Shown here: positions 1 to 64,000 of the stretch, one piece after another
How the letters are laid out: each line of letters begins with the position of its first letter
How positions within the stretch are numbered: position 1 is the first letter of the stretch
DNA from: Bacteroidota bacterium
GTDB lineage: Bacteria > Bacteroidota > Bacteroidia > NS11-12g > UBA955
Direction of reading: 5' to 3'
Assembly: GCA_016868785.1 (NCBI GenBank)
Contig: VGFS01000004.1
Coordinates: 4,050-68,049 of the forward strand
DNA length: 64,000 nt
Program-made: the position numbers and the translations under genes
The notes under the pieces: generated by a model
Told to the model about the DNA's origin: nothing
Databases searched by the model: none
What the model saw: only the letters and a program-made list of their open reading frames with translations

Positions 1-1154
1 ATTTGGATGGTTTCTGCATCCAAACGTTGGTTGATCGATACAATCAAGCCCAGCATGAAACAAGAGGAGATCACTTGTGTAACGCTGATATTCATCATGG
101 TCGCCAATTCATTGGCGGTGAGGAATTCGGTTACTTTCAAGATTTTGCTTTCCTTTTCCCGACGGAGGTTGGTTTCTCTGCGGTCGTTGGCGCGGTCTTC
201 TTTGTTTTTCTGCTTGATTTTTTGCTTCATTCCGCGAGACCTACCGGCATTGCCCATTTGTCCCATCGTATTTCTCACCTTCTGCTGTACAGCTTCTTTG
301 GTGATTTCTACTTTGGGTGCGGTGCGATTGTCGGTGTTATTGGATGATGTATTTTGGTCTTGTTTTACGCGTTCTTGCACGGCAACTTTTTCGGTACCGG
401 CTTGTTTGCGTTTGCGTTTGCGTTTTTCACGGAGGTCATCGCGGGCTTCACCGGCCAACGATTTTACACCGGTGGGGGCTAAGGTTGGGAGGTGGATTTT
501 GCCCAATACTTTCGGACCTGATAGCACTTCGAATTTGGTGTCGATTTTATCAACATCATCTTCTTCTGTGTCAGGTTCAGCGGGCTCTGCTGCTTTTTCT
601 ACTGCGGGTTTAGGGGCAGGTGTTGCCGTGGTTTCCACCACGGGTGCGGTCACAACCTCTTCTTTCGCTTCCGCAGCGGGAGCGATTTCTTTGGGTTCTT
701 TGGCTACGGGTGTAGTTTCAACAACGGCTTTTCCCTCAACTTTTGGCGTTTCCGTTTTGGCGTTTTTACCACCGATATCAATTTTACCTAGGATTTTGGG
801 TCCTACAACTTCATCAGAGCGCGAAACCAATTTTTCTGCGGTGGGTTCGGAGGTTTTCACCTCTTTTTCTGCGGCGGGTTTGGCTAATGGGGTAGTGGGT
901 TTTGCAGCCGGAGCGGGTGCTGGTGCTGGCGGCGGCGTGGGTTTGTTATCGCGGTTGGTTTTCAACAGCTTCGCCTCGTCTTTTGCGGCCTTATCCGCTG
1001 AAAATTCATGAAGCAATGCTTGATACATGTCTTCGGTAATTTTCGTTGTGGGTTTGGGCATTACATCGAAGCCTCGCTGATTGAGCACATCGGCAAGTAC
1101 TTGGAAGCTTCGATTCAACTCGGTGGCTACTTTTGCTAAACGGTATTCCGCCAT
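1..1154 (-). CDS. infB: Translation initiation factor IF-2, N-terminal part; runs off the left edge
   Basis: Manual translation from ATG 1154: MAEYRLAKVATELNRSFQVL..., then a K/E/P/A-rich linker and MNISVTQVISSCFMLGLIVSINQRLDAETIQ, typical of IF-2. Lies downstream of nusA. Absent from the ORF track because there is no stop in the window. Confidence 0.95.
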   Translation of the reverse strand, partial: MAEYRLAKVATELNRSFQVLADVLNQRGFDVMPKPTTKITEDMYQALLHEFSADKAAKDEAKLLKTNRDNKPTPPPAPAPAPAAKPTTPLAKPAAEKEVKTSEPTAEKLVSRSDEVVGPKILGKIDIGGKNAKTETPKVEGKAVVETTPVAKEPKEIAPAAEAKEEVVTAPVVETTATPAPKPAVEKAAEPAEPDTEEDDVDKIDTKFEVLSGPKVLGKIHLPTLAPTGVKSLAGEARDDLREKRKRKRKQAGTEKVAVQERVKQDQNTSSNNTDNRTAPKVEITKEAVQQKVRNTMGQMGNAGRSRGMKQKIKQKNKEDRANDRRETNLRREKESKILKVTEFLTANELATMMNISVTQVISSCFMLGLIVSINQRLDAETIQ

Positions 1155-1163
1155 ATTTTCTCT

Positions 1164-1171
1164 CAAAATTA
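1164..1171 (-). promoter_or_regulatory. Bacteroidota -7 promoter element (TAATTTTG) for infB
   Basis: Exact TAnnTTTG match 9 nt upstream of the infB ATG. Confidence 0.6.
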
Positions 1172-1280
1172 GTTTTATTGTCAATAATTCCCAAGGTTTA
1201 CCTCAATTACTCGGGGTGAAATGAGGCGGTTTTCGTCTAAGCCTCACATCCTTGGGGGCTGTGGGGCTTAGTGAGATTGT

Positions 1281-2543
1281 TTAGTCTTCGAATTCTGTTC
1301 TCAGAATCTTTTGAACTTCGATGATGGTTTCTTCTTCCAATTCTGTTCTGCGCATCAAATCTTCCAAGGGGGTGTTGATGACAGATTTGGCTGAATCCAA
1401 ACCAATCTTCTTGAATTCTTCGATGATCCATGTATCGATTTCGTCCAAGAATTCGTCCAAGTCCACATCGTCCTCGTCGTTTGTGGTCACGGCCATTCTG
1501 TACACTTCAATTTGGTAGCCGCTTAATTTACCTGCCAATTTGATATTGTGTCCGCCTTTACCAATTGCCAAAGAAACTTGATCGGCATCCAAGAATACAT
1601 CGGCAGTTTTCTTATCGTCGTTCAATTCAATGCGTGAAATAGTTGCCGGCTGCAACGAACGTTGGATGTACAAGTTCGTGTTGGTGGTGTAATTGATCAC
1701 GTCGATGTTTTCGTTGCGCAATTCGCGAACGATTCCATGGATACGGGCACCTTTTACCCCTACGCATGCACCTACTGGATCGATGCGGTCATCGTAGCTT
1801 TCAACGGCTACTTTCGCACGCTCACCGGGTTCACGCACAACTTTTTTGATGGTGATCAAGCCATCCATAATTTCGGGCACTTCCAATTCAAACAAGCGCT
1901 CCAAGAATTCTGGAGAGGTACGAGAAAGTACAATTTTTGGAGATCCTTTATCCATCTCCACTTCGTGGATTACGGCACGCAGGGTATCGCCTTTTTTGTA
2001 CATATCGCGGGGGATCATGTGTTCTTTGGGGAGCGACAACTCATTGCCATCATCGTCCAGAACCATGATTTCACGTTTCCACACATTGTATACTTCGCCG
2101 GTGATAATTTCACCGCGCTTGTCTTTGTATTTTTTAAACAATTCGTCTTTTTCCAATTCGATGATTCGACTCATCAGGGCTTGACGTGCGTTCAGGATAC
2201 TTCTTCGACCGAATTCATCGAGGAATACCTGTTGGATACAATCTTCACCTACTGCGTAGTCAGGCTCCAGGGTTTGGGCCTCAGACAGGGCGATTTGCAG
2301 GTTGGCGTCTTCCACTTCTCCTTCCTCAACAATGAGGCGGAGGTGATACATTTCGATGTCACCGGTTTCGGTGTTGATGATGATGTCGAAGTTGGCATCG
2401 TTTCCGTACTTCTTTTTCAGAATGTTGCGGAATACGTCTTCCAGTACGCGCATCATGGTAGCGCGGTCGATGTTCTTGAATTCCTTAAATTCGGAGAAAC
2501 TCTCCACAAGGTTGATGCCGAGATCTTTTGCCTTGACTTTCAT
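1281..2543 (-). CDS. nusA: Transcription termination/antitermination factor NusA
   Basis: S1 and KH domains, motifs DPVGACVGVKGARI and AIGKGGHNIKLA; rimP-nusA-infB order. Confidence 0.98.
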   Translation of the reverse strand: MKVKAKDLGINLVESFSEFKEFKNIDRATMMRVLEDVFRNILKKKYGNDANFDIIINTETGDIEMYHLRLIVEEGEVEDANLQIALSEAQTLEPDYAVGEDCIQQVFLDEFGRRSILNARQALMSRIIELEKDELFKKYKDKRGEIITGEVYNVWKREIMVLDDDGNELSLPKEHMIPRDMYKKGDTLRAVIHEVEMDKGSPKIVLSRTSPEFLERLFELEVPEIMDGLITIKKVVREPGERAKVAVESYDDRIDPVGACVGVKGARIHGIVRELRNENIDVINYTTNTNLYIQRSLQPATISRIELNDDKKTADVFLDADQVSLAIGKGGHNIKLAGKLSGYQIEVYRMAVTTNDEDDVDLDEFLDEIDTWIIEEFKKIGLDSAKSVINTPLEDLMRRTELEEETIIEVQKILRTEFED

Positions 2544-2544
2544 A

Positions 2545-3015
2545 TTATTTGAAGCTGATTATGATGGTTGCAGATTGAATGTTGGCATAGGGTACTTCGT
2601 GGGTAACCTCTACCGCTTTTTTTCCTTTTTCTTTTACGATTTCTTCGATGACAAAGGTATCGTCTTCGCGAATTTCCGTGAGTTTGCCGCTGAGTGTGCC
2701 TTCATTAAGAATGAAATCGAACGACCTTCCCACATGCTTGGTGTATTGCTTGCGGTTAGTTAACGGTCTTTCCGCCCCTGGGGAAGATATTTCAAACGTA
2801 AATACGTCTTCGCTGAGCCCAGAATCTTCTTCATCAATCTTTTGGGAGATGTGACGGGTAAAATCGGACAGGGTCTTCATTGAAAGCGGTTCTTCGCTGT
2901 CCATGTAGAACTGAAACAACTTGGCAGGACCCGTGGTTTGGGCTACCAAGAACAGTCCAAAAGCGGGTGCTTCTTGTTCTACGAGGGCGGTGAGTTTCTG
3001 TATTACGTTTGCCAT
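2545..3015 (-). CDS. rimP: Ribosome maturation factor RimP
   Basis: Motif FTFEISSPGAERPL and an Sm-like C-terminus; directly upstream of nusA; ATG at 3015 chosen. Confidence 0.93.
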   Translation of the reverse strand: MANVIQKLTALVEQEAPAFGLFLVAQTTGPAKLFQFYMDSEEPLSMKTLSDFTRHISQKIDEEDSGLSEDVFTFEISSPGAERPLTNRKQYTKHVGRSFDFILNEGTLSGKLTEIREDDTFVIEEIVKEKGKKAVEVTHEVPYANIQSATIIISFK

Positions 3016-3022
3016 AGTCAAC

Positions 3023-3054
3023 AAAAAAGGGGACTGCTTTTGGCTTGTCCCCTT
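3023..3054 (-). terminator. Intrinsic terminator-like hairpin in the 5' leader of rimP-nusA-infB (candidate attenuator)
   Basis: Minus strand reads AAGGGGAC-12 nt loop-GTCCCCTT then TTTT, between the promoter at 3080-3087 and the rimP ATG at 3015. Confidence 0.7.
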
Positions 3055-3079
3055 CCTAAGGTTAATTGGAAAAGTGTTG

Positions 3080-3087
3080 CAAATATA
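3080..3087 (-). promoter_or_regulatory. -7 promoter element (TATATTTG) for the rimP operon
   Basis: Exact TAnnTTTG match. Confidence 0.7.
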
Positions 3088-3111
3088 GCACTTATCCCCT
3101 GAAATTCCAAA

Positions 3112-4017
3112 TTATTTCAACACCTTGGCCTCAATGATGCTGATGTCGCGGGTGGGTCTGTCTTGCAGGTTGGTGGGTTGGTTTTCGATGGTGGCGAGTA
3201 CGTGGTAGCCCGACACCAATTTCCCAAACACGGTGTAGTTGTCATCGAGGTTGGGAGCACCGCCCCAGGTGGCGTATCTTTTTTTGTCAATGGCATGGAT
3301 ATCGGCATACAATTTTTCGATGATGGGGTTCATTTTTTCTTTCACTTGCAGTTCGATGGCTCGCAGGCCGGCCATGTTTCCGCTTTGACTCATTATTTGT
3401 CCATTCCTCACAGTTTCTGCGTTGGCGGGATCTTTGCGAAACAGGTCGAAGGCGATGGTTTCCAGGGCCATTTTGTATTGGGCTTCAGAGACTTGGGTTC
3501 CGGTGACGATAAAAAACTGTGACCCAGAGCTGTTTTTCATGGGGTTGATATCATCGCTCGGACGGGCAGCGGAGAGCGCGCCTCTAAAATGCCTGTATTC
3601 GCTTTTTATTTCACTGGGTACGGTGTAGCCAGGGCCGCCATCACCGAGTTGCGTATTTGGGGCCGCCCCTTTGGATTTTGGGTCGCCACTTTGCACCATG
3701 AAATCTTTGATGACACGGTGGAACAATACACCGTTGTAGAATCCTTGATTCACCAATTTGATGAAATTTTCGCTGTGTTGTTTTTGTGCGGGGTTGAGGG
3801 CGATGACCATATCGCCCACGGTGGTTTTTACCGATACGCGCGTCCAATCGGCCGGAGCGGAAGAATCGCTGTAGTCTTCCCCGCTTGGGGTTTGGGCTAC
3901 TTGGGCTACAGAATCGGTGGTATTGGATTTGTTTTCGGTATTACAAGCCGTGTAGGGTACGAGGGCACCCGCCATGATCATGGCAACGGGGAGGAACTTC
4001 AATGTCTTTTTCAACAT
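3112..4017 (-). CDS. Cyclophilin-type peptidyl-prolyl isomerase, probable lipoprotein, with an internal insertion
   Basis: Motifs FHRVIKDFMVQSGDP, RGALSAAR, SSGSQFFIV and LDDNYTVFG; signal peptide ending ...YTAC. Confidence 0.93.
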   Translation of the reverse strand: MLKKTLKFLPVAMIMAGALVPYTACNTENKSNTTDSVAQVAQTPSGEDYSDSSAPADWTRVSVKTTVGDMVIALNPAQKQHSENFIKLVNQGFYNGVLFHRVIKDFMVQSGDPKSKGAAPNTQLGDGGPGYTVPSEIKSEYRHFRGALSAARPSDDINPMKNSSGSQFFIVTGTQVSEAQYKMALETIAFDLFRKDPANAETVRNGQIMSQSGNMAGLRAIELQVKEKMNPIIEKLYADIHAIDKKRYATWGGAPNLDDNYTVFGKLVSGYHVLATIENQPTNLQDRPTRDISIIEAKVLK

Positions 4018-4044
4018 GGTTTCAATATTACGATTTGCGATTGA

Positions 4045-4410
4045 TTATTGGAATTGGATGATTTCTTCGGTTTCAAAATATTCGACGATATGTTGTCGCA
4101 TCAAACTTTCTTGTTCTAGGTAGCCCAAATTTGGGAGTGGGGTTACATTTTCCCAGGCTGGCCACCCGTTTTTGTCGAATCCGATGTGTTTATAATACCC
4201 GCTATAGCTCAAGATTTTGCAGGTGGCAATGTGCATCAGGTGTACTTTCTCTTCTTTGGTGAACGGTTTTTCGCGCAGTTCTCCGAGTTCTCTCACACCG
4301 ATGAGGAATAGGATGGCGTTGAGGTCGGGTTTTTTCTCAAAATTTTCCTCCACAAAGGCCACCACTTGGAGCCATTTGTCCCTGATTTCATGCATTAATC
4401 CGTCGGCCAT
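4045..4410 (-). CDS. Conserved Bacteroidota hypothetical protein
   Basis: KKPDLNAILFLIGVRELG...KEEKVHLMHIATC resembles a widespread Bacteroidota family; start 4410 or 4395. Confidence 0.75.
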   Translation of the reverse strand: MADGLMHEIRDKWLQVVAFVEENFEKKPDLNAILFLIGVRELGELREKPFTKEEKVHLMHIATCKILSYSGYYKHIGFDKNGWPAWENVTPLPNLGYLEQESLMRQHIVEYFETEEIIQFQ

Positions 4411-4492
4411 TCTACCGACAAAGGTCTGCAATTATTCGCAGGTGCCCTAAGCGTGGCGTAATTTTTGTATCGTTGGGGCAGGAAAAATCCCT

Positions 4493-6058
4493 ATGGCATC
4501 ACCCAAGAATTTTTTAGGATCATTGTTTGAGCGTGCAAAGAACGTGACCGATGTGTTTACATTGAAAAGGGCGCGGGCAAAAAAATGGCAGGATCGCACC
4601 TTGAAGAAAATGTTGTTTCACGCCCGAAACACGGAATACGGCAAGCAGTTTCAGTTTGAGTCGTTGTTGATTTCCGAGGATACCATCGCCAAGTTCAAAC
4701 AGCAGGTGCCCATTACCGATTACGAGGAGATGCATGACTGGTGGCAGCGCGAATACAGTGGAGAGGACAACATTACTTGGCCAGGTAGTGCCAAATATTT
4801 CGCATTGAGCTCGGGCACAACACAGGGTGCTAGCAAGTATATTCCGGTAACGCAGGATCAGTTGAAAGCCATGGTGAGGGCGAGTCGTCGTTTGATGTTT
4901 GCCATTGCCAAGACGGATGTGCCGAAGGATTTTTTCACCAAGCATTATTTGATGATTGGTGGGAGCACGGATTTGAATTTTGATGGTCAGAAATACTCGG
5001 GCGATTTGAGTGGAATTACAACGTTGCATTTGCCGTTTTGGATCGACCGATTCTCCAAGCCCACCGATGAAATTAAAAAAGAGCGGGACTGGCATCAAAA
5101 ATTGGAGATCATGGTGAATGAGGCACCGAATTGGGATATTGCGATGATTGCGGGTGGACCGGCTTGGGTGAAGATGTTGTTTGAGCGGATTTTGGAGCGA
5201 TATCAACTGAATAACATCCATGAAATTTGGCCACATTTGAGTGTTTACACGTGGGGTGCTGTGTCGTTAATGCCCTACAAAGACCAGATAGACGCAATGT
5301 TGGGCCGGCCGATTTATTACTTTGAGACCTATTTGGCGAGCGAGGGTTTTATTGCAAACCAGAACAAGTTGAAAAGCTCGGGTATGGGATTGGTATTCCG
5401 CAACAAGATGTATTTTGAGTTTGTGCCGTTCAATTTGGACAATTTTACCGAAACGGGCGATGTGAAGTCGGGGGCGGAGGCGTTGGATATCGATGAGGTA
5501 GAGGAAGGGGTGGATTATGCCATTTTGCTTACAACGTGTGCGGGTGCTTGGCGATATTTGATTGGCGATGTGATTCAGTTTACGGATGTGGATGCTTGTG
5601 AGATCAAAATTGTGGGTCGTACCAAGCAGTATTTGAGTTTGTGCGGTGAGCATTTATCGGTTGACAACATGAACCTGGCTACTTTGGCTTTGGGGAAATC
5701 GTTGGGTTTTTCGGTGCCAGAGTTCACGGTACGTGGGTTAAAGCATGAGAACGGGGAGATGGGACATCGCTGGTTTTTGGCTTACCCGTTGGGGGTTGAG
5801 AAGCCGGATGTGGTTGAATCGCAGCGTATTTTGGATGAGGCATTGATTGAGTTGAATGATGATTATGCCACGGAGCGGAAGCATGTATTAAAGCGAATGG
5901 AGTTGTTTTGGTTGCCGGAATCAGACTTTTTGGATTTCATGGATTACCGCGGGAAGATGGGCGGACAGGCGAAGTTTCCGAGGGTGATGGCAGAGGGGGT
6001 GTATAAGGAGTGGTTGTCGTTTTTGGGCAGTCGCTATCAAAAGGATACTTTTGCGTAA
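4493..6058 (+). CDS. GH3 auxin-responsive-family acyl-adenylate/amido synthetase-like protein
   Basis: Motifs LSSGTTQGASKYIP, YLASEGF, WRYLIGDVIQF and GQAKFPR. Confidence 0.9.
   Translation: MASPKNFLGSLFERAKNVTDVFTLKRARAKKWQDRTLKKMLFHARNTEYGKQFQFESLLISEDTIAKFKQQVPITDYEEMHDWWQREYSGEDNITWPGSAKYFALSSGTTQGASKYIPVTQDQLKAMVRASRRLMFAIAKTDVPKDFFTKHYLMIGGSTDLNFDGQKYSGDLSGITTLHLPFWIDRFSKPTDEIKKERDWHQKLEIMVNEAPNWDIAMIAGGPAWVKMLFERILERYQLNNIHEIWPHLSVYTWGAVSLMPYKDQIDAMLGRPIYYFETYLASEGFIANQNKLKSSGMGLVFRNKMYFEFVPFNLDNFTETGDVKSGAEALDIDEVEEGVDYAILLTTCAGAWRYLIGDVIQFTDVDACEIKIVGRTKQYLSLCGEHLSVDNMNLATLALGKSLGFSVPEFTVRGLKHENGEMGHRWFLAYPLGVEKPDVVESQRILDEALIELNDDYATERKHVLKRMELFWLPESDFLDFMDYRGKMGGQAKFPRVMAEGVYKEWLSFLGSRYQKDTFA
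6046..6053 (+). promoter_or_regulatory. -7 element (TACTTTTG) inside the 3' end of the GH3 gene, 4 nt before the murQ ATG
   Basis: Exact TAnnTTTG match. Confidence 0.5.
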
Positions 6059-6867
6059 TGCAAACGGAGTCAAGTTCAAATCACAGAAATTTAGAGGGGT
6101 TGGATTTTTTGTCGTTGGTGCAGGGCATCAACCAGGAGGATGCTTTATGTCACCAGCGGGTGGCGAGCGAAGCGAGCCACATTGCGGCGTTATGTGAGTT
6201 GGTTTTTTCTCGGTTGTGCGAGGGCGGTCGATTGTTTTATATGGGTGCGGGAACCAGTGGAAGGCTGGGTATCGTTGACGCGAGTGAGTGTCCGCCTACC
6301 TATGGTGTTCCGTTCGACAAAGTCATAGGCATCATCGCCGGAGGCGATGGGGCCATCCGCAAAGCGGTGGAATTTGCCGAGGACGACGAGCAACAAGGAT
6401 TTCGTGATTTAGAGGCCTACGGGGTGAATGTGAAAGACGTAGTAATAGGAATTGCTGCTTCGGGAAGAACTCCTTACGTCATTGGAGCGCTAAAAAAATG
6501 TCAAGAAATGGGCATTGCTACGGGCGGGGTTGTGTGCAACAAGGGCAGTCAGATACATGCCGTTTGCGATGTTTGTGTGGAAGTGGAAACGGGACCTGAG
6601 TTTGTAACAGGAAGCACGCGCATGAAGGCTGGCACCGCCACCAAGATGGTATTAAACATGATTACTACCAGCGTGATGATTCGGTTGGGGCATGTGAAAG
6701 ACAATAAAATGATTGATATGCAGCTGACCAATCACAAATTGATTGCCCGGGGCACTTCGATGGTGATGGATGAAACGGGGTTGGATGAAGGGGAGGCGAA
6801 AACGCGTTTGCTTGCGGCGGGTTCGGTTCGTAAGGCGGTGGATCAGTGGCGCTCAGAGCAGGGCTAA
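6058..6867 (+). CDS. murQ: N-acetylmuramic acid 6-phosphate etherase
   Basis: Motifs GAGTSGRLG, DASECPPTYG, IAASGRTPY and GSTRMKAGTATK; ATG overlaps the GH3 stop (TAATG). Confidence 0.96.
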   Translation: MQTESSSNHRNLEGLDFLSLVQGINQEDALCHQRVASEASHIAALCELVFSRLCEGGRLFYMGAGTSGRLGIVDASECPPTYGVPFDKVIGIIAGGDGAIRKAVEFAEDDEQQGFRDLEAYGVNVKDVVIGIAASGRTPYVIGALKKCQEMGIATGGVVCNKGSQIHAVCDVCVEVETGPEFVTGSTRMKAGTATKMVLNMITTSVMIRLGHVKDNKMIDMQLTNHKLIARGTSMVMDETGLDEGEAKTRLLAAGSVRKAVDQWRSEQG

Positions 6868-6889
6868 ACCAAAGGGCGAAACCGGAGGA

Positions 6890-7357
6890 TTAAGCCAAAA
6901 TTTCCCAAGTTCGATCAGCCAGTAAGCGTACGGTGTTGAGGAAGGTGTAGGGTGCATTTTTACCCCATTCGTAAGGTGCTACCATGCTCAATACTTGGGA
7001 GCCATCCTCTTTTTGATAGACGTGGTAAATGCCGTGTATGACTGGGTCGAAATTGATGTCGGCCTTATATATGGCATGCGACAGGGCCAGCCGTTCTTCG
7101 ATGGCTTTGGCCTGTTTCATGAGCAATTCGGCTTGTTTTTTCAGCATTGAAATCTGCTGTTCGGCCTGGTGCTGCATGCTTTCATGGGCGTTGGCCACCA
7201 GCATACGCTTGTCGATGGGCTCAATTTTGGGCGAGCTCACACTCAAGGCATACGGGGCATTGTGTGCTTCACCCTGAAATAGGGCGTCTTTTAGCACCAA
7301 TGGCCTGTTGTCTTGCGGCGTTTCGTTTGTATTGTCCGGGTGATTGTCGACCAACAT
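6890..7357 (-). CDS. DUF2452-like protein
   Basis: PYALSVSSPKI...IYKADINFDPVIHGIYHVYQKEDG...LSMVAPYEW pattern. Confidence 0.75.
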   Translation of the reverse strand: MLVDNHPDNTNETPQDNRPLVLKDALFQGEAHNAPYALSVSSPKIEPIDKRMLVANAHESMQHQAEQQISMLKKQAELLMKQAKAIEERLALSHAIYKADINFDPVIHGIYHVYQKEDGSQVLSMVAPYEWGKNAPYTFLNTVRLLADRTWEILA

Positions 7358-7372
7358 GACACGACTAACAAC

Positions 7373-8380
7373 TCAACGGGCAAATTGTTCCTTAGCCCAA
7401 TCTTTCTGCAACAACAACTCGGCAATCTGAACGGCATTGGTGGCGGCACCTTTGCGCAAGTTGTCGGAGACCACCCACAAGTTTAACGTGTTGGGTGCGC
7501 TATCATCGCGCCGAATTCTTCCCACAAACACATCGTCTTTGTCGTGGCAGGTGATGGGCATGGGATAAACGTTATTTTTTGGATCGTCTTGCAGGGTGAG
7601 GCCGGGTGCTTGACTGAGTTGCGATTTCACTTCTTCCAAATCGAAGGGATGCATGAAGGAGGCGTTCACACTTTCTGAATGTCCGCCCATTGCGGGAATT
7701 CTCACTGTAGTTGCGGTAATGTTGAGGTCGGGGATGCCCATAATTTTGCGGGTTTCAACCATCATTTTCCATTCTTCTTTGGTGTATCCATTGTCGAGGA
7801 AAACATCGATATGGGGGAGTGCATTCAAATCTATTGGGTGAGGATAAACGGCCTCAACGGGTTGGTTGTTGCGTTCAGAGAGCAATTGTGCCACCCCTTT
7901 TTGTCCTGTGCCGGTAACACTTTGGTAGGTACTTACCACCACTCGTTGCAATTGGTAGGCATCGTGTAGGGGTTTGAGTGCGACCACCATTTGAATGGTT
8001 GAGCAGTTGGGGTTGGCGATAATTCTGTGCTGGGGTTGGATGGCATCTGGGTTCACTTCTGTTACCACCAAGGGCACTGAGGGGTCCATGCGCCAAGCAC
8101 TTGAGTTGTCGATGACGAAGGTATTATTGGCGGCAAATTTGGGTGCCCATTCTGTGCTCACGCTTCCACCGGCGCTGAAAATGGCGATATGGGGTTTGGC
8201 GTCGACGGCGTCTTGCAGCGACACGATGGGGTAGGTTTTCCCTTGAAATTTAAGGGTTTTACCCACGCTTTTTGCCGAGGCTGCAGGCAGGAGTTCAGTG
8301 ATGGGAAAGTTGCGTTCGGCAAGAACTTCGAGCATTTTGGTGCCCACCAAACCGGTGGCGCCGACAACGGCTATTTTCAT
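7373..8380 (-). CDS. asd: Aspartate-semialdehyde dehydrogenase
   Basis: Motifs VVGATGLVG, IDNSSAWRM, ANPNCSTIQM and DNLRKGAATNA. Confidence 0.98.
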   Translation of the reverse strand: MKIAVVGATGLVGTKMLEVLAERNFPITELLPAASAKSVGKTLKFQGKTYPIVSLQDAVDAKPHIAIFSAGGSVSTEWAPKFAANNTFVIDNSSAWRMDPSVPLVVTEVNPDAIQPQHRIIANPNCSTIQMVVALKPLHDAYQLQRVVVSTYQSVTGTGQKGVAQLLSERNNQPVEAVYPHPIDLNALPHIDVFLDNGYTKEEWKMMVETRKIMGIPDLNITATTVRIPAMGGHSESVNASFMHPFDLEEVKSQLSQAPGLTLQDDPKNNVYPMPITCHDKDDVFVGRIRRDDSAPNTLNLWVVSDNLRKGAATNAVQIAELLLQKDWAKEQFAR

Positions 8381-8643
8381 GGGTGTTGAGATTGGAGGGG
8401 GGTATTTTCTGGGGATGTTTTTGGCAGCGATTCTGTGGTTACGTCGCCAGGTTTGGCAACGACAGAGTCTTGGTTGCCAGAATCTTTGTACAAGTCATCA
8501 AACATGGCTTCATTGCTGAGGCTGTCCAAGGAGTCTTGCGTGTGTTTTTCGGCGTCGTTGAAGGCCCCTTCGGGGTTGTTCGAGCAAGAGGCAAAGCCGA
8601 TGACAATGCAGGCAAGGAGGGCAAAAGGGAAGTTGTATTTCAT
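8377..8643 (-). CDS. Small acidic lipoprotein of unknown function
   Basis: Lipobox-type signal MKYNFPFALLACIVIGFASC; stop overlaps the asd start. Confidence 0.75.
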   Translation of the reverse strand: MKYNFPFALLACIVIGFASCSNNPEGAFNDAEKHTQDSLDSLSNEAMFDDLYKDSGNQDSVVAKPGDVTTESLPKTSPENTPLQSQHP

Positions 8644-8645
8644 GG

Positions 8646-9134
8646 TTACCAAATTTCTAGGGTTTCGAGTAGATCATTCCAAAGGTCGTAGTTTTTCATG
8701 CCCACAACCATTTCTTTTTCGCAGTTCAACGACAGGGCTTCAAGGTCCATCTGTTTGATGTCTTCTGCGGCCTGTGTTGATGGGTCCACGAGGGTTATTG
8801 TGACGGTGGGGTCGCTGTGAACCTTGGCAGTATCACCGTTTACTGTAATCCACTCAAAGGTGGGGTTTGTGAGGGTGGATTGCCAAAATGAAAGATCAGA
8901 CTCTGGGCATTCTATGGCGTCTACGGGTAGAATATCGCACCAGCTGATGGCCATGTCTTTGAGGTTGGCATCGTGCAATTCGAGGGTGAGTTTGGGTCCG
9001 GCACACCATCCAATGATTTCTTGCACTTGGGCCAATGGGATTTCTCCCACACGGAATCCAATCCATTCTGCCATGGCTGCCGCGGCGTAGCGGGCATCCG
9101 AGAGGTCTTGTATGTGATTAAACTTGAGTTTCAT
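8646..9134 (-). CDS. TrpF-like (phosphoribosylanthranilate isomerase-like) protein, short and degenerate
   Basis: N-terminus MKLKFNHIQDLSDARYAAAAMAEWIGF matches the Bacteroidota TrpF-like family; only 162 aa. Confidence 0.7.
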   Translation of the reverse strand: MKLKFNHIQDLSDARYAAAAMAEWIGFRVGEIPLAQVQEIIGWCAGPKLTLELHDANLKDMAISWCDILPVDAIECPESDLSFWQSTLTNPTFEWITVNGDTAKVHSDPTVTITLVDPSTQAAEDIKQMDLEALSLNCEKEMVVGMKNYDLWNDLLETLEIW

Positions 9135-9174
9135 TGCATAAAAAAGGGCTGCGTTTGCAGCCCTTAGATTGTTG

Positions 9175-10434
9175 TTATACCAATAATCGGTAGGGCTCTT
9201 CTAGGTATTCTTTGAGTGTTTTCAGGAACTGGGCTCCCATGGCACCATCGACAACGCGGTGGTCACAGCTTAGGGTAACCTTCATTGTTTTGACGGGTTT
9301 AATTTCACCATTTACTACACCCACGGTATCTTTCACCGTACCAACGGCCAAAATGCAGGCATCTGGGGGGTTGATGATGGCGGTAAACTCATCGATGCCA
9401 AACATGCCCAAATTGCTGATTGTAAAGGTATTGCCCGTCCAGTCTTGGGGCTGCAATTTCTTTTCTTTGGCTTTTTTGCCGTATTCTTTTACTTCAGCAC
9501 TGATTTGACTCAAGGATTTGTTGTCGGCAAATCTCACCACAGGCACGAGCAAACCATCTTCAACCGCCATGGCCACACCGATGTGGATGTGGTGGTTGTA
9601 ACGAATTTTGGTTCCAAGCCAGCTTGAGTTGATGTTTGGGTTTTTGCGCAAAGCGGCGGCTGCAGCTTTGATCACGATATCATTCATGGAGATTTTCACA
9701 TCGCTCACGGTGTTCATTTGCTCGCGGGCTTGTGTGGCTTTGTCCATGTTAATTTCGAGGGTAAGGTAGAAGTGTGGCGCAGAGAATTTGCTTTCGCCCA
9801 AACGAGCGGCGATGGTTTTGCGCATCTGCGATACATTCACTTCATGGAAACTTTCTGCACCTGCAGGGGCTGCTGAAACCGCAGTTGTTTTGGTTGCGGA
9901 TGGGGTGAAGGTTTCGATGTCTTTCTTTACGATTCTGCCATTTTCGCCACTGCCCTGAATTTGGGAAATGTCGATGCCCTTGTCTTCGGCCAATTTTTTG
10001 GCTAGCGGACTGGCTTTCAGGCGTTCGTCGCTGTTGTTTTTAACCGCGGGTGCGGGTGCAACAGGTGCTGCGGGTGTGGCAGGTGCTGATGGTGCTGCAG
10101 GGGTTGCCACGGGGGCGGCTTCTGCAACTGGAGTTGCTGGTGCTGCTGCTGGCGCTGCTGCTGGCGCTGATCCCATCAACGATTGAAAATCTTCACCGGG
10201 GTTTCCCACCACAGCGATGATGCTATCCACGGGGGTTGCATCGCCTTCGTTCAAAGCCAAGTGCAAGATGGTCCCTTTGGCGTAAACCTCCATGTCCATC
10301 GTGGCTTTGTCGGTTTCAACCTCCGCCAAAATATCTCCGCTTTTTACGGTATCACCTACTTTGTAGTTCCACTTAACGATGACACCTTCTGTCATGGTGT
10401 CGCTCATCTTGGGTAATCTAACAACTTCTGCCAT
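9175..10434 (-). CDS. pdhC: Pyruvate dehydrogenase E2, dihydrolipoamide acetyltransferase
   Basis: Lipoyl motif EVETDKA, Ala/Pro linker, E3-binding ASPLAKKLA and catalytic DHRVVDG; ATG 10434. Confidence 0.96.
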   Translation of the reverse strand: MAEVVRLPKMSDTMTEGVIVKWNYKVGDTVKSGDILAEVETDKATMDMEVYAKGTILHLALNEGDATPVDSIIAVVGNPGEDFQSLMGSAPAAAPAAAPATPVAEAAPVATPAAPSAPATPAAPVAPAPAVKNNSDERLKASPLAKKLAEDKGIDISQIQGSGENGRIVKKDIETFTPSATKTTAVSAAPAGAESFHEVNVSQMRKTIAARLGESKFSAPHFYLTLEINMDKATQAREQMNTVSDVKISMNDIVIKAAAAALRKNPNINSSWLGTKIRYNHHIHIGVAMAVEDGLLVPVVRFADNKSLSQISAEVKEYGKKAKEKKLQPQDWTGNTFTISNLGMFGIDEFTAIINPPDACILAVGTVKDTVGVVNGEIKPVKTMKVTLSCDHRVVDGAMGAQFLKTLKEYLEEPYRLLV

Positions 10435-10449
10435 AATCGTATTGACTTG

Positions 10450-10457
10450 CAAACTTA
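10450..10457 (-). promoter_or_regulatory. -7 element (TAAGTTTG) for pdhC
   Basis: Exact TAnnTTTG match 15 nt upstream of the ATG. Confidence 0.65.
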
Positions 10458-10656
10458 CATGTTTTTTGCCTCTGCAAGGTATTTTGCCCACTGATTTTAT
10501 CAATTCTTGTGGAGTTTTTTGGGGATTTTGGGTGGCGCAGCCCGTGGTAAGTGTCAAATTAACGCTTGTTTGAAGATTTTCATAGGCACATCTCCATTTG
10601 TTGAAATGTTTTGGAGAATATTATCGGCGGTTTCCGTTGGTTGTCATTGAATCAAC

Positions 10657-10664
10657 TAATTTTG
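10657..10664 (+). promoter_or_regulatory. -7 element (TAATTTTG) for thyA
   Basis: Exact TAnnTTTG match 18 nt upstream of the ATG at 10683. Confidence 0.6.
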
Positions 10665-10682
10665 TCCAACCTCCCAACAACC

Positions 10683-11485
10683 ATGAGCGCTGCATTTGTT
10701 TACGAAGATTTTTTACGCCACGTTTTGGCGCACGGCGACCACAAATCGGATCGAACGGGCACCGGAACTATTAGTGTTTTTGGTGGACAGTTGCGCTTCG
10801 ATTTACAAAAGGGGTTTCCGTTGATAACAACCAAAAGGTGCATTTGAAGAGCATCGTACATGAACTGCTTTGGTTTTTGAAAGGGGAGACGAACATCGCT
10901 TATCTGAAAGAACACGGCGTGAGCATTTGGGATGAGTGGGCTGATGAAGCCGGTAATTTGGGTCCTGTATATGGCAAACAGTGGCGTTCTTGGGAAGCGA
11001 AGGATGGATCGGTGATCGACCAAATTTCGGAGGCTTTGCATTTGATCAAAAACAGTCCCGACAGTCGTAGAATTTTGGTTAATGCCTGGAACGTGGGCGA
11101 AATCAAGCAAATGGCCTTGATGCCCTGCCACACCATGTTTCAGTTTTACGTGGCCAACGGCAAGTTGAGTTGTCAGTTGTATCAGCGCAGTGCCGATTTG
11201 TTTTTGGGTGTGCCGTTTAATATTGCCAGTTACGCGTTGTTGACTTTGATGATGGCGCAAGTATGTGGATTGCAGCCCGGTGATTTTGTACACACCTTTG
11301 GCGATGCCCATATATACAGCAATCACATGGATCAGGTGAATTTGCAATTATCGCGCGAACCCCGACCTTATCCCACCATGAAGTTGAATCCTGGGGTGAC
11401 CAACTTGTTCGATTTTACTTTCGAAGATTTCACCTTGGAGGGCTATGATCCGCATCCGGGTATCAAGGCTCCCGTGGCTATTTAA
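10683..11485 (+). pseudogene. thyA: Thymidylate synthase with a frameshift at 10833-10836 (real lesion or sequence error)
   Basis: 5' frame ([15 protein letters not shown]) stops at 10847. The 3' frame from 10838 continues [33 protein letters not shown]. Adding one A to the A4 run restores TTKKVHLKS. Confidence 0.85.
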
Positions 11486-11541
11486 CCGATTTGTTCGTCG
11501 AACAGTTATCTAGTAACATCCGAAATTCCTCGGTGGTTGCC

Positions 11542-11549
11542 TAAGTTTG
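11542..11549 (+). promoter_or_regulatory. -7 element (TAAGTTTG) for the TonB receptor gene
   Basis: Exact match 7 nt before the ATG at 11557. Confidence 0.65.
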
Positions 11550-11556
11550 CAGTCTT

Positions 11557-13962
11557 ATGATTGTTCGATTGTTAAGCAGACCTTTTTTCTTGGCGTTATC
11601 GCTTTGCGCGCTAAGTGCGGTTGAGGTTGAAGCACAAACGCCGTCACCCAAAGCCAGCATCAGTGGTTATTTGCGGGAAAAGAGCAGTGGCGAAATGTTG
11701 GGCAATGTGGTTGTTGCTGCGGCACCCAGTGCCAGCAGAACCCTCTCCAACAGTTACGGGTTTTACTCCATCACAATTCCAAAAGGACAAGCTCAGTGGG
11801 TGTATTTTCGGTTTCCCGGTTTTTACGCAGACAGCATTTACTGGACAGCCAAAGCGGATACCGCGGTAAACATCGAATTGTTGGCCATTCAAGTGGTGGA
11901 ATCGATGGGGGCGGTTGAAATCAAAGCAAAGAAAACCACCATTGCCGATCGGGCAGACATGAGCAGAATTGATATTCCTGTACAGCAAATCAAAGAGATT
12001 CCTGCTTTGTTGGGTGAAAAAGATGTGCTGAAAGTGATCCAGCTCATGCCAGGGGTGCAAAAGGGGGGTGAAGGACAGTCGGGCATCTACGTGCGTGGTG
12101 GGGGTCCAGACCAGAATTTGATTGTTTTAGACGAGGCCATTGTTTACAATGCGAGTCATTTGTTTGGGTTCTTTTCTCTTTTCAATGGCGATGCGTTGCG
12201 GAGTGTGGAGTTGGTGAAAGGGGGATTTCCTTCACGCTATGGCGGAAGGCTGTCGAGTGTGATTGACATGAACATGAAAGAGGGCAATTACAAAAAATTC
12301 GCGGGCGAAGTGGGTGTGGGTGTGATTAGTTCACGGGCAGTTTTTGAAGGTCCAATCGTAAAAGGGAAAAGTTCATTCATGATATCCGGGCGTCGAACGT
12401 ATTTGGATGCGTTGGTTCAGCCTTTGATCATGGCAAGTACCAATGGCGCCAATGCGGGTTATTACTTTTACGACATGAATGCCAAGGCCAACTACATCTT
12501 ATCGAATAAAGACAAATTGTATGTGTCGGGGTATTTCGGACGGGATAAATTTTACCTGAACGACAAACAAGCCAAATCGCAATTCAAAACCAATTTTGGA
12601 TGGGGGAATAAAACTCTCACCGGTCGGTGGAATCATCAGTACAATCCCAAGACTTTTGCCAACGCGGCGTTGATTTATAGTCATTACGACTTGAGCATCA
12701 ACATCCTTCAGAAAGAGAACGATAGCAGTCAGTTTGAGTTGGGTTATTCCAGCACCATCAACGATTATGGGTTGAAATATGACGTGGATTTCCGACCCAA
12801 CCCCAAGCACATGATCCGGGCGGGATTTTCAACGATCAATCACCAATTCAGTCCCAGCGCCATCGTGTTGAAGGTGGGTTCAAACTTCAATTTTAACCGC
12901 AAAATTAAAGTCATCAATACGTATGAAAGTGGGGTGTATGTGGAGGACCAATGGCGTGAAGGGGCGTGGAACTTCTATCCGGGTTTGCGTGTGAGTCATT
13001 ACGTGGTTGAAAACAAACAGGTAATCAACCCTGAGCCGCGTTTGAGTATGGCATACAACATCCGCAAAGATTTGGCGTTGAAGGCCAGTTATGCCTTGAT
13101 GAATCAATACATTCATTTGTTGAGCAGCACCGGTATTGGTTTGCCAACAGATTTGTGGGTTCCAGCGACGGCCAATGTGAAACCCATGCAAAGTCAGCAG
13201 TTGGCCACGGGCATCGCCAAGGATTTCAACAAAGGATTTTCGTTGAGTGTGGAAGGGTATTACAAAACCATGACCAATGTAATTACATACAAAGAGGGGG
13301 CTTCTTTTTTGTTGGGCGATGACTTCTTTAATCCCAATGTGTCTACGAATGATAAGGCATGGGAGAGTCAGGTTACAAGTGGTCTGGGCTGGAGTTATGG
13401 GGCGGAGGTGTTTTTGCAAAAACAGGTTGGAAAATTGAGCGGTTGGATTGGATATACATTGAGTTGGACCCAGTTGCAGTTTGATGAAGTGAATCAGGGC
13501 ATTAAATACTATGCAAAGTATGATCGTAGGCACGATGCTTCCATTGTGTGTATTTACCGATTGAGTAAATTGTTTACGGCATCGGCTACATGGGTATACG
13601 GAACTGGCAATGCCATTACCATGCCCCAAGGGTATTTGAGGGGGTCGGGTCATTACATGGGTTCTTTTCCAGAGGTGTGGGATGCGGCGAGTGGATTTTT
13701 CAACAACGAGTTGATTGATTACGGCAAGCGCAACAGTTTCAGGATGGAGGCCTACCATCGTTTGGATGTGGGACTGCAATTTAAAAAGGAAAAGAAACGG
13801 GGTATACAAACTTGGGAATTGAGTTTTTATAATGCCTACAATCGGTATAATCCCTTCTTTTATTATGGACGGTTGAACGATGCGGGTACAGTGCGGACCT
13901 TGAAAAAGGCTACGTTGTTCCCCATGATTCCGTCTTTGAGTTGGACCTATAAATTTCGTTAA
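11557..13962 (+). CDS. TonB-dependent receptor with an N-terminal carboxypeptidase-regulatory-like domain
   Basis: Plug motifs DVLKVIQLMPGV and YVRGGGPDQNL; beta-barrel ending in YKF. Confidence 0.93.
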   Translation: MIVRLLSRPFFLALSLCALSAVEVEAQTPSPKASISGYLREKSSGEMLGNVVVAAAPSASRTLSNSYGFYSITIPKGQAQWVYFRFPGFYADSIYWTAKADTAVNIELLAIQVVESMGAVEIKAKKTTIADRADMSRIDIPVQQIKEIPALLGEKDVLKVIQLMPGVQKGGEGQSGIYVRGGGPDQNLIVLDEAIVYNASHLFGFFSLFNGDALRSVELVKGGFPSRYGGRLSSVIDMNMKEGNYKKFAGEVGVGVISSRAVFEGPIVKGKSSFMISGRRTYLDALVQPLIMASTNGANAGYYFYDMNAKANYILSNKDKLYVSGYFGRDKFYLNDKQAKSQFKTNFGWGNKTLTGRWNHQYNPKTFANAALIYSHYDLSINILQKENDSSQFELGYSSTINDYGLKYDVDFRPNPKHMIRAGFSTINHQFSPSAIVLKVGSNFNFNRKIKVINTYESGVYVEDQWREGAWNFYPGLRVSHYVVENKQVINPEPRLSMAYNIRKDLALKASYALMNQYIHLLSSTGIGLPTDLWVPATANVKPMQSQQLATGIAKDFNKGFSLSVEGYYKTMTNVITYKEGASFLLGDDFFNPNVSTNDKAWESQVTSGLGWSYGAEVFLQKQVGKLSGWIGYTLSWTQLQFDEVNQGIKYYAKYDRRHDASIVCIYRLSKLFTASATWVYGTGNAITMPQGYLRGSGHYMGSFPEVWDAASGFFNNELIDYGKRNSFRMEAYHRLDVGLQFKKEKKRGIQTWELSFYNAYNRYNPFFYYGRLNDAGTVRTLKKATLFPMIPSLSWTYKFR

Positions 13963-13970
13963 TCACAGTC

Positions 13971-14864
13971 ATGAAAAATCATATATTGCGTTGGATCGGT
14001 GTTTTGTTTTTGGCTGTTGCGGCAACGGGTTGCTATGACCAGGATGCCACGGTGGATTTACCCACTTACAACAAGCGCACGGCAATCACATGTTATTTGT
14101 CGCCCAAAGACCAAAACATCACGGTAGAATTGGGTTACACAAAACCCTATTTTGGTCCTCAAGATTACGAGATTCCCCGAGTGGGAGATGCCAAAGTGAC
14201 TATTACTGATTTAACGGTTGGGAAATCGGTGCAATTGCCCTTTGACTCTTCTATCATGTTGTATCGCATTCGGGCTTTTGCTTTGCCCATTATGAACGAG
14301 CATGAATATCGGGTAGATGTTATTCTGAAAGATGGGTCTGCATTTTTTGCAAAAACCAGGGTACCACCGGCCTTGAAGGAAACGGATTTGGCCATTGGTC
14401 AACATCGCATAGGAAAATTGGAGGCCAACAATTGGGGCGGTCAGAGTGTGAATGTTGGGGTAGAGTTGAAGTCTGGGACAACCCGTAGCGGGTATTTTTA
14501 TTCGCCCAAATTTGACCTTGTCATGGAAGACGGGTTGGGGGATTTTTATGGCTCCACTTTGTATTTCAGCAACGAGGGCATTGCCGGGGGAAAAACGGCC
14601 GATACCCTGCGTTATTTTTTCAATGATCGGATATTCATGGACATGGGACCCGGGGGTGGAACGCCCACAGATCCGTTGACGTTGCGTGAGTGTACGGGTA
14701 CTTTTTGGGTAATGGATGTTGGATACAAAGAACGGTACCTGCGCGATTTGCAGGTTTCCGACAATCCTTTCGCTGAGCCCGTATTGTTGTATTCAAACTG
14801 GAGCAATGATGCGGTGGGTGCCTTGGGTTCATACGATTGGGTAGAAACATCGCTGACACCTTAA
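13971..14864 (+). CDS. DUF4249-like lipoprotein, partner of the TonB receptor
   Basis: Lipobox ATGC; C-terminal NPFAEPVLLYSN...GALG; typical position after this receptor class. Confidence 0.8.
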   Translation: MKNHILRWIGVLFLAVAATGCYDQDATVDLPTYNKRTAITCYLSPKDQNITVELGYTKPYFGPQDYEIPRVGDAKVTITDLTVGKSVQLPFDSSIMLYRIRAFALPIMNEHEYRVDVILKDGSAFFAKTRVPPALKETDLAIGQHRIGKLEANNWGGQSVNVGVELKSGTTRSGYFYSPKFDLVMEDGLGDFYGSTLYFSNEGIAGGKTADTLRYFFNDRIFMDMGPGGGTPTDPLTLRECTGTFWVMDVGYKERYLRDLQVSDNPFAEPVLLYSNWSNDAVGALGSYDWVETSLTP

Positions 14865-14970
14865 AGGATCACACCAAACTTCCCCTGGAGCGGTGGAGGA
14901 ATTCCACTATTGTAGTCATGTGGATTCATTGATTTGTCATTGGGCGATGGTTGGGTGATTTTCGTGAGGC

Positions 14971-16059
14971 ATGTTGGACGCATTTTTTACCCCCATTGAT
15001 GAGTCGGTTTGGGCCCCGCACCGCGACCGTAAAGAAACGGTTGGTGGCAAGTTGTTGGTGCATGGCAAGTCGTTTCCAAAACTCAAAAAAACCAAACTGG
15101 CGCTGATTGGCTCAGGCGCGGGTACAGATGCGTTTCGACATTCGTTTTATCGGTTACAATGGCGTTTTGGAGATGTTGTCATTGCTGACTTGGGCAATTT
15201 GGTGGAGACGGAAGACGAAAACCAGCGTCAATTTGCTTTGAGTGAGGCGATGGGTGAATTGCTGGGCATGGGCATTCATGTGGTGGTTGTGGGGGGTAGT
15301 GAAAGTTTAACGTATGGACATTACAAGGCCTACCGTCAGCACGACACACCCGTGGAAATTGTGCAGGTTACCCCCGGAATTGATATGGAAGAAGGCACTC
15401 CTTTGCGTTCTATTTTGGTTGAGAAGCCATCGAATTTGTTCAACATAGATTTTTTGGGAACACAGGCTTACTATATATCGGAAAGTACTGCGGCGTTGTT
15501 GGAGAAAATGTATTTCGAAAATCATCGTTTGGGAGAGGTTCGGGATGCCATTGAGGAAACGGAACCCATATTGCGAAGTGCGCACTTGTTGCAATTCGAT
15601 TTGAATGCCATCAGGAAATGCGATGCTCCATCCACCCAGCTGGGATCGCCCAATGGATTGTATGCTGAGGAGGCGGCGCGCATCGCCTGGTATGCCGGTA
15701 TTTCCAATCAATTGTCTTCGGCCTTTTTTTATGGTTTAAAACCCGAGTTTCAAGACGATGCTTCCACGGATTTGTTGGCGCAAATGGTTTGGTATTTTGT
15801 AGATGGATTTACCAGTCGATACCATGATCACCCTACCCTCGATTCTACAGAGTTTTTGATCTACAGAAATCGATTGAGTTCAACGGGTCATGAAATTGTG
15901 TTTTACAAGAGTCGCAAAAGCAACCGCTGGTGGATGGAAATTCCCCACCCTTACGACAAGCGAACCTTTTTCATTGGGTGTTCTTACAACGACTACGAGC
16001 AGGTTTGCGCCGATGAGATGCCCGATCGCTGGTGGCGCGCGTATCAGCGTTTGATGTGA
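14971..16059 (+). CDS. Arginase/formimidoylglutamase-family protein with degenerate metal motifs
   Basis: Motifs IADLGNL, VVVGGSESLTY and SPNGLYAEEA; Bacteroidota-type C-terminus FYKSRKSNRWWMEIP. Confidence 0.8.
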   Translation: MLDAFFTPIDESVWAPHRDRKETVGGKLLVHGKSFPKLKKTKLALIGSGAGTDAFRHSFYRLQWRFGDVVIADLGNLVETEDENQRQFALSEAMGELLGMGIHVVVVGGSESLTYGHYKAYRQHDTPVEIVQVTPGIDMEEGTPLRSILVEKPSNLFNIDFLGTQAYYISESTAALLEKMYFENHRLGEVRDAIEETEPILRSAHLLQFDLNAIRKCDAPSTQLGSPNGLYAEEAARIAWYAGISNQLSSAFFYGLKPEFQDDASTDLLAQMVWYFVDGFTSRYHDHPTLDSTEFLIYRNRLSSTGHEIVFYKSRKSNRWWMEIPHPYDKRTFFIGCSYNDYEQVCADEMPDRWWRAYQRLM

Positions 16060-16118
16060 TTTTCCTCGAATTGCTGAACCAATTGTGATTTATTGTGTTC
16101 TTCTCGGAGCAACAGCGT

Positions 16119-16126
16119 TAAATTTG
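16119..16126 (+). promoter_or_regulatory. -7 element (TAAATTTG)
   Basis: Exact match 8 nt before the ATG at 16135. Confidence 0.65.
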
Positions 16127-16134
16127 CACTCAAT

Positions 16135-17211
16135 ATGACAGAAGGATTTTTTCCCTTAACCGTAAAAAAATTGGTTCGTGAAACCGCGGACGCCACTACC
16201 TTGTATTTTGAAATCCCTGACAATCTGAAAGATACTTTTGCTTACACGGCTGGACAGTATCTCACGTTTGAGTTAGAATTGGCGGGTGAAAAAGTTCGTC
16301 GCTCATATTCATTGTGCACTTATGCGGGTGTGGATGCTATGCCTGCGGTGACGGTTAAGCGCGTTGATGGCGGTAAAATGAGTAATTACCTCAACGCCGA
16401 AATCAAAGAAGGCGACGTAGTGTCTGTGATGCCACCCATGGGAAAATTCACCGTGGTGCCTGATGCATCGCTTGCTGCGCACTATGTTTTGTTCGGTGGT
16501 GGAAGTGGAATTACTCCGGTGTTGGGTATTGCCAAAGCCGTTTTGGCTGATGAACCCAACAGCAAAGTAACCTTGGTATATGCCAACAGAAATTCAGAAT
16601 CTGTGATTTTCAAAGAGGTTTTGGCTGACATGGAAAAAGCCAGCAATGGTCGTTTCAAGGTACATCACAACTACGATACGGCGCCTATGACCTATTTTGG
16701 ATTGAGGGGTATGTTGAATGTAGACAAAGTGCAATCGATTGTAAAGTCGAAAATTGGTGGTTCTTTTGACCAATATCAATATTACATCTGCGGTCCAGGC
16801 CCTATGATGGAAGTAATCAAAGATGGTTTGCGTGGATTGGGTATCGCCAATGAACGGGTGAATACAGAGTATTTCTCAGCACCCACGAGCAAGAGTGCAG
16901 CCGACGAGAAACCCGCTCAGAGCACCGATTTTAACGGCGTTGCCCAAGTAACTTTAACCGTATACGGTAAAACGCATACCGTTACCTGTGACCAAAATAC
17001 CACCATTTTGAACGCGGCCATGAAGCAAGGCATTGATCCACCATACAGCTGTACGGTGGGTGTTTGTACTACTTGTCGCGCCAAAGTATTGGCGGGTAAG
17101 ATGCACATGCTCGAGCGTGAAGGATTAAGTGATGCGGAAATCGCCGAAGGATACGTACTAACGTGTCAGTCTGTACCCCGCAGCGCGGAAATCACCCTGA
17201 AATACGAATAA
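16135..17211 (+). CDS. PaaE-like FAD/NAD(P)H oxidoreductase with a C-terminal 2Fe-2S ferredoxin
   Basis: Motifs RRSYSLC, GGSGITP, YICGPGPM and PPYSCTVGVCTTCRA...LTCQ. Confidence 0.92.
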   Translation: MTEGFFPLTVKKLVRETADATTLYFEIPDNLKDTFAYTAGQYLTFELELAGEKVRRSYSLCTYAGVDAMPAVTVKRVDGGKMSNYLNAEIKEGDVVSVMPPMGKFTVVPDASLAAHYVLFGGGSGITPVLGIAKAVLADEPNSKVTLVYANRNSESVIFKEVLADMEKASNGRFKVHHNYDTAPMTYFGLRGMLNVDKVQSIVKSKIGGSFDQYQYYICGPGPMMEVIKDGLRGLGIANERVNTEYFSAPTSKSAADEKPAQSTDFNGVAQVTLTVYGKTHTVTCDQNTTILNAAMKQGIDPPYSCTVGVCTTCRAKVLAGKMHMLEREGLSDAEIAEGYVLTCQSVPRSAEITLKYE

Positions 17212-17212
17212 T

Positions 17213-18259
17213 TCATTCGTCGTCGGACTCCAACGCAGGGGCGGCTTGGGTGTATTTTCTAATTTTATTGAGGACGGTACTGAAGTCTTCGGGCAGTTCG
17301 CTGCTGAAGAACATGTTTTCGCCCGTTGTGGGATGAACAAAGCCCAATTCTTTGGCATGGAGGGCTTGCCTTGGCATGATATCGAAACAATTTTCGATGA
17401 AAGGTTTGAATTTTGGCAGGGCGGAACCTTTTCTTATTTCAGATCCACCGTACAGTTCATCGGAAAAAAGAGGGTGTTTGATGCTTGAAAAGTGTGCGCG
17501 AATTTGGTGGGTTCGTCCCGTTTCCAGCTCACACTGCACCAACGACGCGAAATAAAAATTATCCAGTGTGGTGTAGTGGCTAATGGCCAATTTTCCTTCT
17601 TCCTCGCTCTCGAAACATTTTGAACGTCTACGGTCGGCTGGATCTCGGTTGAGGTAGCTGCGTATGGTGCCATCTTTGGGTTTGGGTTCGCCCCAGACCA
17701 GGGCCCAATAGCGGCGGTGGATGCTGTGATCGAAGAATTGTTTTCCCAAATGTGATAGAGCGAAGTCGGTTTTGCCAATAACCAATAACCCTGAGGTGTC
17801 TTTGTCGATGCGATGCACCAACCCTGGTCTGTGGTATTGGTCTTTGGTTGGCAATTGTCCGAAGTGATAAACGAGTGCATTGACTAGGGTGCCGGAGTAG
17901 TTATTGTGTCCGGGATGCACCACCATGCCGGCTACTTTGTTTACCACGAGTAGGTCATCGTCTTCGTAGATGATGTTCAGGGGGATGTTTTCGGGGTAAA
18001 CTTCGGTATCTCTTGGGGCGGTGGGCAGCAGCACACGAACGTGATCGTTCGGTTTGATTTTGTAGTTGCTTTTTGTGGGTTTGTCGTTTACGACCACTGC
18101 GCCAGACTCGATGCCTGCTTGTATTTTAGACCGACTGGCATTGGCAATTTTTTGCATCAACCATTTGTCGACGCGCATTTGCTCTTGACCTGGATCAGCG
18201 GTAAACGCGTAGTGTTCGTACAATCCTTCGTCGAGGATTTCTTCTTCTGCTAAACTCAC
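17213..18259 (-). CDS. rluD: RluA-family 23S rRNA pseudouridine synthase, RluD-like
   Basis: S4 domain plus motifs VVHPGHNNYSGTLVN, HRIDKDTSG, LETGRTHQIR and RQALHA. Confidence 0.9.
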   Translation of the reverse strand: MSLAEEEILDEGLYEHYAFTADPGQEQMRVDKWLMQKIANASRSKIQAGIESGAVVVNDKPTKSNYKIKPNDHVRVLLPTAPRDTEVYPENIPLNIIYEDDDLLVVNKVAGMVVHPGHNNYSGTLVNALVYHFGQLPTKDQYHRPGLVHRIDKDTSGLLVIGKTDFALSHLGKQFFDHSIHRRYWALVWGEPKPKDGTIRSYLNRDPADRRRSKCFESEEEGKLAISHYTTLDNFYFASLVQCELETGRTHQIRAHFSSIKHPLFSDELYGGSEIRKGSALPKFKPFIENCFDIMPRQALHAKELGFVHPTTGENMFFSSELPEDFSTVLNKIRKYTQAAPALESDDE

Positions 18260-18267
18260 ACTGCAAA

Positions 18268-19167
18268 TTAAAGGCTAAACCGGAGTTGTCCGAGCATCAA
18301 TCCACCCCAACCTGCTTGATTTACCAAAACTGTTTGTCCTTTGGCGTTGGTCACCTCGGTGGCTTTTTCCAAAAAGGTATGGGTATGTCCGCCTACGATG
18401 GCAGTAATACCGTGGGTTTTTGCGGCAAGTTTGAGGTCGTCGATTTTATCAGTATCGTAAGAATACCCCAAATGAGAAACAACAAAAACGGCATCGCAGT
18501 GGGCTTGATTGCGGAGGTAATCGACGGTTTTTTGGAGGGAGGCAACGGGGTCTTGGTAGACCAATCCGGGAATCACGCGGTCGAGGATGAGGTTTTCGGG
18601 GCTAATACCTACGCCGGTAACTCCGATTGTTTTTCCGCCGATTTCCACAATTTTATAGGGTTTTACGAATTCTTTGAGGCGGGTTTGCGAGAGTTCGTAA
18701 TTGCAATTGATCATGGGGATGCCGGGATTTTTTTCCAGCATGTTGGCCAGGTGATCGATGCCATTGTCGAAATCGTGGTTGCCCATGGTGGTGGCGTGGT
18801 AGCCCATGTTTTGCATCCATTGGTATTCAAGTTGTCCTCCAAACAAGTTGAAATAGGGGGTTCCTTGAAACACATCACCACAATCGAGCAGCAGCACGTG
18901 GGGATGGTGGCTGCGGTGTTGTTGAATTAAGGTGGCCAGGTTGGCGATGCCGCCTTTTCCGGCCAGGGGGTGATTGGCCGGAAAAGGCTCAATGCGGGAG
19001 TGCAGATCATTGGTGTGCAACACGAGAAGTTCGAAGTGTTCCCGTGATTTTTGTTGCTGTGATTGCTGGGCTATGGATAATCCTCTGCCAATCAACTCTG
19101 TGGGCAAAGTGGCTCCGGCGGCCAAAACGGCCATCTGCTGCAAAAACCGTTTTCTATTGAGGCTCAT
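18268..19167 (-). CDS. 5'-nucleotidase metallophosphoesterase domain with a Tat-like signal
   Basis: Motifs LHTNDLHS, DCGDVFQG, MGNHDFD, SHLG and GGHTH; N-terminus SLNRKRFL. Confidence 0.92.
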   Translation of the reverse strand: MSLNRKRFLQQMAVLAAGATLPTELIGRGLSIAQQSQQQKSREHFELLVLHTNDLHSRIEPFPANHPLAGKGGIANLATLIQQHRSHHPHVLLLDCGDVFQGTPYFNLFGGQLEYQWMQNMGYHATTMGNHDFDNGIDHLANMLEKNPGIPMINCNYELSQTRLKEFVKPYKIVEIGGKTIGVTGVGISPENLILDRVIPGLVYQDPVASLQKTVDYLRNQAHCDAVFVVSHLGYSYDTDKIDDLKLAAKTHGITAIVGGHTHTFLEKATEVTNAKGQTVLVNQAGWGGLMLGQLRFSL

Positions 19168-20032
19168 GGTAGATGCGGATTTGTTTGCGTGGATCAATGA
19201 ATTTATTGGATTCGTATTCGGCCTTTAGTTGATCGGCGATCACATTTCTGAGGTTGATGCCCGCGTAATGGATTTTTTTGGCGTGCTTGAGCATGGTAAA
19301 TCCATCACCGCCCACCACCATGTAGGAGTTAACTGCGACCAGGTAATCGCGACGGGTATCGAGGGGTTGGGTATAAATGGGATTCAACAAGTCGTTCACG
19401 GTGAGGATGGGTCGGGCATTGATTTTAACCGAGGCATATCGATTGTCTTTTCGGGTTGTCCCATTGTTGTAAGTCAGCAGAAATCCTGCGGCGGGGGTCC
19501 CTTGAAGCTGTGCAATGTATTGAAACAGACTATCTACATAAACACCGGGCAATTGCAACAGAACCAGTTCATTGTCGAACGGCATCACTTCAAACAACTG
19601 CTTCAGGGTAACAGGGCCCGGATACAAACCGGTGCGAAATCCGCCGTTGTTGCTGATGGCGAAATGACAGGGAATCCCGAATTGCTGTTGGCTGATTGTG
19701 TTGGCGCTGAGCAGCATGTAGTCGGCGGCCAATCGACCCAAATTGCCCACGAAAAAGGCGTTGGAAAATGGAGAGTCGATGTTGGCGATGTAGGCCGACA
19801 TTTCATCTTCCATTTGGGTTTTGTAGGGGTGGATGAGGGCGATACTCAAGGAGTCATCGGGCACCGAATCGCAGACAGCAATGTTGGCCACTGCCTGGAA
19901 GTTGGGAGAAGATTGGGCGGTCTTGTGCGTTGAAAAGCAGGCGCTGAAAATCAACGAGATACCGCAAATCCAAGCCGTGATATTACGATGAATTGGTAAA
20001 GAGGTACTGGATGGTTGGGGGCTTCTCAACAT
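19154..20032 (-). CDS. 5'-nucleotidase C-terminal (substrate-binding) domain, probable lipoprotein
   Basis: Motifs NNGGFR, FEVMPFDNEL and YMVVGGDG; FSAC lipobox. Confidence 0.88.
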   Translation of the reverse strand: MLRSPQPSSTSLPIHRNITAWICGISLIFSACFSTHKTAQSSPNFQAVANIAVCDSVPDDSLSIALIHPYKTQMEDEMSAYIANIDSPFSNAFFVGNLGRLAADYMLLSANTISQQQFGIPCHFAISNNGGFRTGLYPGPVTLKQLFEVMPFDNELVLLQLPGVYVDSLFQYIAQLQGTPAAGFLLTYNNGTTRKDNRYASVKINARPILTVNDLLNPIYTQPLDTRRDYLVAVNSYMVVGGDGFTMLKHAKKIHYAGINLRNVIADQLKAEYESNKFIDPRKQIRIYHEPQ

Positions 20033-20125
20033 ATCGACTACAAAATTGCAGATTCACTGGCGAATTTGTCGTTAATTTATTGCTAAAAACAACTGTTTTT
20101 GGCTCTTTTTTGTGATTTTTGCAGT

Positions 20126-21073
20126 ATGAAAAAAACGATTGGCATTTTTTGTATCGCTCTAATGAGTGCATTCCAAGTAAAAGCGCAGTGTAACGAACTA
20201 TTCATTTCAGAATATGTAGAGGGTTCGCGCAACAACAAAGCCTTGGAAATTTATAACCCTAGCAGCAGCGCCGTCGATCTGAGTAAATACCGAGTAACAC
20301 GCTGGCAGAATGGCTCCGCGGCTTGGACAGCTCAAATGTCTGATGTCCTCTCGGGAACATTGCAACCAAAGGATGTGGCTGTGTTGGTGATAGATCGCCG
20401 AGACACCACCAAAAAAGGCCAAGATACGCCTGTAGTTCTGACGTTGAGATTGAAGGCGGATTTGTTTTTAAGCAAAGATTACAACACGAGTTATAGCATG
20501 AGTTTCAATGGTGACGATGCGATGTCATTGGATAAATTGAATGATGCCACTGGAAAATGGGTGCCCGTTGATATTTTTGGAAAAATCGGCGAACGTCCAA
20601 GTCCGGCTTGGAGCGATAAACCTCCCTACACTGGCACAGGTACATGGTATACTTTAGACAAAACGTTGATTCGCAAAGACAGTGTGATGACGGGTGTTGC
20701 CAAGAACCCCTTGGAATTTAATCCCAAATTGGAGTGGGTTTTGAATCCCCGCGACATGTTCGATTCTTTGGGTTTTCACACTTGTTTGTGTGCACAGAAT
20801 CCATCGGCCGCGGTGAAAGCTCCGGTGATTTCTCAGGTGTCAGTATACCCCAACCCCGCCGTAACATCGGCCACGGTTTTCTTGCCGTTTGAACTGTCAA
20901 AGTTGGTTTGCTTGAATGCGGCTGGGCAGTTGATCGCTGTTGATTACGACCATGTGGGCATGGATGACATGTCGCAGTATTCCTTGCATGTATCTCATTT
21001 GTCAGCAGGTGTTTATACCCTGGAATTTGTGGGTGTTAATGGTGCCAAGGCTTCGGCCAAATTGATCAAATAA
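20126..21073 (+). CDS. Lamin-tail-domain protein with a T9SS type A sorting domain
   Basis: LFISEYVEGSRNNKALEIYNP and FNGDDA (LTD); C-terminal VYPNPA...LSAGVY. Confidence 0.88.
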   Translation: MKKTIGIFCIALMSAFQVKAQCNELFISEYVEGSRNNKALEIYNPSSSAVDLSKYRVTRWQNGSAAWTAQMSDVLSGTLQPKDVAVLVIDRRDTTKKGQDTPVVLTLRLKADLFLSKDYNTSYSMSFNGDDAMSLDKLNDATGKWVPVDIFGKIGERPSPAWSDKPPYTGTGTWYTLDKTLIRKDSVMTGVAKNPLEFNPKLEWVLNPRDMFDSLGFHTCLCAQNPSAAVKAPVISQVSVYPNPAVTSATVFLPFELSKLVCLNAAGQLIAVDYDHVGMDDMSQYSLHVSHLSAGVYTLEFVGVNGAKASAKLIK

Positions 21074-23781
21074 TGCGTAAGTTTATCCTGTTGGGATGGG
21101 GTTTGATGTTGTCAATGACGGCATTGGCCCAAGTGACGATAAAGGGTAGGGTGGTTGATGCGATCAGTGGTGAATTGCTCGAAGGCGCGAAGGTAACAAC
21201 CCGAAATCAGTCGGCCCTTTCAGGAAAAGATGGCAATTACACCTTGGTTTTACCCATGGGTGAATACATGTTGATGGCTCAGTTGGAGGGTTTCGATGGC
21301 GACACGGTTTTTGTTCAGGCCGATCGCAATTTGATAACGGATGTTAATTTTCGGCTCGACAACCAAAGTGCAGCGATGCAGGCGGTTCAAATTACGGCGA
21401 GTGTTGCCAAGGACCGCAAAACACCGGTGGCGTATTCCAATTTTACAGGAAAAGACATTTCGGAGCGATTGGGCAGTGCGGATTTGCCATTGCTTTTGAA
21501 CCAAACGCCTGGGGTATATGCAACTTCACAGGGTGGAGGGGCTGGCGATGCCCGCATCAGCATTCGCGGATTCAGTCAGCGCAACATTGCGGTAATGGTG
21601 GACGGAATTCCCGTGAACGACATGGAGAATGGTCAGGTTTATTGGAGCAATTGGTTTGGATTGGGGAATGTAACGGCCCTTACCCAAGTACAGCGGGGAT
21701 TGGGTTCTTCACGCATCGCCAACCCGGCGGTGGGCGGCACCATGAATATTATCACCAAGGGCATTTCTCAGCAGTCTCGTTTGGAGGCCAACGTGGAGAT
21801 GGGTGATAGCAAGTATGAGCAATTTTCCATGAATTATTGCAGTGGTCGATTGAAGGGTGGTTGGGGCGTTCTGTTGAGCGTAACCAAACGACAGAGTGCG
21901 GGATATGTGGACTATCTTTATGATGACATGTACTCGTATTTTGGGAAGGTGGAGAAGCAATGGAAGACCAAATCGCATGGTTCGCATACCTTGAGTTTTG
22001 TGGGAGTTGGAGCTCCACAGAGTCATGGTCAGCGGAGTTTTCGGGCCCGTCTTTCGATGTATGATCGGGCAATGGCTCAGGAGTTGGGCATAGATACGGT
22101 GCTTCCGCGGATGGCTTATAACCAGGGGAACCGCTACAATCAGCACTGGGGTTATGTTAACGAGGCCAAGGTAAGTGCGGATAAAACGGACACTGTTTGG
22201 GCGCGTAGATATGCTTTGAATGAGCGGGAGAATATGTTCCACAAACCCCAGTTTTACGTAAAGCATGACTGGGCGGTTTCTAAGAAAACGTTGGTAACCA
22301 CAACGGCCTACGCCTCATACGGTCGGGGTGGCGGTGTGAGTTCTAACAGCACATTAAAAATTCCTCAATTGCCTCAGAATTACGGTCAGTACGATTTTCA
22401 GGGCATTTATTTTCTGAATTCATCGGGCAGTGATTTCACCTCTCCAGTTGATCCCAAGTATTCGTTGACAGAAAATAAATCTGCTGGGATTTTGCAGCGC
22501 GCGGTGAACAATCACAATTGGTATGGTTTGTTGAACACCACCCAACACAAACTCAATAACCGTTGGTCGCTCACCGGCGGCATCGATTTGCGCACTTATC
22601 GTGGCAGGCATTACCGCGAGGGCTACAACCTGTTGGGCGGCGATTATTTCATTCCCAGTCAGTCTGAAAAGAATCCGGCTTTCAATGCCAAGCACATGTA
22701 TCGCGCGGGCGATATTTTTGGGTACAACAACGATGGATTGGTGCGTTGGGCAGGGATGTTTGGGGAATTGGAATACAGTAAAAATAGGACTACAGCGTTT
22801 GTGAATGCCAGTGTTTCGAATACTTGGTTGCAGCGAATCGATTATTTCAAGTTGAATTTGGACAGTCAATACGGACAAAAAACGGCTTGGATTCAGCGCA
22901 AGGGTTTCACGTTTAAGACGGGGTTAAATCACAACATCAGTCGCAAAATGAACGTGTTTGGCAACATGGGTTATTTGAACCGTCCTACCCGATTTAGCAA
23001 TGTATTTGACAACAGGAACGTACAGGTTCGCGACATTCGCAACGAGCGCGTGATGGCGGTGGAGGGCGGATCGGGTTATAAATCGAAGCGTTTGGCTTTG
23101 AATTTCAATGCTTATTACACGTTGTGGATGAACAAGCCAGTAGATTTTTTGTCTACGTTCACCGACTTAGACGGTAACAACTACAGTTTCAACATCAATG
23201 GTTTGGGGGCTAGGCACATGGGTGCAGAATTGCAGGCCTCGTTCCGTGCGGGCGATGGCATAACCATCGAGGGCAGTTTGAGCATGGGCGATTGGATTTG
23301 GAATTCGGGTTCGGAGGTGATTGTTCGCAACGATTTGGGCGATAGCATCACGAAAGTTGATTTTGATGCCAAGGGCGTGCACGTGGGCGATGCGGCTCAG
23401 CAGCAGGTGGCGGTGTTGATGCGCTGGGAACCTACCTATTTGAAAGGGGCTTATTTCACTGCGCAGTACATTCATTTTGCCAAGCACTATGCGGATTTTG
23501 ATCCTACGGCATTGGTTGGTAAATACAAAGGACAGGAATCGTTCATGTTGCCGAGTTACTGGTACATGAATTTGACAGGGGGCTACAAATGGACAATGAA
23601 AGGCGGGATGAAGGTGCAGATTTATGGCATGGTGAACAATGTAACAAACAACGTTTACATCACTGACGGACAGCATCGAAATGTAGACGGCAATCCCATC
23701 AATACCTTTAATCCCAAGAATTTGGAAGTCTTTATTTCTCCTGGGCTTAGATTCACTACGGGGATCAGAATTACCTATTAA
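21073..23781 (+). CDS. TonB-dependent receptor
   Basis: Plug DARISIRGFSQRNIAVMVDGIPVND; 902-aa barrel ending GIRITY; ATG overlaps the upstream TAA. Confidence 0.92.
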   Translation: MRKFILLGWGLMLSMTALAQVTIKGRVVDAISGELLEGAKVTTRNQSALSGKDGNYTLVLPMGEYMLMAQLEGFDGDTVFVQADRNLITDVNFRLDNQSAAMQAVQITASVAKDRKTPVAYSNFTGKDISERLGSADLPLLLNQTPGVYATSQGGGAGDARISIRGFSQRNIAVMVDGIPVNDMENGQVYWSNWFGLGNVTALTQVQRGLGSSRIANPAVGGTMNIITKGISQQSRLEANVEMGDSKYEQFSMNYCSGRLKGGWGVLLSVTKRQSAGYVDYLYDDMYSYFGKVEKQWKTKSHGSHTLSFVGVGAPQSHGQRSFRARLSMYDRAMAQELGIDTVLPRMAYNQGNRYNQHWGYVNEAKVSADKTDTVWARRYALNERENMFHKPQFYVKHDWAVSKKTLVTTTAYASYGRGGGVSSNSTLKIPQLPQNYGQYDFQGIYFLNSSGSDFTSPVDPKYSLTENKSAGILQRAVNNHNWYGLLNTTQHKLNNRWSLTGGIDLRTYRGRHYREGYNLLGGDYFIPSQSEKNPAFNAKHMYRAGDIFGYNNDGLVRWAGMFGELEYSKNRTTAFVNASVSNTWLQRIDYFKLNLDSQYGQKTAWIQRKGFTFKTGLNHNISRKMNVFGNMGYLNRPTRFSNVFDNRNVQVRDIRNERVMAVEGGSGYKSKRLALNFNAYYTLWMNKPVDFLSTFTDLDGNNYSFNINGLGARHMGAELQASFRAGDGITIEGSLSMGDWIWNSGSEVIVRNDLGDSITKVDFDAKGVHVGDAAQQQVAVLMRWEPTYLKGAYFTAQYIHFAKHYADFDPTALVGKYKGQESFMLPSYWYMNLTGGYKWTMKGGMKVQIYGMVNNVTNNVYITDGQHRNVDGNPINTFNPKNLEVFISPGLRFTTGIRITY

Positions 23782-23796
23782 CATCGAACAGAAAAT

Positions 23797-26016
23797 ATGA
23801 ACATGAAAAAAATATTCGGATTTGCCTTGGCCCTTTTGGGTAGCGCTAGCACGGCATTTTCACAGGCCACTTTGCCCGCATTTTGGAATTGTAACGACCC
23901 TGCAGCGGCGCCAACAGGATTTACCTTGAATCAGGGCACCTCGGGTACGTTTGTGTATACTTCATCCACGTTGGTGAAGAGTACGCCTGCGGCGATCCGA
24001 TTGGACGTAACGGGCGAATGGGTTAAGATCAATTGGACAGGAGCAGCCGATACTTTGTGGTTTTACGCATCGGGTACTGCCGCTTCTGGAGTGACGGCTT
24101 GGAAGGGAACGTTTGATGTGGAGGCGAGTGCGGATGGCAGTACATGGACATCGGTAAAGAAATTAGTGGATACCGACATGCCCATGGGCACCAAGCAGTT
24201 GTTTGCCCAGGTTGGCAGTACCGCTCGCTTCGCTCGCTTAATTTTCACATCGAAAACATCGGGGTACAACTTGGCCATCGACGACATCGAAGTACGTCCG
24301 GGCAAAGGCGGTGCAAAACCCGAAATCAAAGTAGATTACGCAGGAAAAACCCTCATCAATGGCAACGAAATCCGTGTGGGTAATGCCAATAGCTTTGATC
24401 TTACCATCAAGAATAATAGCACACTGGGCGACCTTAACATCACAGGTTTGCAAAAATCGGGCACCCATGCGGCTGACTTTACCACTGCGCAATCGTTCCC
24501 GGTAACCGTAAAAGCCGGTGAATCCACCACGCTTAAGGTTGATGTGAATCAGAGTGCAACGGCGGGTTCTTTGAAAGCCACTTTGGGTATTTTGAGTAAC
24601 GACAGTTTGCAGTTGCCCTTCAACGTGAAAGTGTATGCCATCCGTGGTCGTTTGGCCACCGAGCCATCATCGGCACCCGGGGCCCTGAATTTGGTGAGCA
24701 ATCTGGCCTGGAAATCGGTGTTGGGGATTACGTCCTCTTCCGCCGATGGCTACTTGGTGATGTTGAGCACATCCCCCATCACAGCCACCCCCGTGGATGG
24801 CGTGGCTTACCAGCGTGGTGAGTACCTCAATGGCGCCCGCATCATGCACGCTGCAGCCCTTGCGGATGTTAATTTCGACAACATTTGGGGTGCTACAAAA
24901 TACCATGTGAAGGCGTTTGCATTCAATGGTTATGATAGCTATATCAATTACTTCAGCACCTCGGCGAGTTCCTTGGAGTATACCACCCCCGGACTTAATC
25001 CAGGAAGTTTCTATGGTTCGTTGACTGCGGCAGATACCCTGTTGGTGTCGAAATTGCGTGGCATCGTACGTCCACATTTCCAAGTGTATTACAGCAACTT
25101 TGGTGCTACCATGGCCTCAAACTTTGATGCCCGCGATACCACTGATGGTAAAAAAGTCATCAACTGTTTCTATACTGGCTATCCTTATGTATTTACTCCG
25201 CCGTTTTTCTTTGACGTGGCCGACCAGAATTATTTGAGTCGCGAACACTCTTATCCCTATTCTTGGATGGGTGAGGCGAGTCAGGACAGCGCCAACTACA
25301 GTGATTTGTATTTGTTGTATTTGGTGCACCAAAACAAAGTCAACGCTGTGCGCAGCAACTATCCCATGAACAATTTGAAGACCGTAACCATGAACTTTTA
25401 TGGCGGTAAATTTGGGACGGATTCAGCGGGTGGATTTGCTTACGAACCCCGCGATTTTGCCAAAGGTGCATTGAGTCGCTCAAACTTCTATATCTGTGCA
25501 ACGTACAACCGTGCTGGTGCTCCTTTTACCATTCCAACGGCCAATGAGTTTTTGGGGATGAACCAAGACCAGAATGTATTGAAGCGTTGGAGTAAGCAAT
25601 TCCCGCCCAACGGATGGGAGATTGCCCGACATGAATACGTGGCTTCTGTTCAGAAGAACCGAAATCCGTTTGTGGACCATCCGGAGTGGGCTTGTTACAT
25701 TGATTTCTCTACCATGAAGTATGTATCGGGTGGAACTGCTTGCGGCGGTCCAACCATTTCAACCAAGCCCCATGCGGTGGTGAATGCGTATATTTACCCC
25801 AATCCCAGTTCGGATGTGATGCACATTGATTTGTCGGGTTTCAACGGCAGCGAAGTAAAAGTGACTGTGGTCGACTTTTACGAGCGTACGGTTTTTGAAG
25901 GCAAGCGTCAAGGTGGTAGCATGACCTTGGATGTTAAGGGCTGGTCGGCCGGACAGTATTTGGTCTTGATTCAAGGCGCCACGAAGCAGGCGGTGACCAA
26001 TGTGATGGTGAATTGA
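23797..26016 (+). CDS. T9SS-secreted multidomain endonuclease I (EndA/Vvn-like)
   Basis: Motifs SREHSYPYSW, NAVRSNYP, EPRDFAKGALSR and RNPFVDHPEW; Ig-like N-terminal domains; CTD IYPNPSSD. Confidence 0.88.
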   Translation: MNMKKIFGFALALLGSASTAFSQATLPAFWNCNDPAAAPTGFTLNQGTSGTFVYTSSTLVKSTPAAIRLDVTGEWVKINWTGAADTLWFYASGTAASGVTAWKGTFDVEASADGSTWTSVKKLVDTDMPMGTKQLFAQVGSTARFARLIFTSKTSGYNLAIDDIEVRPGKGGAKPEIKVDYAGKTLINGNEIRVGNANSFDLTIKNNSTLGDLNITGLQKSGTHAADFTTAQSFPVTVKAGESTTLKVDVNQSATAGSLKATLGILSNDSLQLPFNVKVYAIRGRLATEPSSAPGALNLVSNLAWKSVLGITSSSADGYLVMLSTSPITATPVDGVAYQRGEYLNGARIMHAAALADVNFDNIWGATKYHVKAFAFNGYDSYINYFSTSASSLEYTTPGLNPGSFYGSLTAADTLLVSKLRGIVRPHFQVYYSNFGATMASNFDARDTTDGKKVINCFYTGYPYVFTPPFFFDVADQNYLSREHSYPYSWMGEASQDSANYSDLYLLYLVHQNKVNAVRSNYPMNNLKTVTMNFYGGKFGTDSAGGFAYEPRDFAKGALSRSNFYICATYNRAGAPFTIPTANEFLGMNQDQNVLKRWSKQFPPNGWEIARHEYVASVQKNRNPFVDHPEWACYIDFSTMKYVSGGTACGGPTISTKPHAVVNAYIYPNPSSDVMHIDLSGFNGSEVKVTVVDFYERTVFEGKRQGGSMTLDVKGWSAGQYLVLIQGATKQAVTNVMVN

Positions 26017-26873
26017 TGAATTTTCAGCGCGCCGAGATATTGGATTTGATTGATCGCTGTTTGGCCGAGGATATCGGCAGCGGCGATCACAGCAGTTTGG
26101 CATCGATTCCGGAAGGAACGATGGGCGAATCGCGCTTGTTGCTCAAGCAAGAGGGAGTGGTGGCAGGGTTGGCATTGGGCGAAGTGATTTTGCGCAGGCT
26201 AGATCCTGAAATAGAATGGGTTTCGATGGCCAGCGATGGCGATTATTTGCCATCTGGAACGCAGCTTGCTGAGGTGAAAGGGCGGGTACATGCCTTGTTG
26301 GCTGGGGAGCGGTTGATGTTGAACTTCATGCAGCGGTTGTCGGGTGTGGCGACCCAAGCGTATCAGGCAGTGAGATTGGTTGAGGGCACGGGCGCAAGGA
26401 TATTAGATACGCGCAAAACCACGCCAGGTCTTCGAACTTTGGAAAAGTGGGCGGTTACCATGGGCGGGGCACAAAATCATCGCATCGGGTTGTACGACAT
26501 GGTGATGTTGAAAGACAACCACAATGATTCGGCTGGGGGTATTACCGCGGCGGTGAATCGCACCAAGGCGTATTTGCAGGAGAAAGGATTGACGTTGGGC
26601 ATAGAGGTAGAAACGCGCAACATGAACGAAGTGAGAGAAGTATTGTCGTTGGGCGGAATCCAGCGGGTGATGCTCGACAATTTCACCCCAGAGGCCTGTG
26701 TTGAGGCGGTGAAAGAAATCGCGGGGCGTTGCGAAACCGAAGCTTCGGGAGGCATTCATTTGGGCAATTTGCGGTCGTATGCTGAGGCGGGGGTAGATTT
26801 CATCTCTTTGGGCTCACTCACGCACAGTGTAATGTCGTTGGACATTAGTTTTAAAACGAAAGTAGTATCATGA
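26016..26873 (+). CDS. nadC: Nicotinate-nucleotide pyrophosphorylase (carboxylating)
   Basis: Motifs EDIGSGD, LDTRKTTPGLR, HRIGLYD, VMLDNF and EASGG. Confidence 0.97.
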   Translation: MNFQRAEILDLIDRCLAEDIGSGDHSSLASIPEGTMGESRLLLKQEGVVAGLALGEVILRRLDPEIEWVSMASDGDYLPSGTQLAEVKGRVHALLAGERLMLNFMQRLSGVATQAYQAVRLVEGTGARILDTRKTTPGLRTLEKWAVTMGGAQNHRIGLYDMVMLKDNHNDSAGGITAAVNRTKAYLQEKGLTLGIEVETRNMNEVREVLSLGGIQRVMLDNFTPEACVEAVKEIAGRCETEASGGIHLGNLRSYAEAGVDFISLGSLTHSVMSLDISFKTKVVS

Positions 26874-27490
26874 AAAAAAGTATAAACATCGTATTTACCT
26901 CGGGATTGATGGTGATGGGCTTGTTGATTGGTGGCGCCCAAAGCGGTTGCAACGCCAAGGGATCTGGCGCTGAATCATCGGACAGTGCTGCGGTAGAAAT
27001 GGCCTTGAAGGCGCAGGCTTTGGAGGAACATGCGGCATCAGACAGTACAACAAAGGTGGCAGGCGATACGGCATCGGGAGAGAAAAAAGCGGTTTCTGGC
27101 AAATTGCAATGGTACGAATATGCCGATGGGTATAACAAGGCCAAGGCGGAAAACAAAATTTTGCTCGTGGATGCTTACACCGATTGGTGTGGTTGGTGCA
27201 AAGTGATGGACAGAGAGACCTATACCAATGCGGCGGTTATTGCTGCATTGAACCAAGATTTTGTGTGTGTAAAATTTAACCCGGAAGTGGAGATGACGCA
27301 CAGTTTTGGAAAGTATAATTTGAAGAGCAACGAGTTGTTGTATTGGTTGTCGAACGGACAACCCGGGGGATATCCCACCAGTTATTTTGTATTTCATCCA
27401 GCCAAAAACGATGAGCGGGCGTCTCAGGCGGGCTATTTGCCCCCCGATCAATTTTTGAAGTTGTTGGCGGAGGTGAAGAAGCGACATTAA
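26870..27490 (+). CDS. Thioredoxin-fold lipoprotein (DUF255-like)
   Basis: Motif DAYTDWCGWCKVMD and cis-Pro GYPT; QSGC lipobox. Confidence 0.87.
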   Translation: MKKSINIVFTSGLMVMGLLIGGAQSGCNAKGSGAESSDSAAVEMALKAQALEEHAASDSTTKVAGDTASGEKKAVSGKLQWYEYADGYNKAKAENKILLVDAYTDWCGWCKVMDRETYTNAAVIAALNQDFVCVKFNPEVEMTHSFGKYNLKSNELLYWLSNGQPGGYPTSYFVFHPAKNDERASQAGYLPPDQFLKLLAEVKKRH

Positions 27491-27496
27491 TCCTTT

Positions 27497-28897
27497 ATGG
27501 CTAGAAAAGTAAAAGAGTTTCGATTGTTCGAGAAACTGACCATTGAAGCGGCTGCGGCCGAGGGTCATTGTATTGCCCGTCACGACGGACAGGTAATTTT
27601 TGTGAAATATGCTGCACCGGGCGATGTGGTGGATGTGCAGATCGTGAAGAAGAAAAAGAACTTCATGGAAGGCAAGATCATCCGGTTTCATGAAAAATCG
27701 ATGTTGCGTGTGAATCCTACGTGTCAGTATTTTGGCACATGTGGTGGCTGTAAGTGGCAGCATTTGGGATATGCGGATCAGTTGGCATTCAAGCAGCAGC
27801 AGGTGGTGGATGCGATGGAGCGGATTGGCAAGGTGGAAGGGTTTGAAGTGATGCCTATTTTGGGTAGTGGACAGGTTTATGGGTACCGCAACAAGCTGGA
27901 ATTGACGTTTGCGGACCGCAGTTGGGTGACGGTGATGCCTGCCGAAGGTGAGCCTTTTCCAACGGCGTTGGGGTTTCATATGCCGGGAAAATTCGACAAG
28001 GTGTTGGATATTGAGGCCTGTCATTTGATGCCCGATTACGTGAATTTGATTCAGCGCGGGGTGAAGGGCTATTGCGAGGCGAAGGGGATTGAATTTGTCA
28101 ATGTGATTAAGCAGGAAGGACAGATGCGCAACATCATGTTCCGGTGCAATCGCGATGGTGAGTGGATGGTTTTGGTATCGTTTCACGAGGAGCGTGAAGA
28201 GAATGCCGGGCTGATGCAGTACATCGCTGATACATTTGATAAAATTGTGTGTTTGGTATATGTGATCAATCCCAAGCGGAACGATACGTTGCAGGATTTG
28301 GAGGTACAGTTGTTTGCGGGCAAGCCCTATTTAACGGAGCGATTGGGCAACATGACGTATAAAGTGAGGCCGCAGAGCTTCTTTCAGACAAATACGTTGC
28401 AGGCCGAAAATTTGTATAAAATCACCAAGGATTTTGCTGGGTTAACGGGCGGTGAGTTGGTGTATGATTTGTATACGGGAACGGGCAGTATTGCTTTGTT
28501 TGTGGCGGATCAGGCGAGGGAAGTTGTGGGGATAGAATACGTGGAGGAGGCCATCATGGATGCCAAAGAGAACATGTTGTTAAACGGGGTGGAGAACTGC
28601 AAATTTTACGCAGGCGATATGAAGGATATTCTCACGGCGGAGTTCATTGCGGAGCACGGCAGACCCGATGTGGTAATCACAGATCCACCGCGCGATGGCA
28701 TGCATCCGAGTGTGGTTGAGCGGTTGTTGGAGGCCAGACCCAAGCGCATTGTTTACGTGAGTTGCAATCCAGCGACTCAGGCGAGGGATGCCGCGTTGTT
28801 GGATGTGGCGTATCGCTTGGTGAAGGTTCAGCCCGTGGACATGTTCCCACACACCCATCACGTGGAGAATGTGGGTTTATGGGAGTTGCGGGGTTAA
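27497..28897 (+). CDS. rlmD: 23S rRNA m5U1939 methyltransferase
   Basis: TRAM domain, Fe-S motif CQYFGTCGGC, and motifs DLYTGTG, DPPRDG, YVSCNPATQARD and DMFPHT. Confidence 0.96.
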   Translation: MARKVKEFRLFEKLTIEAAAAEGHCIARHDGQVIFVKYAAPGDVVDVQIVKKKKNFMEGKIIRFHEKSMLRVNPTCQYFGTCGGCKWQHLGYADQLAFKQQQVVDAMERIGKVEGFEVMPILGSGQVYGYRNKLELTFADRSWVTVMPAEGEPFPTALGFHMPGKFDKVLDIEACHLMPDYVNLIQRGVKGYCEAKGIEFVNVIKQEGQMRNIMFRCNRDGEWMVLVSFHEEREENAGLMQYIADTFDKIVCLVYVINPKRNDTLQDLEVQLFAGKPYLTERLGNMTYKVRPQSFFQTNTLQAENLYKITKDFAGLTGGELVYDLYTGTGSIALFVADQAREVVGIEYVEEAIMDAKENMLLNGVENCKFYAGDMKDILTAEFIAEHGRPDVVITDPPRDGMHPSVVERLLEARPKRIVYVSCNPATQARDAALLDVAYRLVKVQPVDMFPHTHHVENVGLWELRG

Positions 28898-30324
28898 AAC
28901 AAATCGATGAATTGAAAGCCGTTTTTCAGTCTTTCTTTGCCCAATTTTTGATATTCTACCAGTGCCCAAAGGACCAATTCTTTGAGGAAGAGTTTATCGT
29001 TTTGGGGAAAATCGGGCTGATACCGGTTTAATAAAAACTCTAATGGCTCGATGGCATTGAGGGTTTCAGCGTATTCCTTGGTATCCGATTCATCGTAAAG
29101 TACAACGCCTCCTTCGGCAAAAATGGTTTCCATGATGCTGGTATAAGGGCCGATTTCGGATTGTTTGGATAGCTTTTCGATTTTGGGGAATCGGGCGGAA
29201 AACACGGCTTTGATGGCGGCGCCGATGAGTTCTTCGGCCACGAAGGCAGCCCCTTCTTGTTCACCTTCGTAGACCAATTCCACTTTGCCGGTGATGGCCG
29301 GAATTGTGCCCATGAAATCGGATATACGGAGGGTGGTTTTCGTCTCTTTGTTGATCAGGGCACGGCGTTCAGCGGTGCTGATGAGGTTCTCCAACATAGA
29401 AATGCTCATGCGGGCACTGACGCCACTTTTTTGGTCTATATAGTCGCTTTTGCGTGCTTCAAAAACAATTTGCTCAATCACATCATAGGCCAAATCGGGC
29501 ACATATACCCGGCTCGACTGTGCCGCGTTGATACGTGCTTCTTGGGCGGATATTTTTCGGGCGACGGCGATGGTTTCTGGGTAATGGGTTAATATTTGAG
29601 ACCCGATGCGGTCTTTCAGTGGGGTTACGATGCTGCCGCGGTTGGTGTAATCTTCCGGATTGGCCGTGAACACAAATTGAACATCTAGGGGCAATCGAAT
29701 TTTGAAGCCCCTAATTTGCACATCGCCTTCTTGAAGGATGTTGAACAAGGCCACTTGGTTGCGCGCCTGTAAATCGGGGATTTCGTTGATCACAAAAATA
29801 CAGCGATTGGCCCGGGGAATCATCCCAAAGTGGATCACGCGGTCATCAGCATAAGAGAGTTTGAGGTGGGCGGCTTTGATGGGGTCAATATCGCCAATGA
29901 GATCAGCGATGGTTACATCTGGGGTGGCCAATTTTTCCGAAAATCTGTCTGAGCGGTGCAGCCAAGTGATGGGTGTATCGTCGCCTTTTTCGGCAATTAA
30001 ATCAATGGCATAGCGCGACAATGGGGCGAGGGGGTCGTCGTTGATTTCGGAACCGGCAACCACGGGAATATATTCATCCAGTAGTTGAACCATCATTCGC
30101 GCGAGGCGGGTTTTTGCCTGTCCCCTCAATCCAAGCAAATTGATGTTGTGGCGTGAGAGGATGGCTCTTTCCAGTTCTGGAATCACAGAATTTTCAAAGC
30201 CATGAACGCCTTCAAATACGGTGGTTCCGGCCTCTAGGTTTTTGATAAGGTTGTTGCGAAGTTCATCTTTGATAGACTGACTTTGGTATCCTGAGGATTT
30301 GAGTTCACCTAAATTTGTTATCAT
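28894..30324 (-). CDS. Mg-chelatase/MoxR-like AAA+ ATPase
   Basis: Walker A variant GLRGQAKT, FVINEIPDL, FTANPEDY and LKDRIGSQI. Confidence 0.88.
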   Translation of the reverse strand: MITNLGELKSSGYQSQSIKDELRNNLIKNLEAGTTVFEGVHGFENSVIPELERAILSRHNINLLGLRGQAKTRLARMMVQLLDEYIPVVAGSEINDDPLAPLSRYAIDLIAEKGDDTPITWLHRSDRFSEKLATPDVTIADLIGDIDPIKAAHLKLSYADDRVIHFGMIPRANRCIFVINEIPDLQARNQVALFNILQEGDVQIRGFKIRLPLDVQFVFTANPEDYTNRGSIVTPLKDRIGSQILTHYPETIAVARKISAQEARINAAQSSRVYVPDLAYDVIEQIVFEARKSDYIDQKSGVSARMSISMLENLISTAERRALINKETKTTLRISDFMGTIPAITGKVELVYEGEQEGAAFVAEELIGAAIKAVFSARFPKIEKLSKQSEIGPYTSIMETIFAEGGVVLYDESDTKEYAETLNAIEPLEFLLNRYQPDFPQNDKLFLKELVLWALVEYQKLGKERLKNGFQFIDLF

Positions 30325-30325
30325 G

Positions 30326-31447
30326 TTATTTCAGTCTTTTTTTCCTGTTTGATTCGTAATCTTGAAAGATCATTTCACCCAAACCTTTTAAACCGGTATA
30401 GAAAGCCTTGCCCTGGTTGGCCTCGGTAAAGGTGTCTACGAACTGTTGTAGGTAGGGGTCTCTGGCTATCATAAACGTGGTGATGGGAATGTGAAGTTTT
30501 CGGGCTTGGGCGGCTTGGGTGTAGCACTTTTCGGTGATGTAGGCATCCAAACCATTGCTGTTTTTGTAATAAGTACCATCTTTTTCACGAACGCAGCTGG
30601 GTTTGCCGTCTGTGATCATGAAGATTTGCTTGTTGGTGTTTCGTTTTCTCCGCAAGATGTCCATGGCCAATTGCAATCCAGCCACGGTGTTTGTATGGAA
30701 GGGTCCCACGGTTAAATAGGGAATGTCTTTGATGGGGATTCGCCAGGCATCGTTGCCAAAAACGAGAATATCGATGGTGTCTTTGGGGTATCGCGTGGTG
30801 ATGAGTTCTGTAAGAGCCATGGCCACTTTTTTGGCGGGGGTTATACGGTCTTCGCCATACAAAATCATGGAGTGGCTGATGTCGATCATCAAAACCGTAC
30901 TCATTTGGGATTTGTATTGGGTGTCCTCAACCACCAGGTCTTCTTCAGTGAGTTGAAATGTTTGTGCGCCATTGTTGATTTGCGCATTTTTTAAGCTTTC
31001 GGTGAGGGATATTTTTTCAATACCATCGCCAAATTGATAGGGTCGGAATTCACCCGTAAGCTCATCGCCCTGTCCGGTAGCTTTGCTTTTGTGATTGCCG
31101 CTTCCATTTTTGCATATATCCCCAAATATTTCATCCAGGGCCGACTGTCTAATAGCCCTTTCTATTTTTGCGGTTAGGGCGATTCCGCTATCGCCGTTGG
31201 GGTCAATGTCGTCTTTGATATACCCTTTTGCTTTTAGGTCTTCAATGAAATCGTCAATGGTGTAGTTTTCATCGGTGAGCACATATTCTTTGTCTAGCTC
31301 GCGCAACCAGTCAATGGCTTCATCGAAGTCGCCAGCAGTATGCACAATGAGCTCCTTGAAAATATCGAATAGTTTGTCAAAAGGAGAAATGGGTTTGGGT
31401 TCAAATTCTTTGAAATAAAAACCGCTTTTTCCTGATGAAGTTATCAC
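30326..31447 (-). CDS. von Willebrand factor A domain protein, partner of the AAA+ ATPase
   Basis: MIDAS DISHS, HTNT and MITDG. Confidence 0.88.
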   Translation of the reverse strand: MITSSGKSGFYFKEFEPKPISPFDKLFDIFKELIVHTAGDFDEAIDWLRELDKEYVLTDENYTIDDFIEDLKAKGYIKDDIDPNGDSGIALTAKIERAIRQSALDEIFGDICKNGSGNHKSKATGQGDELTGEFRPYQFGDGIEKISLTESLKNAQINNGAQTFQLTEEDLVVEDTQYKSQMSTVLMIDISHSMILYGEDRITPAKKVAMALTELITTRYPKDTIDILVFGNDAWRIPIKDIPYLTVGPFHTNTVAGLQLAMDILRRKRNTNKQIFMITDGKPSCVREKDGTYYKNSNGLDAYITEKCYTQAAQARKLHIPITTFMIARDPYLQQFVDTFTEANQGKAFYTGLKGLGEMIFQDYESNRKKRLK

Positions 31448-31602
31448 AAAATACTAAACGATGAAAGTTGCACAATTGTTCATGAGGTTATTGAAAAACC
31501 CAAGGTTTATCGCTTCAAATAAATATTCTTAGATAGTTGAGGGCGATGACCGTCGTTGTAGTTGAAGACGATGAATCGGATCCTTAATGGATCATACGAT
31601 AA

Positions 31603-34326
31603 TTATGCAAAACACGCCGCAACAATCTCGGCTTGTTCTTTGTCGTAGATTTTCTTGTAGCCCGTGGCGGGTGATGCACTGCTCTTTCTGCCGATGTATC
31701 GCAAAGCCGATGGGAAATCGTAGCGAGCCAAATGCAACCAAGTGCCCTGGTTTTTGGGTTCCTCTTGTGCCCAGCAGAATTCGGCGCCTTTGTACTGTTC
31801 GAAAATCTCAGCCAACTTCCACTCTGGCAATGGATACAACTGTTCGATGCGCACAATGGCCACATCGCTGTGGTTGCCCGCTTCCTTGCCAGCCAAAATA
31901 TCGTAGTAGATTTTACCGGTGCAGAAAACCACCCTGCGCACCTTTTTCGCTACTTGGTTGTCGTTGATGACCTCTTGGAATTCGCCTTCGCTGAGGTCTT
32001 TCATCGTGCTTACGCACTTGGGGTGACGCAATAAGCTCTTGGGACTCATGATTACCATCGGAACTTGGAAGTCACGCTTCAACTGGCGGCGCATCGCATG
32101 GAACAAACTACCCGGGGTTGAGCAGTTCAACACTTGCATGTTCGAACCGGCGCACAACTGCAGGTAGCGCTCCAAACGCGCACTGGAATGCTCAGGTCCT
32201 TGGCCTTCTTGTCCGTGTGGCAACAACATCACCAAGCCGCTAAATTTGCCCCATTTGGCTTCGGCGCTGGCGATGAATTGGTCGATGATGATCTGTGCAC
32301 CGTTCGAGAAATCGCCGAACTGAGCCTCCCAAATGGTTAGTCCGTTGGGGGTGCTGGTGCTATATCCGTATTCGTAACCCAATGCCGCGTATTCGCTCAA
32401 CAAAGAGTTGAAAATGCTCAATTTGGCCTGACTCTCTGTGAGGTTGTTCAACGGCGCATACTCTTGCTCGCTGTCTTCCTTTTTGATGACCGCATGTCGG
32501 TGCGAGAAAGTTCCACGCTCCACATCTTGACCCACGATTCTCACTGGGTGACCTTCGGCCAACAGGGTGGCATAGGCCAACAATTCGCCCATGGCCCAAT
32601 CGAAGGTGCCGTTATCAACCATTTTTGCGCGATCGGCGAACAGGTTTTGTACTTTTTTGATGGGCAAGTTGTCTTCAGGGATGAAGGCCAATTTTTTGCC
32701 CAATGTTTGCAGGGTTTTTACATCAACGCCTGTTTTTACCGGGTTTTGGAAATCTTTGGGTTTGGCGTGGTGGAACCCTTTCCAGGTATTTTTTACATCG
32801 GACGTTTTGGGTTTGAAATCGCCTTTGGCTTCTTCAAATTTGGCTTGCAGTTGGGCGCGGAAATCGGCTTCCATCTCTTGGGCCAAAGCCGCATCGATAT
32901 CGCCGCGTTCCATGAGTTTTTGCTTGTAAATCTCTCTGGGGTTGGGGTGTTTATCGATCAGTTTGTACATCGCCGGCTGTGTAAAACGGGGCTCATCGCC
33001 TTCGTTATGTCCGTATTTGCGGTATCCCAACAGATCAATGAAAATGTCTTGGTTGAACTCGAGGCGATAGGCCATGGCCAATTTCACAGCATGCACAACG
33101 GCTTCTACATCGTCGGCATTCACGTGCAACACGGGACAAAGGGTTACTTTGGCCACATCGGTGCAATAGGTAGAGGTTCTGGCGTCGAGGTAGTTGGTGG
33201 TAAAACCGATTTGGTTGTTGGTAACCACGTGGATGGTTCCTCCCACGTAGTAGCCTTCCAAACCACTCATCTGCACCACTTCATACATGATGCCTTGACC
33301 TGCGATTGCGGCATCGCCATGGATCAAAATCGGACAGATTTTGGTGACATCGCCTTGGTATTTGGTGTCGAGTTTGGCGCGAACGAGTCCTTTCACCACG
33401 GGATTAACCGCTTCCAAGTGTGAGGGGTTGTCGGCCAAGCGCAAGTGTACTTTTTTGCCACTGGCGGTATCGATATCGGTGCTGTAACCGAGGTGGTATT
33501 TTACATCTCCTTCAAAATCTTCGAACCCTTCTTCGGTTTCGTTTTGGAAGACTTTGCCTTCGAATTCGCCGAAAATTTGGCTGTAGGTTTTGTTAAAGAT
33601 GTTGGCCAATACGTTCAAGCGACCGCGGTGCGCCATGCCCATGACAAACTCTTCTACACCAAGACCGGCACCATACTGAACCACCGCATCGAGGGCGGGT
33701 ACCAAACACTCCAATCCTTCCAAGGAGAAGCGTTTTTGGCCGATGTATTTGGTGTGCAAGAAGTTTTCAAACACGGTGGCTTGGTTCAACTTCTTGAGGA
33801 AGTGACGTTTTTCGTCGGTGTTGAGGTTGGGAACGTTTTTGGTCTGTTCAAAGCGATTTTGCAACCACTCGCGGCGTTTGGGGTCGCGGATATAGCTAAA
33901 CTCGCAGCCGATGCTTTGGCAGTAGGTTTCTTCGAGTAGGGCGATGATGTCTTTGAGTTTGGCAGGACCCATGCCCACTTCGTGGCCGGCGTTGAAGGTC
34001 TTTTCCAAATCGGCGGTTTCGAGGCCAAAATTTTGGATATCGAGCGTGGGGGTATACTGCCGGCGCTGACGCAAGGGGTTGGTTTTAGAGAAGAGGTGTC
34101 CACGCTGTCTGTACCCTTGGATGAGGTTCATGACGTGGATTTCTTTGAGTGCATCTTCGCTGATGGCGTCGCCGGATTCAAATTTCTGGGTGCCCAAATC
34201 GAAGCCTTCGAAGAACTTTCTCCAGCCAAAATCCACGCTTTCGGCATTGGCTTGGTATTGTTGGTAGAGGTTGTCGATGGCTACAGGATCGGCATTGGAC
34301 AGGAAAGAAGTATCAGGAGCGCTCAT
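31603..34326 (-). CDS. sucA: 2-oxoglutarate dehydrogenase E1
   Basis: Motifs GQKRFSLEG, GMAHRGRLNVL, IHGDAA and WEAQFGDF; ATG 34326. Confidence 0.98.
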   Translation of the reverse strand: MSAPDTSFLSNADPVAIDNLYQQYQANAESVDFGWRKFFEGFDLGTQKFESGDAISEDALKEIHVMNLIQGYRQRGHLFSKTNPLRQRRQYTPTLDIQNFGLETADLEKTFNAGHEVGMGPAKLKDIIALLEETYCQSIGCEFSYIRDPKRREWLQNRFEQTKNVPNLNTDEKRHFLKKLNQATVFENFLHTKYIGQKRFSLEGLECLVPALDAVVQYGAGLGVEEFVMGMAHRGRLNVLANIFNKTYSQIFGEFEGKVFQNETEEGFEDFEGDVKYHLGYSTDIDTASGKKVHLRLADNPSHLEAVNPVVKGLVRAKLDTKYQGDVTKICPILIHGDAAIAGQGIMYEVVQMSGLEGYYVGGTIHVVTNNQIGFTTNYLDARTSTYCTDVAKVTLCPVLHVNADDVEAVVHAVKLAMAYRLEFNQDIFIDLLGYRKYGHNEGDEPRFTQPAMYKLIDKHPNPREIYKQKLMERGDIDAALAQEMEADFRAQLQAKFEEAKGDFKPKTSDVKNTWKGFHHAKPKDFQNPVKTGVDVKTLQTLGKKLAFIPEDNLPIKKVQNLFADRAKMVDNGTFDWAMGELLAYATLLAEGHPVRIVGQDVERGTFSHRHAVIKKEDSEQEYAPLNNLTESQAKLSIFNSLLSEYAALGYEYGYSTSTPNGLTIWEAQFGDFSNGAQIIIDQFIASAEAKWGKFSGLVMLLPHGQEGQGPEHSSARLERYLQLCAGSNMQVLNCSTPGSLFHAMRRQLKRDFQVPMVIMSPKSLLRHPKCVSTMKDLSEGEFQEVINDNQVAKKVRRVVFCTGKIYYDILAGKEAGNHSDVAIVRIEQLYPLPEWKLAEIFEQYKGAEFCWAQEEPKNQGTWLHLARYDFPSALRYIGRKSSASPATGYKKIYDKEQAEIVAACFA

Positions 34327-34335
34327 AATCGAACG

Positions 34336-34343
34336 CAAATTTA
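34336..34343 (-). promoter_or_regulatory. -7 element (TAAATTTG) for sucA
   Basis: Exact match 9 nt upstream of the ATG. Confidence 0.65.
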
Positions 34344-34383
34344 CCCAAAATGGGTGAGGTATAAAAATCGCGCAGCGAAGTGT

Positions 34384-35334
34384 TTAAAAGGGGGTGGCGG
34401 TGCCGGTGGCAGTGGCCTGGGTCATCGGCCAAATTTGTGCCAACGCCCACATCAGGAGGCAGCCAAAAAGGAAGGCATCGAAGCGATCCAAAGCACCGCC
34501 GTGACCGGGTAGAAATTGGCCACTGTCTTTGATGCCTTTTTCGCGTTTGAGGGCGCTTTCGAACAGGTCTCCGGCGGTACCAAACACACTCATGAGTGCC
34601 CCAAGGATGGTGCCTTGCCAGAGGTTGGTGATGTCAAAGAAGGCGTAAAAACAATAGGCGCCAACGGCCGCGGTGAGCAGGGTGCCCCCGATGAACCCTT
34701 CCCAAGTTTTCTTGGGCGATAGTTCGGCGTGTAAGGGGGTTTTTCCGAAGGCCCTACCGGTGAGGTAGGCAAAGGTATCTGAGCTCCAAATGAGGACAAA
34801 GACCAGCAAAACGGGGCCCCGCAAGTAGTTGGGGGCGTTCCACATGGCAGGCCATTCGGGTCCGGGTTTGGGACTTATGAAGCCACCCGATGGCCAAGTC
34901 AGGTAATTGAAGGCATGGGCTGTGTGGGGTGCTCCGGAAGCCAAGTGTTGACTTTGGGCGAGCAACAAAAACAGGTAGATGGGCAAGGCGATATATAGGA
35001 TGCCGAGGCCCAGATTTTTGGCGTGGTTGAGGGCGGCGATGCCTTGGGTAAAGAGGCGATGCGTGATCCACAAAAGGGCAATGAGGGCAGCGATGCCAGC
35101 GGCTTGCAAAGGGGTGAGGTTGGTGACGAAGGGCGATAAAAACAGCCAAGTGTATAGGCCAAAGCCCCGGGCCGCACGTTTGCTTGCCTCGTGAATCCGG
35201 GCCCATTCGAAGGCGCAGAAAAATGCGATGACAAACATGAGTATCGACAAAGTAGCGGGTGAAAGCAGGATACAACCCACAACGGTTATCGCATAGAAAA
35301 ATCCGGAGATGGCGCGCAGGGTGAAATTGTTCAT
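34384..35334 (-). CDS. cdsA: Phosphatidate cytidylyltransferase
   Basis: Motifs WSSDTFAY, SPKKTWEG and GDLFESALKR...KDSG..LPGHGGALDRFD. Confidence 0.95.
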   Translation of the reverse strand: MNNFTLRAISGFFYAITVVGCILLSPATLSILMFVIAFFCAFEWARIHEASKRAARGFGLYTWLFLSPFVTNLTPLQAAGIAALIALLWITHRLFTQGIAALNHAKNLGLGILYIALPIYLFLLLAQSQHLASGAPHTAHAFNYLTWPSGGFISPKPGPEWPAMWNAPNYLRGPVLLVFVLIWSSDTFAYLTGRAFGKTPLHAELSPKKTWEGFIGGTLLTAAVGAYCFYAFFDITNLWQGTILGALMSVFGTAGDLFESALKREKGIKDSGQFLPGHGGALDRFDAFLFGCLLMWALAQIWPMTQATATGTATPF

Positions 35335-35338
35335 GGCG

Positions 35339-36244
35339 TTATTTTTTGAGGGTGAGGAAAAGTCCGGCTGATGTAATCGGAATGGCCAAAATGTTTACGG
35401 CGGGTTGGGCTAACCAAGCTTCGGCGTTGAAGAAAATACCTGTTTTTTGGAATTGCTGTAGTGCGAGGAAGTGCATGAGCACGGTGCTGCCGTTGAAAAT
35501 GAAGTGCGAGAGGGTAGAATACCAGAGCGAGCCGGTGGCGACATAGACCAGTCCGAAGAGCAAGCCCATGGCGAAAATGCCCATGAATTCGAAGGGCGAA
35601 AAGTGGATGGTAGCGAAAACGAAAGCTTGAAAGAGTACGGCGCTCCGTCGTTTTTGAAAACTTTGCGCGGCCAGGGTGGTGATGAGTCCGCGGAAGACAT
35701 ATTCCTCAAACAGGGCGGGCATGAGGGCCAGGATGAACAGGCAGACAAAGAGTTCTGGGAGGGTTTCCATGTCGAGCATCGCCTCAAAAATGGCTTGACG
35801 TTTGGTGTCGAGCAGCGCAAACGCCCGGGAAAAATCACCCAGCGGAAGGTGTTTGAAAAACGCAGTAGACAGGGCCACAAGCGGGATCATGCCGATGGCT
35901 AGGAGGGTGGAGCCCAGGAGTTTTTTAGGGCTCAACGATTGGGTATAGCCGCCAATTTCGTTGGGTTTGTATTGTGCGATGAGGGTAATGAGCAGGGCGG
36001 GTATGGCCATGAAGGCGGTGAATTGCAGTAAGTTGCCCCAGCGCAATACGTTGATGCCCAAGGCGGTACGCGAAGGGTGGTTGAGCAATTGCGAGGTTTG
36101 TTCGGCTGTTAACCCGTAGAGGACTTTGCCCATGAGTTGGGAGAGGCCTAAGCCCACCAAGCTAAAAACGATGATGGTGAAGAGCAGGGCGCCTACGCCC
36201 CACAGATTTCTAAGTGGATTGGTGGAAGGGGTTTGTGAAAGCAT
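35339..36244 (-). CDS. CPBP (Abi/CAAX) family intramembrane metalloprotease
   Basis: Motifs EEYVFRG, FATIHF and HFIFN; multiple TM segments; ATG 36244. Confidence 0.9.
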   Translation of the reverse strand: MLSQTPSTNPLRNLWGVGALLFTIIVFSLVGLGLSQLMGKVLYGLTAEQTSQLLNHPSRTALGINVLRWGNLLQFTAFMAIPALLITLIAQYKPNEIGGYTQSLSPKKLLGSTLLAIGMIPLVALSTAFFKHLPLGDFSRAFALLDTKRQAIFEAMLDMETLPELFVCLFILALMPALFEEYVFRGLITTLAAQSFQKRRSAVLFQAFVFATIHFSPFEFMGIFAMGLLFGLVYVATGSLWYSTLSHFIFNGSTVLMHFLALQQFQKTGIFFNAEAWLAQPAVNILAIPITSAGLFLTLKK

Positions 36245-36247
36245 CCG

Positions 36248-36266
36248 TAACTTTGCAGCAAAGTTG
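36248..36266. promoter_or_regulatory. Palindromic bidirectional promoter for the CPBP gene (-) and dusB (+)
   Basis: AACTTTGC-A-GCAAAGTT inverted repeat gives TAACTTTG on + and CAACTTTG on -, within a 19-bp gap between divergent starts. Confidence 0.6.
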
Positions 36267-37253
36267 GTAAAAATTGGCGACATAGCGTTGGGAGAATTTC
36301 CGTTGTTGTTGGCACCCATGGAAGACGTGAGTGATCCGCCGTTTCGGTATGTGTGCAAGCAGCATGGGGCCGATTTGATGTACACCGAGTTTATCAGTAG
36401 TGAGGGGTTGATTCGCGATGCGGTTAAGAGTCTACAAAAGCTGGATATTTTCGATTATGAACGTCCGATAGGCATCCAAATTTTCGGGGGCGACGAGGAG
36501 GCCATGGGTTTGGCGGCCAAGATTGTGGATGCTACGCAGCCGGATTTGTTGGACATCAATTTTGGTTGTCCGGTGCAGAAGGTGGTTTGCAAGGGCGCGG
36601 GTGCGGGGGTGTTGAAGGACATTGATTTGATGGTTCGATTGACATCGGCCGTGGTGAAAAGCACCTCTTTGCCGGTAACGGTAAAAACACGGTTGGGTTG
36701 GGATGATAGCACGAAGAACATCGAAGAGGTGGCGGAGCGATTGCAGGATGTGGGGATTAAGGCTTTAACCATTCATGGCAGAACGCGGGTGCAGTTGTAC
36801 AAGGGCGAGGCGGACTGGACGTTGATTTCGAAGGTGAAGAATAATTCCAGGATACAGATTCCCATTTTTGGGAACGGCGATATCGATACGCCACAGAAGG
36901 CATTGGAATACAGAAATCGCTATGGGGTGGATGGGATCATGATAGGCAGGGCGAGCATCGGATATCCTTGGATTTTCAGGGAGGTGAAGCATTTCATGGC
37001 CAAGGGTGAGGTGTTGGAAGGGCCCACTTTGGAAGAGCGCTTGGATGCTTGTAGAACCCATTTTGAGAAGAGTGTGGAATGGAAGGGTCCCAAGGTTGGT
37101 GTATTTGAAATGCGTAGGCATTATGCGAACTATTTCAAGGGGTTGCCGAATTTCAAGGATTTTCGGGTGAAGTTGGTGGGGTGCGAGGTTCCGGACGAGA
37201 TTCGGGCCACATTGGATCGCATTTTGGTGGAGTACGAAGGGTTGGTGCATTGA
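36264..37253 (+). CDS. dusB: tRNA dihydrouridine synthase
   Basis: TTG start giving MVKIGDI; motifs LAPMEDVSD, DINFGCP, VKTRLG, IHGRT and MIGRA. Confidence 0.93.
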   Translation: MVKIGDIALGEFPLLLAPMEDVSDPPFRYVCKQHGADLMYTEFISSEGLIRDAVKSLQKLDIFDYERPIGIQIFGGDEEAMGLAAKIVDATQPDLLDINFGCPVQKVVCKGAGAGVLKDIDLMVRLTSAVVKSTSLPVTVKTRLGWDDSTKNIEEVAERLQDVGIKALTIHGRTRVQLYKGEADWTLISKVKNNSRIQIPIFGNGDIDTPQKALEYRNRYGVDGIMIGRASIGYPWIFREVKHFMAKGEVLEGPTLEERLDACRTHFEKSVEWKGPKVGVFEMRRHYANYFKGLPNFKDFRVKLVGCEVPDEIRATLDRILVEYEGLVH

Positions 37254-37263
37254 GAGTTTTCCT

Positions 37264-37271
37264 TACATTTG
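37264..37271 (+). promoter_or_regulatory. -7 element (TACATTTG)
   Basis: Exact match upstream of the ATG at 37294. Confidence 0.6.
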
Positions 37272-37293
37272 CTATGAATAGAATCAATAAATT

Positions 37294-39315
37294 ATGAAAA
37301 AAACAATACTTTCTTTGATGGCTGTGGTGTCGTTGGGTGCTTTTGCGCAGACGGGATACTACGTGGCTCCGGGTACTGGAACGGGTAATCCAGGCGGGTT
37401 GAATGGCGATGCAGAATACCCTCCAGGGGGTGGTTTGCCAACTGGATGGACAACGCTGTTGACCGGCCCTCAAAATGAAATGTGGAGTGCATCGCAGAGT
37501 TTGCCTTTTGCATTCAAATTCAATGATCAGGATGTGACAAGCTACAAGGTGTCTGCCAACGGTGTTGTCACGTTTGACGTAGCGTCAACTACAACGCCCT
37601 CTGCGGTGAATGCCGATTTGCCCAACTCGGGACTTCCCAATCAATCGGTGTGTGTTTGGGGTGTGGGTGCAACCGCTACGGGTGACTATGTAGTGACAAA
37701 AACCTTCGGTACTACAGGCAAGCGTCAGCATTGGATTCAATACAACAGTTGTTCTGAAGCCAACATTGGAACGGGTTGGATTTATGCCAGCATCGTGTTG
37801 GAGCAGGGAACCAACAACATTTACATCGTTGACCAGCGCTACAATGGTACTGCGGCTTCCAAAATTTCTGTGGGTATCCAAATTGATGGCAGCACTGCAA
37901 TCAAAGTAAGTGAAACCCCTGCTTATGGCATGAAAGCCGTGAATGATCCTACCACTGCAGATAACGTTTATTATACTTTCTTGCCAGGCAGTCAGCCTGC
38001 TGATGAAGCGGGTATCACTGCATTGAACTTGGGAAATTATATTAGTGTGAAAAATGCACCGGTGGATATTGCTTTCGGTGTGATCAATGGTGGTACCAAT
38101 TCGATTACCTCTATGGATGTAGAATACACAGTAGATGGTGGTGCAGCGGTGGCTGGCAAAATTACCGGATTGAACATTGCTTCTGGTGCTAAAGCCAACG
38201 TTTCTCATCCAACAAAATGGTCTGGGGTTACAGTTGGTTCACACGCCATTGCAGTAAAAATTGTCAAAGTGAACGGTGCCAATGATACCAAAGTGGGTAA
38301 CAATAGCGCAAGCAAAACTGTGATTGTTTTTGATAAAGCGGTTGATCGCAAGATTTTGAATGAGGTATTTTCTTCATCTACTTGTGGTCCTTGCACACAA
38401 GGTAACATCAACTACAACAACGTGATTGCGAACAAAACCAAGCACAGCACAATCAAGTATCAGGTGTATTGGCCTGGAACAGGCGATCCTTATTGCACGC
38501 AGGAAGTACGTGATCGTACATCGTACTACGGCATCAATACTGTGCCTCGCATGGAGGTAGATGGTGGATGGGATGGAAACGCAGGTTCATTCTCAACAGG
38601 TTTGTATGATGATTTCCAAGCCAAGCCCGCTTTTGTTGAAATTACTGGAAGTGTGTCTTTGACATGGAAGAACACTGTGACTTTGGATGTGACCTTGAAT
38701 CCTTTGTTGGATAATGCGAGTAACAATTTGAAGTTGCATGCCGTGATTGTTGAAGGTATTACCTATGCCAACAAAAAGTCTAACGGTGAAACCAAGTTTG
38801 AAAAGGTGATGAAGAAGATGATGACGGGTTCTGTTGGACAGGTATTGACGCCTTTAAAGAAAGACACCAAGGTAACCAAGAAGATCGCTTATACATTCAA
38901 TGGTGGCTATCGCTTGCCTACGGATGGTTCAGCTGCTCAGCACATCAATCATTTGACAGAGAACAGTGTTGAAACTTGGAATGATTTGGCGGTTGTTGTT
39001 TTTGTTCAGGATGCCACTACCAAAGAGGTATTGCAATCGGAGACCTTCCCTATCGCATTGGTAGGTACAGAGGCGGTTGAGCAAAACTTGAATTTGTACC
39101 CCAACCCTGCCAACAGCGTATTTGTGGTTGAGGCAAAGGAAATGGGTAACGCGGCGGTTGTGGTAACTGACATGCAGGGCAAGGTAGTATTCAACGGTAA
39201 CTTGAATGCTGGTGCGTTGAGCATGAACGTTGCTGATTGGTCGAACGGTGTATACATGGTATCGGTTAACGGCAACAGCAAGAACTTGAACAGCAAGATT
39301 GTGGTTCGTCACTAA
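37294..39315 (+). CDS. T9SS-secreted protein with an Omp28-like thioredoxin-fold domain
   Basis: NEVFSSSTCGPC (CxxC), YYGINTVP and LAVVVFVQD..TKEVLQS; CTD LYPNPAN...SNGVY. Confidence 0.85.
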   Translation: MKKTILSLMAVVSLGAFAQTGYYVAPGTGTGNPGGLNGDAEYPPGGGLPTGWTTLLTGPQNEMWSASQSLPFAFKFNDQDVTSYKVSANGVVTFDVASTTTPSAVNADLPNSGLPNQSVCVWGVGATATGDYVVTKTFGTTGKRQHWIQYNSCSEANIGTGWIYASIVLEQGTNNIYIVDQRYNGTAASKISVGIQIDGSTAIKVSETPAYGMKAVNDPTTADNVYYTFLPGSQPADEAGITALNLGNYISVKNAPVDIAFGVINGGTNSITSMDVEYTVDGGAAVAGKITGLNIASGAKANVSHPTKWSGVTVGSHAIAVKIVKVNGANDTKVGNNSASKTVIVFDKAVDRKILNEVFSSSTCGPCTQGNINYNNVIANKTKHSTIKYQVYWPGTGDPYCTQEVRDRTSYYGINTVPRMEVDGGWDGNAGSFSTGLYDDFQAKPAFVEITGSVSLTWKNTVTLDVTLNPLLDNASNNLKLHAVIVEGITYANKKSNGETKFEKVMKKMMTGSVGQVLTPLKKDTKVTKKIAYTFNGGYRLPTDGSAAQHINHLTENSVETWNDLAVVVFVQDATTKEVLQSETFPIALVGTEAVEQNLNLYPNPANSVFVVEAKEMGNAAVVVTDMQGKVVFNGNLNAGALSMNVADWSNGVYMVSVNGNSKNLNSKIVVRH

Positions 39316-39362
39316 TTGTGTTGAGCTAAACAATTTTTTCGTTCGCAGTTCGTTTTTAGTGT

Positions 39363-39506
39363 ATGAAATCAAAGAAAGGGGCTGTTCTGATACTGTTGTT
39401 GTTTTTTGGAGCGGCGATGGTGTTTGAAGCTTGTGTAACTACCAAGGGTAAGTCTTGCAAGCCACCCAGAAAGCGATATTATCATCACACATTCATTGAT
39501 ATGTAA
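39363..39506 (+). CDS. 47-aa putative lipoprotein/lipopeptide, below the ORF-track length cutoff
   Basis: Manual translation MKSKKGAVLILLLFFGAAMVFEAC-VTTKGKSCKPPRKRYYHHTFIDM; immediately followed by a terminator. Confidence 0.72.
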   Translation: MKSKKGAVLILLLFFGAAMVFEACVTTKGKSCKPPRKRYYHHTFIDM

Positions 39507-39508
39507 TT

Positions 39509-39539
39509 AAAAAAGCCCTGCGAAAGCGGGGCTTTTTTT
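39509..39539. terminator. Intrinsic terminator, possibly bidirectional
   Basis: A6-GCCCTGC-GAAA-GCGGGGC-T7. Confidence 0.9.
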
Positions 39540-39552
39540 GTAGGAGTTTTTG

Positions 39553-39560
39553 TAATTTTG
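39553..39560 (+). promoter_or_regulatory. -7 element (TAATTTTG) for trhO
   Basis: Exact match just after the terminator. Confidence 0.6.
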
Positions 39561-39591
39561 TGGAACTTCAATCATTAATATATCTCTGTCC

Positions 39592-40608
39592 ATGTTATTG
39601 CAAAACATTGTGAACCGGGAGGAACTGAAACGTCGGATGTATGCCGATGTTCGTCCTTACACCACCATTTCTTTTTATTGTTATCATCCCATTGAGGATC
39701 CCATGGCATTCCGCAATGATTTGTTTTTGCGGTTGAGTCGGTTGGAGGTTGTGGGGAGGATTTACATCGCCCGGGAGGGCATCAATGCTCAGATTGCTTT
39801 GCCATCGGTTCATTTTGAGTCGTTTAAAGCGGATTTATACACGATTGATTTCTTGAACAACATTCGGTTGAATGTGGCCATCGAAGAGAAACAGAAGAGT
39901 TTTATCAAATTGGACATCAAGGTAAGGGAGAAGATTGTGGCCGATGGGATTAGTGATCCAACGTTTAGTTTGCAGAATCGCGGCAAGTATTTGGCGGCTG
40001 CGGAATGGAATCAGAAGATGGCCGACCCGAATGCGGTGGTGGTTGATATGCGCAACCATTATGAGAGTGAGGTGGGTAGGTTTGAGGGGGCTAGCTGTCC
40101 GGATACAGATACGTTTCGGGAAGAGTTGGCGCGGGTGTTGGATTTGTACAAGGAGGAGAAGGACAAGCCCATTTTGATGTATTGTACGGGTGGTATTCGA
40201 TGCGAGAAGGCCAGTGCTTGGATGAAGCACAATGGTTACAATGAGGTATATCATTTGGAGGGAGGGATCATCAATTACGTGAATCAGGTGAAATCGGCGG
40301 GACTTGAGAACAAGTTCAAGGGGATAAATTTTGTGTTTGATCAGCGGTTGGCGGAGCGTGTATCGGATGATGTGATTGCTTCTTGCCATCAATGTGGGGC
40401 GCCGGCGGACACGCACATCAATTGCGCGAATACGGGATGCCATTTGTTGTTCATTCAGTGTGCGTTTTGTGCGGAGAAATACGAACACTGCTGTTCGGAG
40501 GCTTGTAGGTCGGTGACGCATTTGCCGCAGGAGGAGCAAATTCAGTTGCGCAAGGGCAAGCCGGCGGGTAGAATTTTTAGTAAGGGAAGATTTCCTGGCA
40601 AAGTGTAA
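39592..40608 (+). CDS. trhO: Rhodanese-domain tRNA uridine(34) hydroxylase, TrhO/YceA family
   Basis: Motifs GRIYIAREGINAQ, DMRNHYESEVGRF, YCTGGIRCEKAS, LEGGIINY and FVFDQR. Confidence 0.92.
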   Translation: MLLQNIVNREELKRRMYADVRPYTTISFYCYHPIEDPMAFRNDLFLRLSRLEVVGRIYIAREGINAQIALPSVHFESFKADLYTIDFLNNIRLNVAIEEKQKSFIKLDIKVREKIVADGISDPTFSLQNRGKYLAAAEWNQKMADPNAVVVDMRNHYESEVGRFEGASCPDTDTFREELARVLDLYKEEKDKPILMYCTGGIRCEKASAWMKHNGYNEVYHLEGGIINYVNQVKSAGLENKFKGINFVFDQRLAERVSDDVIASCHQCGAPADTHINCANTGCHLLFIQCAFCAEKYEHCCSEACRSVTHLPQEEQIQLRKGKPAGRIFSKGRFPGKV

Positions 40609-40731
40609 AATAATTTGAGCAGTTTGTCGTTTGTGTGTAATGAATTCGGAGGCGGCATGTGAAGCGCGCGGCGGTTGCAGGTCTCCTCTCCTTATATTCG
40701 CAGAATTAATTATTAATTAGAACACAATACG

Positions 40732-41478
40732 ATGAGATATACTCGTAATGCGCAAGAGAAATCTTGGTTACGATGGGCAGTGATACTGCTTACAGTGATG
40801 GCGATGCCTGGTGATGTTTTTGGTCAGTGGGGTTTTGGTGCCGATGCCGGCAGTGCAGATACGGCGGCCAAGGACAGTGGTGCAACTTCTGGTGGTGGCG
40901 ACGGTGGTTGGGGAATGGATGGCGGATCATCGGCGGCGGATCCGGTGGTAAAGCGCGCTCCATACATAAGGTTTGTGCCCCCTTACGACAGCATGCGTGA
41001 GATTATTTTTTACGAGAATATCATTGAGGATGAGATGTGTGAAAACTGCGGTGCTGATTCTTTGTACTGGCGTGCCAAGAAATATTTGGTTCAGCGTTTG
41101 GGCAAGGAGGGTTACAAGAAGATGGTGATTGAGGACAAGGTAGCAGAGCGGATCGTGTTGAAGGTGACTGCGCCCATGATTTGTAGGTACGGACAGTATA
41201 ACAAAAAGCAGGAGGGGATGATGGAGTATCGATTGACGTTGCGATTCAAGGACAGTAGGTACAAGTATCAGTTCGGCAATTTTGTGCATGTAGAAGCGGA
41301 GGAAGGGTTGAGCACGAAAATTTCACGGACATACCATGAGCACTATATGCGATTGAAGAAGGGCTATCAATTCACCGACCGTTATTTGTTGTCGGCTGAT
41401 TTTGAGGTGAATGAGGTGGTGACGGGATTGAAGAAGACACTGCAGCAGCCTTATCAGCCCGACGAGGACGATTGGTAG
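40732..41478 (+). CDS. Exported protein, DUF4468-like
   Basis: Signal peptide, Gly/Asp-rich linker and YRLTLRFKDSRYKY motif. Confidence 0.65.
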   Translation: MRYTRNAQEKSWLRWAVILLTVMAMPGDVFGQWGFGADAGSADTAAKDSGATSGGGDGGWGMDGGSSAADPVVKRAPYIRFVPPYDSMREIIFYENIIEDEMCENCGADSLYWRAKKYLVQRLGKEGYKKMVIEDKVAERIVLKVTAPMICRYGQYNKKQEGMMEYRLTLRFKDSRYKYQFGNFVHVEAEEGLSTKISRTYHEHYMRLKKGYQFTDRYLLSADFEVNEVVTGLKKTLQQPYQPDEDDW

Positions 41479-41610
41479 GCAGGACGATTTTTATCGATTT
41501 TCCGATGTTTTGCGACGGGTTTTTACCTACAGGAACCATTCTTTTGGTGTCCAATCGAAGAAAGCATGAAAAAAAGTTGTGGATATCTTGCTCAAATACA
41601 TAAAATATCC

Positions 41611-41618
41611 TATTTTTG
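41611..41618 (+). promoter_or_regulatory. -7 element (TATTTTTG) for the rplM operon
   Basis: Exact match 31 nt upstream of the GTG. Confidence 0.7.
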
Positions 41619-41649
41619 CAACCCCAAAAACTACGTAAGAATTACAAAC

Positions 41650-42093
41650 GTGAATCCGCTGAGTACATACAAAACCGTTTCGGTTAACAAAATGACTGCC
41701 GACAAGCAGTGGTTTGTGGTTGACGCAAATGGACAGACATTAGGCCGTATGGCCTCTCAAATTGCTTCGGTATTGCGAGGCAAGAACAAGCCTTCTTACA
41801 CTCCCCATGTGGACTGTGGTGACAACGTGATCGTGATCAACGCGGCTCATGTTGTGATGACGGCGGGAAAGTTCGACAAGAAAGAGTATTTGCGTCACAC
41901 AGGTTTTCCTGGTGGACAGAGAAGCACCTTGGCGAAGAATGTGAAGCCTGCTCGTTTGATCGAGATGGCGGTGAAGGGCATGTTGCCTAAGAACCGTTTG
42001 GGGCGTCGTTTGTTTACCAACTTGTTTGTGTACGAGGGATCAGAGCATCCTCATGCGGCACAACAACCCAAAGTAATGAATACTGAAAACTGA
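41650..42093 (+). CDS. rplM: 50S ribosomal protein L13
   Basis: Motifs GKNKPSYTPHVDCGD and HTGFPGG; GTG start inferred. Confidence 0.97.
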   Translation: MNPLSTYKTVSVNKMTADKQWFVVDANGQTLGRMASQIASVLRGKNKPSYTPHVDCGDNVIVINAAHVVMTAGKFDKKEYLRHTGFPGGQRSTLAKNVKPARLIEMAVKGMLPKNRLGRRLFTNLFVYEGSEHPHAAQQPKVMNTEN

Positions 42094-42098
42094 GCCCT

Positions 42099-42479
42099 AT
42101 GATAAACACCTCAGGCAGAAGAAAAGCCGCTGTAGCACGCGTATACCTGAAAGAAGGTAACGGAACCATCATTGTAAATAAGAAGCCATTGGAAGTATAC
42201 TTCCCATTGTCTTGGCATCAATCAGCCATTCAGGCTCCTATGGCATTGACCGATAACGCCGGCAAGTTCGACGTTCAGGTAAATGTTTGTGGGGGTGGTG
42301 TAAGCGGACAGGCGCAAGCGGTTCGTTTGGCCATTTCTAAGGCTTTGGTTGACATCAATGCAGAATTGAAATCACCTTTGAGACAGGCAGGATTCATGAC
42401 ACGTGACTCACGTGTTGTTGAGCGTAAGAAGCCAGGTCAGAAAAAGGCACGTCGTCGCTTCCAGTTCTCTAAACGTTAA
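42099..42479 (+). CDS. rpsI: 30S ribosomal protein S9
   Basis: Motifs [10 protein letters not shown] and [19 protein letters not shown]. Confidence 0.99.
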
Positions 42480-42487
42480 TTATACCC

Positions 42488-43234
42488 ATGGCATATACTC
42501 AGCAAGATTTGTTGGAAGCAGGTGTACATTTTGGTCACCTTACCCGCAAATGGAATCCCAAGATGGCTCCATACATTTTTATGGAACAGAATGGTATCCA
42601 TATCATTGATTTGAAAAAAACCGAAAGCAAGTTGGAAGAAGCCAAAGCGGCTGCTAAGAACATTGCTCGTTCAGGCCGCAGGGTTTTGTTCGTTGCTACC
42701 AAGAAGCAAGCGAAGGAAATCGTGGCTGAAGAAGCGAAGCGTGCCAACATGCCTTTCACCACTGAGCGTTGGTTGGGTGGTATGTTGACCAACTTCCAGA
42801 CTGTACGCAAGAGCATCAAGCGCATGCAGAATATCGACAAGATGGTTACAGACGGTACATTTGAGCGCATCAACAAGAAGGAGCGTTTGATGTTGGACCG
42901 TGAAAAGGCCAAGTTGCAGATGATTTTGGGTGGTATCGAAGATATGACCAAATTGCCAGGTGCTATTTTCATTATCGATGTAAAGCGCGAGCACATTGCC
43001 GTGTCTGAGGCTACTCGTTTGGGTATCCCCACCATTGCTTTGGTAGATACAAACTCAGATCCTACAGTGGTTGATTATTCAATCCCAGGAAACGATGACG
43101 CTTCTAAGTCTATCCATTTGATCGCTCGTGAAATCGCGGATGCCATCATCGAAGGTAGCCAAGAGCGCAAGCGTGAGAAATCAGAGGACGAATCAGCTGC
43201 TGTTGCTGAGAAAGAAGTTGCTGCTGAAGCATAA
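42488..43234 (+). CDS. rpsB: 30S ribosomal protein S2
   Basis: Motifs [23 protein letters not shown] and IPGNDD. Confidence 0.99.
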
Positions 43235-43245
43235 TTGAATTGACT

Positions 43246-44079
43246 ATGATAACTATTAGTGCATCAGAAGTAAATAAACTGCGCCAAATGACCGGTGCGG
43301 GCATGATGGATTGCAAAAATGCTTTGGTAGAAACTAACGGTGATTTCGAGGCGGCTGTAGATTTCTTGCGCAAGAAAGGCGCGAAAATTGCGGCGAAGCG
43401 TGCTGACCGTGAAGCTACTGAGGGTTGTGTTATTGCAACCATCAACGAGGCGCGTAAAGCGGGTGTGATTGTATTGTTGAGCTGTGAGACAGATTTCGTT
43501 GCGAAGAACGAAAACTTCATCGCCTTGGCAAAAAACATCGCTGCGGTGGCTTTGGAAAACAAATCAGCCGATGTTGATGCTTTGAAGGCTTTGTCTATCG
43601 ACGGTGTGAGCATTGCTGACCGTTTGTTGGAGGAAGTGGCTAAGATTGGCGAGAAAATCGACGTGAGCAAATACGAGTTGGTAGAAGGTGCCAACGTAGT
43701 ATCTTATATCCACGGTGCGAACCGTATGGGTGTATTGGTAGAGTTCAACAACGCTGCCAATGATGCCAACTTGGTTGCAGGTAAAGATGTAGCGATGCAG
43801 ATTGCTGCGATGAATCCTGTGGCTGTGAATCGCGACAGTGTGGATGCTAACACCATCGACCGAGAATTGGAAATTGGTCGTGAGCAAGCCCGTGCAGAGG
43901 GTAAGCCTGAGGCCATGATCGATCGTATCGCTGAAGGTAAGTTGCAGAAATTCTTTAAAGAATCTACTTTGATGGCTCAAGATTTCGTGAAAGACGGTTC
44001 TATGACCATTGAGAAGTATTTGTCGAGCGTTGAGCCTGGTCTCACCGTTTGCGGATTCAAGCGAGTGCAACTCGGATAA
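43246..44079 (+). CDS. tsf: Elongation factor Ts
   Basis: Motifs [13 protein letters not shown] and CETDFVAKN. Confidence 0.99.
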
Positions 44080-44091
44080 TCAAGAAATTTT

Positions 44092-44118
44092 AAATCCCTC
44101 GAAAGAGGGATTTTTTTT
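44092..44118 (+). terminator. Intrinsic terminator after tsf
   Basis: AAATCCCTC-GAAA-GAGGGATTT followed by a T run. Confidence 0.9.
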
Positions 44119-44137
44119 GCTAATATTACAACAAAAA

Positions 44138-44848
44138 ATGAGGTACAAAAGAATACTACTGAAATTAAGTGGAGAGGCCCTGTTGGGTTCACAGTCTTAT
44201 GGCATCGATGCCAAGGTGTTGGAGACGTATGCCAAGGAAGTGAAAAAGGTTGTAGAGGCAGGCGTAGAAGTGGCGGTGGTGATTGGAGGCGGAAATATAT
44301 TCCGCGGTGTTCAAGGGGCTCAAGGAGGCGTGGTAGACCGCGCAACGGGCGATTACATGGGTATGTTGGCAACCATGATTAACGCGATGGCTTTGCAAGG
44401 CGCGTTTGAAAAAGTGGGTATGTCGACCCGTTTGTTATCGGCCATCAAAATGGAACAAATTTCAGAGCCTTTTATTCGTAGAAGGGCGATACGTCACCTA
44501 GAGAAAGGCAGGGTGGTAATCTTTGGTGCTGGCACTGGAAATCCCTATTTTACTACCGATACGGCGGCTTCGTTGCGTGCGGTGGAGATTGAGGCGGATG
44601 TGGTTATCAAAGGAACCCGCGTGGATGGCATATACGACAGTGATCCTAAGAAGAATGCGGGTGCGGTAAAATACGACGAGATTTCTTTCAAGAAGGTGTA
44701 TGATTTGGGATTGGAAGTGATGGATTTGACGGCGATTACGTTGTGTCAAGAGAACAACAAGCCCATTGTGGTATTCGATATGAACGGCGAGGGCAATTTG
44801 ATGAAGTTGGTTCAAGGTGAGAAAGTGGGCACCTTGGTGATTGATTAA
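44138..44848 (+). CDS. pyrH: UMP kinase
   Basis: Motifs [24 protein letters not shown] and [10 protein letters not shown]; ATG 44138. Confidence 0.98.
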
Positions 44849-44856
44849 TTCAGTTT

Positions 44857-45114
44857 ATGAGTCGTTGTAATTTGCAGTTGAATCAGCATTTACGACAGTC
44901 GATGGAGCACCGTTGTCGACAAATGGATCCTAAAATATTATCGTGGGGGCTGGCTTCGCCAGCCCTCCGTGTTTTGCTGTCGCTCAACATCAACACCGTA
45001 GAAGATTTACTAAGCTACAGCCCAAAAGAAGTGGCTGAGGCCCATGGGATGGGCAATACGGGGCTGCAACGAATCAAAGAAGGGCTACAGCAGTTGGGTT
45101 TGGAATGGGGTTGA
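44857..45114 (+). CDS. Stand-alone RNA polymerase alpha-CTD-like (helix-hairpin-helix) protein
   Basis: LASPALRVLLSLNINTVEDLLSYSPKEVAEAHGMGNTGLQRIKEGLQQLGL; true start may be 44902 or 44923. Confidence 0.72.
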   Translation: MSRCNLQLNQHLRQSMEHRCRQMDPKILSWGLASPALRVLLSLNINTVEDLLSYSPKEVAEAHGMGNTGLQRIKEGLQQLGLEWG

Positions 45115-45184
45115 TGGCATGGCCATCTCGGGTTCAACCATTGGGTAGAGCCTGCTGTGGTTGTTAAGAAAACGCAATTAAAAC

Positions 45185-45212
45185 AAAAAAGACGGCAGAG
45201 GCCGTCTTTTTT
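45185..45212. terminator. Bidirectional intrinsic terminator between convergent genes
   Basis: A6-GACGGC-AGAG-GCCGTC-T6. Confidence 0.9.
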
Positions 45213-45233
45213 AATATCCTTAAACTGTTCGAC

Positions 45234-45488
45234 TTACGCCAAAGAGTTTACATGCTTTTGCAAACTTGATTTCAAGTTGCCAGCTTTGTTCTTGTGGATG
45301 ACATTGCGCTTCGCCAATTTGTCCAACGCTGAGAAAGCGTTTGTCAACAACTTAACAGCCTCCTCTTTAGAGGTAGCCTTGCGGATGGTCTTCACGATAT
45401 TACGAGCAGTTTTGTGCTGGTAGCGGTTGAGATCGCGCTTGGCAGCGTTTGCTCTGATTCTCTTGATTGCGGACTTATGATTTGCCAT
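45234..45488 (-). CDS. rpsT: 30S ribosomal protein S20
   Basis: MANHKSAIKRIR...LDKLAKRNVIHKNKA. Confidence 0.98.
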   Translation of the reverse strand: MANHKSAIKRIRANAAKRDLNRYQHKTARNIVKTIRKATSKEEAVKLLTNAFSALDKLAKRNVIHKNKAGNLKSSLQKHVNSLA

Positions 45489-45506
45489 TTCTGTTAAAAA
45501 GGACTG

Positions 45507-45514
45507 CAAAGATA
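45507..45514 (-). promoter_or_regulatory. -7 element (TATCTTTG) for rpsT
   Basis: Exact match 18 nt upstream of the ATG. Confidence 0.7.
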
Positions 45515-45553
45515 ACCAAATGCAATGAATTCAGCAAGATATTTCAAAATTTC

Positions 45554-45883
45554 TCAATCATTTTCTGGGGCTAACTGCACCTTGAGTCCATCCATTTCAG
45601 GAGAGAGGTGTAATTGGCATCCGAGCCGACTGTTGTTTTTGACAAAAAATGCTTGGTCAAGCATGCCCAGTTCATCGTCTGACGGCTCTGGTAGCGCATG
45701 ATCGCTCAACACGTAAACTTGGCAAGTGGCGCACATGGCCATGCCCCCACATTCACCTTTCACGGGTAATTCGTTGGCTTTGCAAAACTCCATGAAGTCA
45801 AGTCCCATGTCGGTGGGTGCCTCATAGGTATTTTCTTCGCCATTGCGGTCGATGATGGTGATATGAATCAGCGGATTTTCCAT
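45554..45883 (-). CDS. 2Fe-2S ferredoxin (adrenodoxin/Isc type)
   Basis: CGGMAMCATC...SRLGCQ. Confidence 0.93.
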   Translation of the reverse strand: MENPLIHITIIDRNGEENTYEAPTDMGLDFMEFCKANELPVKGECGGMAMCATCQVYVLSDHALPEPSDDELGMLDQAFFVKNNSRLGCQLHLSPEMDGLKVQLAPEND

Positions 45884-45885
45884 GA

Positions 45886-46530
45886 TTATCGCAAATGGGT
45901 AAGGTGATCCAGGTCATTTTTGATTTTGATATGATAGTGTATGTCGCAGCCATTTTTTTCTAGCACATACAGGCATACGTTGTCGTGTTCAAAATCATCC
46001 ATGTTTTCCAGTGGGGTATTGGTGAGCAGGCACAGAAACCCGCGGAGTGCGCGACCATGCATGCATATCAGCACAGGATTGTCGGTACTGCTTTCGATTT
46101 TTTTGAGTCCCACTTTCTGGCGTTTTTGCATGGCCAACGGGGTTTCTCCACCGTTGATGGCTTGATTGAGTTCGCCATTTCTCCAGCGTTGCAACATCGC
46201 ATAGAATTCCTTGCGGGAATGTTCACTCGGCTGCTGTCCTTCCAGAATTCCCCAGTTAATCTCATTGAGTTCAGGGATGATTTGGGTGGGGATATTGAGT
46301 AGTGCGAAGGGGGCAACGGTTTGGTGGGTGCGTTTCAGCGAGCTCACGTAAATGCGCTGAAAGGGGATGTGTTTATAGGCTTGGAAAAACGCGTCTGCTT
46401 GTTGTTGTCCGAGCGAATTGATGTCGGTATCCACCCCAGAACCTTGAACGATTCCCATGCGGTTGTAGTGGGTTTCCCCATGCCGAATGATGTACATTGT
46501 TTTTGTGGCGGGGGAGGGTGAACTTTGCAT
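45886..46530 (-). CDS. Histidine phosphatase (phosphoglycerate mutase family)
   Basis: Motifs RHGET, LNEINWG and CMHGR; start uncertain. Confidence 0.9.
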   Translation of the reverse strand: MQSSPSPATKTMYIIRHGETHYNRMGIVQGSGVDTDINSLGQQQADAFFQAYKHIPFQRIYVSSLKRTHQTVAPFALLNIPTQIIPELNEINWGILEGQQPSEHSRKEFYAMLQRWRNGELNQAINGGETPLAMQKRQKVGLKKIESSTDNPVLICMHGRALRGFLCLLTNTPLENMDDFEHDNVCLYVLEKNGCDIHYHIKIKNDLDHLTHLR

Positions 46531-46545
46531 GGATTCAAGCATGTG

Positions 46546-47625
46546 ATGGAACAGTCAGCGACGGGTGCAAATATACAACAGGGGATGGCGATTTATCGTA
46601 GGCCTCAGTCTACATTGCCGGAATTTTGCGTGGGCGGTTGGCACAGGACTGAAGTTGTGTCGCTGGCTTGTGATGCGGCGTTCTGTTTGCATCCTTTTGC
46701 GTGGGATGCGCCTGTGGAGTATTTGTTGGGTGAGTCAACGGGTGCGGGATGGGAGGCGTGTGAACGGGTTTGGAGCGATGGTTTTTCTGCGATGCCGGTT
46801 GGGGTGATGCCGGTGACAACCACCCAAGAAGCGTTTAATGAGGAGGTTTTGGGTATACAGGCGGCCATTGAAAGGCAGGCGTTGCAAAAGGCGGTGGCGG
46901 CCCGTGTGGTTGCGGTGGAGAGGCCTCTTTCAGGTACTCAAATTTGGCAGGCGTTCCAGGCAATGCATGAAGCGTATTCAAACGCATTTGTGTTTTTAAC
47001 CATACACCCAATTTGGGGATGTTGGATGGGCGCTACGCCGGAAACGCTGTTGCGGGTTGAGGGCGGGGAGGGCAGTGTAATGTCGTTGGCTGGTACGTTA
47101 ACAAAGGATCAATTGGGGTGGACAAACAAAGAGGCGTTGGAACAATCGGTGACGAGTTTGTTTATACGAAATGTGTTGGAGGAGGCGGGTGTGATCGGGG
47201 CGAGAGAGTCTTCGGTGGGAGAATTACAAATGGGGGATGTAAAACATTTGATGTCGGAGTGGCGCTTCAAACTCCCCTTTGTATCAGTTTTGTTGGATGG
47301 GGAAAATCATCGTGCGGGATGGGGTGTTGTGGATTCTCTGCTCACGCGGTTGCATCCGACGCCGGCGGTGGGTGGCTATCCTCAGAAGGCGGCCTTGGAT
47401 TGGTTGGCTGCGCACGAGGGGTTTGACCGTTCACTTTATACGGGGTATGTGGGCGTGCGGGGTATCGCCGATATCCATGTCTTTGTTACTTTGCGATGTG
47501 CTCAATTGTTCACCAATGGGTATGCGTTGTATGCGGGTTGTGGGGTAAATGCGGGTTCAGATCCGGCGGTAGAATGGGGGGAAACGGCGGCCAAAATGGA
47601 TTTATTGGATCGCTATTTACGTTAG
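46546..47625 (+). CDS. menF: Isochorismate synthase-like chorismate-binding enzyme
   Basis: Motifs KAVAAR, GATPETLL, LHPTPAVGG, DRSLYTGY, VTLRCA and YAGCG; substrate specificity not certain. Confidence 0.78.
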   Translation: MEQSATGANIQQGMAIYRRPQSTLPEFCVGGWHRTEVVSLACDAAFCLHPFAWDAPVEYLLGESTGAGWEACERVWSDGFSAMPVGVMPVTTTQEAFNEEVLGIQAAIERQALQKAVAARVVAVERPLSGTQIWQAFQAMHEAYSNAFVFLTIHPIWGCWMGATPETLLRVEGGEGSVMSLAGTLTKDQLGWTNKEALEQSVTSLFIRNVLEEAGVIGARESSVGELQMGDVKHLMSEWRFKLPFVSVLLDGENHRAGWGVVDSLLTRLHPTPAVGGYPQKAALDWLAAHEGFDRSLYTGYVGVRGIADIHVFVTLRCAQLFTNGYALYAGCGVNAGSDPAVEWGETAAKMDLLDRYLR

Positions 47626-47674
47626 AAGCGCAAGTGCTTAAGATTTTATCGAACAGCGAAAATTGCAGCTGACA

Positions 47675-47707
47675 ATCGCCCGAATATCGCCCGGATATCG
47701 CCCGGAA
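47675..47707. repeat. Three tandem 11-bp repeats ATCGCCCGRAW in an intergenic region
   Basis: ATCGCCCGAAT-ATCGCCCGGAT-ATCGCCCGGAA. Confidence 0.85.
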
Positions 47708-47732
47708 GCGGCCCAAAAATCGTTCGAAAAAA

Positions 47733-48656
47733 TTATCGGAAAATGGTGGGGTTGGGAATGCCTTGGCCAAAATCGGTGGCTTCGAGGGCTTCTTTGGTAA
47801 AAATTCCGCGCTTGGAGGGTTTGTATCCCGAGTAATCTCCGGTAGGAATGTAGTAGTAAACGTTGCCATCGGCGGAGGGGAAGGCGGGACCTATTTCGTC
47901 GAACACGATGGTCTTTTGCTCCTCTTCGTAGCGCATCAATATGCGGGATGATTTGTGGTATTCGAAGACTACGCGATAATCTTCGGAGGGGTCTTCGAGT
48001 CCATCGCGAAACAACGGCGCACCCCAAACGGGCTTCATGGCATTGGGCTCTGACGATTCTTCGTCTTTTTCGAAACTGAGTACGTCAATGACGGAGCGGT
48101 TAGAATTGGTGTTGTGGCCATCGAACAGCATCACAATGTAATACGGTTTCGTTTTCACTTTGTGGGGGAACAGCTGATAGCAAAGTCCACCAATCCACTG
48201 GTTGTTTTCCAGGGTGGTTTCTTTGACATCTTTGGGTAGGCCTTGGGCGGTGTCGTGCAGGGTATACAGGGCGATGCCGTTCTTGGTTTTTCTTTGAATA
48301 AGGCCGTATTGGTGGAATACGCCATTTTGGAGTATGATGTTGAAGGTGAACAGTTTTACATCGGCTTTTGGATGCGCTGCGATGGCCACCGTACTCATTC
48401 TCAAGTTGGCGAATTCATGATCAAAAGAAGCGGGATTGGAGAGTACTTCCTGTAGTCGTTGCATCAACAGATCGGCCGCGGCAAATTTGGCTGAATCCGT
48501 TTTTGAAGCGATGACCCATGGGGCGATTGAAAGCAGGCTGTCTTCCTCTTCTGCCATGGAAGGGGCTATATTCTGACCTTGTGCCTGATTCGAGGCGAAC
48601 AGGCACAGGGTCAGCAGCAGTGAAAATAAATGGATCAATGATTTTTTACACCGCAT
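47733..48656 (-). CDS. Conserved exported Bacteroidota hypothetical protein
   Basis: Signal peptide, then KLFTFN, WIGGLCY and IVFD..GP...YYYIPTGDY patterns. Confidence 0.75.
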   Translation of the reverse strand: MRCKKSLIHLFSLLLTLCLFASNQAQGQNIAPSMAEEEDSLLSIAPWVIASKTDSAKFAAADLLMQRLQEVLSNPASFDHEFANLRMSTVAIAAHPKADVKLFTFNIILQNGVFHQYGLIQRKTKNGIALYTLHDTAQGLPKDVKETTLENNQWIGGLCYQLFPHKVKTKPYYIVMLFDGHNTNSNRSVIDVLSFEKDEESSEPNAMKPVWGAPLFRDGLEDPSEDYRVVFEYHKSSRILMRYEEEQKTIVFDEIGPAFPSADGNVYYYIPTGDYSGYKPSKRGIFTKEALEATDFGQGIPNPTIFR

Positions 48657-48671
48657 AGGGGAGTTTTGGGT

Positions 48672-49850
48672 TTAGCAGTTTTCAACCACAACGGCACTGG
48701 CACCACCGCCACCATTACAGATGGCTGCGCCGCCGTACTTTCCGTTGTTTTGCTTGAGTACATGCAACAATGTTACCAGAATCCGTGCTCCTGATGCACC
48801 CAATGGATGTCCCAAAGCCACCGCACCGCCGTTCACATTGACTTTGCTTGCATCGAGGTTCAACAGTTTGTTGTTGGCCAAGGATACAACGGAGAAAGCT
48901 TCATTTAATTCTACGTAATCCAAATCGGCAACGGAAATTCCAGCGCGTTGCGCTGCGATGGGCAGGGCTTTTGCTGGGGTGGTGGTAAACCACTCTGGAC
49001 TTTGTTCGGCATCGGCGAAACCGGTGAGTTTAGCCAAAGGCGTCAATCCCAATTCTTTGCATTTTTCTCCACTCACCAACACCAAGGCTGCACCACCGTC
49101 ATTGATGGTAGAGGCGTTGGCGGCAGTTACGGTGCCGTCTTTTTGGAAAACGGGACGCAAACCGGGGATTTTGTCGAAACTTACATTTTTATATTCTTCA
49201 TCCTCGTTTACTACCACTTCCCCTTTGCGGGTTTGGATGGTTACAGGTACAATTTCGTCGTTGAATTTGCCTGCTTTCCATGCCTCAGCAGCACGGGTGT
49301 AGCTTTGGATGGCGTATTGGTCTTGTTCTTCGCGGGTGAAGTTCATTTCTTTGGCGCACAATTCTGCGCAGGTGCCCATCAACGATTTGTCGTAGGCGTC
49401 TGTGAGACCGTCTTGCACGATACCGTCGAGAGCTTGAATGTGTCCGTAGCGATATCCTCCGCGAGAGTTTGGCAAATAGTGGGGCGTCAAACTCATGTTT
49501 TCCATACCACCGGCAACTACGATATCGTTCAGTCCCAGCATGATACTTTGCGCAGCCAATGAAACAGTTTTCAAACCACTGGCGCACACTTTGTTGATGG
49601 TGGTTGCAGGCACATGGTCACCAATTCCTGCAAATTTCGAGGCTTGTCGGGCAGGCGCCTGACCCACTCCGGCTTGCAATACACAACCCATGAATACTTC
49701 ATTGACCTGGTTGGGGTCGATTCCGGCTTTTTCGAGGGCTCCTTTGATGGCGATGGCGCCCAACTGGGTAGCGGGGACGCTTGAAAGTGCCCCATTAAAA
49801 CTCCCCATGGGGGTTCTGGCGGCGGCTACGATGAAAACTTCTTTTGTCAT
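48672..49850 (-). CDS. Acetyl-CoA C-acetyltransferase (thiolase II)
   Basis: Motifs NKVCASG, NEAF, GHPLGASG and ICNGGGG; ATG 49850. Confidence 0.96.
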   Translation of the reverse strand: MTKEVFIVAAARTPMGSFNGALSSVPATQLGAIAIKGALEKAGIDPNQVNEVFMGCVLQAGVGQAPARQASKFAGIGDHVPATTINKVCASGLKTVSLAAQSIMLGLNDIVVAGGMENMSLTPHYLPNSRGGYRYGHIQALDGIVQDGLTDAYDKSLMGTCAELCAKEMNFTREEQDQYAIQSYTRAAEAWKAGKFNDEIVPVTIQTRKGEVVVNEDEEYKNVSFDKIPGLRPVFQKDGTVTAANASTINDGGAALVLVSGEKCKELGLTPLAKLTGFADAEQSPEWFTTTPAKALPIAAQRAGISVADLDYVELNEAFSVVSLANNKLLNLDASKVNVNGGAVALGHPLGASGARILVTLLHVLKQNNGKYGGAAICNGGGGASAVVVENC

Positions 49851-49864
49851 GAACACGAACTTTA

Positions 49865-49872
49865 CAAAGATA
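49865..49872 (-). promoter_or_regulatory. -7 element (TATCTTTG) for the thiolase gene
   Basis: Exact match 14 nt upstream of the ATG; supports the 49850 start over the long ORF extension. Confidence 0.65.
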
Positions 49873-49958
49873 CGGGATTGCAGATAATCGGTCTCAATTG
49901 GGCTTGGGTTAATGACCTTGGGAGATAAAGGATTAGTTTTGTATTGAAATTTTTGGAC

Positions 49959-50633
49959 ATGATTGTTTTGATTGAGTCTTCGGCGGAATTCCCATCTGTG
50001 GCGGTTTGCGATGGTGGGGGTGTGGTGTTGTGGAACGAGGTAGGTGAAGACCGGCAATCTCATGCTGAAAAGTTGCCGATGATGGTACAGCGGGCGGTGG
50101 CTTTTATTGGGTCATCGGGAGGTGCTGTGCAGGCGGTGGGATTTCAGGAGGGGCCAGGAAGTTACACGGGATTGCGGATTGGTGTAAGTTTGGCCAAGGG
50201 GCTGTGTTATGGTTTCAATGTGCCGTTGATAGCGGTGTCGGGGTTTGCCTGTTTGGGTGCCGAGGCTTTGGAGCGATATCCTCAATGTTCAGAGGCTTGG
50301 GTGATGTTGGATGCCCGCAGGGATGAGGTGTACGCGTTGAAATGCACAAGGCATGGTGGGGCAGAGGGGTTGGTACGTGCCGAGATTTTGCCTTCATCGG
50401 GGGTTGCTGATTTTGGATCGCACACGGTATTTGTAGGCAATGCCAACGAAAAGGTGAAGCGTTTGTTGGGGGCTGAAGAGGCTGTATATTGGGATGAATC
50501 GCCCCTGGCGGCGCAAATGTCCACGGTGGCTGCGGGGAATTTGGCGTTGGGGAAATTTGTGGATGTGGCGTATTACGAGCCATTTTATTTGAAAGATTTC
50601 GTGGCTGGGGTGAGCAAAAAATTTAGTTTGTGA
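49959..50633 (+). CDS. tsaB: tRNA threonylcarbamoyladenosine biosynthesis protein TsaB
   Basis: Motifs HAEKL, GPGSYTGLRIG, DARRDEVY and YEPFYLK. Confidence 0.93.
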   Translation: MIVLIESSAEFPSVAVCDGGGVVLWNEVGEDRQSHAEKLPMMVQRAVAFIGSSGGAVQAVGFQEGPGSYTGLRIGVSLAKGLCYGFNVPLIAVSGFACLGAEALERYPQCSEAWVMLDARRDEVYALKCTRHGGAEGLVRAEILPSSGVADFGSHTVFVGNANEKVKRLLGAEEAVYWDESPLAAQMSTVAAGNLALGKFVDVAYYEPFYLKDFVAGVSKKFSL

Positions 50634-50639
50634 GGGGGT

Positions 50640-51299
50640 ATGCGGGTTTTGTTCATCGATAATTTAGACAGTTTTACATTCAACTTGGTGCATTGTTTGG
50701 AGGTGGGCGGAGCGCGGGTGGAGGTTTTGCGCAACGAGGGTGAGGATTGGCCTGGGTTGTCAGAAAAAATGGCAATGTGTGATGCATGGGCGGTCGGCCC
50801 GGGACCGGGCCGACCGCAAGACTACCCACATTTGCTGCGGGCCATCAAAACCTACTTGGGTAAAAAACCTTTGCTGGGGATTTGCCTCGGACACCAAGCC
50901 ATCGCCCAGGTTTGTTGTTGGGACATCGTTCATGCGCATTTTCCCATGCATGGCAAGCCCTCGCTGATAGAGCATAACGGACAAGGTCTGTTCGAAAACC
51001 TACCCCAAAACTTGCAGGTGGGTCGTTATCATTCTTTGGTTGTTACAGAAAAGCAAACCGTATCGACCATTGAAGCGACGATACCCCCAAAAACTGCGGA
51101 AAACAGTGCGGAGAGGCCCATTGCTTTACAGGTGGATGCGCGTTGCGAAGGCGAAGTCATGGCCTTGAGCAATTCCGCTTATGGGGTTTGGGCTGTGCAG
51201 TTTCACCCGGAGAGTGTGCTTACACCGGACGGACAATCAATGATCGAGAAATGGTTGGCGTTGGCGATGAATTTTCGCGCTACTGAGCGGCCTGTTTAA
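50640..51299 (+). CDS. Class I glutamine amidotransferase, anthranilate/aminodeoxychorismate synthase component II
   Basis: Motifs IDNLDSFTFNL, GPGPG, GICLGHQ, GRYHSL and QFHPES; trpG versus pabA cannot be resolved. Confidence 0.9.
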   Translation: MRVLFIDNLDSFTFNLVHCLEVGGARVEVLRNEGEDWPGLSEKMAMCDAWAVGPGPGRPQDYPHLLRAIKTYLGKKPLLGICLGHQAIAQVCCWDIVHAHFPMHGKPSLIEHNGQGLFENLPQNLQVGRYHSLVVTEKQTVSTIEATIPPKTAENSAERPIALQVDARCEGEVMALSNSAYGVWAVQFHPESVLTPDGQSMIEKWLALAMNFRATERPV

Positions 51300-53049
51300 C
51301 GGCTTCGGCAATGTCTTTGGGCGAATAGCCACACAAGAGATATAAATCTTCTTCGTTGTTTCCGTGTTCTATAAATGCTGCAGGGATGCCTAAGTGTAGG
51401 ACTTTACAATCTTTTCGATGCTCGATTTTCGCCGCGATTGACTGTCCCCATCCCCCTTGAATGCATCCATCTTCAACGGTGATGATTTGTTCATAGCCAA
51501 TTACATTGATGATGCCCTTTTCGATGTGGTCGGCCGTTTGGCTCACCATGGCACAATGGATATGATCGAAGGGTATGTTTGTGAGCAAAGAATGTGCTTC
51601 GAGGCAAAGATTGCTGGCACGGCCAGTGCTTATCAATAAGATTCGGGCTGAATCGGCGTGATGCAAACGTTGAGGTTTGAGCGCGTAATGTGGTTGATTT
51701 CTTGCGTTTTTATCCCAGGTTGACTCGGCGATGTTTCCCTTAGGGTATCGGATAGCCACCGGTTTTTTGGCATCGATGCCATATTGGAGAGCGGCAGCGA
51801 GCTCATTAGCGTTTCTGGGTGCAATCAGGGTTGTGTTGGGGATGCATAGTAAGAAGGCAATGTCGAAGGCTCCGTGATGGGTTGGGCCATCTTCGCCCAC
51901 CAGTCCAGCGCGGTCGATACACAGAATCACGGGTAAGTTTTGCAGGGCGATATCGTGAATGTATTGGTCGTATCCGCGTTGCAAAAACGACGAATAAATA
52001 TTCACTACTGGGATTAGGCCTTGGGTTGACATACCCGCAGCGAAGGTGAGTGCGTGTTGTTCTGCGATACCTACATCTAAAAAGCGATCAGGAAACTGAT
52101 TCATGGCGTGAATCATACCACAGGATGATGGCATGGCTGGCGTTATTCCGGCGAGATTAGGGTATTCATTGGCCAGCTCTAGCAGTAAATCTCCGAAAAC
52201 ATCTTGCCACTTTCTGGCTGGCTTGGTAGGTGCTTCGATTTTAACATACTTCGCGGCACTGTGCCATTTGGTTTGTTCTTTTTCAGCTGCGGGGTATCCT
52301 TTTCCTTTGATGGTTTTGATGTGTAATAACTTTGGACCGGGCTGCTGATAGAGATTTCCCAGGGCGGTAAGCAGTTCTGGCAGGTTGTGTCCATCTACAG
52401 GGCCTTGGTAGGCGAGTCCAAACCACTCAAACCACGTTTTGACGCCGGTGGGGTTTGTTTGCAATTGGGTGTTGAGTGCGCCGGTATTCGGATCTATACC
52501 CATTTGGTTGTCGTTGAGAATAACCAAAACATTCAGGTTCGACTCGAATAGGTTGTTGAGCGCCTCGTAGGAAAGCCCGGCCGTTAAGGCGCCATCGCCA
52601 ACCACGGCCACGAAGGTGGGCATAGGGGTTGGTTGGGCCGTTGTTTTTGCCAGGATGTTGTGGGCAGCGGCCATGCCCATGGCCGCGGATATCGCCGTAC
52701 TAGAGTGACCTGTGCCGAAGGCATCGTATTCACTTTCCTCTATTTTGGGAAATCCAGAAATGCCTTTGAATGATCGTATGCTCCGGAGTTGGTCTCGCCT
52801 GCCCGTGAGTACTTTGTGGGGATAGGCTTGATGACCAACGTCCCACACAATGGCGTCGTGGGGAAAGTTGAGTGTGTGGTGTAAGGCCACGGTGAGTTCG
52901 ATAACCCCCAAATTGGATGAAAAATGTCCGCCCGATTCCAACACAGACTGGGTTACAAAATCTCTGAGTTCGTCGCACAGCGTTTGTAGTTCATTGTGAG
53001 GCAATTTTTTGATTTCGTTTGGATTGGATATTTGAGGTAGGAGTTTCAA
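51280..53049 (-). CDS. dxs: 1-deoxy-D-xylulose-5-phosphate synthase, short form
   Basis: Motifs GGHFSSNLG, WDVGHQ, GHSSTAIS, GDGA...NDN, DVGIAEQH and DGPTHHG. Confidence 0.94.
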   Translation of the reverse strand: MKLLPQISNPNEIKKLPHNELQTLCDELRDFVTQSVLESGGHFSSNLGVIELTVALHHTLNFPHDAIVWDVGHQAYPHKVLTGRRDQLRSIRSFKGISGFPKIEESEYDAFGTGHSSTAISAAMGMAAAHNILAKTTAQPTPMPTFVAVVGDGALTAGLSYEALNNLFESNLNVLVILNDNQMGIDPNTGALNTQLQTNPTGVKTWFEWFGLAYQGPVDGHNLPELLTALGNLYQQPGPKLLHIKTIKGKGYPAAEKEQTKWHSAAKYVKIEAPTKPARKWQDVFGDLLLELANEYPNLAGITPAMPSSCGMIHAMNQFPDRFLDVGIAEQHALTFAAGMSTQGLIPVVNIYSSFLQRGYDQYIHDIALQNLPVILCIDRAGLVGEDGPTHHGAFDIAFLLCIPNTTLIAPRNANELAAALQYGIDAKKPVAIRYPKGNIAESTWDKNARNQPHYALKPQRLHHADSARILLISTGRASNLCLEAHSLLTNIPFDHIHCAMVSQTADHIEKGIINVIGYEQIITVEDGCIQGGWGQSIAAKIEHRKDCKVLHLGIPAAFIEHGNNEEDLYLLCGYSPKDIAEAVKQAAQ

Positions 53050-53071
53050 TTTTTTTGGGAGCGCTGAGACA

Positions 53072-53079
53072 CAAAAATA
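53072..53079 (-). promoter_or_regulatory. -7 element (TATTTTTG) for dxs
   Basis: Exact match 22 nt upstream of the TTG start. Confidence 0.55.
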
Positions 53080-53253
53080 GGGTGAATTGTTGAGTGAATG
53101 TGCTCGTGAATTTGTGGATGAACGTATTGGTTTTATCGATGAATTTAATAAGTAGTACTAAAATTCAAATAAAAGTTGTCATATTAATTGATAAAATCAA
53201 TAAAAATAGACGAAAAAATTGCAATTAAATTTGGATTGATATTCTCGCTTTTT

Positions 53254-53261
53254 GTAATTTT
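53254..53261 (+). promoter_or_regulatory. -7 element (TAATTTTG) for the AT-hook protein gene
   Basis: Exact match in the AT-rich region, followed by an inverted repeat at 53271-53296. Confidence 0.65.
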
Positions 53262-53316
53262 GCAACATTAAAACAAAATTTATTTACATTTTGTTTCACA
53301 CTGTATCACATTAAAC

Positions 53317-53943
53317 ATGGAAAATTTAGATCAAACTATCGTGTCGGCCCCCAAAAAAAGGGGCAGAAAGCCAGGTTCGAAGAACAAGGTAAAATCAAAA
53401 AGATCATCAAAAAAGGTTTCTTACTTGAGTGCCTTTTCTATTTTGGAGCAAGAAATTCATTCATTGTCTGAGGCTTTGAAAAAAGCCATGGTAAAAGCGG
53501 AGAAAGAAGTTGAGAAGTTGGAGAAAAAACAATCACGCGAATTAGAGAAGTTGAAAGTAAAGGCTGCCAAGTCGTTGGCTTTGTGGAAGGCTCGTGCAAA
53601 GGCAAACTTGAAAAAGGGAAGGGTAAGTACTGGAAAGCGCGGTCGTCCGGCTAAACCCAAGGCGGAAAAAGAGGCAGCTCGCAAAGGTAGACCCCCAAAA
53701 ACAGGTTATCGCAAGGGTGGAGGACGTAGAAAGGCGGGTGAGCTAACCAAGAAAAACATCATCTTGAATTATGTCAAAGAAATCAATCAACCCATTGCAT
53801 CGGGTGCTTTGATTGGTGCTTTGTATGAGCGTAGTGGAGAGCGCGAAAAAAAGCGTTTTTATCAGGGTATGTATACCACACTGACGCAGATGTACAAAGC
53901 TGGGTTGCTGAAAAAAGACGGCAGTATCGTTTCTCTGCCATAA
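53317..53943 (+). CDS. Lys/Arg-rich putative DNA-binding protein (AT-hook-like motifs, coiled coil, possible winged helix)
   Basis: KRGRKP, KRGRP and KGRPP motifs; heptad-like helical stretch; C-terminal IILNYVKE...LTQMYKAGLLKK. Confidence 0.8.
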   Translation: MENLDQTIVSAPKKRGRKPGSKNKVKSKRSSKKVSYLSAFSILEQEIHSLSEALKKAMVKAEKEVEKLEKKQSRELEKLKVKAAKSLALWKARAKANLKKGRVSTGKRGRPAKPKAEKEAARKGRPPKTGYRKGGGRRKAGELTKKNIILNYVKEINQPIASGALIGALYERSGEREKKRFYQGMYTTLTQMYKAGLLKKDGSIVSLP

Positions 53944-53955
53944 AAATTTGAATAC

Positions 53956-54801
53956 CTACCCGTTGGGTAGTGCGATCGCGTAAACAAAGCGGGGGTTGTC
54001 GGAGAGATCTCTAATGACTTCCGCCGACGCGAAGGGTGCGAAGAGTTCTCTTGTTTCTTCGGCCAAGTATTGGTTAATCTCCAACCATATGTACAACGGG
54101 GTTTGTCTCCTACTGCACTCGTTATCGCAGAGTGTGGCCAATTTTCGATAAAAAATCAACGGGTCGTTTTCGGGTGTAAACAGGGCCAGATGCGGTTCAT
54201 GTTGCAGCACACCCTGATGCATGCTTGTTGCTTCATCGAGTTTTACATAAGGGGGATTGGAAACCAAAAGGTCTATGTTGGCGGGCAATTCGGACCATGA
54301 CAGCACATCGCTGTGCTTCAGTTGAATGCGCGTTTGCACCCCTGTGTGAAAGGCATTTTCCGCGGCAATATCCAAGGCGTCTTCGCTCACATCTACGGCA
54401 GTGAATGTCCAATAGTGGTTTTCATGCAGCAGGTACATGGGAATACAACCGCTGCCTGTTCCAATGTCTATTCCCCGCAAGTTGGCGCCGTTGGTGCGCT
54501 GCATCTCCCCTTTTTTTTGTCCAATGAGGTAGCACATTTCCTCGGTTTCTGGTCGGGGAATGAGGGTAGCGGGCGTAACTTTTAGGGTAAGGGGTCCGAA
54601 AAAGGCGGCTTCAAAAATGTATTGAATGGGAACATTCTTGCAGAGTTTCTCACAGATCTCTGTCAGTTCAACCTGGGCTTGGGTTTCGGATAGTTCTATG
54701 CAGTGTGGTACAACCCAAAAGCCAAAGGCGTGGATCTCTTCATTGGTGAACTGATGCCCCAGCGCTTGTGCTAAGTGGTTTTTGATGGTTTGTGTTTCCA
54801 T
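53956..54801 (-). CDS. prmC: Release factor glutamine methyltransferase
   Basis: Motifs PIQYI, LIPRPETEE, DIGTGSG and NPPY. Confidence 0.93.
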   Translation of the reverse strand: METQTIKNHLAQALGHQFTNEEIHAFGFWVVPHCIELSETQAQVELTEICEKLCKNVPIQYIFEAAFFGPLTLKVTPATLIPRPETEEMCYLIGQKKGEMQRTNGANLRGIDIGTGSGCIPMYLLHENHYWTFTAVDVSEDALDIAAENAFHTGVQTRIQLKHSDVLSWSELPANIDLLVSNPPYVKLDEATSMHQGVLQHEPHLALFTPENDPLIFYRKLATLCDNECSRRQTPLYIWLEINQYLAEETRELFAPFASAEVIRDLSDNPRFVYAIALPNG

Positions 54802-54828
54802 GGCGGTGAAGCGCTTGGGCTCGGTGTT

Positions 54829-57384
54829 TTAATGTACCAGCACCAATCGTAGATTTTGTCTGCAAATGTCAGCATCTGGGTGGAAAGCTTCTACATGCAA
54901 AACATAATTTCCGGCGGGGAGCACATTTTTTATTTTCCATAAGGGTATGAGCAACTGTCCATCCTGTGAGACCTGTGTTGGACTGATTTCCAAGGGAATT
55001 ACGCTGCCTAACATAGAGAAGAGGGAGAGTTTCACCACGTAGCCGGCTTTGGGCAGTTGATGGAGCAAGGCAATGTATTCTTCGTGTTCACAGTGAACCA
55101 CCATTTTTTCTAGTTGAAATACTTTGGGCGGAGATTTTCGTTGTTGGGTACATTGACTGTTGGTTTCGCCGGGGGTGGAATTGCCCACGGTTGCGGTGGC
55201 GCTTACCCAATGCATGGCTTGGTTAGAAGGGGCATTGGGAGAGGTTTTTTCCAAGCTCACCCCTTTGGTTGAAGTCAATATGGGGGTGTGCATGGATTCA
55301 CGGTAGACCATTTCATCGATCAAGGTGCCCAGGGGGTGGGTAAGTTGGAGGGTTGCACCGGCGGCGGGCAGGTTGGGGAAGTTGGGTACTTGTTGGTGTC
55401 GGTAAAAGTAGCGGGGATTGTTTGCCAAAACGATGGGGTAAGGCTGTATGCTAAAACATCGAATTTCTCCGGGGTACAGGACAAAGGGGTGGTTGGTGAG
55501 GGTGGTGGTTTCTTCTGGTTGAAGGGCGTTGCCTATTTTCAGTTGTACACCTTGCAGTTGCTGGGGTTTTTGAGACGTATTTACAATTTCTACAAAATCG
55601 GTGAGGTGGTCAAGGGAGTTAAACATGACTTCATTGAACTGCAAATCGCCGGGTTGTGGAATGGATGCAGCGTAGCCCAGAGACAGTGTTTGCTGCGAGA
55701 TATTTTGTCCGTTACAATCGATTAAGCTGTCGATGGCTACGGTCAGAAGCTGTTGGTTTTGTAGCGGGGGTGAAATGTGGTATTTCCCGCCAGACAGTGG
55801 GGTAAACGCGTGAGCACTTCCCGCGGTTTTTGATTGCATCTTGGGCAGTTGTCCGTATACAGGATGGGTAAATTCGATGACCGCTGTGTCAGGAAAGGTG
55901 GCGGCCAGGTAGGCCACGGCAAATGGCAGATCCAAAGAAGGCTGTGTGGATTTGGAGGTGGGAAAGGGTTTGTAATTGCTTGGTGGTTGTGACGGGGTGC
56001 CACCCAGCGTGGTATTTGAATGCCATTTAAACAGGTCTACGCAGTAGGTTTGAGTATCGATGTGTTCCAAACTATACCCTCCGTCGTCGTAGCCAGGGTG
56101 TTGCATGAATTGTTGGTATTCAAAGCGATGCACCGTTTGGTTTTCTTTGTTGGTGAGGGTAAGTACTTCAGATTCAATGTTCAAATAGGGCAATTTGCAT
56201 CCCACAACATGAGGGATGTTTTTCATTTGAGGTGTGTCTGAATGGTGGCACAATGTTATGCGCTGCTGTGGTGCAAGGAGGATCTTTGGCAGGTTGGTGG
56301 TGGTATGCAGGTCAGACAGTGTAAGTTCGTCGAGCCACAGGGCATTTCGGGTATTGTTTTTCAGTTCGATGTATTGCACGGGTGGCAAAAATCCTCGGTT
56401 TGGCAGGGGGTCGGCCATGATTTCGGTGATGGTAATATCATGGGTGTTGATGGGTGTAGGACAATAGACAAAATCGCCTTTTTGTTGCAGGGGTTGTATG
56501 TTACTGGCGCTGTCTTTGACATTTTGGACATACACTGTTTGGTAGGTATTGCAGGGTTGGGGATTGAATTGTGCGAGGAGTGTTTTTTTATTGGGTTGGA
56601 GGTAGGAAAGGGCTTGTTGATGTTGGCAAATCAGCTGATTTTTATTTTCGATGACGATGGGTTCTGAAAATTGGATTTCGGCGGTTGAGGTTGATTTCCA
56701 CAACAGAGATTGGATGGTGGGCGGGGTTTTGTCGGGGCGCGGCGGGGTCACGGAGAAACTATTCACCCGGTGTTTTCCCGCCGCGCCGCTACCGGTTTGA
56801 ACGATACCCAAACCAGTGAATTTGTTCAGATAATTCAGGGTATCCACCGATCCGCAGAGGGTTTTGAATTCTTCCCAACTGCTGTCTTTGTAAAGGATTA
56901 AAAACTGATCCCGTTGTTTGATCCAACGCAAGGTGATGTTCGATTTGGTTTTGTTGAAATACCCCAATTCTGCCGAGCAGTCGATTCGATCTTTTCCTGC
57001 GCGACGTTCAATGAGCTTTAGGCCATCGTCTACATCGCCCAATCGGATCAACCAGCCATTTTGCAGCAGGCTATCGCAACGAAAAAACACATCGATGTAA
57101 TTGGCCGAACTTGGGTTAAAATCCAGAAAAAGTTGGGCTTGGAGCCATTGCAGGGAATCGGTACGACAGGCCATGTAGCAAAGCACCGTTTGTTTTTGGG
57201 TGCTTGCTGGGATGTTGCTCACGAAACCTTGGCCATTGGGTGAAATCTTGGTGGGGTCGCCCAGTGCCGTTTGGTTGTTTATGGCCGTGGAAAGGTGGCA
57301 TTGAGCCCATACCTCCATCTGTGTAAAAAGCAGCAGGGGAATCAGCATTGCGTATTTTTTTTGGTGGTTGACATTTTTTTTCAT
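54829..57384 (-). CDS. Large secreted protein with lamin-tail and Ig-like domains, possible T9SS C-terminal signal
   Basis: DITITEIMADPLP..QYIEL and DLQFNEVMFN...DFVEI (two LTDs); PDKTPPTI Ig start; GVSLEK motif. Confidence 0.8.
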   Translation of the reverse strand: MKKNVNHQKKYAMLIPLLLFTQMEVWAQCHLSTAINNQTALGDPTKISPNGQGFVSNIPASTQKQTVLCYMACRTDSLQWLQAQLFLDFNPSSANYIDVFFRCDSLLQNGWLIRLGDVDDGLKLIERRAGKDRIDCSAELGYFNKTKSNITLRWIKQRDQFLILYKDSSWEEFKTLCGSVDTLNYLNKFTGLGIVQTGSGAAGKHRVNSFSVTPPRPDKTPPTIQSLLWKSTSTAEIQFSEPIVIENKNQLICQHQQALSYLQPNKKTLLAQFNPQPCNTYQTVYVQNVKDSASNIQPLQQKGDFVYCPTPINTHDITITEIMADPLPNRGFLPPVQYIELKNNTRNALWLDELTLSDLHTTTNLPKILLAPQQRITLCHHSDTPQMKNIPHVVGCKLPYLNIESEVLTLTNKENQTVHRFEYQQFMQHPGYDDGGYSLEHIDTQTYCVDLFKWHSNTTLGGTPSQPPSNYKPFPTSKSTQPSLDLPFAVAYLAATFPDTAVIEFTHPVYGQLPKMQSKTAGSAHAFTPLSGGKYHISPPLQNQQLLTVAIDSLIDCNGQNISQQTLSLGYAASIPQPGDLQFNEVMFNSLDHLTDFVEIVNTSQKPQQLQGVQLKIGNALQPEETTTLTNHPFVLYPGEIRCFSIQPYPIVLANNPRYFYRHQQVPNFPNLPAAGATLQLTHPLGTLIDEMVYRESMHTPILTSTKGVSLEKTSPNAPSNQAMHWVSATATVGNSTPGETNSQCTQQRKSPPKVFQLEKMVVHCEHEEYIALLHQLPKAGYVVKLSLFSMLGSVIPLEISPTQVSQDGQLLIPLWKIKNVLPAGNYVLHVEAFHPDADICRQNLRLVLVH

Positions 57385-57475
57385 GGTGTTTTGGTACACC
57401 GAAATGGGCCATCACCACCAATGGAATTTTCTCCGGCGAGCCCCATTTTGCGATAATTACAAAAAGTTGTGGCGA

Positions 57476-57964
57476 TCAGCGGCTGTGGGCGGCCAGAATT
57501 TTCTTCTCGATTTGGGTGGTGGAGTAACCGGGCAAAAACTCCAGGGTTTTCACCTCTCCGCCATGTTGTATCACCCAATCAGCCCCCACGATGTTTTCCA
57601 TGGAATAATCGGCCCCTTTGACCAAAATATGGGGGGTAATGTATTCGATGATTTCTTTGGGGGTGTCCTCATTGAATAGGACCACGCCGGTAACAAATCC
57701 GAGTGCGGCCATCACATGTGAACGGGAAGTTTCAGATTGTAAAGGCCTTGCGGGTGACTTCTCCAGGCGCTGAACACTTTCATCGGTGTTAAGGGCTACA
57801 AGCAAACCATCGCCCAATTCCGCCGCAGCCTCCAAATAGTGAACATGCCCGGCGTGTAGGATGTCGAAACAGCCATTGGTAAACACCATTTTTTTGCCCG
57901 TTTGTTGGAATTGCTCGATGCGACTTTTGGCTTCGTCCCAGGTCCAAATTTTATGCTTTGTCAT
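57476..57964 (-). CDS. D-glycero-beta-D-manno-heptose 1-phosphate adenylyltransferase-like (stand-alone RfaE domain II)
   Basis: Motifs FTNGCFDILHAGH, LNTDESV, LVKGADY and GYSTT. Confidence 0.9.
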   Translation of the reverse strand: MTKHKIWTWDEAKSRIEQFQQTGKKMVFTNGCFDILHAGHVHYLEAAAELGDGLLVALNTDESVQRLEKSPARPLQSETSRSHVMAALGFVTGVVLFNEDTPKEIIEYITPHILVKGADYSMENIVGADWVIQHGGEVKTLEFLPGYSTTQIEKKILAAHSR

Positions 57965-58937
57965 TGGCGAGGTCAATTTTTCTTACTGCAAGATAGAACA
58001 ATAGGTAGGCAATCGCGCCGAAAACAATCATGAGGATATTGCTGAAAGCCACGGTAAAAATGCCGTAGGTGTTGGCTTGAGAATCGGCCAAGCCGTAGAT
58101 TAAGGTCAAGCCGTAGGACACGGTACCCCAAACACCCGCACCGCCTGGAATGGGGATGATTACACCCAGGGAAGAGAAAATGACCACACCCAAAGCGTTG
58201 GCGAGGGTGAGATGTGCTGTTATATCGAGGCTTTGAAGCGTGCAATAGGTACTGAGCCAATATCCGAGCCAAATGCCGTAGGAGGATGCGATAAACAATG
58301 CGGGTTGTTTCAAGTGCAGGACCGATTGCAGTCCCGCGCTAAACTTTGAAAACAGGGAGGTTGATTCTTCTGTTTTGGGTTTTTGCGCTTGTCGTTTTTT
58401 TATGAATTGAAGTCCCACAGTACCCAAGACCAAAAGCATCATCAGGGGTACGTAATGATCGGCTGCGGGTTGGATGATGTATTGGTTGAAAAATCCAAGA
58501 AATTCTTGGAATTGCAGGGCCAGGCAGAGGAGGCAGAGCGACATCAAGACGAGTAAATCCACGATGCGTTCGGTAACCACGGAGCCCACCAAGGTAGGGA
58601 CTGGGGCTTTTTCGCTTTTGGCGGCCATGGCACATCGCACAAATTCACCGCCTCGGGAAGTGGCCACATTGACCAAATAGCCAATCATGACAGTATAAAA
58701 TGCACGAATTTTATTCAGGGGATAGCCAGCGGGTTCAGTGAGCATATTCCAACGCCATCCCCTCAGGTAATGGGCATATAACATGGTAACCGTGGCACCG
58801 ATGAGCCAGTTGAGGTTGGCATTTCTCACTGCATTGGCGGTTTGTTGCCAATCAATCTTTAATCCGATAACAATGAAAACCCCTGCGGCGAGCAGAATGA
58901 GCAGGGTTTGAGAGATTATTTTTTTGTTGATCTTCAA
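57951..58937 (-). CDS. Lysylphosphatidylglycerol synthase TM-region (flippase-like, UPF0104) membrane protein
   Basis: Motifs LRGWRW, TSRGGEFVRC, TERIVD and IPIPGGAG; multiple TM helices. Confidence 0.85.
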   Translation of the reverse strand: MKINKKIISQTLLILLAAGVFIVIGLKIDWQQTANAVRNANLNWLIGATVTMLYAHYLRGWRWNMLTEPAGYPLNKIRAFYTVMIGYLVNVATSRGGEFVRCAMAAKSEKAPVPTLVGSVVTERIVDLLVLMSLCLLCLALQFQEFLGFFNQYIIQPAADHYVPLMMLLVLGTVGLQFIKKRQAQKPKTEESTSLFSKFSAGLQSVLHLKQPALFIASSYGIWLGYWLSTYCTLQSLDITAHLTLANALGVVIFSSLGVIIPIPGGAGVWGTVSYGLTLIYGLADSQANTYGIFTVAFSNILMIVFGAIAYLLFYLAVRKIDLANDKA

Positions 58938-59281
58938 ATCACTTGGTTGTTTCTGTCGGGAAACAAGTTTTTGGGCTGATGGATTTTGGCCTCCTCGGGG
59001 GTCATTTGCACGAAGGTCATGATGATGAGTTCGTCGCCCACTTGTCCTTTCCGTGCCGCAGCGCCATTCAGGCCAATGATGCCGGTACCTCTTTCGCCTT
59101 TGATGATGTAGGTTTCGAAGCGCTCTCCATTGTTGTTGTTGACGATAAGCACTTTTTGGTTGGCGATCATGCCTGCGGCATCGATCAGATTTTCATCGAT
59201 GGTGATGCTGCCGGTGTAGTTCAGTTCCGTTTGGGTTAAACGAACGTTGTGAATTTTTGCTTGTAATACCTCGATAAACAT
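58934..59281 (-). CDS. panD: Aspartate 1-decarboxylase
   Basis: AKIH, cleavage site YTG/SITID, NGERFETY and LNGAAAR. Confidence 0.97.
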   Translation of the reverse strand: MFIEVLQAKIHNVRLTQTELNYTGSITIDENLIDAAGMIANQKVLIVNNNNGERFETYIIKGERGTGIIGLNGAAARKGQVGDELIIMTFVQMTPEEAKIHQPKNLFPDRNNQVI

Positions 59282-59287
59282 GCGATG

Positions 59288-59317
59288 CAAAGGTAGGGTG
59301 ATTTTGATGTATTTTCG
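59288..59317. promoter_or_regulatory. Back-to-back -7 elements for panD (TACCTTTG, minus strand, 59288-59295) and recR (TATTTTCG variant, plus strand, 59310-59317)
   Basis: Each element lies 6 nt before its ATG in a 42-bp gap. Confidence 0.55.
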
Positions 59318-59323
59318 CGACTT

Positions 59324-59929
59324 ATGCAATTTACGTCGGGCATTGTTGAACAAGCGGTTGAGGCACTTTCCTCCTTTCCGGGGATAGGGAAGCGTACGGC
59401 TTTGCGTTTGGTGATGTATTTGCTGAAACGTCCGGAGATGGAAGTGGCGCATTTGGCGGATGCATTGTTAAAGTTAAAAACCGAATTGCATTTGTGTGAG
59501 GTGTGTGGGAATGTGAGTGATCACAAGCGATGTCATGTTTGCGTGAATCCCAATCGCAGCGAGGAGGTGATTTGTGTGGTGGAGGATTTCAGCGATTTGA
59601 TGGCGATTGAATCCACGGCGCAGTTCAAGGGAAAATACCATGTATTGGGCGGGCTGATTTCTCCGATGGACGGGGTAGGTCCGGACGATTTAAACATCGC
59701 ATCATTGCTTGGCAGGTTAGAAAATAGCCTGGTGGGCGAGGTGATGATGGCGCTGAGTGCCACTGTGGAGGGGGACACGACCATGTTTTATTTGGCCAAA
59801 AAATTGAAGCCGATGGGGGTCACGATCACCTGTATCGCACGGGGCATTGCCGTGGGTGGGGAGATTGAATATGCCGACGAAGTGACGTTGGGCAGGTCTA
59901 TCGCCCAGAGAACCGAATATTTGTTGTAA
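59324..59929 (+). CDS. recR: Recombination mediator RecR
   Basis: HhH PGIGKRTA, zinc finger CEVCGN..CHVC, Toprim ICVVED and EYADEVTLGR. Confidence 0.98.
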   Translation: MQFTSGIVEQAVEALSSFPGIGKRTALRLVMYLLKRPEMEVAHLADALLKLKTELHLCEVCGNVSDHKRCHVCVNPNRSEEVICVVEDFSDLMAIESTAQFKGKYHVLGGLISPMDGVGPDDLNIASLLGRLENSLVGEVMMALSATVEGDTTMFYLAKKLKPMGVTITCIARGIAVGGEIEYADEVTLGRSIAQRTEYLL

Positions 59930-59946
59930 TTTGCTCAATTCGCTGT

Positions 59947-61890
59947 ATGTCGCACAAACTTTCCGTCGTTATCGTTAACTACAACGTCAAGTACTTCTTG
60001 GAACAGGCGTTGCGTTCGGTGGAAAAGGCCATTGAGGGGATGGATGCGGAGGTTTGGGTGGTCGACAACAACAGTGTGGATGGCAGTGTGGCCATGGTTC
60101 AGGAAAAGTTTACCTGGGTAAAGGTGATTGCCAACAAAGACAATGTGGGATTTTCTAGGGCGAACAATCAGGCCATTCGCGAGAGCAACAGTGACTACGT
60201 GTTGTTGTTGAATCCGGATACGGTGCTTCAGGAAGACAGTTTGAAAAAGTGCGTGGTCTTCATGGAAATGCGCACGGATGTGGGGGCGTTGGGGGTTCGG
60301 ATGATTGATGGGAAGGGGAAGTTTTTATCTGAAAGCAAGCGGGGATTGCCCTCGCCGGCGGTGGCATTGTACAAAATGACGGGCTTGAGCGGATTGTTTC
60401 CAAAATCGCGGGTGTTTGGGCGATATCATTTGAAGTATTTGAGCGAGCATGAAACCCATGAGGTGGATGTGTTGAGTGGGGCTTTCATGATGATGCGTTC
60501 GTCGGCATTGGATCAGGTGGGGTTGTTAGACGAAGATTATTTCATGTACGGTGAAGACGTTGATTTGAGTTATCGCATCACCTTGGGTGGATACAAAAAC
60601 GTGTACTTCGCCGATACCACGATTATTCATTACAAGGGGGAGAGTACCAAGCGCAAGAGTGCCAATTATGTGAAGGTATTTTACAACGCCATGGTGTTGT
60701 TTGCCAAGAAGCATTACAGCAGTTCGATGGCTGGATGGTTTGCTTTTTTCATTCAGATGGCCATTTATTTGAGGGCGGGACTGGCATTTTTTGCGCGGTT
60801 GGCAGAGCAGATTTGGCTGCCATTGTTAGATTTTGGGTTGATTGTGGCCGGTTATGTGGGCATCGCCAAGTACTGGGAACTTTATCACAAGTTTGTGCGG
60901 GGGTATTACCCGGCAGAATTTTATGGGGTACATGTGCCTTTGTATGCGTTGGTGGCGATTTTCATGGTGTGGATTTCTGGCGGTTACGACAGGATGACTG
61001 TGGCGCGCAGGTTGTTCAGAGGGGGTGTTGTTGGGGCGATCGTTCTGTTTGCGATGTACGCGTTTTTCCCCCAGAATTGGCATTTTTCGCGGGCCATTTT
61101 GGCACTGGGATCTGCTTGGGCTTTGGGGGTGTTTTTCATCACCCGCGGTTTGGCGCAGGCCTTGAAGTTGGGTGGTGTGCAGTTTGATCATGGCGGTCGC
61201 AGGAAAGTGGTGCTTGTAGGCGGCACAAAAGAGTGTGAGCGTATCGAGCGGCTGTTGAAATTGGGTCGTGTGAATCATGAGATATTGGGCTGGGTATCGG
61301 CGCGGGGCGAATCTTCACATGAATTTTTGGGTGGATTGGATCAGCTGTCTGAGGTTTTGGCCATTTATCAGCCAGATTTGGTGATTTTCAGTGGCAAGGA
61401 TGTTCCATCCACAGATATTATGACGCACATGATTGATTTTCAGTCGCTCCCCGTACAGGTGAAGATTGCCCCGGAGCGCGGCGAGACGATCATTGGCTCG
61501 AATTCCAAAAATCAACCGGGCGAGCTGTTTACTTTGGAGGTCGATTACCACTTGGCACAGCAGCATCATTTGAGAAATAAGCGGGTGTTGGATTTGATTT
61601 TGTGTGTGTGGGTGATGGTGTTCTGTTGGGTTTTGGTTTGGGGATCGCGGGGTAGGAATTTGCTGAAGCACGGGTTGAGGGTGTGGGTAGGACGTGAAAC
61701 GTGGGTGGGGTATCGCCCAGAAAATCTATCGCTGAAATTGCCCAAAATCAAGCCTTGTGTGTTGGATGTATCGCAACCGTATGCGGGCACAGGCTTTGAG
61801 AATGATGCGGCACTGGCCTATGCAAGGGATTATGCAGTTAGCAAAGACGCTTGGGTGATTTGGCGTAATTTATTAGGAAAATCGCTTTAA
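59947..61890 (+). CDS. GT2 glycosyltransferase with TM segments and a C-terminal Rossmann-like domain
   Basis: Motifs VDNNSVDGS, LLNPDT, SGAFM and YGEDVD. Confidence 0.9.
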   Translation: MSHKLSVVIVNYNVKYFLEQALRSVEKAIEGMDAEVWVVDNNSVDGSVAMVQEKFTWVKVIANKDNVGFSRANNQAIRESNSDYVLLLNPDTVLQEDSLKKCVVFMEMRTDVGALGVRMIDGKGKFLSESKRGLPSPAVALYKMTGLSGLFPKSRVFGRYHLKYLSEHETHEVDVLSGAFMMMRSSALDQVGLLDEDYFMYGEDVDLSYRITLGGYKNVYFADTTIIHYKGESTKRKSANYVKVFYNAMVLFAKKHYSSSMAGWFAFFIQMAIYLRAGLAFFARLAEQIWLPLLDFGLIVAGYVGIAKYWELYHKFVRGYYPAEFYGVHVPLYALVAIFMVWISGGYDRMTVARRLFRGGVVGAIVLFAMYAFFPQNWHFSRAILALGSAWALGVFFITRGLAQALKLGGVQFDHGGRRKVVLVGGTKECERIERLLKLGRVNHEILGWVSARGESSHEFLGGLDQLSEVLAIYQPDLVIFSGKDVPSTDIMTHMIDFQSLPVQVKIAPERGETIIGSNSKNQPGELFTLEVDYHLAQQHHLRNKRVLDLILCVWVMVFCWVLVWGSRGRNLLKHGLRVWVGRETWVGYRPENLSLKLPKIKPCVLDVSQPYAGTGFENDAALAYARDYAVSKDAWVIWRNLLGKSL

Positions 61891-61905
61891 ATTGCTTATA
61901 TTCAA

Positions 61906-63069
61906 ATGAAAAACTCAGTCAATGGCATTTATGAGTCGCGGAGGTTTATTCGCATCATTTTGATGTTGTTGGCGGTGGTAATCAGCATCACCACTTTGTA
62001 TTTAAGTCAGTTGTTGGTGGTGAAAATTGCGGGCGAGGAAAAGAAGAAAATGGAGATGTGGGCTGAGGCTGAGAGTATTTTGTCGGACCCTTTCAGCGAA
62101 GGTGATTTGGGATTCCAGTTGCGTGTGGTTCAGTCGAATACGACTATTCCTGCGATTTTGGTGGATGAGTTGGGAGACATAGTGACGTTGGTGAATGTGG
62201 ATACGGTAGGAAAGGACAAAGCGTTTTTGCAAAACAAGTTGTCGGAATTCAAATTGGAAAATGAGCCCATTGTGGTGCCGGTGGATGAAAACACCGATTA
62301 CAAGGTGTACTATGGAAGCAGTACGGTGCTCACCCAGTTGCAGTATTACCCTTATGTGGTTTTGGGCATTGTGGCGTTGTTCATGTTTTTGAGTTATGCC
62401 GCATTTTCATCGTCGACCCGCAGCGAGCAGAACAAGGTTTGGGTGGGTTTGGCTAAGGAAACGGCGCATCAGTTGGGAACGCCCATTTCGAGTTTAATGG
62501 GTTGGGTTCAGGTGATGGAAATGGGGGCTTTGCCAGACAATGCGAGTGGGGAAATGCGGAAGGATATCGACCGGTTAAATATCATCACGGAGCGGTTTTC
62601 TAAAATTGGTAGCGAGCCCGTATTGGAAGATTTGGATTTGAATGAGGTGGTGTTGGAAGCGATGAATTACATGAAAAATCGATCGGGCAAAGGGGTGAAA
62701 TTTGAAACGGGGTATTGGGGACATCCCGTGATGTGCTCAATCAACAAGAACCTTTTTCACTGGGTGATTGAGAATTTGGTAAAAAACAGCATCGATGCGA
62801 TGGATGGGGAGGGTAAATTGTGGTGCACGGTGAAGCAATTGAAGAACAAGGCGGTGGTTGACATTACCGATACGGGCAAGGGCATTCCCAGCAATCAAAT
62901 GAAATCGGTGTTTAAGCCGGGTTTTACGACCAAGAAACGGGGTTGGGGTTTGGGACTTTCGTTGGCGAAGCGAATTATCACGGACTATCACCGTGGAGAG
63001 ATTTACGTGAAGGGGAGCATTCCTGGGGAGAAAACCACCATTCGTATTGTGTTGAACGCGTTGGTCTGA
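61906..63069 (+). CDS. Orphan sensor histidine kinase
   Basis: H-box ETAHQLGTP, ENLVKNSIDA, DTGKG and TTKKRGWGLGL. Confidence 0.95.
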   Translation: MKNSVNGIYESRRFIRIILMLLAVVISITTLYLSQLLVVKIAGEEKKKMEMWAEAESILSDPFSEGDLGFQLRVVQSNTTIPAILVDELGDIVTLVNVDTVGKDKAFLQNKLSEFKLENEPIVVPVDENTDYKVYYGSSTVLTQLQYYPYVVLGIVALFMFLSYAAFSSSTRSEQNKVWVGLAKETAHQLGTPISSLMGWVQVMEMGALPDNASGEMRKDIDRLNIITERFSKIGSEPVLEDLDLNEVVLEAMNYMKNRSGKGVKFETGYWGHPVMCSINKNLFHWVIENLVKNSIDAMDGEGKLWCTVKQLKNKAVVDITDTGKGIPSNQMKSVFKPGFTTKKRGWGLGLSLAKRIITDYHRGEIYVKGSIPGEKTTIRIVLNALV

Positions 63070-63129
63070 TTGGCTTTTTTCGGTGGTCTAAAGGCAGTTT
63101 GCTCGATTGTCAATCTGCGTAAATTTCGG

Positions 63130-63137
63130 TAAGTTTG
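63130..63137 (+). promoter_or_regulatory. -7 element (TAAGTTTG)
   Basis: Exact match 7 nt before the ATG at 63145. Confidence 0.65.
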
Positions 63138-63144
63138 AACTATT

Positions 63145-63624
63145 ATGATACAGCGAATTCAAACGGTTTATTTATTTGCGTTGTTTGCCATAGGGTTGAC
63201 TTTGATTTGGCAGGATCCGGTATATGCTTATTTCGATGGGGCCACTGAACCGGGGTCGTATGTGTTGATGTTTTGGAACAGTTACAGTGGCACATCGCCA
63301 GGGAAACCGGTGATTTATATTCCTGATATGATGACCATTTTGATTTCCATAGCGGCGATGGCGTTTGGGGTGATATCGATATTCTTTTATAAAAACCGCA
63401 AATTTCAGATGCGTATGGTGTTGAGTTCGCTGATGTTGTGTGTGTTGCTGGAATGTGTGTTGTTGGCACGATATTATATTTTCCAGGCCGGGCATGATGA
63501 TTTTAGCGGTCATTTGGGTATTTCATTGATTTGGCCAGTTTTGATGTCGATTTCTGCGGTGATGGCCTATCGTGGTATCAAGGCCGACGAAGAGATGGTG
63601 CGCAGTATGGATCGAATTCGTTGA
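63145..63624 (+). CDS. DUF4293-family membrane protein
   Basis: MIQRIQTVYL, FYKNRKFQ and AYRGIKADEEMVRSMDRIR. Confidence 0.9.
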   Translation: MIQRIQTVYLFALFAIGLTLIWQDPVYAYFDGATEPGSYVLMFWNSYSGTSPGKPVIYIPDMMTILISIAAMAFGVISIFFYKNRKFQMRMVLSSLMLCVLLECVLLARYYIFQAGHDDFSGHLGISLIWPVLMSISAVMAYRGIKADEEMVRSMDRIR

Positions 63625-63629
63625 TGGCG

Positions 63630-64000
63630 ATGAAGCGGCTGATTGTATTGTTTTTTTTGTTGGGCGCGATGGGCTCGACGTTGTTGGCGCAGCGCAGGGT
63701 TTCTGGCAAGGCTGGCAGCAACAGGGGTGCAGGTGGTGTTGCAACTGCGGTTAATGAATCGGAAAGGGTGAAACCTTTGAAAACCGATTATGCAATGATT
63801 GCCAAGGATGAGTTTGGTACGGTGGGTTTGAGCGGGGTGATGCAGCGCGCCGAAGGCGCGCGCATGGCGAAGGGCAGAGCCCTGAGCCCCGAAATGCAAA
63901 CCCTGTTTGATTCACTGGAAACACCCTTTGAAAAATCTGGTGGATTGGCCACCGCATCCTATTTTGAGTGTGTGGCATGGTACCGCAAATTGGCCAAAGC
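63630..64000 (+). CDS. Secreted protein, N-terminal part, possibly an M14 zinc carboxypeptidase; runs off the right edge
   Basis: Manual translation MKRLIVLFFLLGAMGSTLLAQ...LETPFEKSGGLATASYFECVAWYRKLAK; the catalytic region is outside the window. Confidence 0.55.
   Translation, partial: MKRLIVLFFLLGAMGSTLLAQRRVSGKAGSNRGAGGVATAVNESERVKPLKTDYAMIAKDEFGTVGLSGVMQRAEGARMAKGRALSPEMQTLFDSLETPFEKSGGLATASYFECVAWYRKLAK

Follow-up and report, generated by a model that had tools for sequence, protein, structure and literature searches.

How might a free-living freshwater member of the Bacteroidota gain access to the nucleic acids around it? As reservoirs of phosphorus and nitrogen, DNA and RNA outside cells are of major importance in lakes, oceans and sediments. 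How abundant planktonic Bacteroidota reach them is, to our knowledge, ill defined; within the phylum, the DNA-utilisation loci that we know to have been characterised are those of gut Bacteroidales, which include a DUF5689 lipoprotein partner. The question is raised by a five-gene locus in a 64,000-nucleotide stretch of DNA (the window) from such a freshwater organism, whose genome is small (~2 Mb), streamlined and of planktonic type. An earlier note on this DNA had proposed a pathway in which DNA is bound and cut at the surface, imported and dephosphorylated, in the manner of a polysaccharide utilisation locus (PUL) that has no SusD. Our analysis leads us to regard the locus as probably, though by no means certainly, a system for scavenging nucleic acids with a dedicated TonB-dependent transporter at its core, and its cassette of plus-strand genes as most likely an undescribed cousin of the gut Bacteroides ddb DNA-utilisation loci, harvesting extracellular DNA/RNA.

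Gene content and organization of the locus

The plus-strand cassette consists of a gene for a lamin-tail domain (LTD) protein with a T9SS sorting domain (20126–21073), a TonB-dependent receptor gene (21073–23781) and a gene for a T9SS-sorted endonuclease I protein (23797–26016). On the minus strand, a 5_nucleotid_C lipoprotein (19154–20032) is followed by a Metallophos protein (18268–19197 as called). The stop codon of the LTD gene and the start codon of the receptor gene overlap in the sequence TAATG (21071–21075), and the two strands diverge from a 93-bp spacer (20033–20125). Pfam, NCBIfam and direct reading of the sequence place all five genes, their domains, the overlap and the spacer where the earlier note had put them. 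None of the neighbouring genes has a SusD-like domain call in Pfam.

The spacer is predicted to hold the promoter region or regions of both divergent units. A TTTG-type element lies immediately 5′ of the LTD start codon, and a 'TTTTTGCA / AATTTGCA' element, 5–15 nt upstream of the LTD ATG, is found again in relatives. A hairpin at 20082–20103 (z-score −2.5) is kept only in near-identical relatives, and an Rfam search matched no family, riboswitches included. The genome is tightly packed, with nadC overlapping the stop of the nuclease gene, so that close spacing alone is no proof of an operon.

A secreted nuclease with intact catalytic residues

The nuclease carries a signal peptide, choice-of-anchor-D sequence, an Endonuclease_1 domain (PF04231, E 7.5e-25, 88.5 bits against a Pfam cut-off of 25) and a T9SS sorting domain (E 1.3e-9), arranged as three beta-sandwich domains (residues ~67–396), the endonuclease I domain (~400–640) and the sorting domain (666–739). 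Its structural model (pLDDT 67) is unreliable, the catalytic core being poorly modelled. In an alignment to Vvn and VsEndA, nine diverse homologues all retain Glu483-His484 and Asn516; the beta-beta-alpha-metal residues of Vvn are Glu79-His80 and Asn127, and Asn516 aligns with Asn127, which binds Mg. With the domain above the Pfam threshold and the beta-beta-alpha-metal residues present, the protein is predicted to be a genuine endonuclease I, although it is three times longer than the periplasmic enzymes EndA and Vvn, with whose type it has its catalytic residues in common, and is T9SS-sorted. The REH and RSN triplets had been named as the catalytic motifs; Glu483-His484 do lie inside REH, but the catalytic Asn is Asn516, and RSN (519–521) sits three residues beyond it and is invariant only within the nuclease subfamily.

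Both the nuclease and the LTD protein have the features of predicted T9SS type-A cargo, in that their sorting domains score above cut-off and the T9SS component SprA is encoded elsewhere in the genome (contig C10). For the LTD protein the scores are barely above the thresholds (27.7 bits against 27 for PF18962; 23.1 against 23 for TIGR04183).

The cassette is conserved across Bacteroidota

The earlier note had tied its proposal to co-occurrence of the genes in relatives, and they do co-occur. In a set of 80 species-representative genomes that encode a related receptor, the LTD gene lies directly upstream of the receptor gene in 71 of 71 readable loci, which come from Flavobacteriales, Cryomorphaceae, Fluviicola, Saprospiraceae, Bacteroidales, Marinilabiliales and Lentimicrobiaceae, and a T9SS-sorted nuclease of ~700–770 aa lies directly downstream in 61 of 64. 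The adjacency persists from 37% to 99% receptor identity with differing flanking genes and, judged from these comparisons, is more than chance. The catalytic module of the third gene is endonuclease I in 44 loci, placed C-terminally or N-terminally depending on the locus, and two PLDc_2 domains in 17; the PLDc_2 nucleases are often preceded by DUF5689, the domain that characterises the published DdbD. Because the catalytic module swaps between endonuclease I and PLD, nuclease activity itself appears to be the selected function.

Secreted nucleases commonly serve in biofilms, in escape from DNA traps or in attack, and the nuclease and LTD protein might likewise act on the surroundings (remodelling of extracellular DNA in biofilms or aggregates, escape from DNA traps, attack on competitors or on phage DNA), the receptor importing only a by-product or signal. 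PMC12478041 cites a link between a ddbF homologue and bile-dependent biofilm formation in B. thetaiotaomicron, and an acidic LTD module (see below) would fit a surface role other than DNA binding. We nevertheless consider such a role very unlikely: it does not explain why the nuclease is so strictly coupled to a dedicated, energy-dependent importer (the 61 of 64 loci and the translational overlap) or why there is linkage to periplasmic nucleotide-hydrolysing enzymes, and it sits poorly with a streamlined, 2-Mb genome of planktonic type.

A probable distant kinship of the receptor with DdbC-type transporters

The receptor has an N-terminal carboxypeptidase-regulatory-like domain (CarbopepD_reg_2) followed by a Plug domain (Pfam), gives no hit to the NCBIfam model for SusC/RagA, and has orthologues of 37–99% identity. 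Source annotations label these homologues as 'iron complex outermembrane receptor protein' or 'cobalamin receptor', and the receptor itself weakly matches NCBIfam BtuB, so that its ligand could in principle be an iron complex or cobalamin, with neighbours that are only positionally conserved. This we regard as barely credible. The names were assigned automatically and the scores lie well under the family cut-offs (47 bits against 600 for BtuB), the Pfam domain calls reveal no iron or cobalamin genes in the neighbourhood, the Rfam search found no riboswitch, and adjacency to the LTD and nuclease genes holds down to 37% receptor identity despite changing flanks and swapped nuclease modules.

Kinship points instead to the ddbABCDEF loci described from gut Bacteroidales, among them Bacteroides thetaiotaomicron (Sharan et al., PNAS 2025, PMC12478041). 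Compared with a DdbC-like receptor of a relative, used as a stand-in for B. thetaiotaomicron DdbC itself, the window's receptor is 23% identical over ~650 residues that include the barrel (pairwise E 4e-33). The stand-in adjoins DUF5689 and EEP nuclease genes in its own genome, and in a reverse search the window's receptor was its sole match in the whole host genome; the published Bt and Pv types are only about 25% identical to each other (PMC12478041). By way of this stand-in, the receptor appears to be distantly related to transporters of the DdbC type.

The same kinship bears on natural transformation. Riemerella anatipestifer cannot be transformed without RA0C_RS04915 and RA0C_RS04920 (Huang et al. 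2021, PMC8459023), which are homologues of DdbC/DdbD (PMC12478041), and RA0C_RS04915 with its DUF5689 partner has been proposed as the outer-membrane DNA-entry step. There, as here, a TonB-type protein with a carboxypeptidase-regulatory domain, belonging through DdbC to the same broad receptor family, has a surface partner next to it and a nuclease close by. The cassette might therefore admit DNA for transformation, the receptor and its surface partner passing it to the periplasm for ComEA/ComEC/DprA, a role that could coexist with nutrition. ComEC, DprA and a ComEA-like HHH_3 protein are indeed encoded in the 2-Mb genome; these do not discriminate, however, because they are present in 10–11 of 14 control genomes. 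The Riemerella partner is moreover a DUF5689/DUF5017 protein encoded downstream, and DUF5689 (PF18942), required there, has no match anywhere in the host genome. The phenotype demonstrated in Riemerella is transformation, not catabolism. A nuclease in the cassette would destroy transforming DNA, and the partners found are catabolic, namely linked 5′-nucleotidases and, directly downstream of more distant receptor relatives, PF01663 phosphodiesterases (others of these relatives lie near other endonuclease-I genes). We therefore judge entry for transformation to be unlikely and retain nucleic-acid scavenging as the preferred reading.

The LTD protein as a proposed partner of the receptor

The LTD protein consists of a signal peptide, an enlarged beta-sandwich module (residues 21–225) that contains the LTD domain (Pfam E 2.5e-12), and the type-A sorting domain (240–315). 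Cys22, Cys220 and Cys222 are conserved in the module. The AlphaFold model of the protein has a pLDDT of 86, and its fold matches include the Ig domain of lamin A/C (TM 0.5). The N terminus is similar to that of Shewanella ExeM (NCBIfam, E 1.9e-17), which combines LTD and nuclease in one fusion protein; the window encodes the LTD on its own, paired with a receptor.

The suggestion that this protein binds DNA is doubtful. In most lineages the mature module is acidic (net charge −10 to −29, pI about 4.05–4.65), and in this genome it is near neutral. DUF5689 is the predicted DNA binder of the ddb loci (the DdbD domain; PMC12478041), and hhalign aligned it with the LTD family over the signal peptide only, as it did with the N terminus of the nuclease; this comparison shows no homology between the LTD protein and DUF5689. 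Given the acidic module and the lack of this homology, the role of the LTD protein remains a guess.

A probable two-protein 5′-nucleotidase

The Metallophos product (Pfam E 2e-17; NCBIfam matches of the UshA/NadN/CpdB type) likely starts at the ATG at 19167, giving a gene at 18268–19167. All of the motifs DxH, GD, GNHD and GHTH are present, and its Tat motif, NRKRFLQ, is an RK variant of the canonical RRxFL(K/R) seen in orthologues; the protein is thus a predicted Tat-exported equivalent of the N-terminal catalytic half of a UshA-type 5′-nucleotidase. The 5_nucleotid_C product (Pfam E 4e-21; motifs NGGFR, PFDN and GGDGF) has a lipobox, LIFSAC, that is conserved in orthologues, and would correspond to the C-terminal, substrate-binding domain. 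In a single-polypeptide UshA the two domains are joined; here they reside, with motifs intact, on two separately exported proteins, which probably work like UshA in a non-canonical architecture.

This enzyme had been described as split. There are indeed two polypeptides with conserved export signals, but the word wrongly implies a lesion. The gene is not a recently broken one. The order is reversed (the gene for the C-terminal domain comes first, with a 14-bp overlap), the export signals are conserved, and the two-gene organisation is conserved and widespread across Bacteroidota, free-standing 5_nucleotid_C genes (ORFs of 246–320 aa) occurring in 60 of 300 sampled genomes. The pair lies divergently upstream of the cassette in the clade of 47–99% identity and in tandem downstream of it in the Fluviicola-type loci (L062, L068, L076 and L097). 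It has thus joined the cassette in two arrangements and is a member of it in some lineages only.

A 5′-nucleotidase acts on mononucleotides, and the locus encodes no periplasmic exonuclease, which counts against the scavenging reading.

A model for nucleic-acid scavenging

In the model that we favour, the T9SS exports the endonuclease I protein and the small LTD protein and probably tethers both to the cell surface, where the nuclease would cleave extracellular DNA or RNA to oligonucleotides or nucleotides. The receptor, energised by TonB, would take these products across the outer membrane, with the LTD protein as its obligatory partner, a SusD/DdbD-like accessory that may contact it as a cap, dock or site of ligand hand-over, rather than a simple DNA binder. 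In the periplasm the two-subunit 5′-nucleotidase (a Tat-exported metallophosphatase and a substrate-binding lipoprotein) would strip phosphate, and phosphate and nucleosides would then enter the cell, the latter by way of a NupC-type transporter and thymidine kinase (tdk), both encoded in the genome, for uptake and salvage. A full route from extracellular DNA to nucleoside salvage is thus plausible in this host; supply of thymidine by the locus, also raised in the earlier note, is only made possible by tdk and the NupC-type transporter. Of the pathway proposed in that note, the SusD-less logic of cutting, import and dephosphorylation is strongly supported by the synteny, by the non-orthologous nuclease modules, by receptor kinship to a DdbC-like receptor and by recruitment of the nucleotidase in two arrangements; DNA binding by the LTD protein is doubtful, and the nucleotidase is not a general member of the cassette.

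With the ddb loci the system shares a PUL-like layout without SusD, a secreted nuclease, a dedicated TonB-dependent transporter of apparently distantly homologous type, an adjacent non-SusD surface partner and, inside the nuclease of many sister cassettes, the DdbD domain itself. It differs in that the partner is an LTD protein encoded upstream of the receptor instead of a DUF5689 protein, the surface proteins bear T9SS sorting domains rather than lipoprotein signals, the nuclease is single and of endonuclease I type, a periplasmic 5′-nucleotidase pair is attached, and the host is a free-living freshwater organism with a small genome. SusC/SusD PULs likewise combine a surface hydrolase, TonB-dependent oligomer import, periplasmic finishing enzymes and an N-terminal carboxypeptidase-regulatory-like receptor extension, but the enzymes here are nucleases and nucleotidases, not glycoside hydrolases, and neither SusD nor a SusC/RagA-type receptor was found. 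In the ExeM/ExeS pathway of Shewanella, as proposed here, a UshA-type nucleotidase is the last enzyme, although its counterpart in the window consists of two proteins whose order is reversed. In favour of the scavenging reading, Flavobacterium induces long EndA-like exoproteins when phosphate is depleted (bioRxiv 10.1101/719427). A role as food perhaps overstates the benefit, because B. thetaiotaomicron grew poorly with DNA as sole C, N or P source (PMC12478041).

Implications

We tentatively suggest, with more doubt than conviction, that free-standing LTD proteins are an unrecognised class of surface subunit of TonB-dependent transporters, delivered and anchored by the T9SS and not lipidated, and that with their receptors they form the main outer-membrane gate for nucleic acids in many environmental Bacteroidota, serving nutrition and also natural transformation in carriers with active ComEC/DprA. 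If true, this would be the first defined job for bacterial lamin-tail domains; a T9SS-dependent, LTD-partnered cassette would hint at what stand-alone bacterial lamin-tail proteins do. It would also correct the automatic 'iron/cobalamin receptor' names on such transporters, serve as a metagenome marker for nucleic-acid foragers, and carry the concept of the DNA-utilisation locus to free-living lineages.

Organization of the locus

Gene calls and domain searches bear out the earlier observation of five genes arranged about one divergent spacer, which reads as 93 bp (20033–20125). The first gene on the plus strand (20126–21073) encodes a 315-residue protein in which a lamin-tail domain (LTD; Pfam, E 2.5e-12) is combined with a signal peptide and a T9SS sorting domain of type A. 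By NCBIfam, the N-terminus of this protein is similar to that of ExeM, an extracellular nuclease (E 1.9e-17). The second (21073–23781) encodes a TonB-dependent receptor of 902 residues, in which Pfam recognises a plug as well as a carboxypeptidase-regulatory-like domain; its ATG overlaps the LTD stop codon in TAATG, exactly as the earlier note had it. Fifteen bases separate the receptor stop from the start of the third gene (23797–26016), whose 739-residue product has an endonuclease I domain (E 7.5e-25) in addition to beta-sandwich domains and also bears a T9SS sorting domain. The T9SS translocon SprA is encoded in the same genome. The minus strand carries a lipoprotein with a 5′-nucleotidase C-terminal domain (19154–20032), assigned from Pfam and motifs, and, overlapping it by 14 bp, a Tat-signal metallophosphatase (18268–19167).

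The nuclease stop overlaps nadC (quinolinate phosphoribosyltransferase; 26013–26873) in TGATG, with nadC probably starting at the ATG at 26016, and genes for a DsbH-like thioredoxin and then RlmD lie 3′ of nadC with spacers nearly absent. In the clade whose receptors share 47–99% identity with that of the window, most relatives likewise have nadC 3′ of the cassette, sometimes with a DUF4783 gene in between. nadC may be co-transcribed with the cassette, or its position may reflect the mere close packing of a 2-Mb genome; given junctions of this kind, the operon cannot be delimited by spacing alone. No terminator was found by scanning between the three plus-strand genes. The spacer contains a hairpin just 5′ of the LTD start (20082–20103; 9-bp stem followed by a T-run, z = −2.5 relative to shuffles) that is kept in a 99%-identical relative and has no recognisable conservation beyond near-identical relatives. 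An Rfam search of 17500–27500 matched no family, and a sigma-70 scan, which is uninformative for Bacteroidota promoters, returned fewer promoter-like sites than in shuffled sequence.

Conservation of the cassette

The cassette is conserved and real. Receptor homologues are abundant in database searches, and the expected co-occurrence in relatives was borne out, the LTD–receptor–nuclease order being kept at 59%, 47% and 41% receptor identity amid differing flanking genes. A species-level scan with one genome per species yielded 80 loci spanning Flavobacteriales, Cryomorphaceae, Fluviicola, Saprospiraceae, Bacteroidales, Marinilabiliales and Lentimicrobiaceae. An LTD gene lies immediately 5′ of the receptor in all 71 of the loci with enough DNA, and the position immediately 3′ is taken by a same-strand gene of ~700–770 codons that encodes a nuclease in 61 of 64 loci. 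The distribution is patchy: within the same order, ~28 of 101 genomes have orthologues at ≥55% identity, and a phylum sample of 301 genomes contained four others within the score range of confirmed LTD-linked loci. Several cassette-bearing MAGs (loci L019, L021, L029, L037, L070 and others) are titled Rhizobium sp., Chitinophaga pinensis, Sphingomonadales or Thalassomonas, and these records look like mislabelled bins. An apparent LTD–receptor Rosetta-stone fusion in another locus, L046, was rejected, as the long ORF arises by read-through close to where the LTD sorting domain ends, with the receptor signal peptide retained.

Exchange of nuclease folds

The identity of the third gene varies. 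Endonuclease I is present in 44 loci, located C-terminally (as in the window) or N-terminally, and in 17 others the catalytic part consists of two PLDc_2 domains, a different nuclease/phosphodiesterase fold, usually behind fn3. This exchange of folds at a fixed position, with the T9SS sorting domain always present, is the key argument, and it points to secreted nuclease activity as the property that selection retains beside the receptor. Assigning that nuclease to biofilm or defence would leave the dedicated importer unexplained, and we consider such a role quite unlikely. One Bacteroidales MAG (L055, 9677–16612) carries three endonuclease I genes in succession 3′ of the receptor.

Alignment with the endonuclease I reference Vvn places the catalytic Glu-His pair at Glu483-His484 of the window nuclease and the Mg-binding Asn127 at Asn516, all three being invariant among nine homologues with identities down to 24%. 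The RSN sequence previously named as a catalytic motif (519–521) does adjoin the metal ligand; it does not include Asn516 itself and is invariant in the close subfamily only. In the structure model the catalytic core has pLDDT <50, leaving the active-site geometry unreadable, and a fold search with this model returned fn3/Ig repeat matches only.

The 5′-nucleotidase pair and possible nucleoside salvage

The metallophosphatase retains all phosphoesterase motifs in its translation, and the lipoprotein retains NGGFR, PFDN and GGDGF. Orthologues of the pair have canonical RRxFL Tat motifs and lipoboxes, the Tat motif in the window being an RK variant. The description of a 5′-nucleotidase split into two exported proteins stands as to the two proteins, but any suggestion of a lesion fails, because 60 of the 300 Bacteroidota genomes sampled have free-standing 5_nucleotid_C genes of 246–320 codons, making the two-gene nucleotidase an old and common arrangement in the phylum. 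The lipoprotein has no acidic residue after the lipid-modified cysteine, which suggests that it may face the periplasm.

Nearly every locus of the 47–99% clade with enough upstream DNA has the pair divergent and 5′ of the cassette, and in four Fluviicola-type loci (L062, L068, L076 and L097) the pair lies in tandem 3′ of the nuclease. These two distinct arrangements argue for functional coupling with the cassette, although most cassette carriers have the pair elsewhere in the genome or none nearby. All five genes of the Fluviicola-type loci (for L097, on contig G199:C3) are on one strand, in the order LTD, receptor, DUF5689–endonuclease I fusion, 5_nucleotid_C lipoprotein, metallophosphatase.

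The genome also encodes a NupC-type nucleoside transporter (contig C3:24994–25608) and a thymidine kinase (contig C43:5538–6050), so that thymidine salvage is possible. thyA reads in two frames in the window (10611–10847 and 10838–11485, together spanning 10611–11485), which may be genuine or an assembly error of this 79-contig MAG; just after it, an 801-residue ORF (11557–13962) resembles a TonB-dependent receptor in its translation. The thymidine kinase gene shares ~6 kb (C43:5538–11203) with ComEC and with another metallophosphatase, a paralogue sharing 27% identity with that of the window.

Probable relationship to ddb loci and possible role of the LTD protein

The ddbABCDEF locus of B. 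thetaiotaomicron, described in 2025, encodes three nucleases, the TonB-dependent transporter DdbC and its predicted DNA-binding partner DdbD (DUF5689), and is needed for DNA depletion (PMC12478041). Their homologues in Riemerella anatipestifer, RA0C_RS04915 for DdbC and RA0C_RS04920 for DdbD (PMC12478041), are both essential for natural transformation (PMC8459023). A role of the present cassette in transformation, which may coexist with scavenging, appears unlikely. The genome does encode ComEC, DprA and a ComEA-like HHH_3 protein, but these are near-universal among control genomes, and competence genes were accordingly discarded as a discriminator between the readings. Neither paper mentions LTD or T9SS, endonuclease I goes unmentioned in PMC12478041, and full-text literature searches found no paper on an LTD/TonB-receptor/T9SS-nuclease cassette.

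Unlike ddb loci with their DUF5689 partner, the genome studied here is devoid of any DUF5689. A classical ddb-like locus (EEP nuclease, receptor, DUF5689) is found in a relative from the same family; the receptor of that locus and that of the window share 23% identity over ~650 residues, barrel included, and a search with it against our genome returned the window receptor as the sole match. By way of reference, identity between the Bt and Pv types of DdbC is itself just ~25% (PMC12478041). The putative evolutionary tie to DdbC rests on one proxy locus, L012. The notion that the receptor imports iron or cobalamin, whose basis is automatic names and sub-threshold scores only, is very unlikely.

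DUF5689 is detectable at the N-terminus of the third gene product in several of the 17 PLDc_2 loci and is fused to endonuclease I in Fluviicola-type loci, where the hallmark domain of DdbD is thus joined to the nuclease of an LTD-type cassette. For the window nuclease, a proposed N-terminal homology to DUF5689 was dismissed, since hhalign pairs signal peptides only. The same held for the LTD protein, for which the alignment was confined to signal peptides and there was no profile similarity; by this comparison it is a partner analogous, but not homologous, to DUF5689.

The confident LTD model (pLDDT 86) consists of a single enlarged beta-sandwich with the sorting domain after it, and a fold search gave generic Ig-like matches only, among them the Ig domain of lamin A/C (TM 0.5). 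In most lineages the mature module is acidic (net charge −10 to −29, pI ~4.05–4.65), and it is near neutral in the freshwater clade of the window. This acidity is at odds with a simple DNA-binding protein, the role that the LTD had been given, and the fact that the LTD is invariably paired with the receptor and translationally coupled to it makes a putative accessory subunit the better fit. Such a subunit might act as a cap, as a dock for the nuclease, or in metal-bridged hand-over of the ligand. The job of the LTD protein is the weak point of the whole account.

Among 28 loci with lower-scoring, non-LTD-linked receptor relatives, none has a DUF5689 partner gene as a direct neighbour; in one (L103), an ORF with DUF5689 repeats lies ~2.3 kb away, and several have phosphodiesterase or endonuclease I neighbours. 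More distant relatives in L102, L110, L100, L115 and L117 are also without an LTD neighbour, the first two lying immediately 5′ of type I phosphodiesterase/nucleotide pyrophosphatase genes (PF01663) and the other three near cadherin-type or short endonuclease I genes. The distant receptors may represent a wider clade devoted to phosphodiester compounds. The cassette itself is most likely related to the ddb DNA-utilisation loci, as a version that depends on T9SS and has an LTD partner, extended in this organism by a periplasmic two-subunit 5′-nucleotidase.

Follow-up and report, generated by a model that had tools for sequence, protein, structure and literature searches.

A 47-codon ORF in the window, the 64,000-nt stretch of a Bacteroidota genome that was analyzed, is almost certainly a real gene, as judged by sequence comparison with its relatives, and is predicted to encode the precursor of a mini-lipoprotein that belongs to a new family. 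In the genomes and sequence collections searched, the cellular carriers of this family are limited to three genera of one freshwater Bacteroidota family, and a distinct subfamily is carried by viruses of ~122 kb that their sequences identify as crAss-like phages of Bacteroidota. Mini-lipoproteins of similar size are already known (entericidins, release proteins, VirB7, and LptM); what is unusual here is the extreme shortness of the product together with very strong constraint, the sharing of the family between host and phage, and the recurrent deletion of the gene.

The ORF and its neighborhood

The ORF begins with ATG at 39363 and ends with TAA at 39504-39506, and its translation is MKSKKGAVLILLLFFGAAMVFEACVTTKGKSCKPPRKRYYHHTFIDM. 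An earlier reading of the window, made from the sequence alone (the sequence-only reading), had given the same coordinates and translation, and the C-terminal 24-mer that it singled out indeed contains six K/R, along with one D. The features at and around the ORF are as follows, with positions counted from the first nucleotide of the window.

37294..39315, + strand: upstream neighbor, a T9SS-sorted secreted protein of 673 aa (Por_Secre_tail, 2e-12)
39330..39354, + strand: conserved 5' element ACAATTTTTTCGTTC-N4-TTCGTT, a TTCGTT repeat with an 11-nt period, found at most same-genus loci
39363..39506, + strand, stop included: predicted mini-lipoprotein precursor gene of 47 codons (ORF reading, same-site orthologs, dN/dS 0.02-0.3)
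39363..39431, + strand: predicted signal peptide, with n-region MKSKK, h-region GAVLILLLFFGAAMVF, and an F-E-A box preceding Cys
39432..39434, + strand: codon for Cys24, the predicted lipidated +1 cysteine (invariant in 22/22 members, with A/S/G before it)
39432..39503, + strand: predicted mature 24-residue peptide CVTTKGKSCKPPRKRYYHHTFIDM, net charge +5, with Cys32, the second invariant Cys, at 39456-39458
39509..39539, + strand, usable in either direction: intrinsic terminator, A6, GCCCUGC-GAAA-GCGGGGC, U7
39592..40608, + strand: downstream neighbor, trhO (tRNA U34 hydroxylase; NCBIfam NF001133, 2.1e-76)

Seventy-eight ORFs of at least 30 aa were counted within 7 kb, so that an ORF of such length is unremarkable by itself and it is comparison with relatives that makes the case for a gene. 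When related genomes were searched in six frames, a homologous frame was found open in those of the same genus, at identities from 96% down to 33%; this frame always followed a T9SS gene ending in ...IVVRH* and lay directly before the terminator. Orthologs occupied the identical site in 13 of the 18 same-genus species examined, all of the genomes being MAGs, in which presence and absence may partly reflect population polymorphism or assembly. Over the mature 24 codons, the differences at codon positions 1, 2, and 3 numbered 380, 282, and 747, respectively. In pairwise comparisons of the same codons, pS was 0.4-0.98 and pN was 0.03-0.4, and dN/dS was about 0.02-0.3 where dS was unsaturated, synonymous sites being near saturation. 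The hydrophobic N-terminal part diverges fast and has indels, the tail is conserved, and all indels comprise whole codons; precursor lengths in the family are 38, 39, 42, 43, 44, or 47 residues. The sequence-only reading had argued for a real gene and had named a conserved ORF in relatives as a point to check. Open orthologous frames were found at the same locus, and the argument is upheld by this conservation, by the dN/dS range, and by the frame-preserving indels.

Gene order is constant within the genus: T9SS gene, ORF, terminator, trhO. The stop of the T9SS gene and the start of the small ORF are separated by 47 nt, and a terminator is absent from this interval. The upstream gene had been described as Omp28-like, for which the Pfam match is sub-threshold (26.1 bits vs. 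a cut-off of 34.9 bits); its solid domain is the T9SS C-terminal sorting domain. A strong terminator 2 nt past the ORF stop had also been reported, and it is present: the A-tract begins at 39509, the stem is formed by 39515-39521 and 39526-39532 around a GAAA loop, T7 occupies 39533-39539, and the fold of -20.2 kcal/mol (z = -4.3) was equalled by 0 of 200 shuffles. The terminator is retained at orthologous loci with compensatory stem substitutions. It had been offered in support of the ORF, an argument that does not carry, since the same terminator also stands directly after the T9SS gene in ORF-less relatives; it serves that gene without the ORF and is therefore not independent evidence.

The 5' repeat TTCGTT-N5-TTCGTT was considered as a regulon mark (cf. 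the response-regulator box of mgrB/PhoP) and was rejected as such, because the repeat is unique in the 2.07-Mb genome and a regulon is therefore not visible. Derivation of the host 5' element from the recurrent phage motif TTTTTTCTTTTCTATT was likewise rejected: the best host site for this motif scores 8.0 bits and ranks 1609 genome-wide, and in the phage most of the motif coincides with the U-tract of the terminator before it.

Gene context differs between genera. In the second genus, the order is rmuC, ORF, and aldo-keto reductase, with a gap of only about 10 nt between ORF and reductase gene and a TAnnTTTG promoter box about 55 nt upstream; in the third, the order is TMEM164-like gene, ORF, and rmuC. 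The rmuC synteny is stable in every family-carrying genome seen of these two genera. This adjacency was set aside as a functional link and taken as leftover synteny, as rmuC is missing from the window's own genome. A functional tie to the adjacent T9SS gene was also rejected, as the upstream T9SS proteins of two genera share the sorting domain only. The neighborhoods examined contained no conserved adjacent envelope gene and no readable functional partner.

Five same-genus genomes that lack the ORF keep the order T9SS gene, terminator, trhO, with 20-60 nt between the T9SS stop and the terminator. Remnants are visible in two of these species: one retains the last codons of the ORF (…TATCACCACACTTTTATCAAGATGTAA), which match those of a sister species, and another retains part of the 5' element. 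In a tree of TrhO, the five ORF-less species are scattered, each beside carriers of the ORF. The gene was deleted independently at least four times, counting well-supported branches, and probably five times, the number needed on the tree. Scattered losses of this kind indicate a gene that is dispensable and subject to fast turnover, yet strongly constrained where it is kept.

Predicted lipoprotein signal, family, and phage homologs

The window peptide opens with MKSKK, continues with an uncharged stretch of 16-18 residues, and has Cys at position 24. Across the family, there are 1-3 K/R at the N-terminus, the h-region has 13-18 residues, and the Cys lies at position 16-24; h-regions of just 13-18 residues suggest a signal peptide over a membrane anchor. 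The Cys is invariant (22/22 members) and always preceded by A/S/G. Lipoboxes were evaluated with the PROSITE rule PS51257 ([LIVMFWSTAG]2-[LIVMFYSTAGCQ]-[AGS]-C, K/R in the n-region, Cys at position 15-35), which was passed by 12 of the 22 members, including those of other genera and phages. The other 10 failed it solely from Glu at -2 (FEAC, LESC, LEAC, MESC), and the V-F-E-A-C of the window is among them. The lipoboxes of the two other genera are canonical (SSC, TAC, AAC), and among about 49 putative lipoboxes of long ORFs in the window's genome, Glu at -2 was found in none and Gln in four. The 'lipobox-like' FEAC of the sequence-only reading stands insofar as the Cys is invariant and follows a small residue, and falls short of PS51257 by its Glu at -2, which makes processing of the window's member less certain. 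Lgt (PF01790, 1.2e-38) and LspA (PF01252, 3.3e-32) are encoded in the window's own genome. The earlier description of a cationic peptide with a signal sequence ending at an invariant Cys agrees with the presence of both enzymes and with the 12 of 22 members that pass the rule, and these sequence features make it quite likely that the family is one of lipoproteins.

Cys24 and Cys32 are both present, as the earlier label 'two-cysteine' implied. The label is misleading, however, as the first Cys would carry the lipid, which would leave a single free thiol; with lipid on the +1 Cys, an internal disulfide would be impossible and an intermolecular disulfide possible. An AF2 model of the precursor has a helix at residues 4-26 and a tail without a confident fold (pLDDT about 50). 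Surface export of lipoproteins in Bacteroidota is signaled after the +1 Cys by K-(D/E)2, Q-A-(D/E)2, SDDDD, or SDDFE (PMC5080379). None of the 22 members has an acidic residue at +2 to +6, and with the surface-export signal absent the peptide should stay on the periplasmic side, so that it would face the periplasm.

The conserved mature pattern is C-x-[ST]-x-[KR]-..-C-..-K-x-Y-[YFW]-H-x-x-F-x-x-[MFL]-COOH. Within it, C1, C9, K14, Y16, and F21 (mature numbering) are invariant and H18 is nearly so; the second Cys is found at +7 to +9 across the family, and every member ends in M, F, or L. The YYHH patch to which the sequence-only reading drew attention is not conserved, only Y39 and H41 being invariant or nearly so: the second Tyr may be Y, F, or W, the second His may be H, N, D, K, G, S, E, or R, and in one member His41 gives way to N.

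A profile search within the taxonomic family identified full-length members in the two further genera (MKKLLIALAIIIVASSCGSQKKACSPARKSYYHKTFLNF; MKNMILIVIIAILLTACGTPKSCSPQRKKYYHGAFLQF; MKKAILALCILSIGLAACGSPKTCSPKRKKYFHGDFLNL), and 400 genomes sampled across the class gave signal-peptide matches only. Protein databases contained seven clusters among 5.8 billion proteins and six representatives among 1.84 billion. In total, about ten protein records of the family exist, none with a reliable functional name, and the named homologs in NCBI records of MAGs (Bacteroidia) are called 'hypothetical protein'. The label of one IMG entry, a type VI secretion component, was regarded as a lipoprotein-signal artifact. 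The carriers are MAGs of about 2 Mb from uncultured freshwater Bacteroidota/Flavobacteriales, obtained from Lake Baikal, rivers, ponds, and reservoirs. Comparison with known families gave no match in Pfam (E <= 1), NCBIfam, or PADLOC and only non-significant ones in PHROG; three members run against the anti-phage defense models of PADLOC had zero matches at E <= 1. In PDB, the mature part had no match, and the full profile picked up lipoprotein signal sequences only (PsaA, TrwH). Literature searches found no description of the family.

The most distant database member (P0009), MRYLVVVLVIVGLMSCASGRGHRCSKASKNYWHNEFSKF, comes from a metagenome contig of 5 kb densely filled with small genes; matches to phage protein families were obtained for two of these genes (2.7e-19 and 2.3e-28). 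A degenerate DNA pattern for the 24-residue form was used to search IMG/VR and metagenomes for phage homologs. IMG/VR yielded eight pattern matches, six of them of the MRYLIVAVVIVGLMSCASGRGHSCSKSNKNYWHNEFNKF type, on viral contigs of 32-122 kb, and in the metagenomes 22 members with a signal sequence were recovered, of which 13 are host-type and 9 phage-type, beside chance matches (9 stop-free, 38 with stops). The 24-residue scan was controlled with 22- and 23-residue patterns, which on the viral contigs returned only chance matches with stops. The GC content of host-type members is 0.43-0.48 (one 0.39) and that of phage-type members, more divergent variants included, is 0.33-0.43. A tblastn search of 50,697 GenBank phages with the phage peptide gave nothing significant.

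One phage genome is complete, with 121,956 bp, 36% GC, and ORFs of 2300-2500 residues. The large terminase resembles most closely those of crAss-like phages and of phages infecting Cellulophaga, Flavobacterium, or Bacteroides, the single best match being to a Leptolyngbya phage. One protein encoded by this genome carries a T9SS sorting domain (1.3e-10), a feature indicative of a host from Bacteroidota. At about 105.2 kb, the peptide gene is one of roughly ten small genes that form a block, with a hairpin and T-run between each. This block is located between the replication and tail-fiber genes, and the nearest tail-fiber-like gene is 2.6-3.2 kb off in divergent orientation, with 4-8 small genes between. 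Phage alleles vary mainly at synonymous sites (pN/pS about 0.1-0.3). The phage peptides form a clade with 100/100 support and a long branch, and are closest to one subclade of the window's genus, with 12 of the 24 mature residues in common. The peptide tree is based on too short a sequence to give the direction of transfer, phage to host or the reverse.

Candidate functions

The explanation that we tentatively prefer, with considerable doubt, is that of a periplasm-facing lipopeptide that binds an outer-membrane protein and possibly masks a phage receptor. The precursor would be exported by Sec, lipid-modified at Cys24, and cut by signal peptidase II, and the processing product would be a lipid-anchored 24-residue peptide with a net charge of +5 that would stay on the periplasmic side, most likely at the inner leaflet of the outer membrane. 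Its conserved tail, comprising the free Cys, K-x-Y-[YFW]-H-x-x-F, and the hydrophobic C-terminus, would dock on an outer-membrane protein. There it may modulate or mask a phage receptor from the periplasmic side, as do Llp, Cor, and Rtp45, which are lipoproteins of phages; Llp and Rtp45, both small and periplasmic, act from inside to inactivate receptors in the outer membrane (PMC9586334, PMC12685063).

The phage-receptor role, which is argued by analogy, is possible though rather doubtful. It is favored because a sister subfamily is found in phages near tail-fiber genes and because the gene has repeatedly been deleted in hosts, and a cost to receptor function would explain this repeated loss. 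Against it stands the stable rmuC synteny in two other genera, which resembles that of a housekeeping accessory more than that of a defense gene; models for Cor, Llp, spanins, entericidins, and LptM showed no significant similarity, and the phage gene, though near the tail-fiber genes, does not adjoin them. A further step, which we consider unlikely, would make these peptides of 22-24 residues a new and very short class of receptor-masking factor, with which crAss-like freshwater phages exclude superinfection and which hosts keep as a cheap chromosomal defense. The host version would plug or distort the receptor from the periplasm, and would be lost once the cost to receptor function exceeded the protection gained.

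A single-copy chromosomal gene under strong purifying selection, with an rmuC synteny stable in two genera, might also be a housekeeping accessory of an outer-membrane machine, that is, a small non-essential subunit or assembly factor, of which the phage copy would be a captured host gene. It could be bound via its tail and possibly disulfide-linked via Cys32, comparable cases being LptM on LptDE and VirB7 on VirB9. A single free Cys that is invariant and a conserved strand-like motif at the C-terminus suit this role, LptM provides the precedent of a non-essential lipoprotein of roughly 6 kDa (PMC10567701), and TrwH, a VirB7-like protein of 47 aa, is among the weak PDB matches of the signal part. 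We judge it somewhat unlikely, however: core machines occur universally and this family in only three genera of a single family, five independent deletions would have occurred in one genus, neither PF13627 nor any other family is matched, and a conserved neighboring envelope gene was not found. A membrane-active or lysis-type cationic lipopeptide, serving phage lysis or, in the host, programmed lysis or competition, is suggested by a size and charge resembling those of entericidins and colicin release proteins. Some phage genomes have three small two-TM holin-like proteins immediately upstream, and weak PHROG matches to an Rz-like spanin were obtained (E = 0.018). Yet about 12 phage neighbor proteins lack an endolysin, holin, or spanin family match, the host gene has no i-spanin partner or antidote gene beside it, the Entericidin Pfam model is unmatched at E <= 1, and the AF2 tail is not amphipathic-helical. 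A lytic gene that is constitutively retained with no regulator also ill fits a dN/dS of about 0.05 across genera, and this function appears improbable.

The Glu at -2 in the window's subclade, which violates the lipobox rule, raises the alternative of an uncleaved small inner-membrane protein whose basic tail is cytoplasmic (positive-inside), like the small regulatory membrane proteins of enterobacteria. The charge of the tail (+5 to +7) exceeds that of the N-terminus (+1 to +3), and AF2 gives one long helix across the box. This topology is nonetheless decidedly improbable, as the hydrophobic stretch is 13-14 residues in half of the members and too short for a bilayer, the invariant Cys always follows A/S/G, other genera and phages have textbook lipoboxes, and it is the hydrophobic part that is free to evolve and the tail that is fixed. 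Metal binding had been among the suggestions of the sequence-only reading, beside membrane activity and an outer-membrane accessory role, and a metal- or heme-binding lipopeptide could use Cys32, His41, and the tyrosines, Cys32 and Tyr39 being invariant and His41 nearly so. The idea loses its basis with the variability of the second His (replaced by N, D, K, G, S, E, or R) and of the YY pair across the family, YYHH not being conserved; Pfam and PDB searches showed no known metal-site motif and no metal-related genes lie near, so that such a function is very improbable. It is scarcely credible that the ORF yields no functional protein and is instead a leader/attenuator of trhO or the 3' UTR of the T9SS gene. 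The arrangement of a short ORF, an immediate terminator, and a gene has that appearance, and Rfam reported Phe_leader (27.2 vs. 55 bits) and Leu_leader (25.6 vs. 50 bits). Both matches are below the gathering score and sit on the terminator hairpin, however, and saturated synonymous sites indicate that the peptide is conserved and not the RNA; moreover, the genes that come after this peptide in other genera and phages are unrelated, and ORF-less relatives keep the terminator and trhO.

Very small genes mostly escape annotation, and the present one offers a clean case: what is almost surely a real gene of 38-47 codons, with a strongly constrained product of 22-24 residues, common to uncultured freshwater Bacteroidota and crAss-like phages. 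If the peptide does act on a phage receptor or other outer-membrane protein, no shorter lipoprotein effector of such kind would be known, an outer-membrane protein of Bacteroidota would have a compact natural ligand, and there would be a handle on phage-host pairing in abundant, as yet ungrown lake bacteria. If it does not, a well-defined new mini-lipoprotein family would still be at hand that deserves a family model.

Comparison with known systems

The VirB7/TrwH mini-lipoproteins resemble the present family in the size of their precursors (about 45-55 residues), and the free Cys of VirB7 makes an intermolecular disulfide with its partner. The match to TrwH covers the signal peptide only (E = 0.49), however, and no T4SS genes are near. 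Rz1-type o-spanins are small phage outer-membrane lipoproteins with Cys for intermolecular disulfides and a K-P-P-like sequence after the Cys. The present family differs from them in having no i-spanin partner and no endolysin near, in not being proline-rich, and in that the PHROG spanin match is non-significant. Entericidins A/B (PF08085) are alike in their precursors of 41-48 residues, their mature size in the 20-residue range, and their C-N-T-x-R-G-like start, and unlike in being Gly/Ala-rich, weakly basic at most, proteobacterial, and part of a toxin/antidote pair; their Pfam model is unmatched.

LptM (YifL, PF13627), which is anchored in the outer membrane, is likewise very small, has Gly at +2, and starts with a C-G-x-K-G-like sequence. 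It is a non-essential lipoprotein of the LptDE translocon, in which its N-terminal part inserts into the beta-barrel partner (PMC10567701), whereas the conserved half in the present family is C-terminal. LptM is also proteobacterial, has about 47 mature residues, and lacks a second Cys, and PF13627 was unmatched at E <= 1.

The systems to which the proposed role is likened, the superinfection-exclusion lipoproteins Llp of T5, Cor of the T1/phi80 group, and Rtp45, are encoded near receptor-binding or tail genes in separate small expression units, and Rtp45 binds partly via beta-strand pairing (PMC9586334, PMC12685063). A sequence relationship to them is undetectable: the window peptide has no PHROG Cor match, and the match of one g6 member to PHROG Cor (phrog_1119, E = 0.018) is non-significant and lies mainly over the signal peptide. 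The mature peptide has 22-24 residues here and about 60 there, and the one free Cys here contrasts with an internal disulfide in Llp, Cor, and Rtp45. In hosts the present gene is chromosomal and vertically inherited, and the phage copy is 2.6-3.2 kb from the fiber genes. What the phage subfamily shares with these systems is that it is a small, phage-encoded, predicted lipoprotein, of which the window holds a chromosomal counterpart.

Conserved flanking elements and neighbours of the peptide gene

A conserved element with a TTCGTT repeat at an 11-nt period is located upstream of the 47-codon ORF (39363-39506, forward strand).

Window 39330-39354: 5' element ACAATTTTTTCGTTC-N4-TTCGTT, conserved in most of the same-genus loci.

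This element occurred once in the genome containing the window, and comparison with the Bacteroidota TAnnTTTG promoter box and with the recurrent phage motif matched it to neither. The terminator at 39509-39539 is flanked on both sides by A- and T-tracts, in the window and in the orthologous loci, and it could act bidirectionally. Its stem varies between species by compensatory changes (GCCCUGC/GCGGGGC, GGGCCCUGC/GCAGGGCCC, and GCCCCGG/CCGGGGC). In two further genera of the same taxonomic family (loci L019, L027, L066, and L160), the peptide gene adjoins rmuC: it precedes rmuC in one of these genera and follows it in the second. The complete genome that contains the window has no rmuC.

A further mini-lipoprotein candidate and family assignments

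Another candidate was identified outside the window.

Contig C33 of the same genome, 20980-21102, + strand: second mini-lipoprotein candidate, MKKVANLIAIAVLLAAVFTSCGTRKQDRCPEVGQKTTARR.

Its homologs, MKIAKLIVVVGIATLFITSCGTSKKNQCPSMGAKTFKTR, come from another genus of the same family, and the candidate is lineage-restricted, as is the family under study. The profile-profile comparison between the two gave a probability of 95.8%, with the alignment confined to the signal peptide plus the initial C-G-T-x-K...C stretch. These bacteria may encode several families of two-Cys lipopeptides of approximately 20 residues. One member of the studied family, P0006, is labelled in IMG as a 'predicted component of type VI protein secretion system', which is most likely an automatic mislabel derived from lipoprotein signal peptide similarity. 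Two different members were found in the metagenome-assembled genome G093, on contigs (C2 and C88) that differ in GC content; this pair represents either a true second copy or contamination of the bin, for which contamination was estimated at 3%.

Phage loci and the host secretion system

Small TM proteins and a lipoprotein are encoded near the phage peptide gene.

Phage locus L074, 4242-4988, and phage locus L064, 2467-3213: tandem array of three small two-TM proteins of holin-like shape (77, 70, and 82 aa), encoded immediately before the phage peptide gene.

This array is present in some phage genomes, and others carry a single 57-aa TM protein instead; a 95-aa lipoprotein is encoded a few genes downstream of the peptide gene. 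PHROG and Pfam searches with the two-TM proteins, the 57-aa protein, and the 95-aa lipoprotein returned no match. The 122-kb crAss-like phage G534 (locus L075) also encodes proteins with signal peptides (12385-14277, 17157-18623, and 18620-19603), one of which combines cohesin domains with a T9SS C-terminal sorting domain and one of which contains a C-type lectin domain. These findings suggest that the phage routes proteins via the type IX secretion system of its host.

What the first reader, a model, noticed from the sequence alone, without database searches (positions are those of the whole stretch)
53317..53943. Candidate new nucleoid-associated or xenogeneic silencer protein
The 208-aa protein is extremely K/R-rich. 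It has three AT-hook-like motifs (KRGRKP near 53356, KRGRP near 53635, KGRPP near 53683), a roughly 55-aa coiled-coil-like stretch, and a C-terminal domain that looks like a winged helix. H-NS and Lsr2 combine an oligomerisation domain with an AT-hook-like motif to silence AT-rich DNA, and HMGA uses multiple RGRP hooks. I know of no established Bacteroidota H-NS equivalent. This combination matches no family I recognise, so it could be a convergent silencer or chromosome organiser. Function is inferred.
Basis: partly seen in the sequence, partly recalled or inferred. Interest (0 to 1): 0.8.

Follow-up and report, generated by a model that had tools for sequence, protein, structure and literature searches.

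The report
AT-hook, coiled-coil, winged-helix chromosome protein
This is a real, conserved gene found in one family of uncultured freshwater Bacteroidota; its very basic product has three AT-hooks, a long self-association helix and a winged helix, so it is most likely an undescribed chromosome-organising DNA binder, but nothing tests its function and a role as a silencer of foreign DNA is not supported.

Summary
The ORF at 53317-53943 (+) is real. Its product is 208 aa, 27% K+R, with pI 10.5.

AlphaFold2 gives four parts: a disordered N-terminus with hook 1, one 68-residue amphipathic helix, a disordered basic linker with hooks 2 and 3, and a confident winged helix. No Pfam, NCBIfam or PDB sequence family matches.

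In the genomes searched, the gene occurs in only one family of uncultured freshwater Bacteroidota. It is single-copy and always lies between dxs and prmC.

The most informative result is in that slot in sister lineages. There the hook and helix are kept, but the winged helix is replaced by histone-H1-like Lys/Ala/Pro repeats (at least two independent times), or the protein is a coiled coil plus six tandem AT-hooks. Interchangeable, non-specific DNA-binding modules suggest an architectural nucleoid protein of H-NS/Rok-like design rather than a specific regulator.

It is not a sequence member of the Rok, H-NS or linker-histone families. The xenogeneic-silencer reading lacks support: the genome has almost no AT-rich islands. 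Function remains inferred.

The parts
53230..53262 (+). Candidate Bacteroidota-type promoter: TTTG (53230-53233), 21-nt spacer, TAATTTTG (53255-53262)
   Evidence: Read. Both elements (TTTGG ... TA[G/A]nTT[T/C]G) are conserved in the upstream regions of 16 orthologues. The sigma-70 consensus scan finds nothing, as expected for this phylum. The consensus itself is from my own knowledge of Bacteroides promoters.
53268..53302 (+). AU-rich inverted repeat in the predicted 5' leader (AAAACAAAAT...ATTTTGTTT)
   Evidence: RNAalifold on 8 orthologues: 13 pairs, 5 with compensatory changes, but only -2.1 kcal/mol. Weak; status uncertain.
53317..53943 (+). ORF encoding the 208-aa basic protein (stop included)
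   Evidence: 108 homologues, with E-values down to 1e-115. Single copy in its genome.
53350..53388 (+). Hook 1, residues 12-24, PKKRGRKPGSKNK, in a disordered N-terminus
   Evidence: Ten of 13 positions are invariant in 31 sequences. pLDDT 47-63. Sub-threshold Pfam RBR PF17208 match in 20 of 31 members. The layout is like the plant AHL type-I hook, RGRP followed by GSKNK (PMC12430185). The same peptide is appended to unrelated bacterial proteins.
53419..53622 (+). Residues 35-102, a single long amphipathic helix and the presumed self-association (coiled-coil-like) module
   Evidence: AF2 helix with pLDDT about 94. Conserved hydrophobic positions have a period of 3.6-3.7. Only weak hits to coiled-coil families.
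53632..53655 (+). Hook 2, residues 106-113, GKRGRPAK, a canonical AT-hook core
   Evidence: G109 R110 P111 are at least 90% conserved. Lies in a disordered linker.
53680..53700 (+). Hook 3, residues 122-128, RKGRPPK
   Evidence: G124 R125 P126 are at least 90% conserved.
53710..53733 (+). Residues 132-139, RKGGGRRK, a conserved Gly/Arg patch (RGG-like) just before the winged helix
   Evidence: G135 G136 R137 are at least 90% conserved. Its function is not known.
53749..53934 (+). Residues 145-206, winged-helix domain; the third helix carries the near-invariant QGIYTTLTQIYK
   Evidence: AF2 full-length and domain-only models. Foldseek best hits: Hop2 WH 2mh2 (E 6e-3, TMq 0.67), Zur, RosR, Rok DBD 5zuz (E 0.035), linker-histone domain 1yqa (TMq 0.78). 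A profile finds nothing in PDB sequences.

Best explanation
The gene encodes a lineage-specific nucleoid-associated (chromosome-architectural) protein.

Inferred mechanism:
- The central 68-residue amphipathic helix pairs or bundles with the same helix of other copies. This gives dimers or higher oligomers.
- Each subunit carries three flexible AT-hooks (one N-terminal, two in the basic linker) that insert into the narrow minor groove of A/T tracts.
- A C-terminal winged helix adds a fourth DNA contact.
- An oligomer with 8 or more DNA-binding elements on flexible tethers would coat, bend or bridge AT-rich DNA. In this 47% GC genome that is mainly intergenic and promoter DNA.
- The overall design is that of H-NS, Lsr2 and especially Rok: oligomerisation helix, flexible linker, DNA-binding domain. 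It is built from unrelated parts and uses true eukaryote-style AT-hooks.

Shown here: the gene, its conservation, the motifs, the predicted folds, its narrow vertical distribution, and the modular swaps.

Inferred, not shown: DNA binding, AT preference, oligomerisation, abundance, and any effect on transcription.
For: (1) Anatomy. Hooks are invariant or nearly so. The order is disordered hook, long helix, disordered basic linker, winged helix. Net charge is +37 and pI 10.5.

(2) The fold of the C-terminal domain matches only winged-helix domains, nearly all of them DNA-binding, including Rok and a linker-histone globular domain.

(3) Natural domain swaps occur in the same prmC/X/dxs slot:
- Two congeners (G012, G018) keep hook 1, the helix and a GKRGRPAK hook, but end in about 14 KPKAVKAV repeats.
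- Genera g16 and g17 end in AKKAAKP repeats and carry up to about 7 hooks. One of these tails scores E 1.9e-6 against Pfam HC2, the chlamydial H1-like nucleoprotein, which is below the cut-off.
- Genus g13 has only a coiled coil plus six tandem GRP hooks.
- The N-terminal halves group with different winged-helix-type relatives: G012 with P0015 at 45%, G137 with P0062 at 50%. The swap therefore happened at least twice.

(4) Precedent. In myxobacterial CarD, HMGA-type AT-hook and H1-like domains are reported to be functionally equivalent. I know this from the title of Garcia-Heras 2009, cited in PMC4374960.

(5) It behaves as a core gene. It is single-copy and present in 18 of 19 congeners. Synteny holds in all 58 loci, down to 43% identity. 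A Bacteroidota-type promoter is conserved. There are no matches in phage or plasmid collections.

(6) The genome has two HU genes but no H-NS, so an H-NS-like role is not filled by a known family.
Against: - No experiment or expression data is available.
- The third helix of the winged helix is nearly invariant and not very basic. That would also fit a specific DNA site or a protein partner.
- The helix periodicity is 3.6-3.7, not a classic heptad, and oligomerisation could not be modelled.
- The family is absent from other genera of the same family and from 399 of 400 sampled Bacteroidota genomes. It is therefore dispensable for the phylum.
- AT-hook-like peptides can also bind RNA. The Pfam model that matches hook 1 is named 'RNA binding Region'.
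Confidence: 0.55

Rival explanations
1. Xenogeneic silencer in the strict sense: it recognises horizontally acquired AT-rich DNA and represses it by forming filaments or bridges, as H-NS, MvaT, Lsr2 and Rok do.
For: It shares the oligomerisation domain, linker and DNA-binding domain layout common to all four silencer families (PMC8476142 and PMC6936261). RGR-type hooks are what Lsr2 and Bv3F use. The genome is 47% GC, so AT-rich DNA would stand out. H-NS is absent. One short relative (P0116) lies next to an ArdC anti-restriction gene on a small contig. This recalls plasmid-borne sRok and H-NS paralogues.
Against: Only 7 stretches of 1-2 kb fall below 37% GC in the 2.07-Mb genome, and 0.5% of 1-kb windows are below 38%. 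MAGs can lose islands, so this is not conclusive. A/T runs of at least 6 bp occur about 10 times per kb, so hooks would bind everywhere rather than selectively. Nothing links the gene to foreign DNA.
Confidence: 0.15
2. Sequence-specific transcription regulator: the winged helix reads a defined operator, for example in the shared dxs/X intergenic region. The helix dimerises it, and the hooks only add affinity.
For: The recognition helix QGIYTTLTQIYK is near-invariant. Linkage to dxs is fixed, across a conserved AT-rich divergent spacer. Many of the best Foldseek hits are specific regulators such as Zur/Fur, RosR and PadR/LmrR.
Against: The winged helix is replaced by low-complexity H1-like tails, or is absent, in five lineages in the same slot, while hooks and helix are kept. 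There is no sensor or ligand domain. The spacer palindrome varies in sequence between orthologues. Three conserved hooks are atypical for a specific regulator.
Confidence: 0.15
3. RNA-binding or condensate-forming basic protein, such as an RNA chaperone, a ribosome- or RNA-associated factor, or a polyphosphate partner, rather than a DNA organiser.
For: Hook 1 matches the Pfam 'RNA binding Region' model PF17208. The match is sub-threshold here and above threshold (38 bits against 24) in the five-hook protein of G034. There is a conserved RKGGGRRK Gly/Arg patch. More than a third of the chain is predicted to be disordered and basic.
Against: GRP-core hooks and winged helices are primarily DNA binders. 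The substitutes are H1/Hc2-like tails, which are typical of DNA condensers. There are no RNA-metabolism neighbours.
Confidence: 0.1

Closest known systems
Rok (Bacillus subtilis xenogeneic silencer; Pfam PF26513 N-terminal + PF23159 WH_Rok; PDB 5ZUX/5ZUZ)
   Same: Size is about 190-210 aa. The order is an N-terminal helical oligomerisation region, a flexible linker, then a C-terminal monomer-type winged helix (PMC6212790). A basic R/G/P/S/K stretch (RRGTARPGSK) lies directly before the winged helix. The Rok DBD is among the Foldseek hits (E 0.035, TMq 0.57). hhalign places helices 1-2 in the same register.
   Different: There is no significant sequence relation: hhalign probability is 6.6-7.6%, and Pfam WH_Rok reaches E 0.022 in 2 of 31 members. 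The N154/T156/R174 minor-groove residues of Rok are not conserved in the hhalign alignment, or by eye for the wing Arg, which lies outside it. Rok has a neutral Q-rich linker and no AT-hooks (PMC6936261). This protein has a basic linker with two GRP hooks, plus an N-terminal hook. The two occur in different phyla.
H-NS / MvaT / Lsr2 DNA-bridging proteins
   Same: The design logic of oligomerisation domain, basic flexible linker and minor-groove-reading element is shared. Lsr2 and Bv3F use an RGR 'AT-hook-like' loop (PMC8476142).
   Different: There is no homology. Pfam Histone_HNS is absent from the genome. Here the hooks are free, disordered, canonical GRP hooks in three copies, not one loop inside a folded domain. 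There is an extra winged helix.
HMGA proteins and the HMGA-like C-terminal domain of Myxococcus CarD
   Same: Both have multiple RGRP-type hooks in an intrinsically disordered basic region (PMC4374960). In both, H1-like Lys/Ala/Pro domains substitute in relatives.
   Different: HMGA and CarD have an acidic segment, and CarD has an RNAP-binding N-terminal domain. Here there is a coiled-coil-like helix and a winged helix, no acidic tail and no CarD_TRCF domain.
Linker histone H1/H5 and bacterial H1-like proteins (chlamydial Hc1/Hc2, AlgP-type tails)
   Same: Both combine a winged-helix globular fold with lysine-rich disordered regions. A linker-histone globular domain (1yqa) gives the highest TM-score normalised to the query (0.78). 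Sister-lineage variants carry KPKAVKAV or AKKAAKP tails, one with a sub-threshold Pfam HC2 match.
   Different: There is no Pfam Linker_histone or Hc1 hit. In this family the winged helix and the H1-like tail are alternatives, not combined. The long central helix and AT-hooks are not H1 features.
Plant AHL (AT-hook motif nuclear-localised) type-I hook
   Same: Hook 1 (RGRKPGSKNK, or KGRPVGSKNRK in genus g3) has the same layout as the AHL type-I hook, an RGRP core followed by GSKNK (PMC12430185).
   Different: There is no PPC/DUF296 domain. In most members a Lys sits between RGR and P.

Membership tests
AT-hook motif (Pfam PF02178 / SMART AT_hook) | Gly-Arg-Pro core flanked by Lys/Arg in a disordered segment | tested here: met
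   Hooks 2 (KRGRPAK) and 3 (KGRPPK) have the GRP core, at least 90% conserved, in regions with pLDDT 55-58. Hook 1 is RGRKPG, with the core interrupted by Lys. The orthologue in genus g3 has KGRPVG.
AT-hook motif (Pfam PF02178 / SMART AT_hook) | Score above the Pfam gathering threshold | tested here: not met
   Four of 31 members hit, with best E 0.02. The six-hook G092 protein scores 15.2 bits against a cut-off of 17.4. The model is only 13 positions long, so this test is weak.
AT-hook motif (Pfam PF02178 / SMART AT_hook) | [quoted passage not shown] | not testable with these tools
   Needs EMSA or footprinting with netropsin competition.
Rok family (PF26513 + PF23159) | Sequence membership of the winged helix (WH_Rok) and the N-terminal domain | tested here: not met
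   WH_Rok reaches E 0.022 in 2 of 31 members, below the 27.6-bit cut-off. hhalign of A1 against a 12-sequence Rok alignment gives probability 6.6%. A2 against the Rok CTD gives 7.6%. The Rok CTD sequence was validated against PDB 5zuz.
Rok family (PF26513 + PF23159) | N154-T156-R174 minor-groove-reading residues (PMC8476142) | tested here: not met
   In the hhalign register, Rok's PNMTTF aligns with R--EKKRF of this family. The wing Arg lies outside that alignment. By eye, no conserved Arg sits in the corresponding KKDG turn.
Rok family (PF26513 + PF23159) | Architecture: N-terminal oligomerisation helix, linker, C-terminal winged helix | tested here: met
   AF2 model compared with the Rok description. 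This is a resemblance of design only.
H-NS-like DNA-bridging proteins (functional class) | Higher-order oligomerisation through the N-terminal or central helical domain | tested here: inconclusive
   There is a conserved hydrophobic seam with a period of 3.6-3.7 over 63 residues. No multimer prediction or experiment was possible.
H-NS-like DNA-bridging proteins (functional class) | Preferential binding and silencing of AT-rich or foreign DNA | not testable with these tools
   Context only: the genome has few AT-rich islands.
H-NS (Pfam PF00816) | Histone_HNS C-terminal domain | tested here: not met
   No hit in the protein or anywhere in the genome. The E. coli control was positive.
Linker histone H1/H5 (Pfam PF00538) | Sequence match to the globular-domain family | tested here: not met
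   No Pfam hit at E up to 10 for the window protein, and none among the 25 families listed for the 31 members at E up to 1. Fold resemblance only (1yqa, TMq 0.78, E 0.07).
Chlamydial Hc1/Hc2 H1-like proteins (PF07432/PF07382) | Lys/Ala/Pro-rich repeat tail | tested here: not met
   The window protein has no such tail. Only the sister variants do: L080, and L084-L087, of which L086 scores HC2 at 28.6 bits against a cut-off of 40.
HU/IHF (PF00216) | Bac_DNA_binding fold | tested here: not met
   No hit in this protein. The genome has two separate HU genes.

The most novel reading that the evidence does not exclude
The dxs-prmC slot of this freshwater Bacteroidota family encodes the founding member of a fifth, independently evolved family of H-NS/Rok-type bridging chromatin proteins. 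It would be the first for the phylum. It uses genuine eukaryote-style AT-hooks on an oligomerising helix. Its terminal DNA-binding module is evolutionarily interchangeable between a winged helix, an H1-like tail and an AT-hook array. That makes it a natural experiment showing these modules to be functionally equivalent in bacterial chromatin.
Probability: 0.3. Interest if true: 0.8.

Novelty: new variant of a known kind. Interest (0 to 1): 0.6.

Why it matters
No H-NS-like architectural or silencing protein is established for Bacteroidota. Known examples come from four unrelated families in Proteobacteria, Actinobacteria and Bacillus. This family would add an independently built fifth solution.

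It also offers a clean comparative system. One gene slot and one hook-plus-helix scaffold carry three alternative DNA-binding ends. That allows a direct question: what does a bacterial chromatin protein minimally need?

It shows that the eukaryote-type AT-hook peptide PKKRGRKPGSKNK is a reusable bacterial module. The same peptide is appended to an AraC-type regulator, a glycogen synthase and other proteins.

The hosts are uncultured bacteria, mostly freshwater, with 2-Mb genomes. The practical route is therefore heterologous expression in laboratory strains.

Tried and rejected
- **Known-family searches of the window protein.** Pfam, NCBIfam and PDB sequence searches gave only sub-threshold coiled-coil noise (ATP-synt_B, TolA, TraB).
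- **Profile of the winged helix against PDB sequences.** Nothing meaningful.
- **Rok membership.** Pursued in earnest: the sequence was validated against PDB, a family alignment was built, and hhalign was run twice. Rejected.
- **Relation of the winged-helix-like domain of the G034 five-hook protein to this winged helix.** hhalign probability 5.9%, so no call.
- **Remnant of the winged-helix coding sequence downstream of the tail-type gene in G012.** None found, so the swap is not a simple frameshift.
- **Mobile-element origin.** Rejected for the main family. There were no phage or plasmid matches and synteny is strict.
- **Single-alpha-helix (E/K salt-bridge spacer) reading of residues 35-102.** Considered, but less likely, because a conserved hydrophobic seam exists.
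- **5' leader hairpin.** Too weak to claim.
- **Literature.** Searches for a described Bacteroidota AT-hook or nucleoid protein, and for PF17208, found nothing. PMC2726384 is not held.
- **Taxon name.** Related records are all MAGs, mostly from lakes, rivers and ponds, labelled Bacteroidota, Bacteroidia or Flavobacteriales, with several obvious mislabels.

Full report
**Observation**

The ORF at 53317-53943 (+) is present, with an ATG start and 208 codons. The product has 40 Lys and 16 Arg (26.9%), 19 acidic residues, pI 10.5 and a mass of 23.2 kDa.
- K14-RGRKP at 53356.
- K107-RGRP at 53635.
- K123-GRPP at 53683.

This is not a chance feature of a basic ORF. Of 8354 ORFs of at least 60 aa in the 2.07-Mb genome, this one has five overlapping hook-pattern matches. 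No other ORF has more than two.

**Conservation**

A word-indexed search found 108 homologues, none named beyond 'hypothetical protein'. An exhaustive HMMER scan of 1.8 billion cluster representatives found only 17, so the family is small. In a 31-sequence alignment (43-86% identity for the 29 full-length homologues):
- PK-RGRK-G-KNK of hook 1 is invariant.
- GRP of hooks 2 and 3, a GGGR patch and much of the C-terminal domain are at least 90% conserved. This includes QGxYTTLTQxY.

No Pfam, NCBIfam or PDB sequence family matches. When all members are scanned, 20 of 31 give a sub-threshold match of hook 1 to Pfam PF17208 'RNA binding Region'. A few give weak hits to TBPIP/Hop2 WH, WH_Rok and AT_hook.

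**Structure**

AlphaFold2 on the alignment (mean pLDDT 78.7) gives four parts:
- a disordered N-terminus, residues 1-34, carrying hook 1;
- one uninterrupted helix, residues 35-102, pLDDT about 94;
- a disordered basic linker, residues 103-144, carrying hooks 2 and 3;
- a compact helix-helix-helix-strand-strand domain, residues 145-206.

Folded alone, that domain has pLDDT 91 and pTM 0.75. Foldseek against the PDB returns only winged helices:
- Hop2 (E 6e-3);
- Zur/Fur, RosR and PadR/LmrR;
- archaeal Rpa2-WH and Z-alpha;
- the Rok DNA-binding domain (E 0.035);
- a linker-histone globular domain (TMq 0.78).

No hit is below E 0.001. The fold class is therefore secure, but no subfamily can be assigned.

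The long helix has a conserved hydrophobic seam whose periodicity peaks at 3.6-3.7 residues. That fits a self-associating amphipathic helix (coiled coil or straight bundle) better than a charged single alpha-helix spacer. Oligomerisation itself is inferred.

**Distribution and context**

The genome is 2.07 Mb in 79 contigs, 100% complete and 47.1% GC, and the gene is single-copy.
- 18 of 19 species of the same genus have the gene.
- Within the order (191 species genomes), all hits fall in the window's own family, in 8 of 28 genera.
- In an even sample of 400 Bacteroidota genomes (179 genera), the winged-helix profile finds only one marginal hit outside the window's genome.
- Public records with the gene are all metagenome-assembled genomes, mostly from lakes, rivers and ponds.
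- In every one of 58 loci, down to 43% protein identity, the gene lies between dxs (divergent) and prmC (convergent). The wider order thiolase-tsaB-trpG-dxs-X-prmC-LTD-rfaE2 is kept in most full-length loci.
- There are no matches in phage or plasmid collections.

It is therefore a vertically inherited core gene of one clade.

Upstream lies a 267-bp spacer of about 27% GC. It contains TTTG, a 21-nt spacer and TAATTTTG at 53230-53262. This matches the Bacteroidota promoter consensus and is conserved in 16 orthologous spacers.

**The key comparative result**

In the same slot, sister lineages carry variants.
- (a) Two species of the same genus (G012, G018) keep hook 1, the helix and a GKRGRPAK hook. 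They end in about 14 KPKAVKAV repeats instead of the winged helix. No remnant of the winged-helix coding sequence lies downstream.
- (b) Genera g16 and g17 have 225-308-aa proteins with hook 1, the helix, up to about 7 hooks and long AKKAAKP/KKAAAP tails. One of these tails scores E 1.9e-6 against chlamydial HC2, which is below the cut-off.
- (c) Genus g3 keeps a canonical KGRPVGSKNRK hook and the winged helix, with a different middle.
- (d) Genus g13 has a 139-aa protein made of a coiled coil plus six tandem GPKRPVGRPRIHP hooks.

The N-terminal halves of the tail-type proteins are closest to different winged-helix-type proteins: G012 to P0015 at 45%, and G137 to P0062 at 50%. The winged helix was therefore replaced at least twice.

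What stays constant is 'hooks plus a self-association helix'. What varies is a set of modules whose common denominator is sequence-non-specific DNA binding. This is the strongest argument for an architectural nucleoid protein and against a specific regulator.

It echoes myxobacterial CarD, where HMGA-type and H1-like domains are reported to be functionally equivalent. That reference is cited in PMC4374960. I could not open the primary paper.

**Comparison with known families**

All four xenogeneic-silencer families share an oligomerisation domain, a linker and a DNA-binding domain (PMC8476142, PMC6936261). Rok is the closest in design: an N-terminal oligomerising helix region and a C-terminal winged helix (PMC6212790).

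I validated the Rok C-terminal sequence against PDB 5zuz and built a Rok family alignment. I then ran profile-profile comparisons, which gave probabilities of 6.6-7.6%. Rok's N-T-R DNA-reading residues are not conserved here. Rok also has a neutral Q-linker and no hooks.

The protein therefore works like a Rok/H-NS-type protein on paper, but it is not a member of those families. H-NS is absent from the genome, and two HU genes are present. Hook 1 has the layout of the plant AHL type-I hook, RGRP followed by GSKNK (PMC12430185). The identical peptide occurs as a terminal tag on unrelated bacterial proteins.

**Xenogeneic silencing**

I see no support for this beyond the design. The genome has only seven stretches of 1-2 kb below 37% GC. 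A/T runs of at least 6 bp occur about 10 times per kb. Hooks would therefore decorate intergenic DNA generally. MAG assemblies can lose islands, so this is weak negative evidence.

**Limits**

No binding, oligomerisation or expression data could be obtained. The near-invariant third helix of the winged helix could reflect a specific DNA site or a protein partner. RNA binding by the basic segments cannot be excluded.

**Earlier notes of this scan**

- Two first readers flagged distant relatives in other genomes (e1-1414845, e1-4743564).
- A follow-up described a Planctomycete family with a coiled coil, AT-hooks, a Rok-like winged helix and an H1-like tail (e1-2874320).

The design may recur across phyla. 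I did not test those claims.

**Verdict**

This is a new, narrowly distributed family. Its most likely role is an H-NS/Rok-like architectural DNA binder that uses true AT-hooks (confidence about 0.55). The silencer reading is unproven (about 0.15). Novelty: a new variant of a known kind. Interest: 0.6.

Noticed in passing
window 53050-53316: The dxs/X divergent spacer is about 27% GC against 47% for the genome. It holds a conserved Bacteroidota-type promoter (TTTG, 21 nt, TAATTTTG at 53230-53262). A block conserved across orthologues (CAAAAATAGG...TTGAGTGAA) lies just upstream, inside the first codons of dxs at about 53021-53047, and may belong to the dxs side. The predicted leader carries an AU-rich inverted repeat with a few compensatory changes.
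   Followed up: partly
L080 1152-1919 (-) and L081 1493-2080 (+) (genomes G012, G018, same genus): The orthologous slot encodes a variant whose winged helix is replaced by about 14 KPKAVKAV repeats. In G012, the 430 bp between this gene and prmC holds a small hydrophobic ORF of about 57 aa that is absent from the window.
   Followed up: partly
L088 950-1369 (-) (genome G092, genus g13): A 139-aa protein between prmC and dxs consists only of an N-terminal coiled coil and six tandem GPKRPVGRPRIHPxKT AT-hooks. This is a minimal 'oligomerising HMGA'.
   Followed up: no
L083 810-1976 (-) (genome G034, other family of the order): A 388-aa protein has an N-terminal helix, a winged-helix-like segment and five tandem APKKRGRKPGSKNVKT hooks. 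It scores above the Pfam cut-off for PF17208 'RNA binding Region' (38 bits). This suggests the Pfam model partly captures this AT-hook type.
   Followed up: partly
L076/L077/L078 5581-6069 (Prevotella and others), L075 1642-3717, L079 5578-6249: The exact peptide PKKRGRKPGSKNK is appended to unrelated proteins: the C-terminus of an AraC-type HTH protein, the end of a glycogen synthase with a long basic tail, and twice in a Eubacteriales repeat protein.
   Followed up: no
L101 1645-2124 (protein P0116) and L100 1247-1735 (P0119): Short relatives of 155-162 aa have a coiled coil, a basic linker and the same winged helix, but no N-terminal hook. They lie outside the dxs-prmC slot. One is next to an ArdC anti-restriction/MPTase gene, hinting at a copy carried on a mobile element.
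   Followed up: no
window 51280-51299: The convergent genes trpG-like (50640-51299, +) and dxs (51280-53049, -) overlap by 20 nt at their 3' ends.
   Followed up: no
window 54829-57399 (-): An 856-aa secreted-looking protein (called LTD in my synteny table) is conserved downstream of prmC in nearly all loci, but diverges quickly, at 23-70% identity.
   Followed up: no
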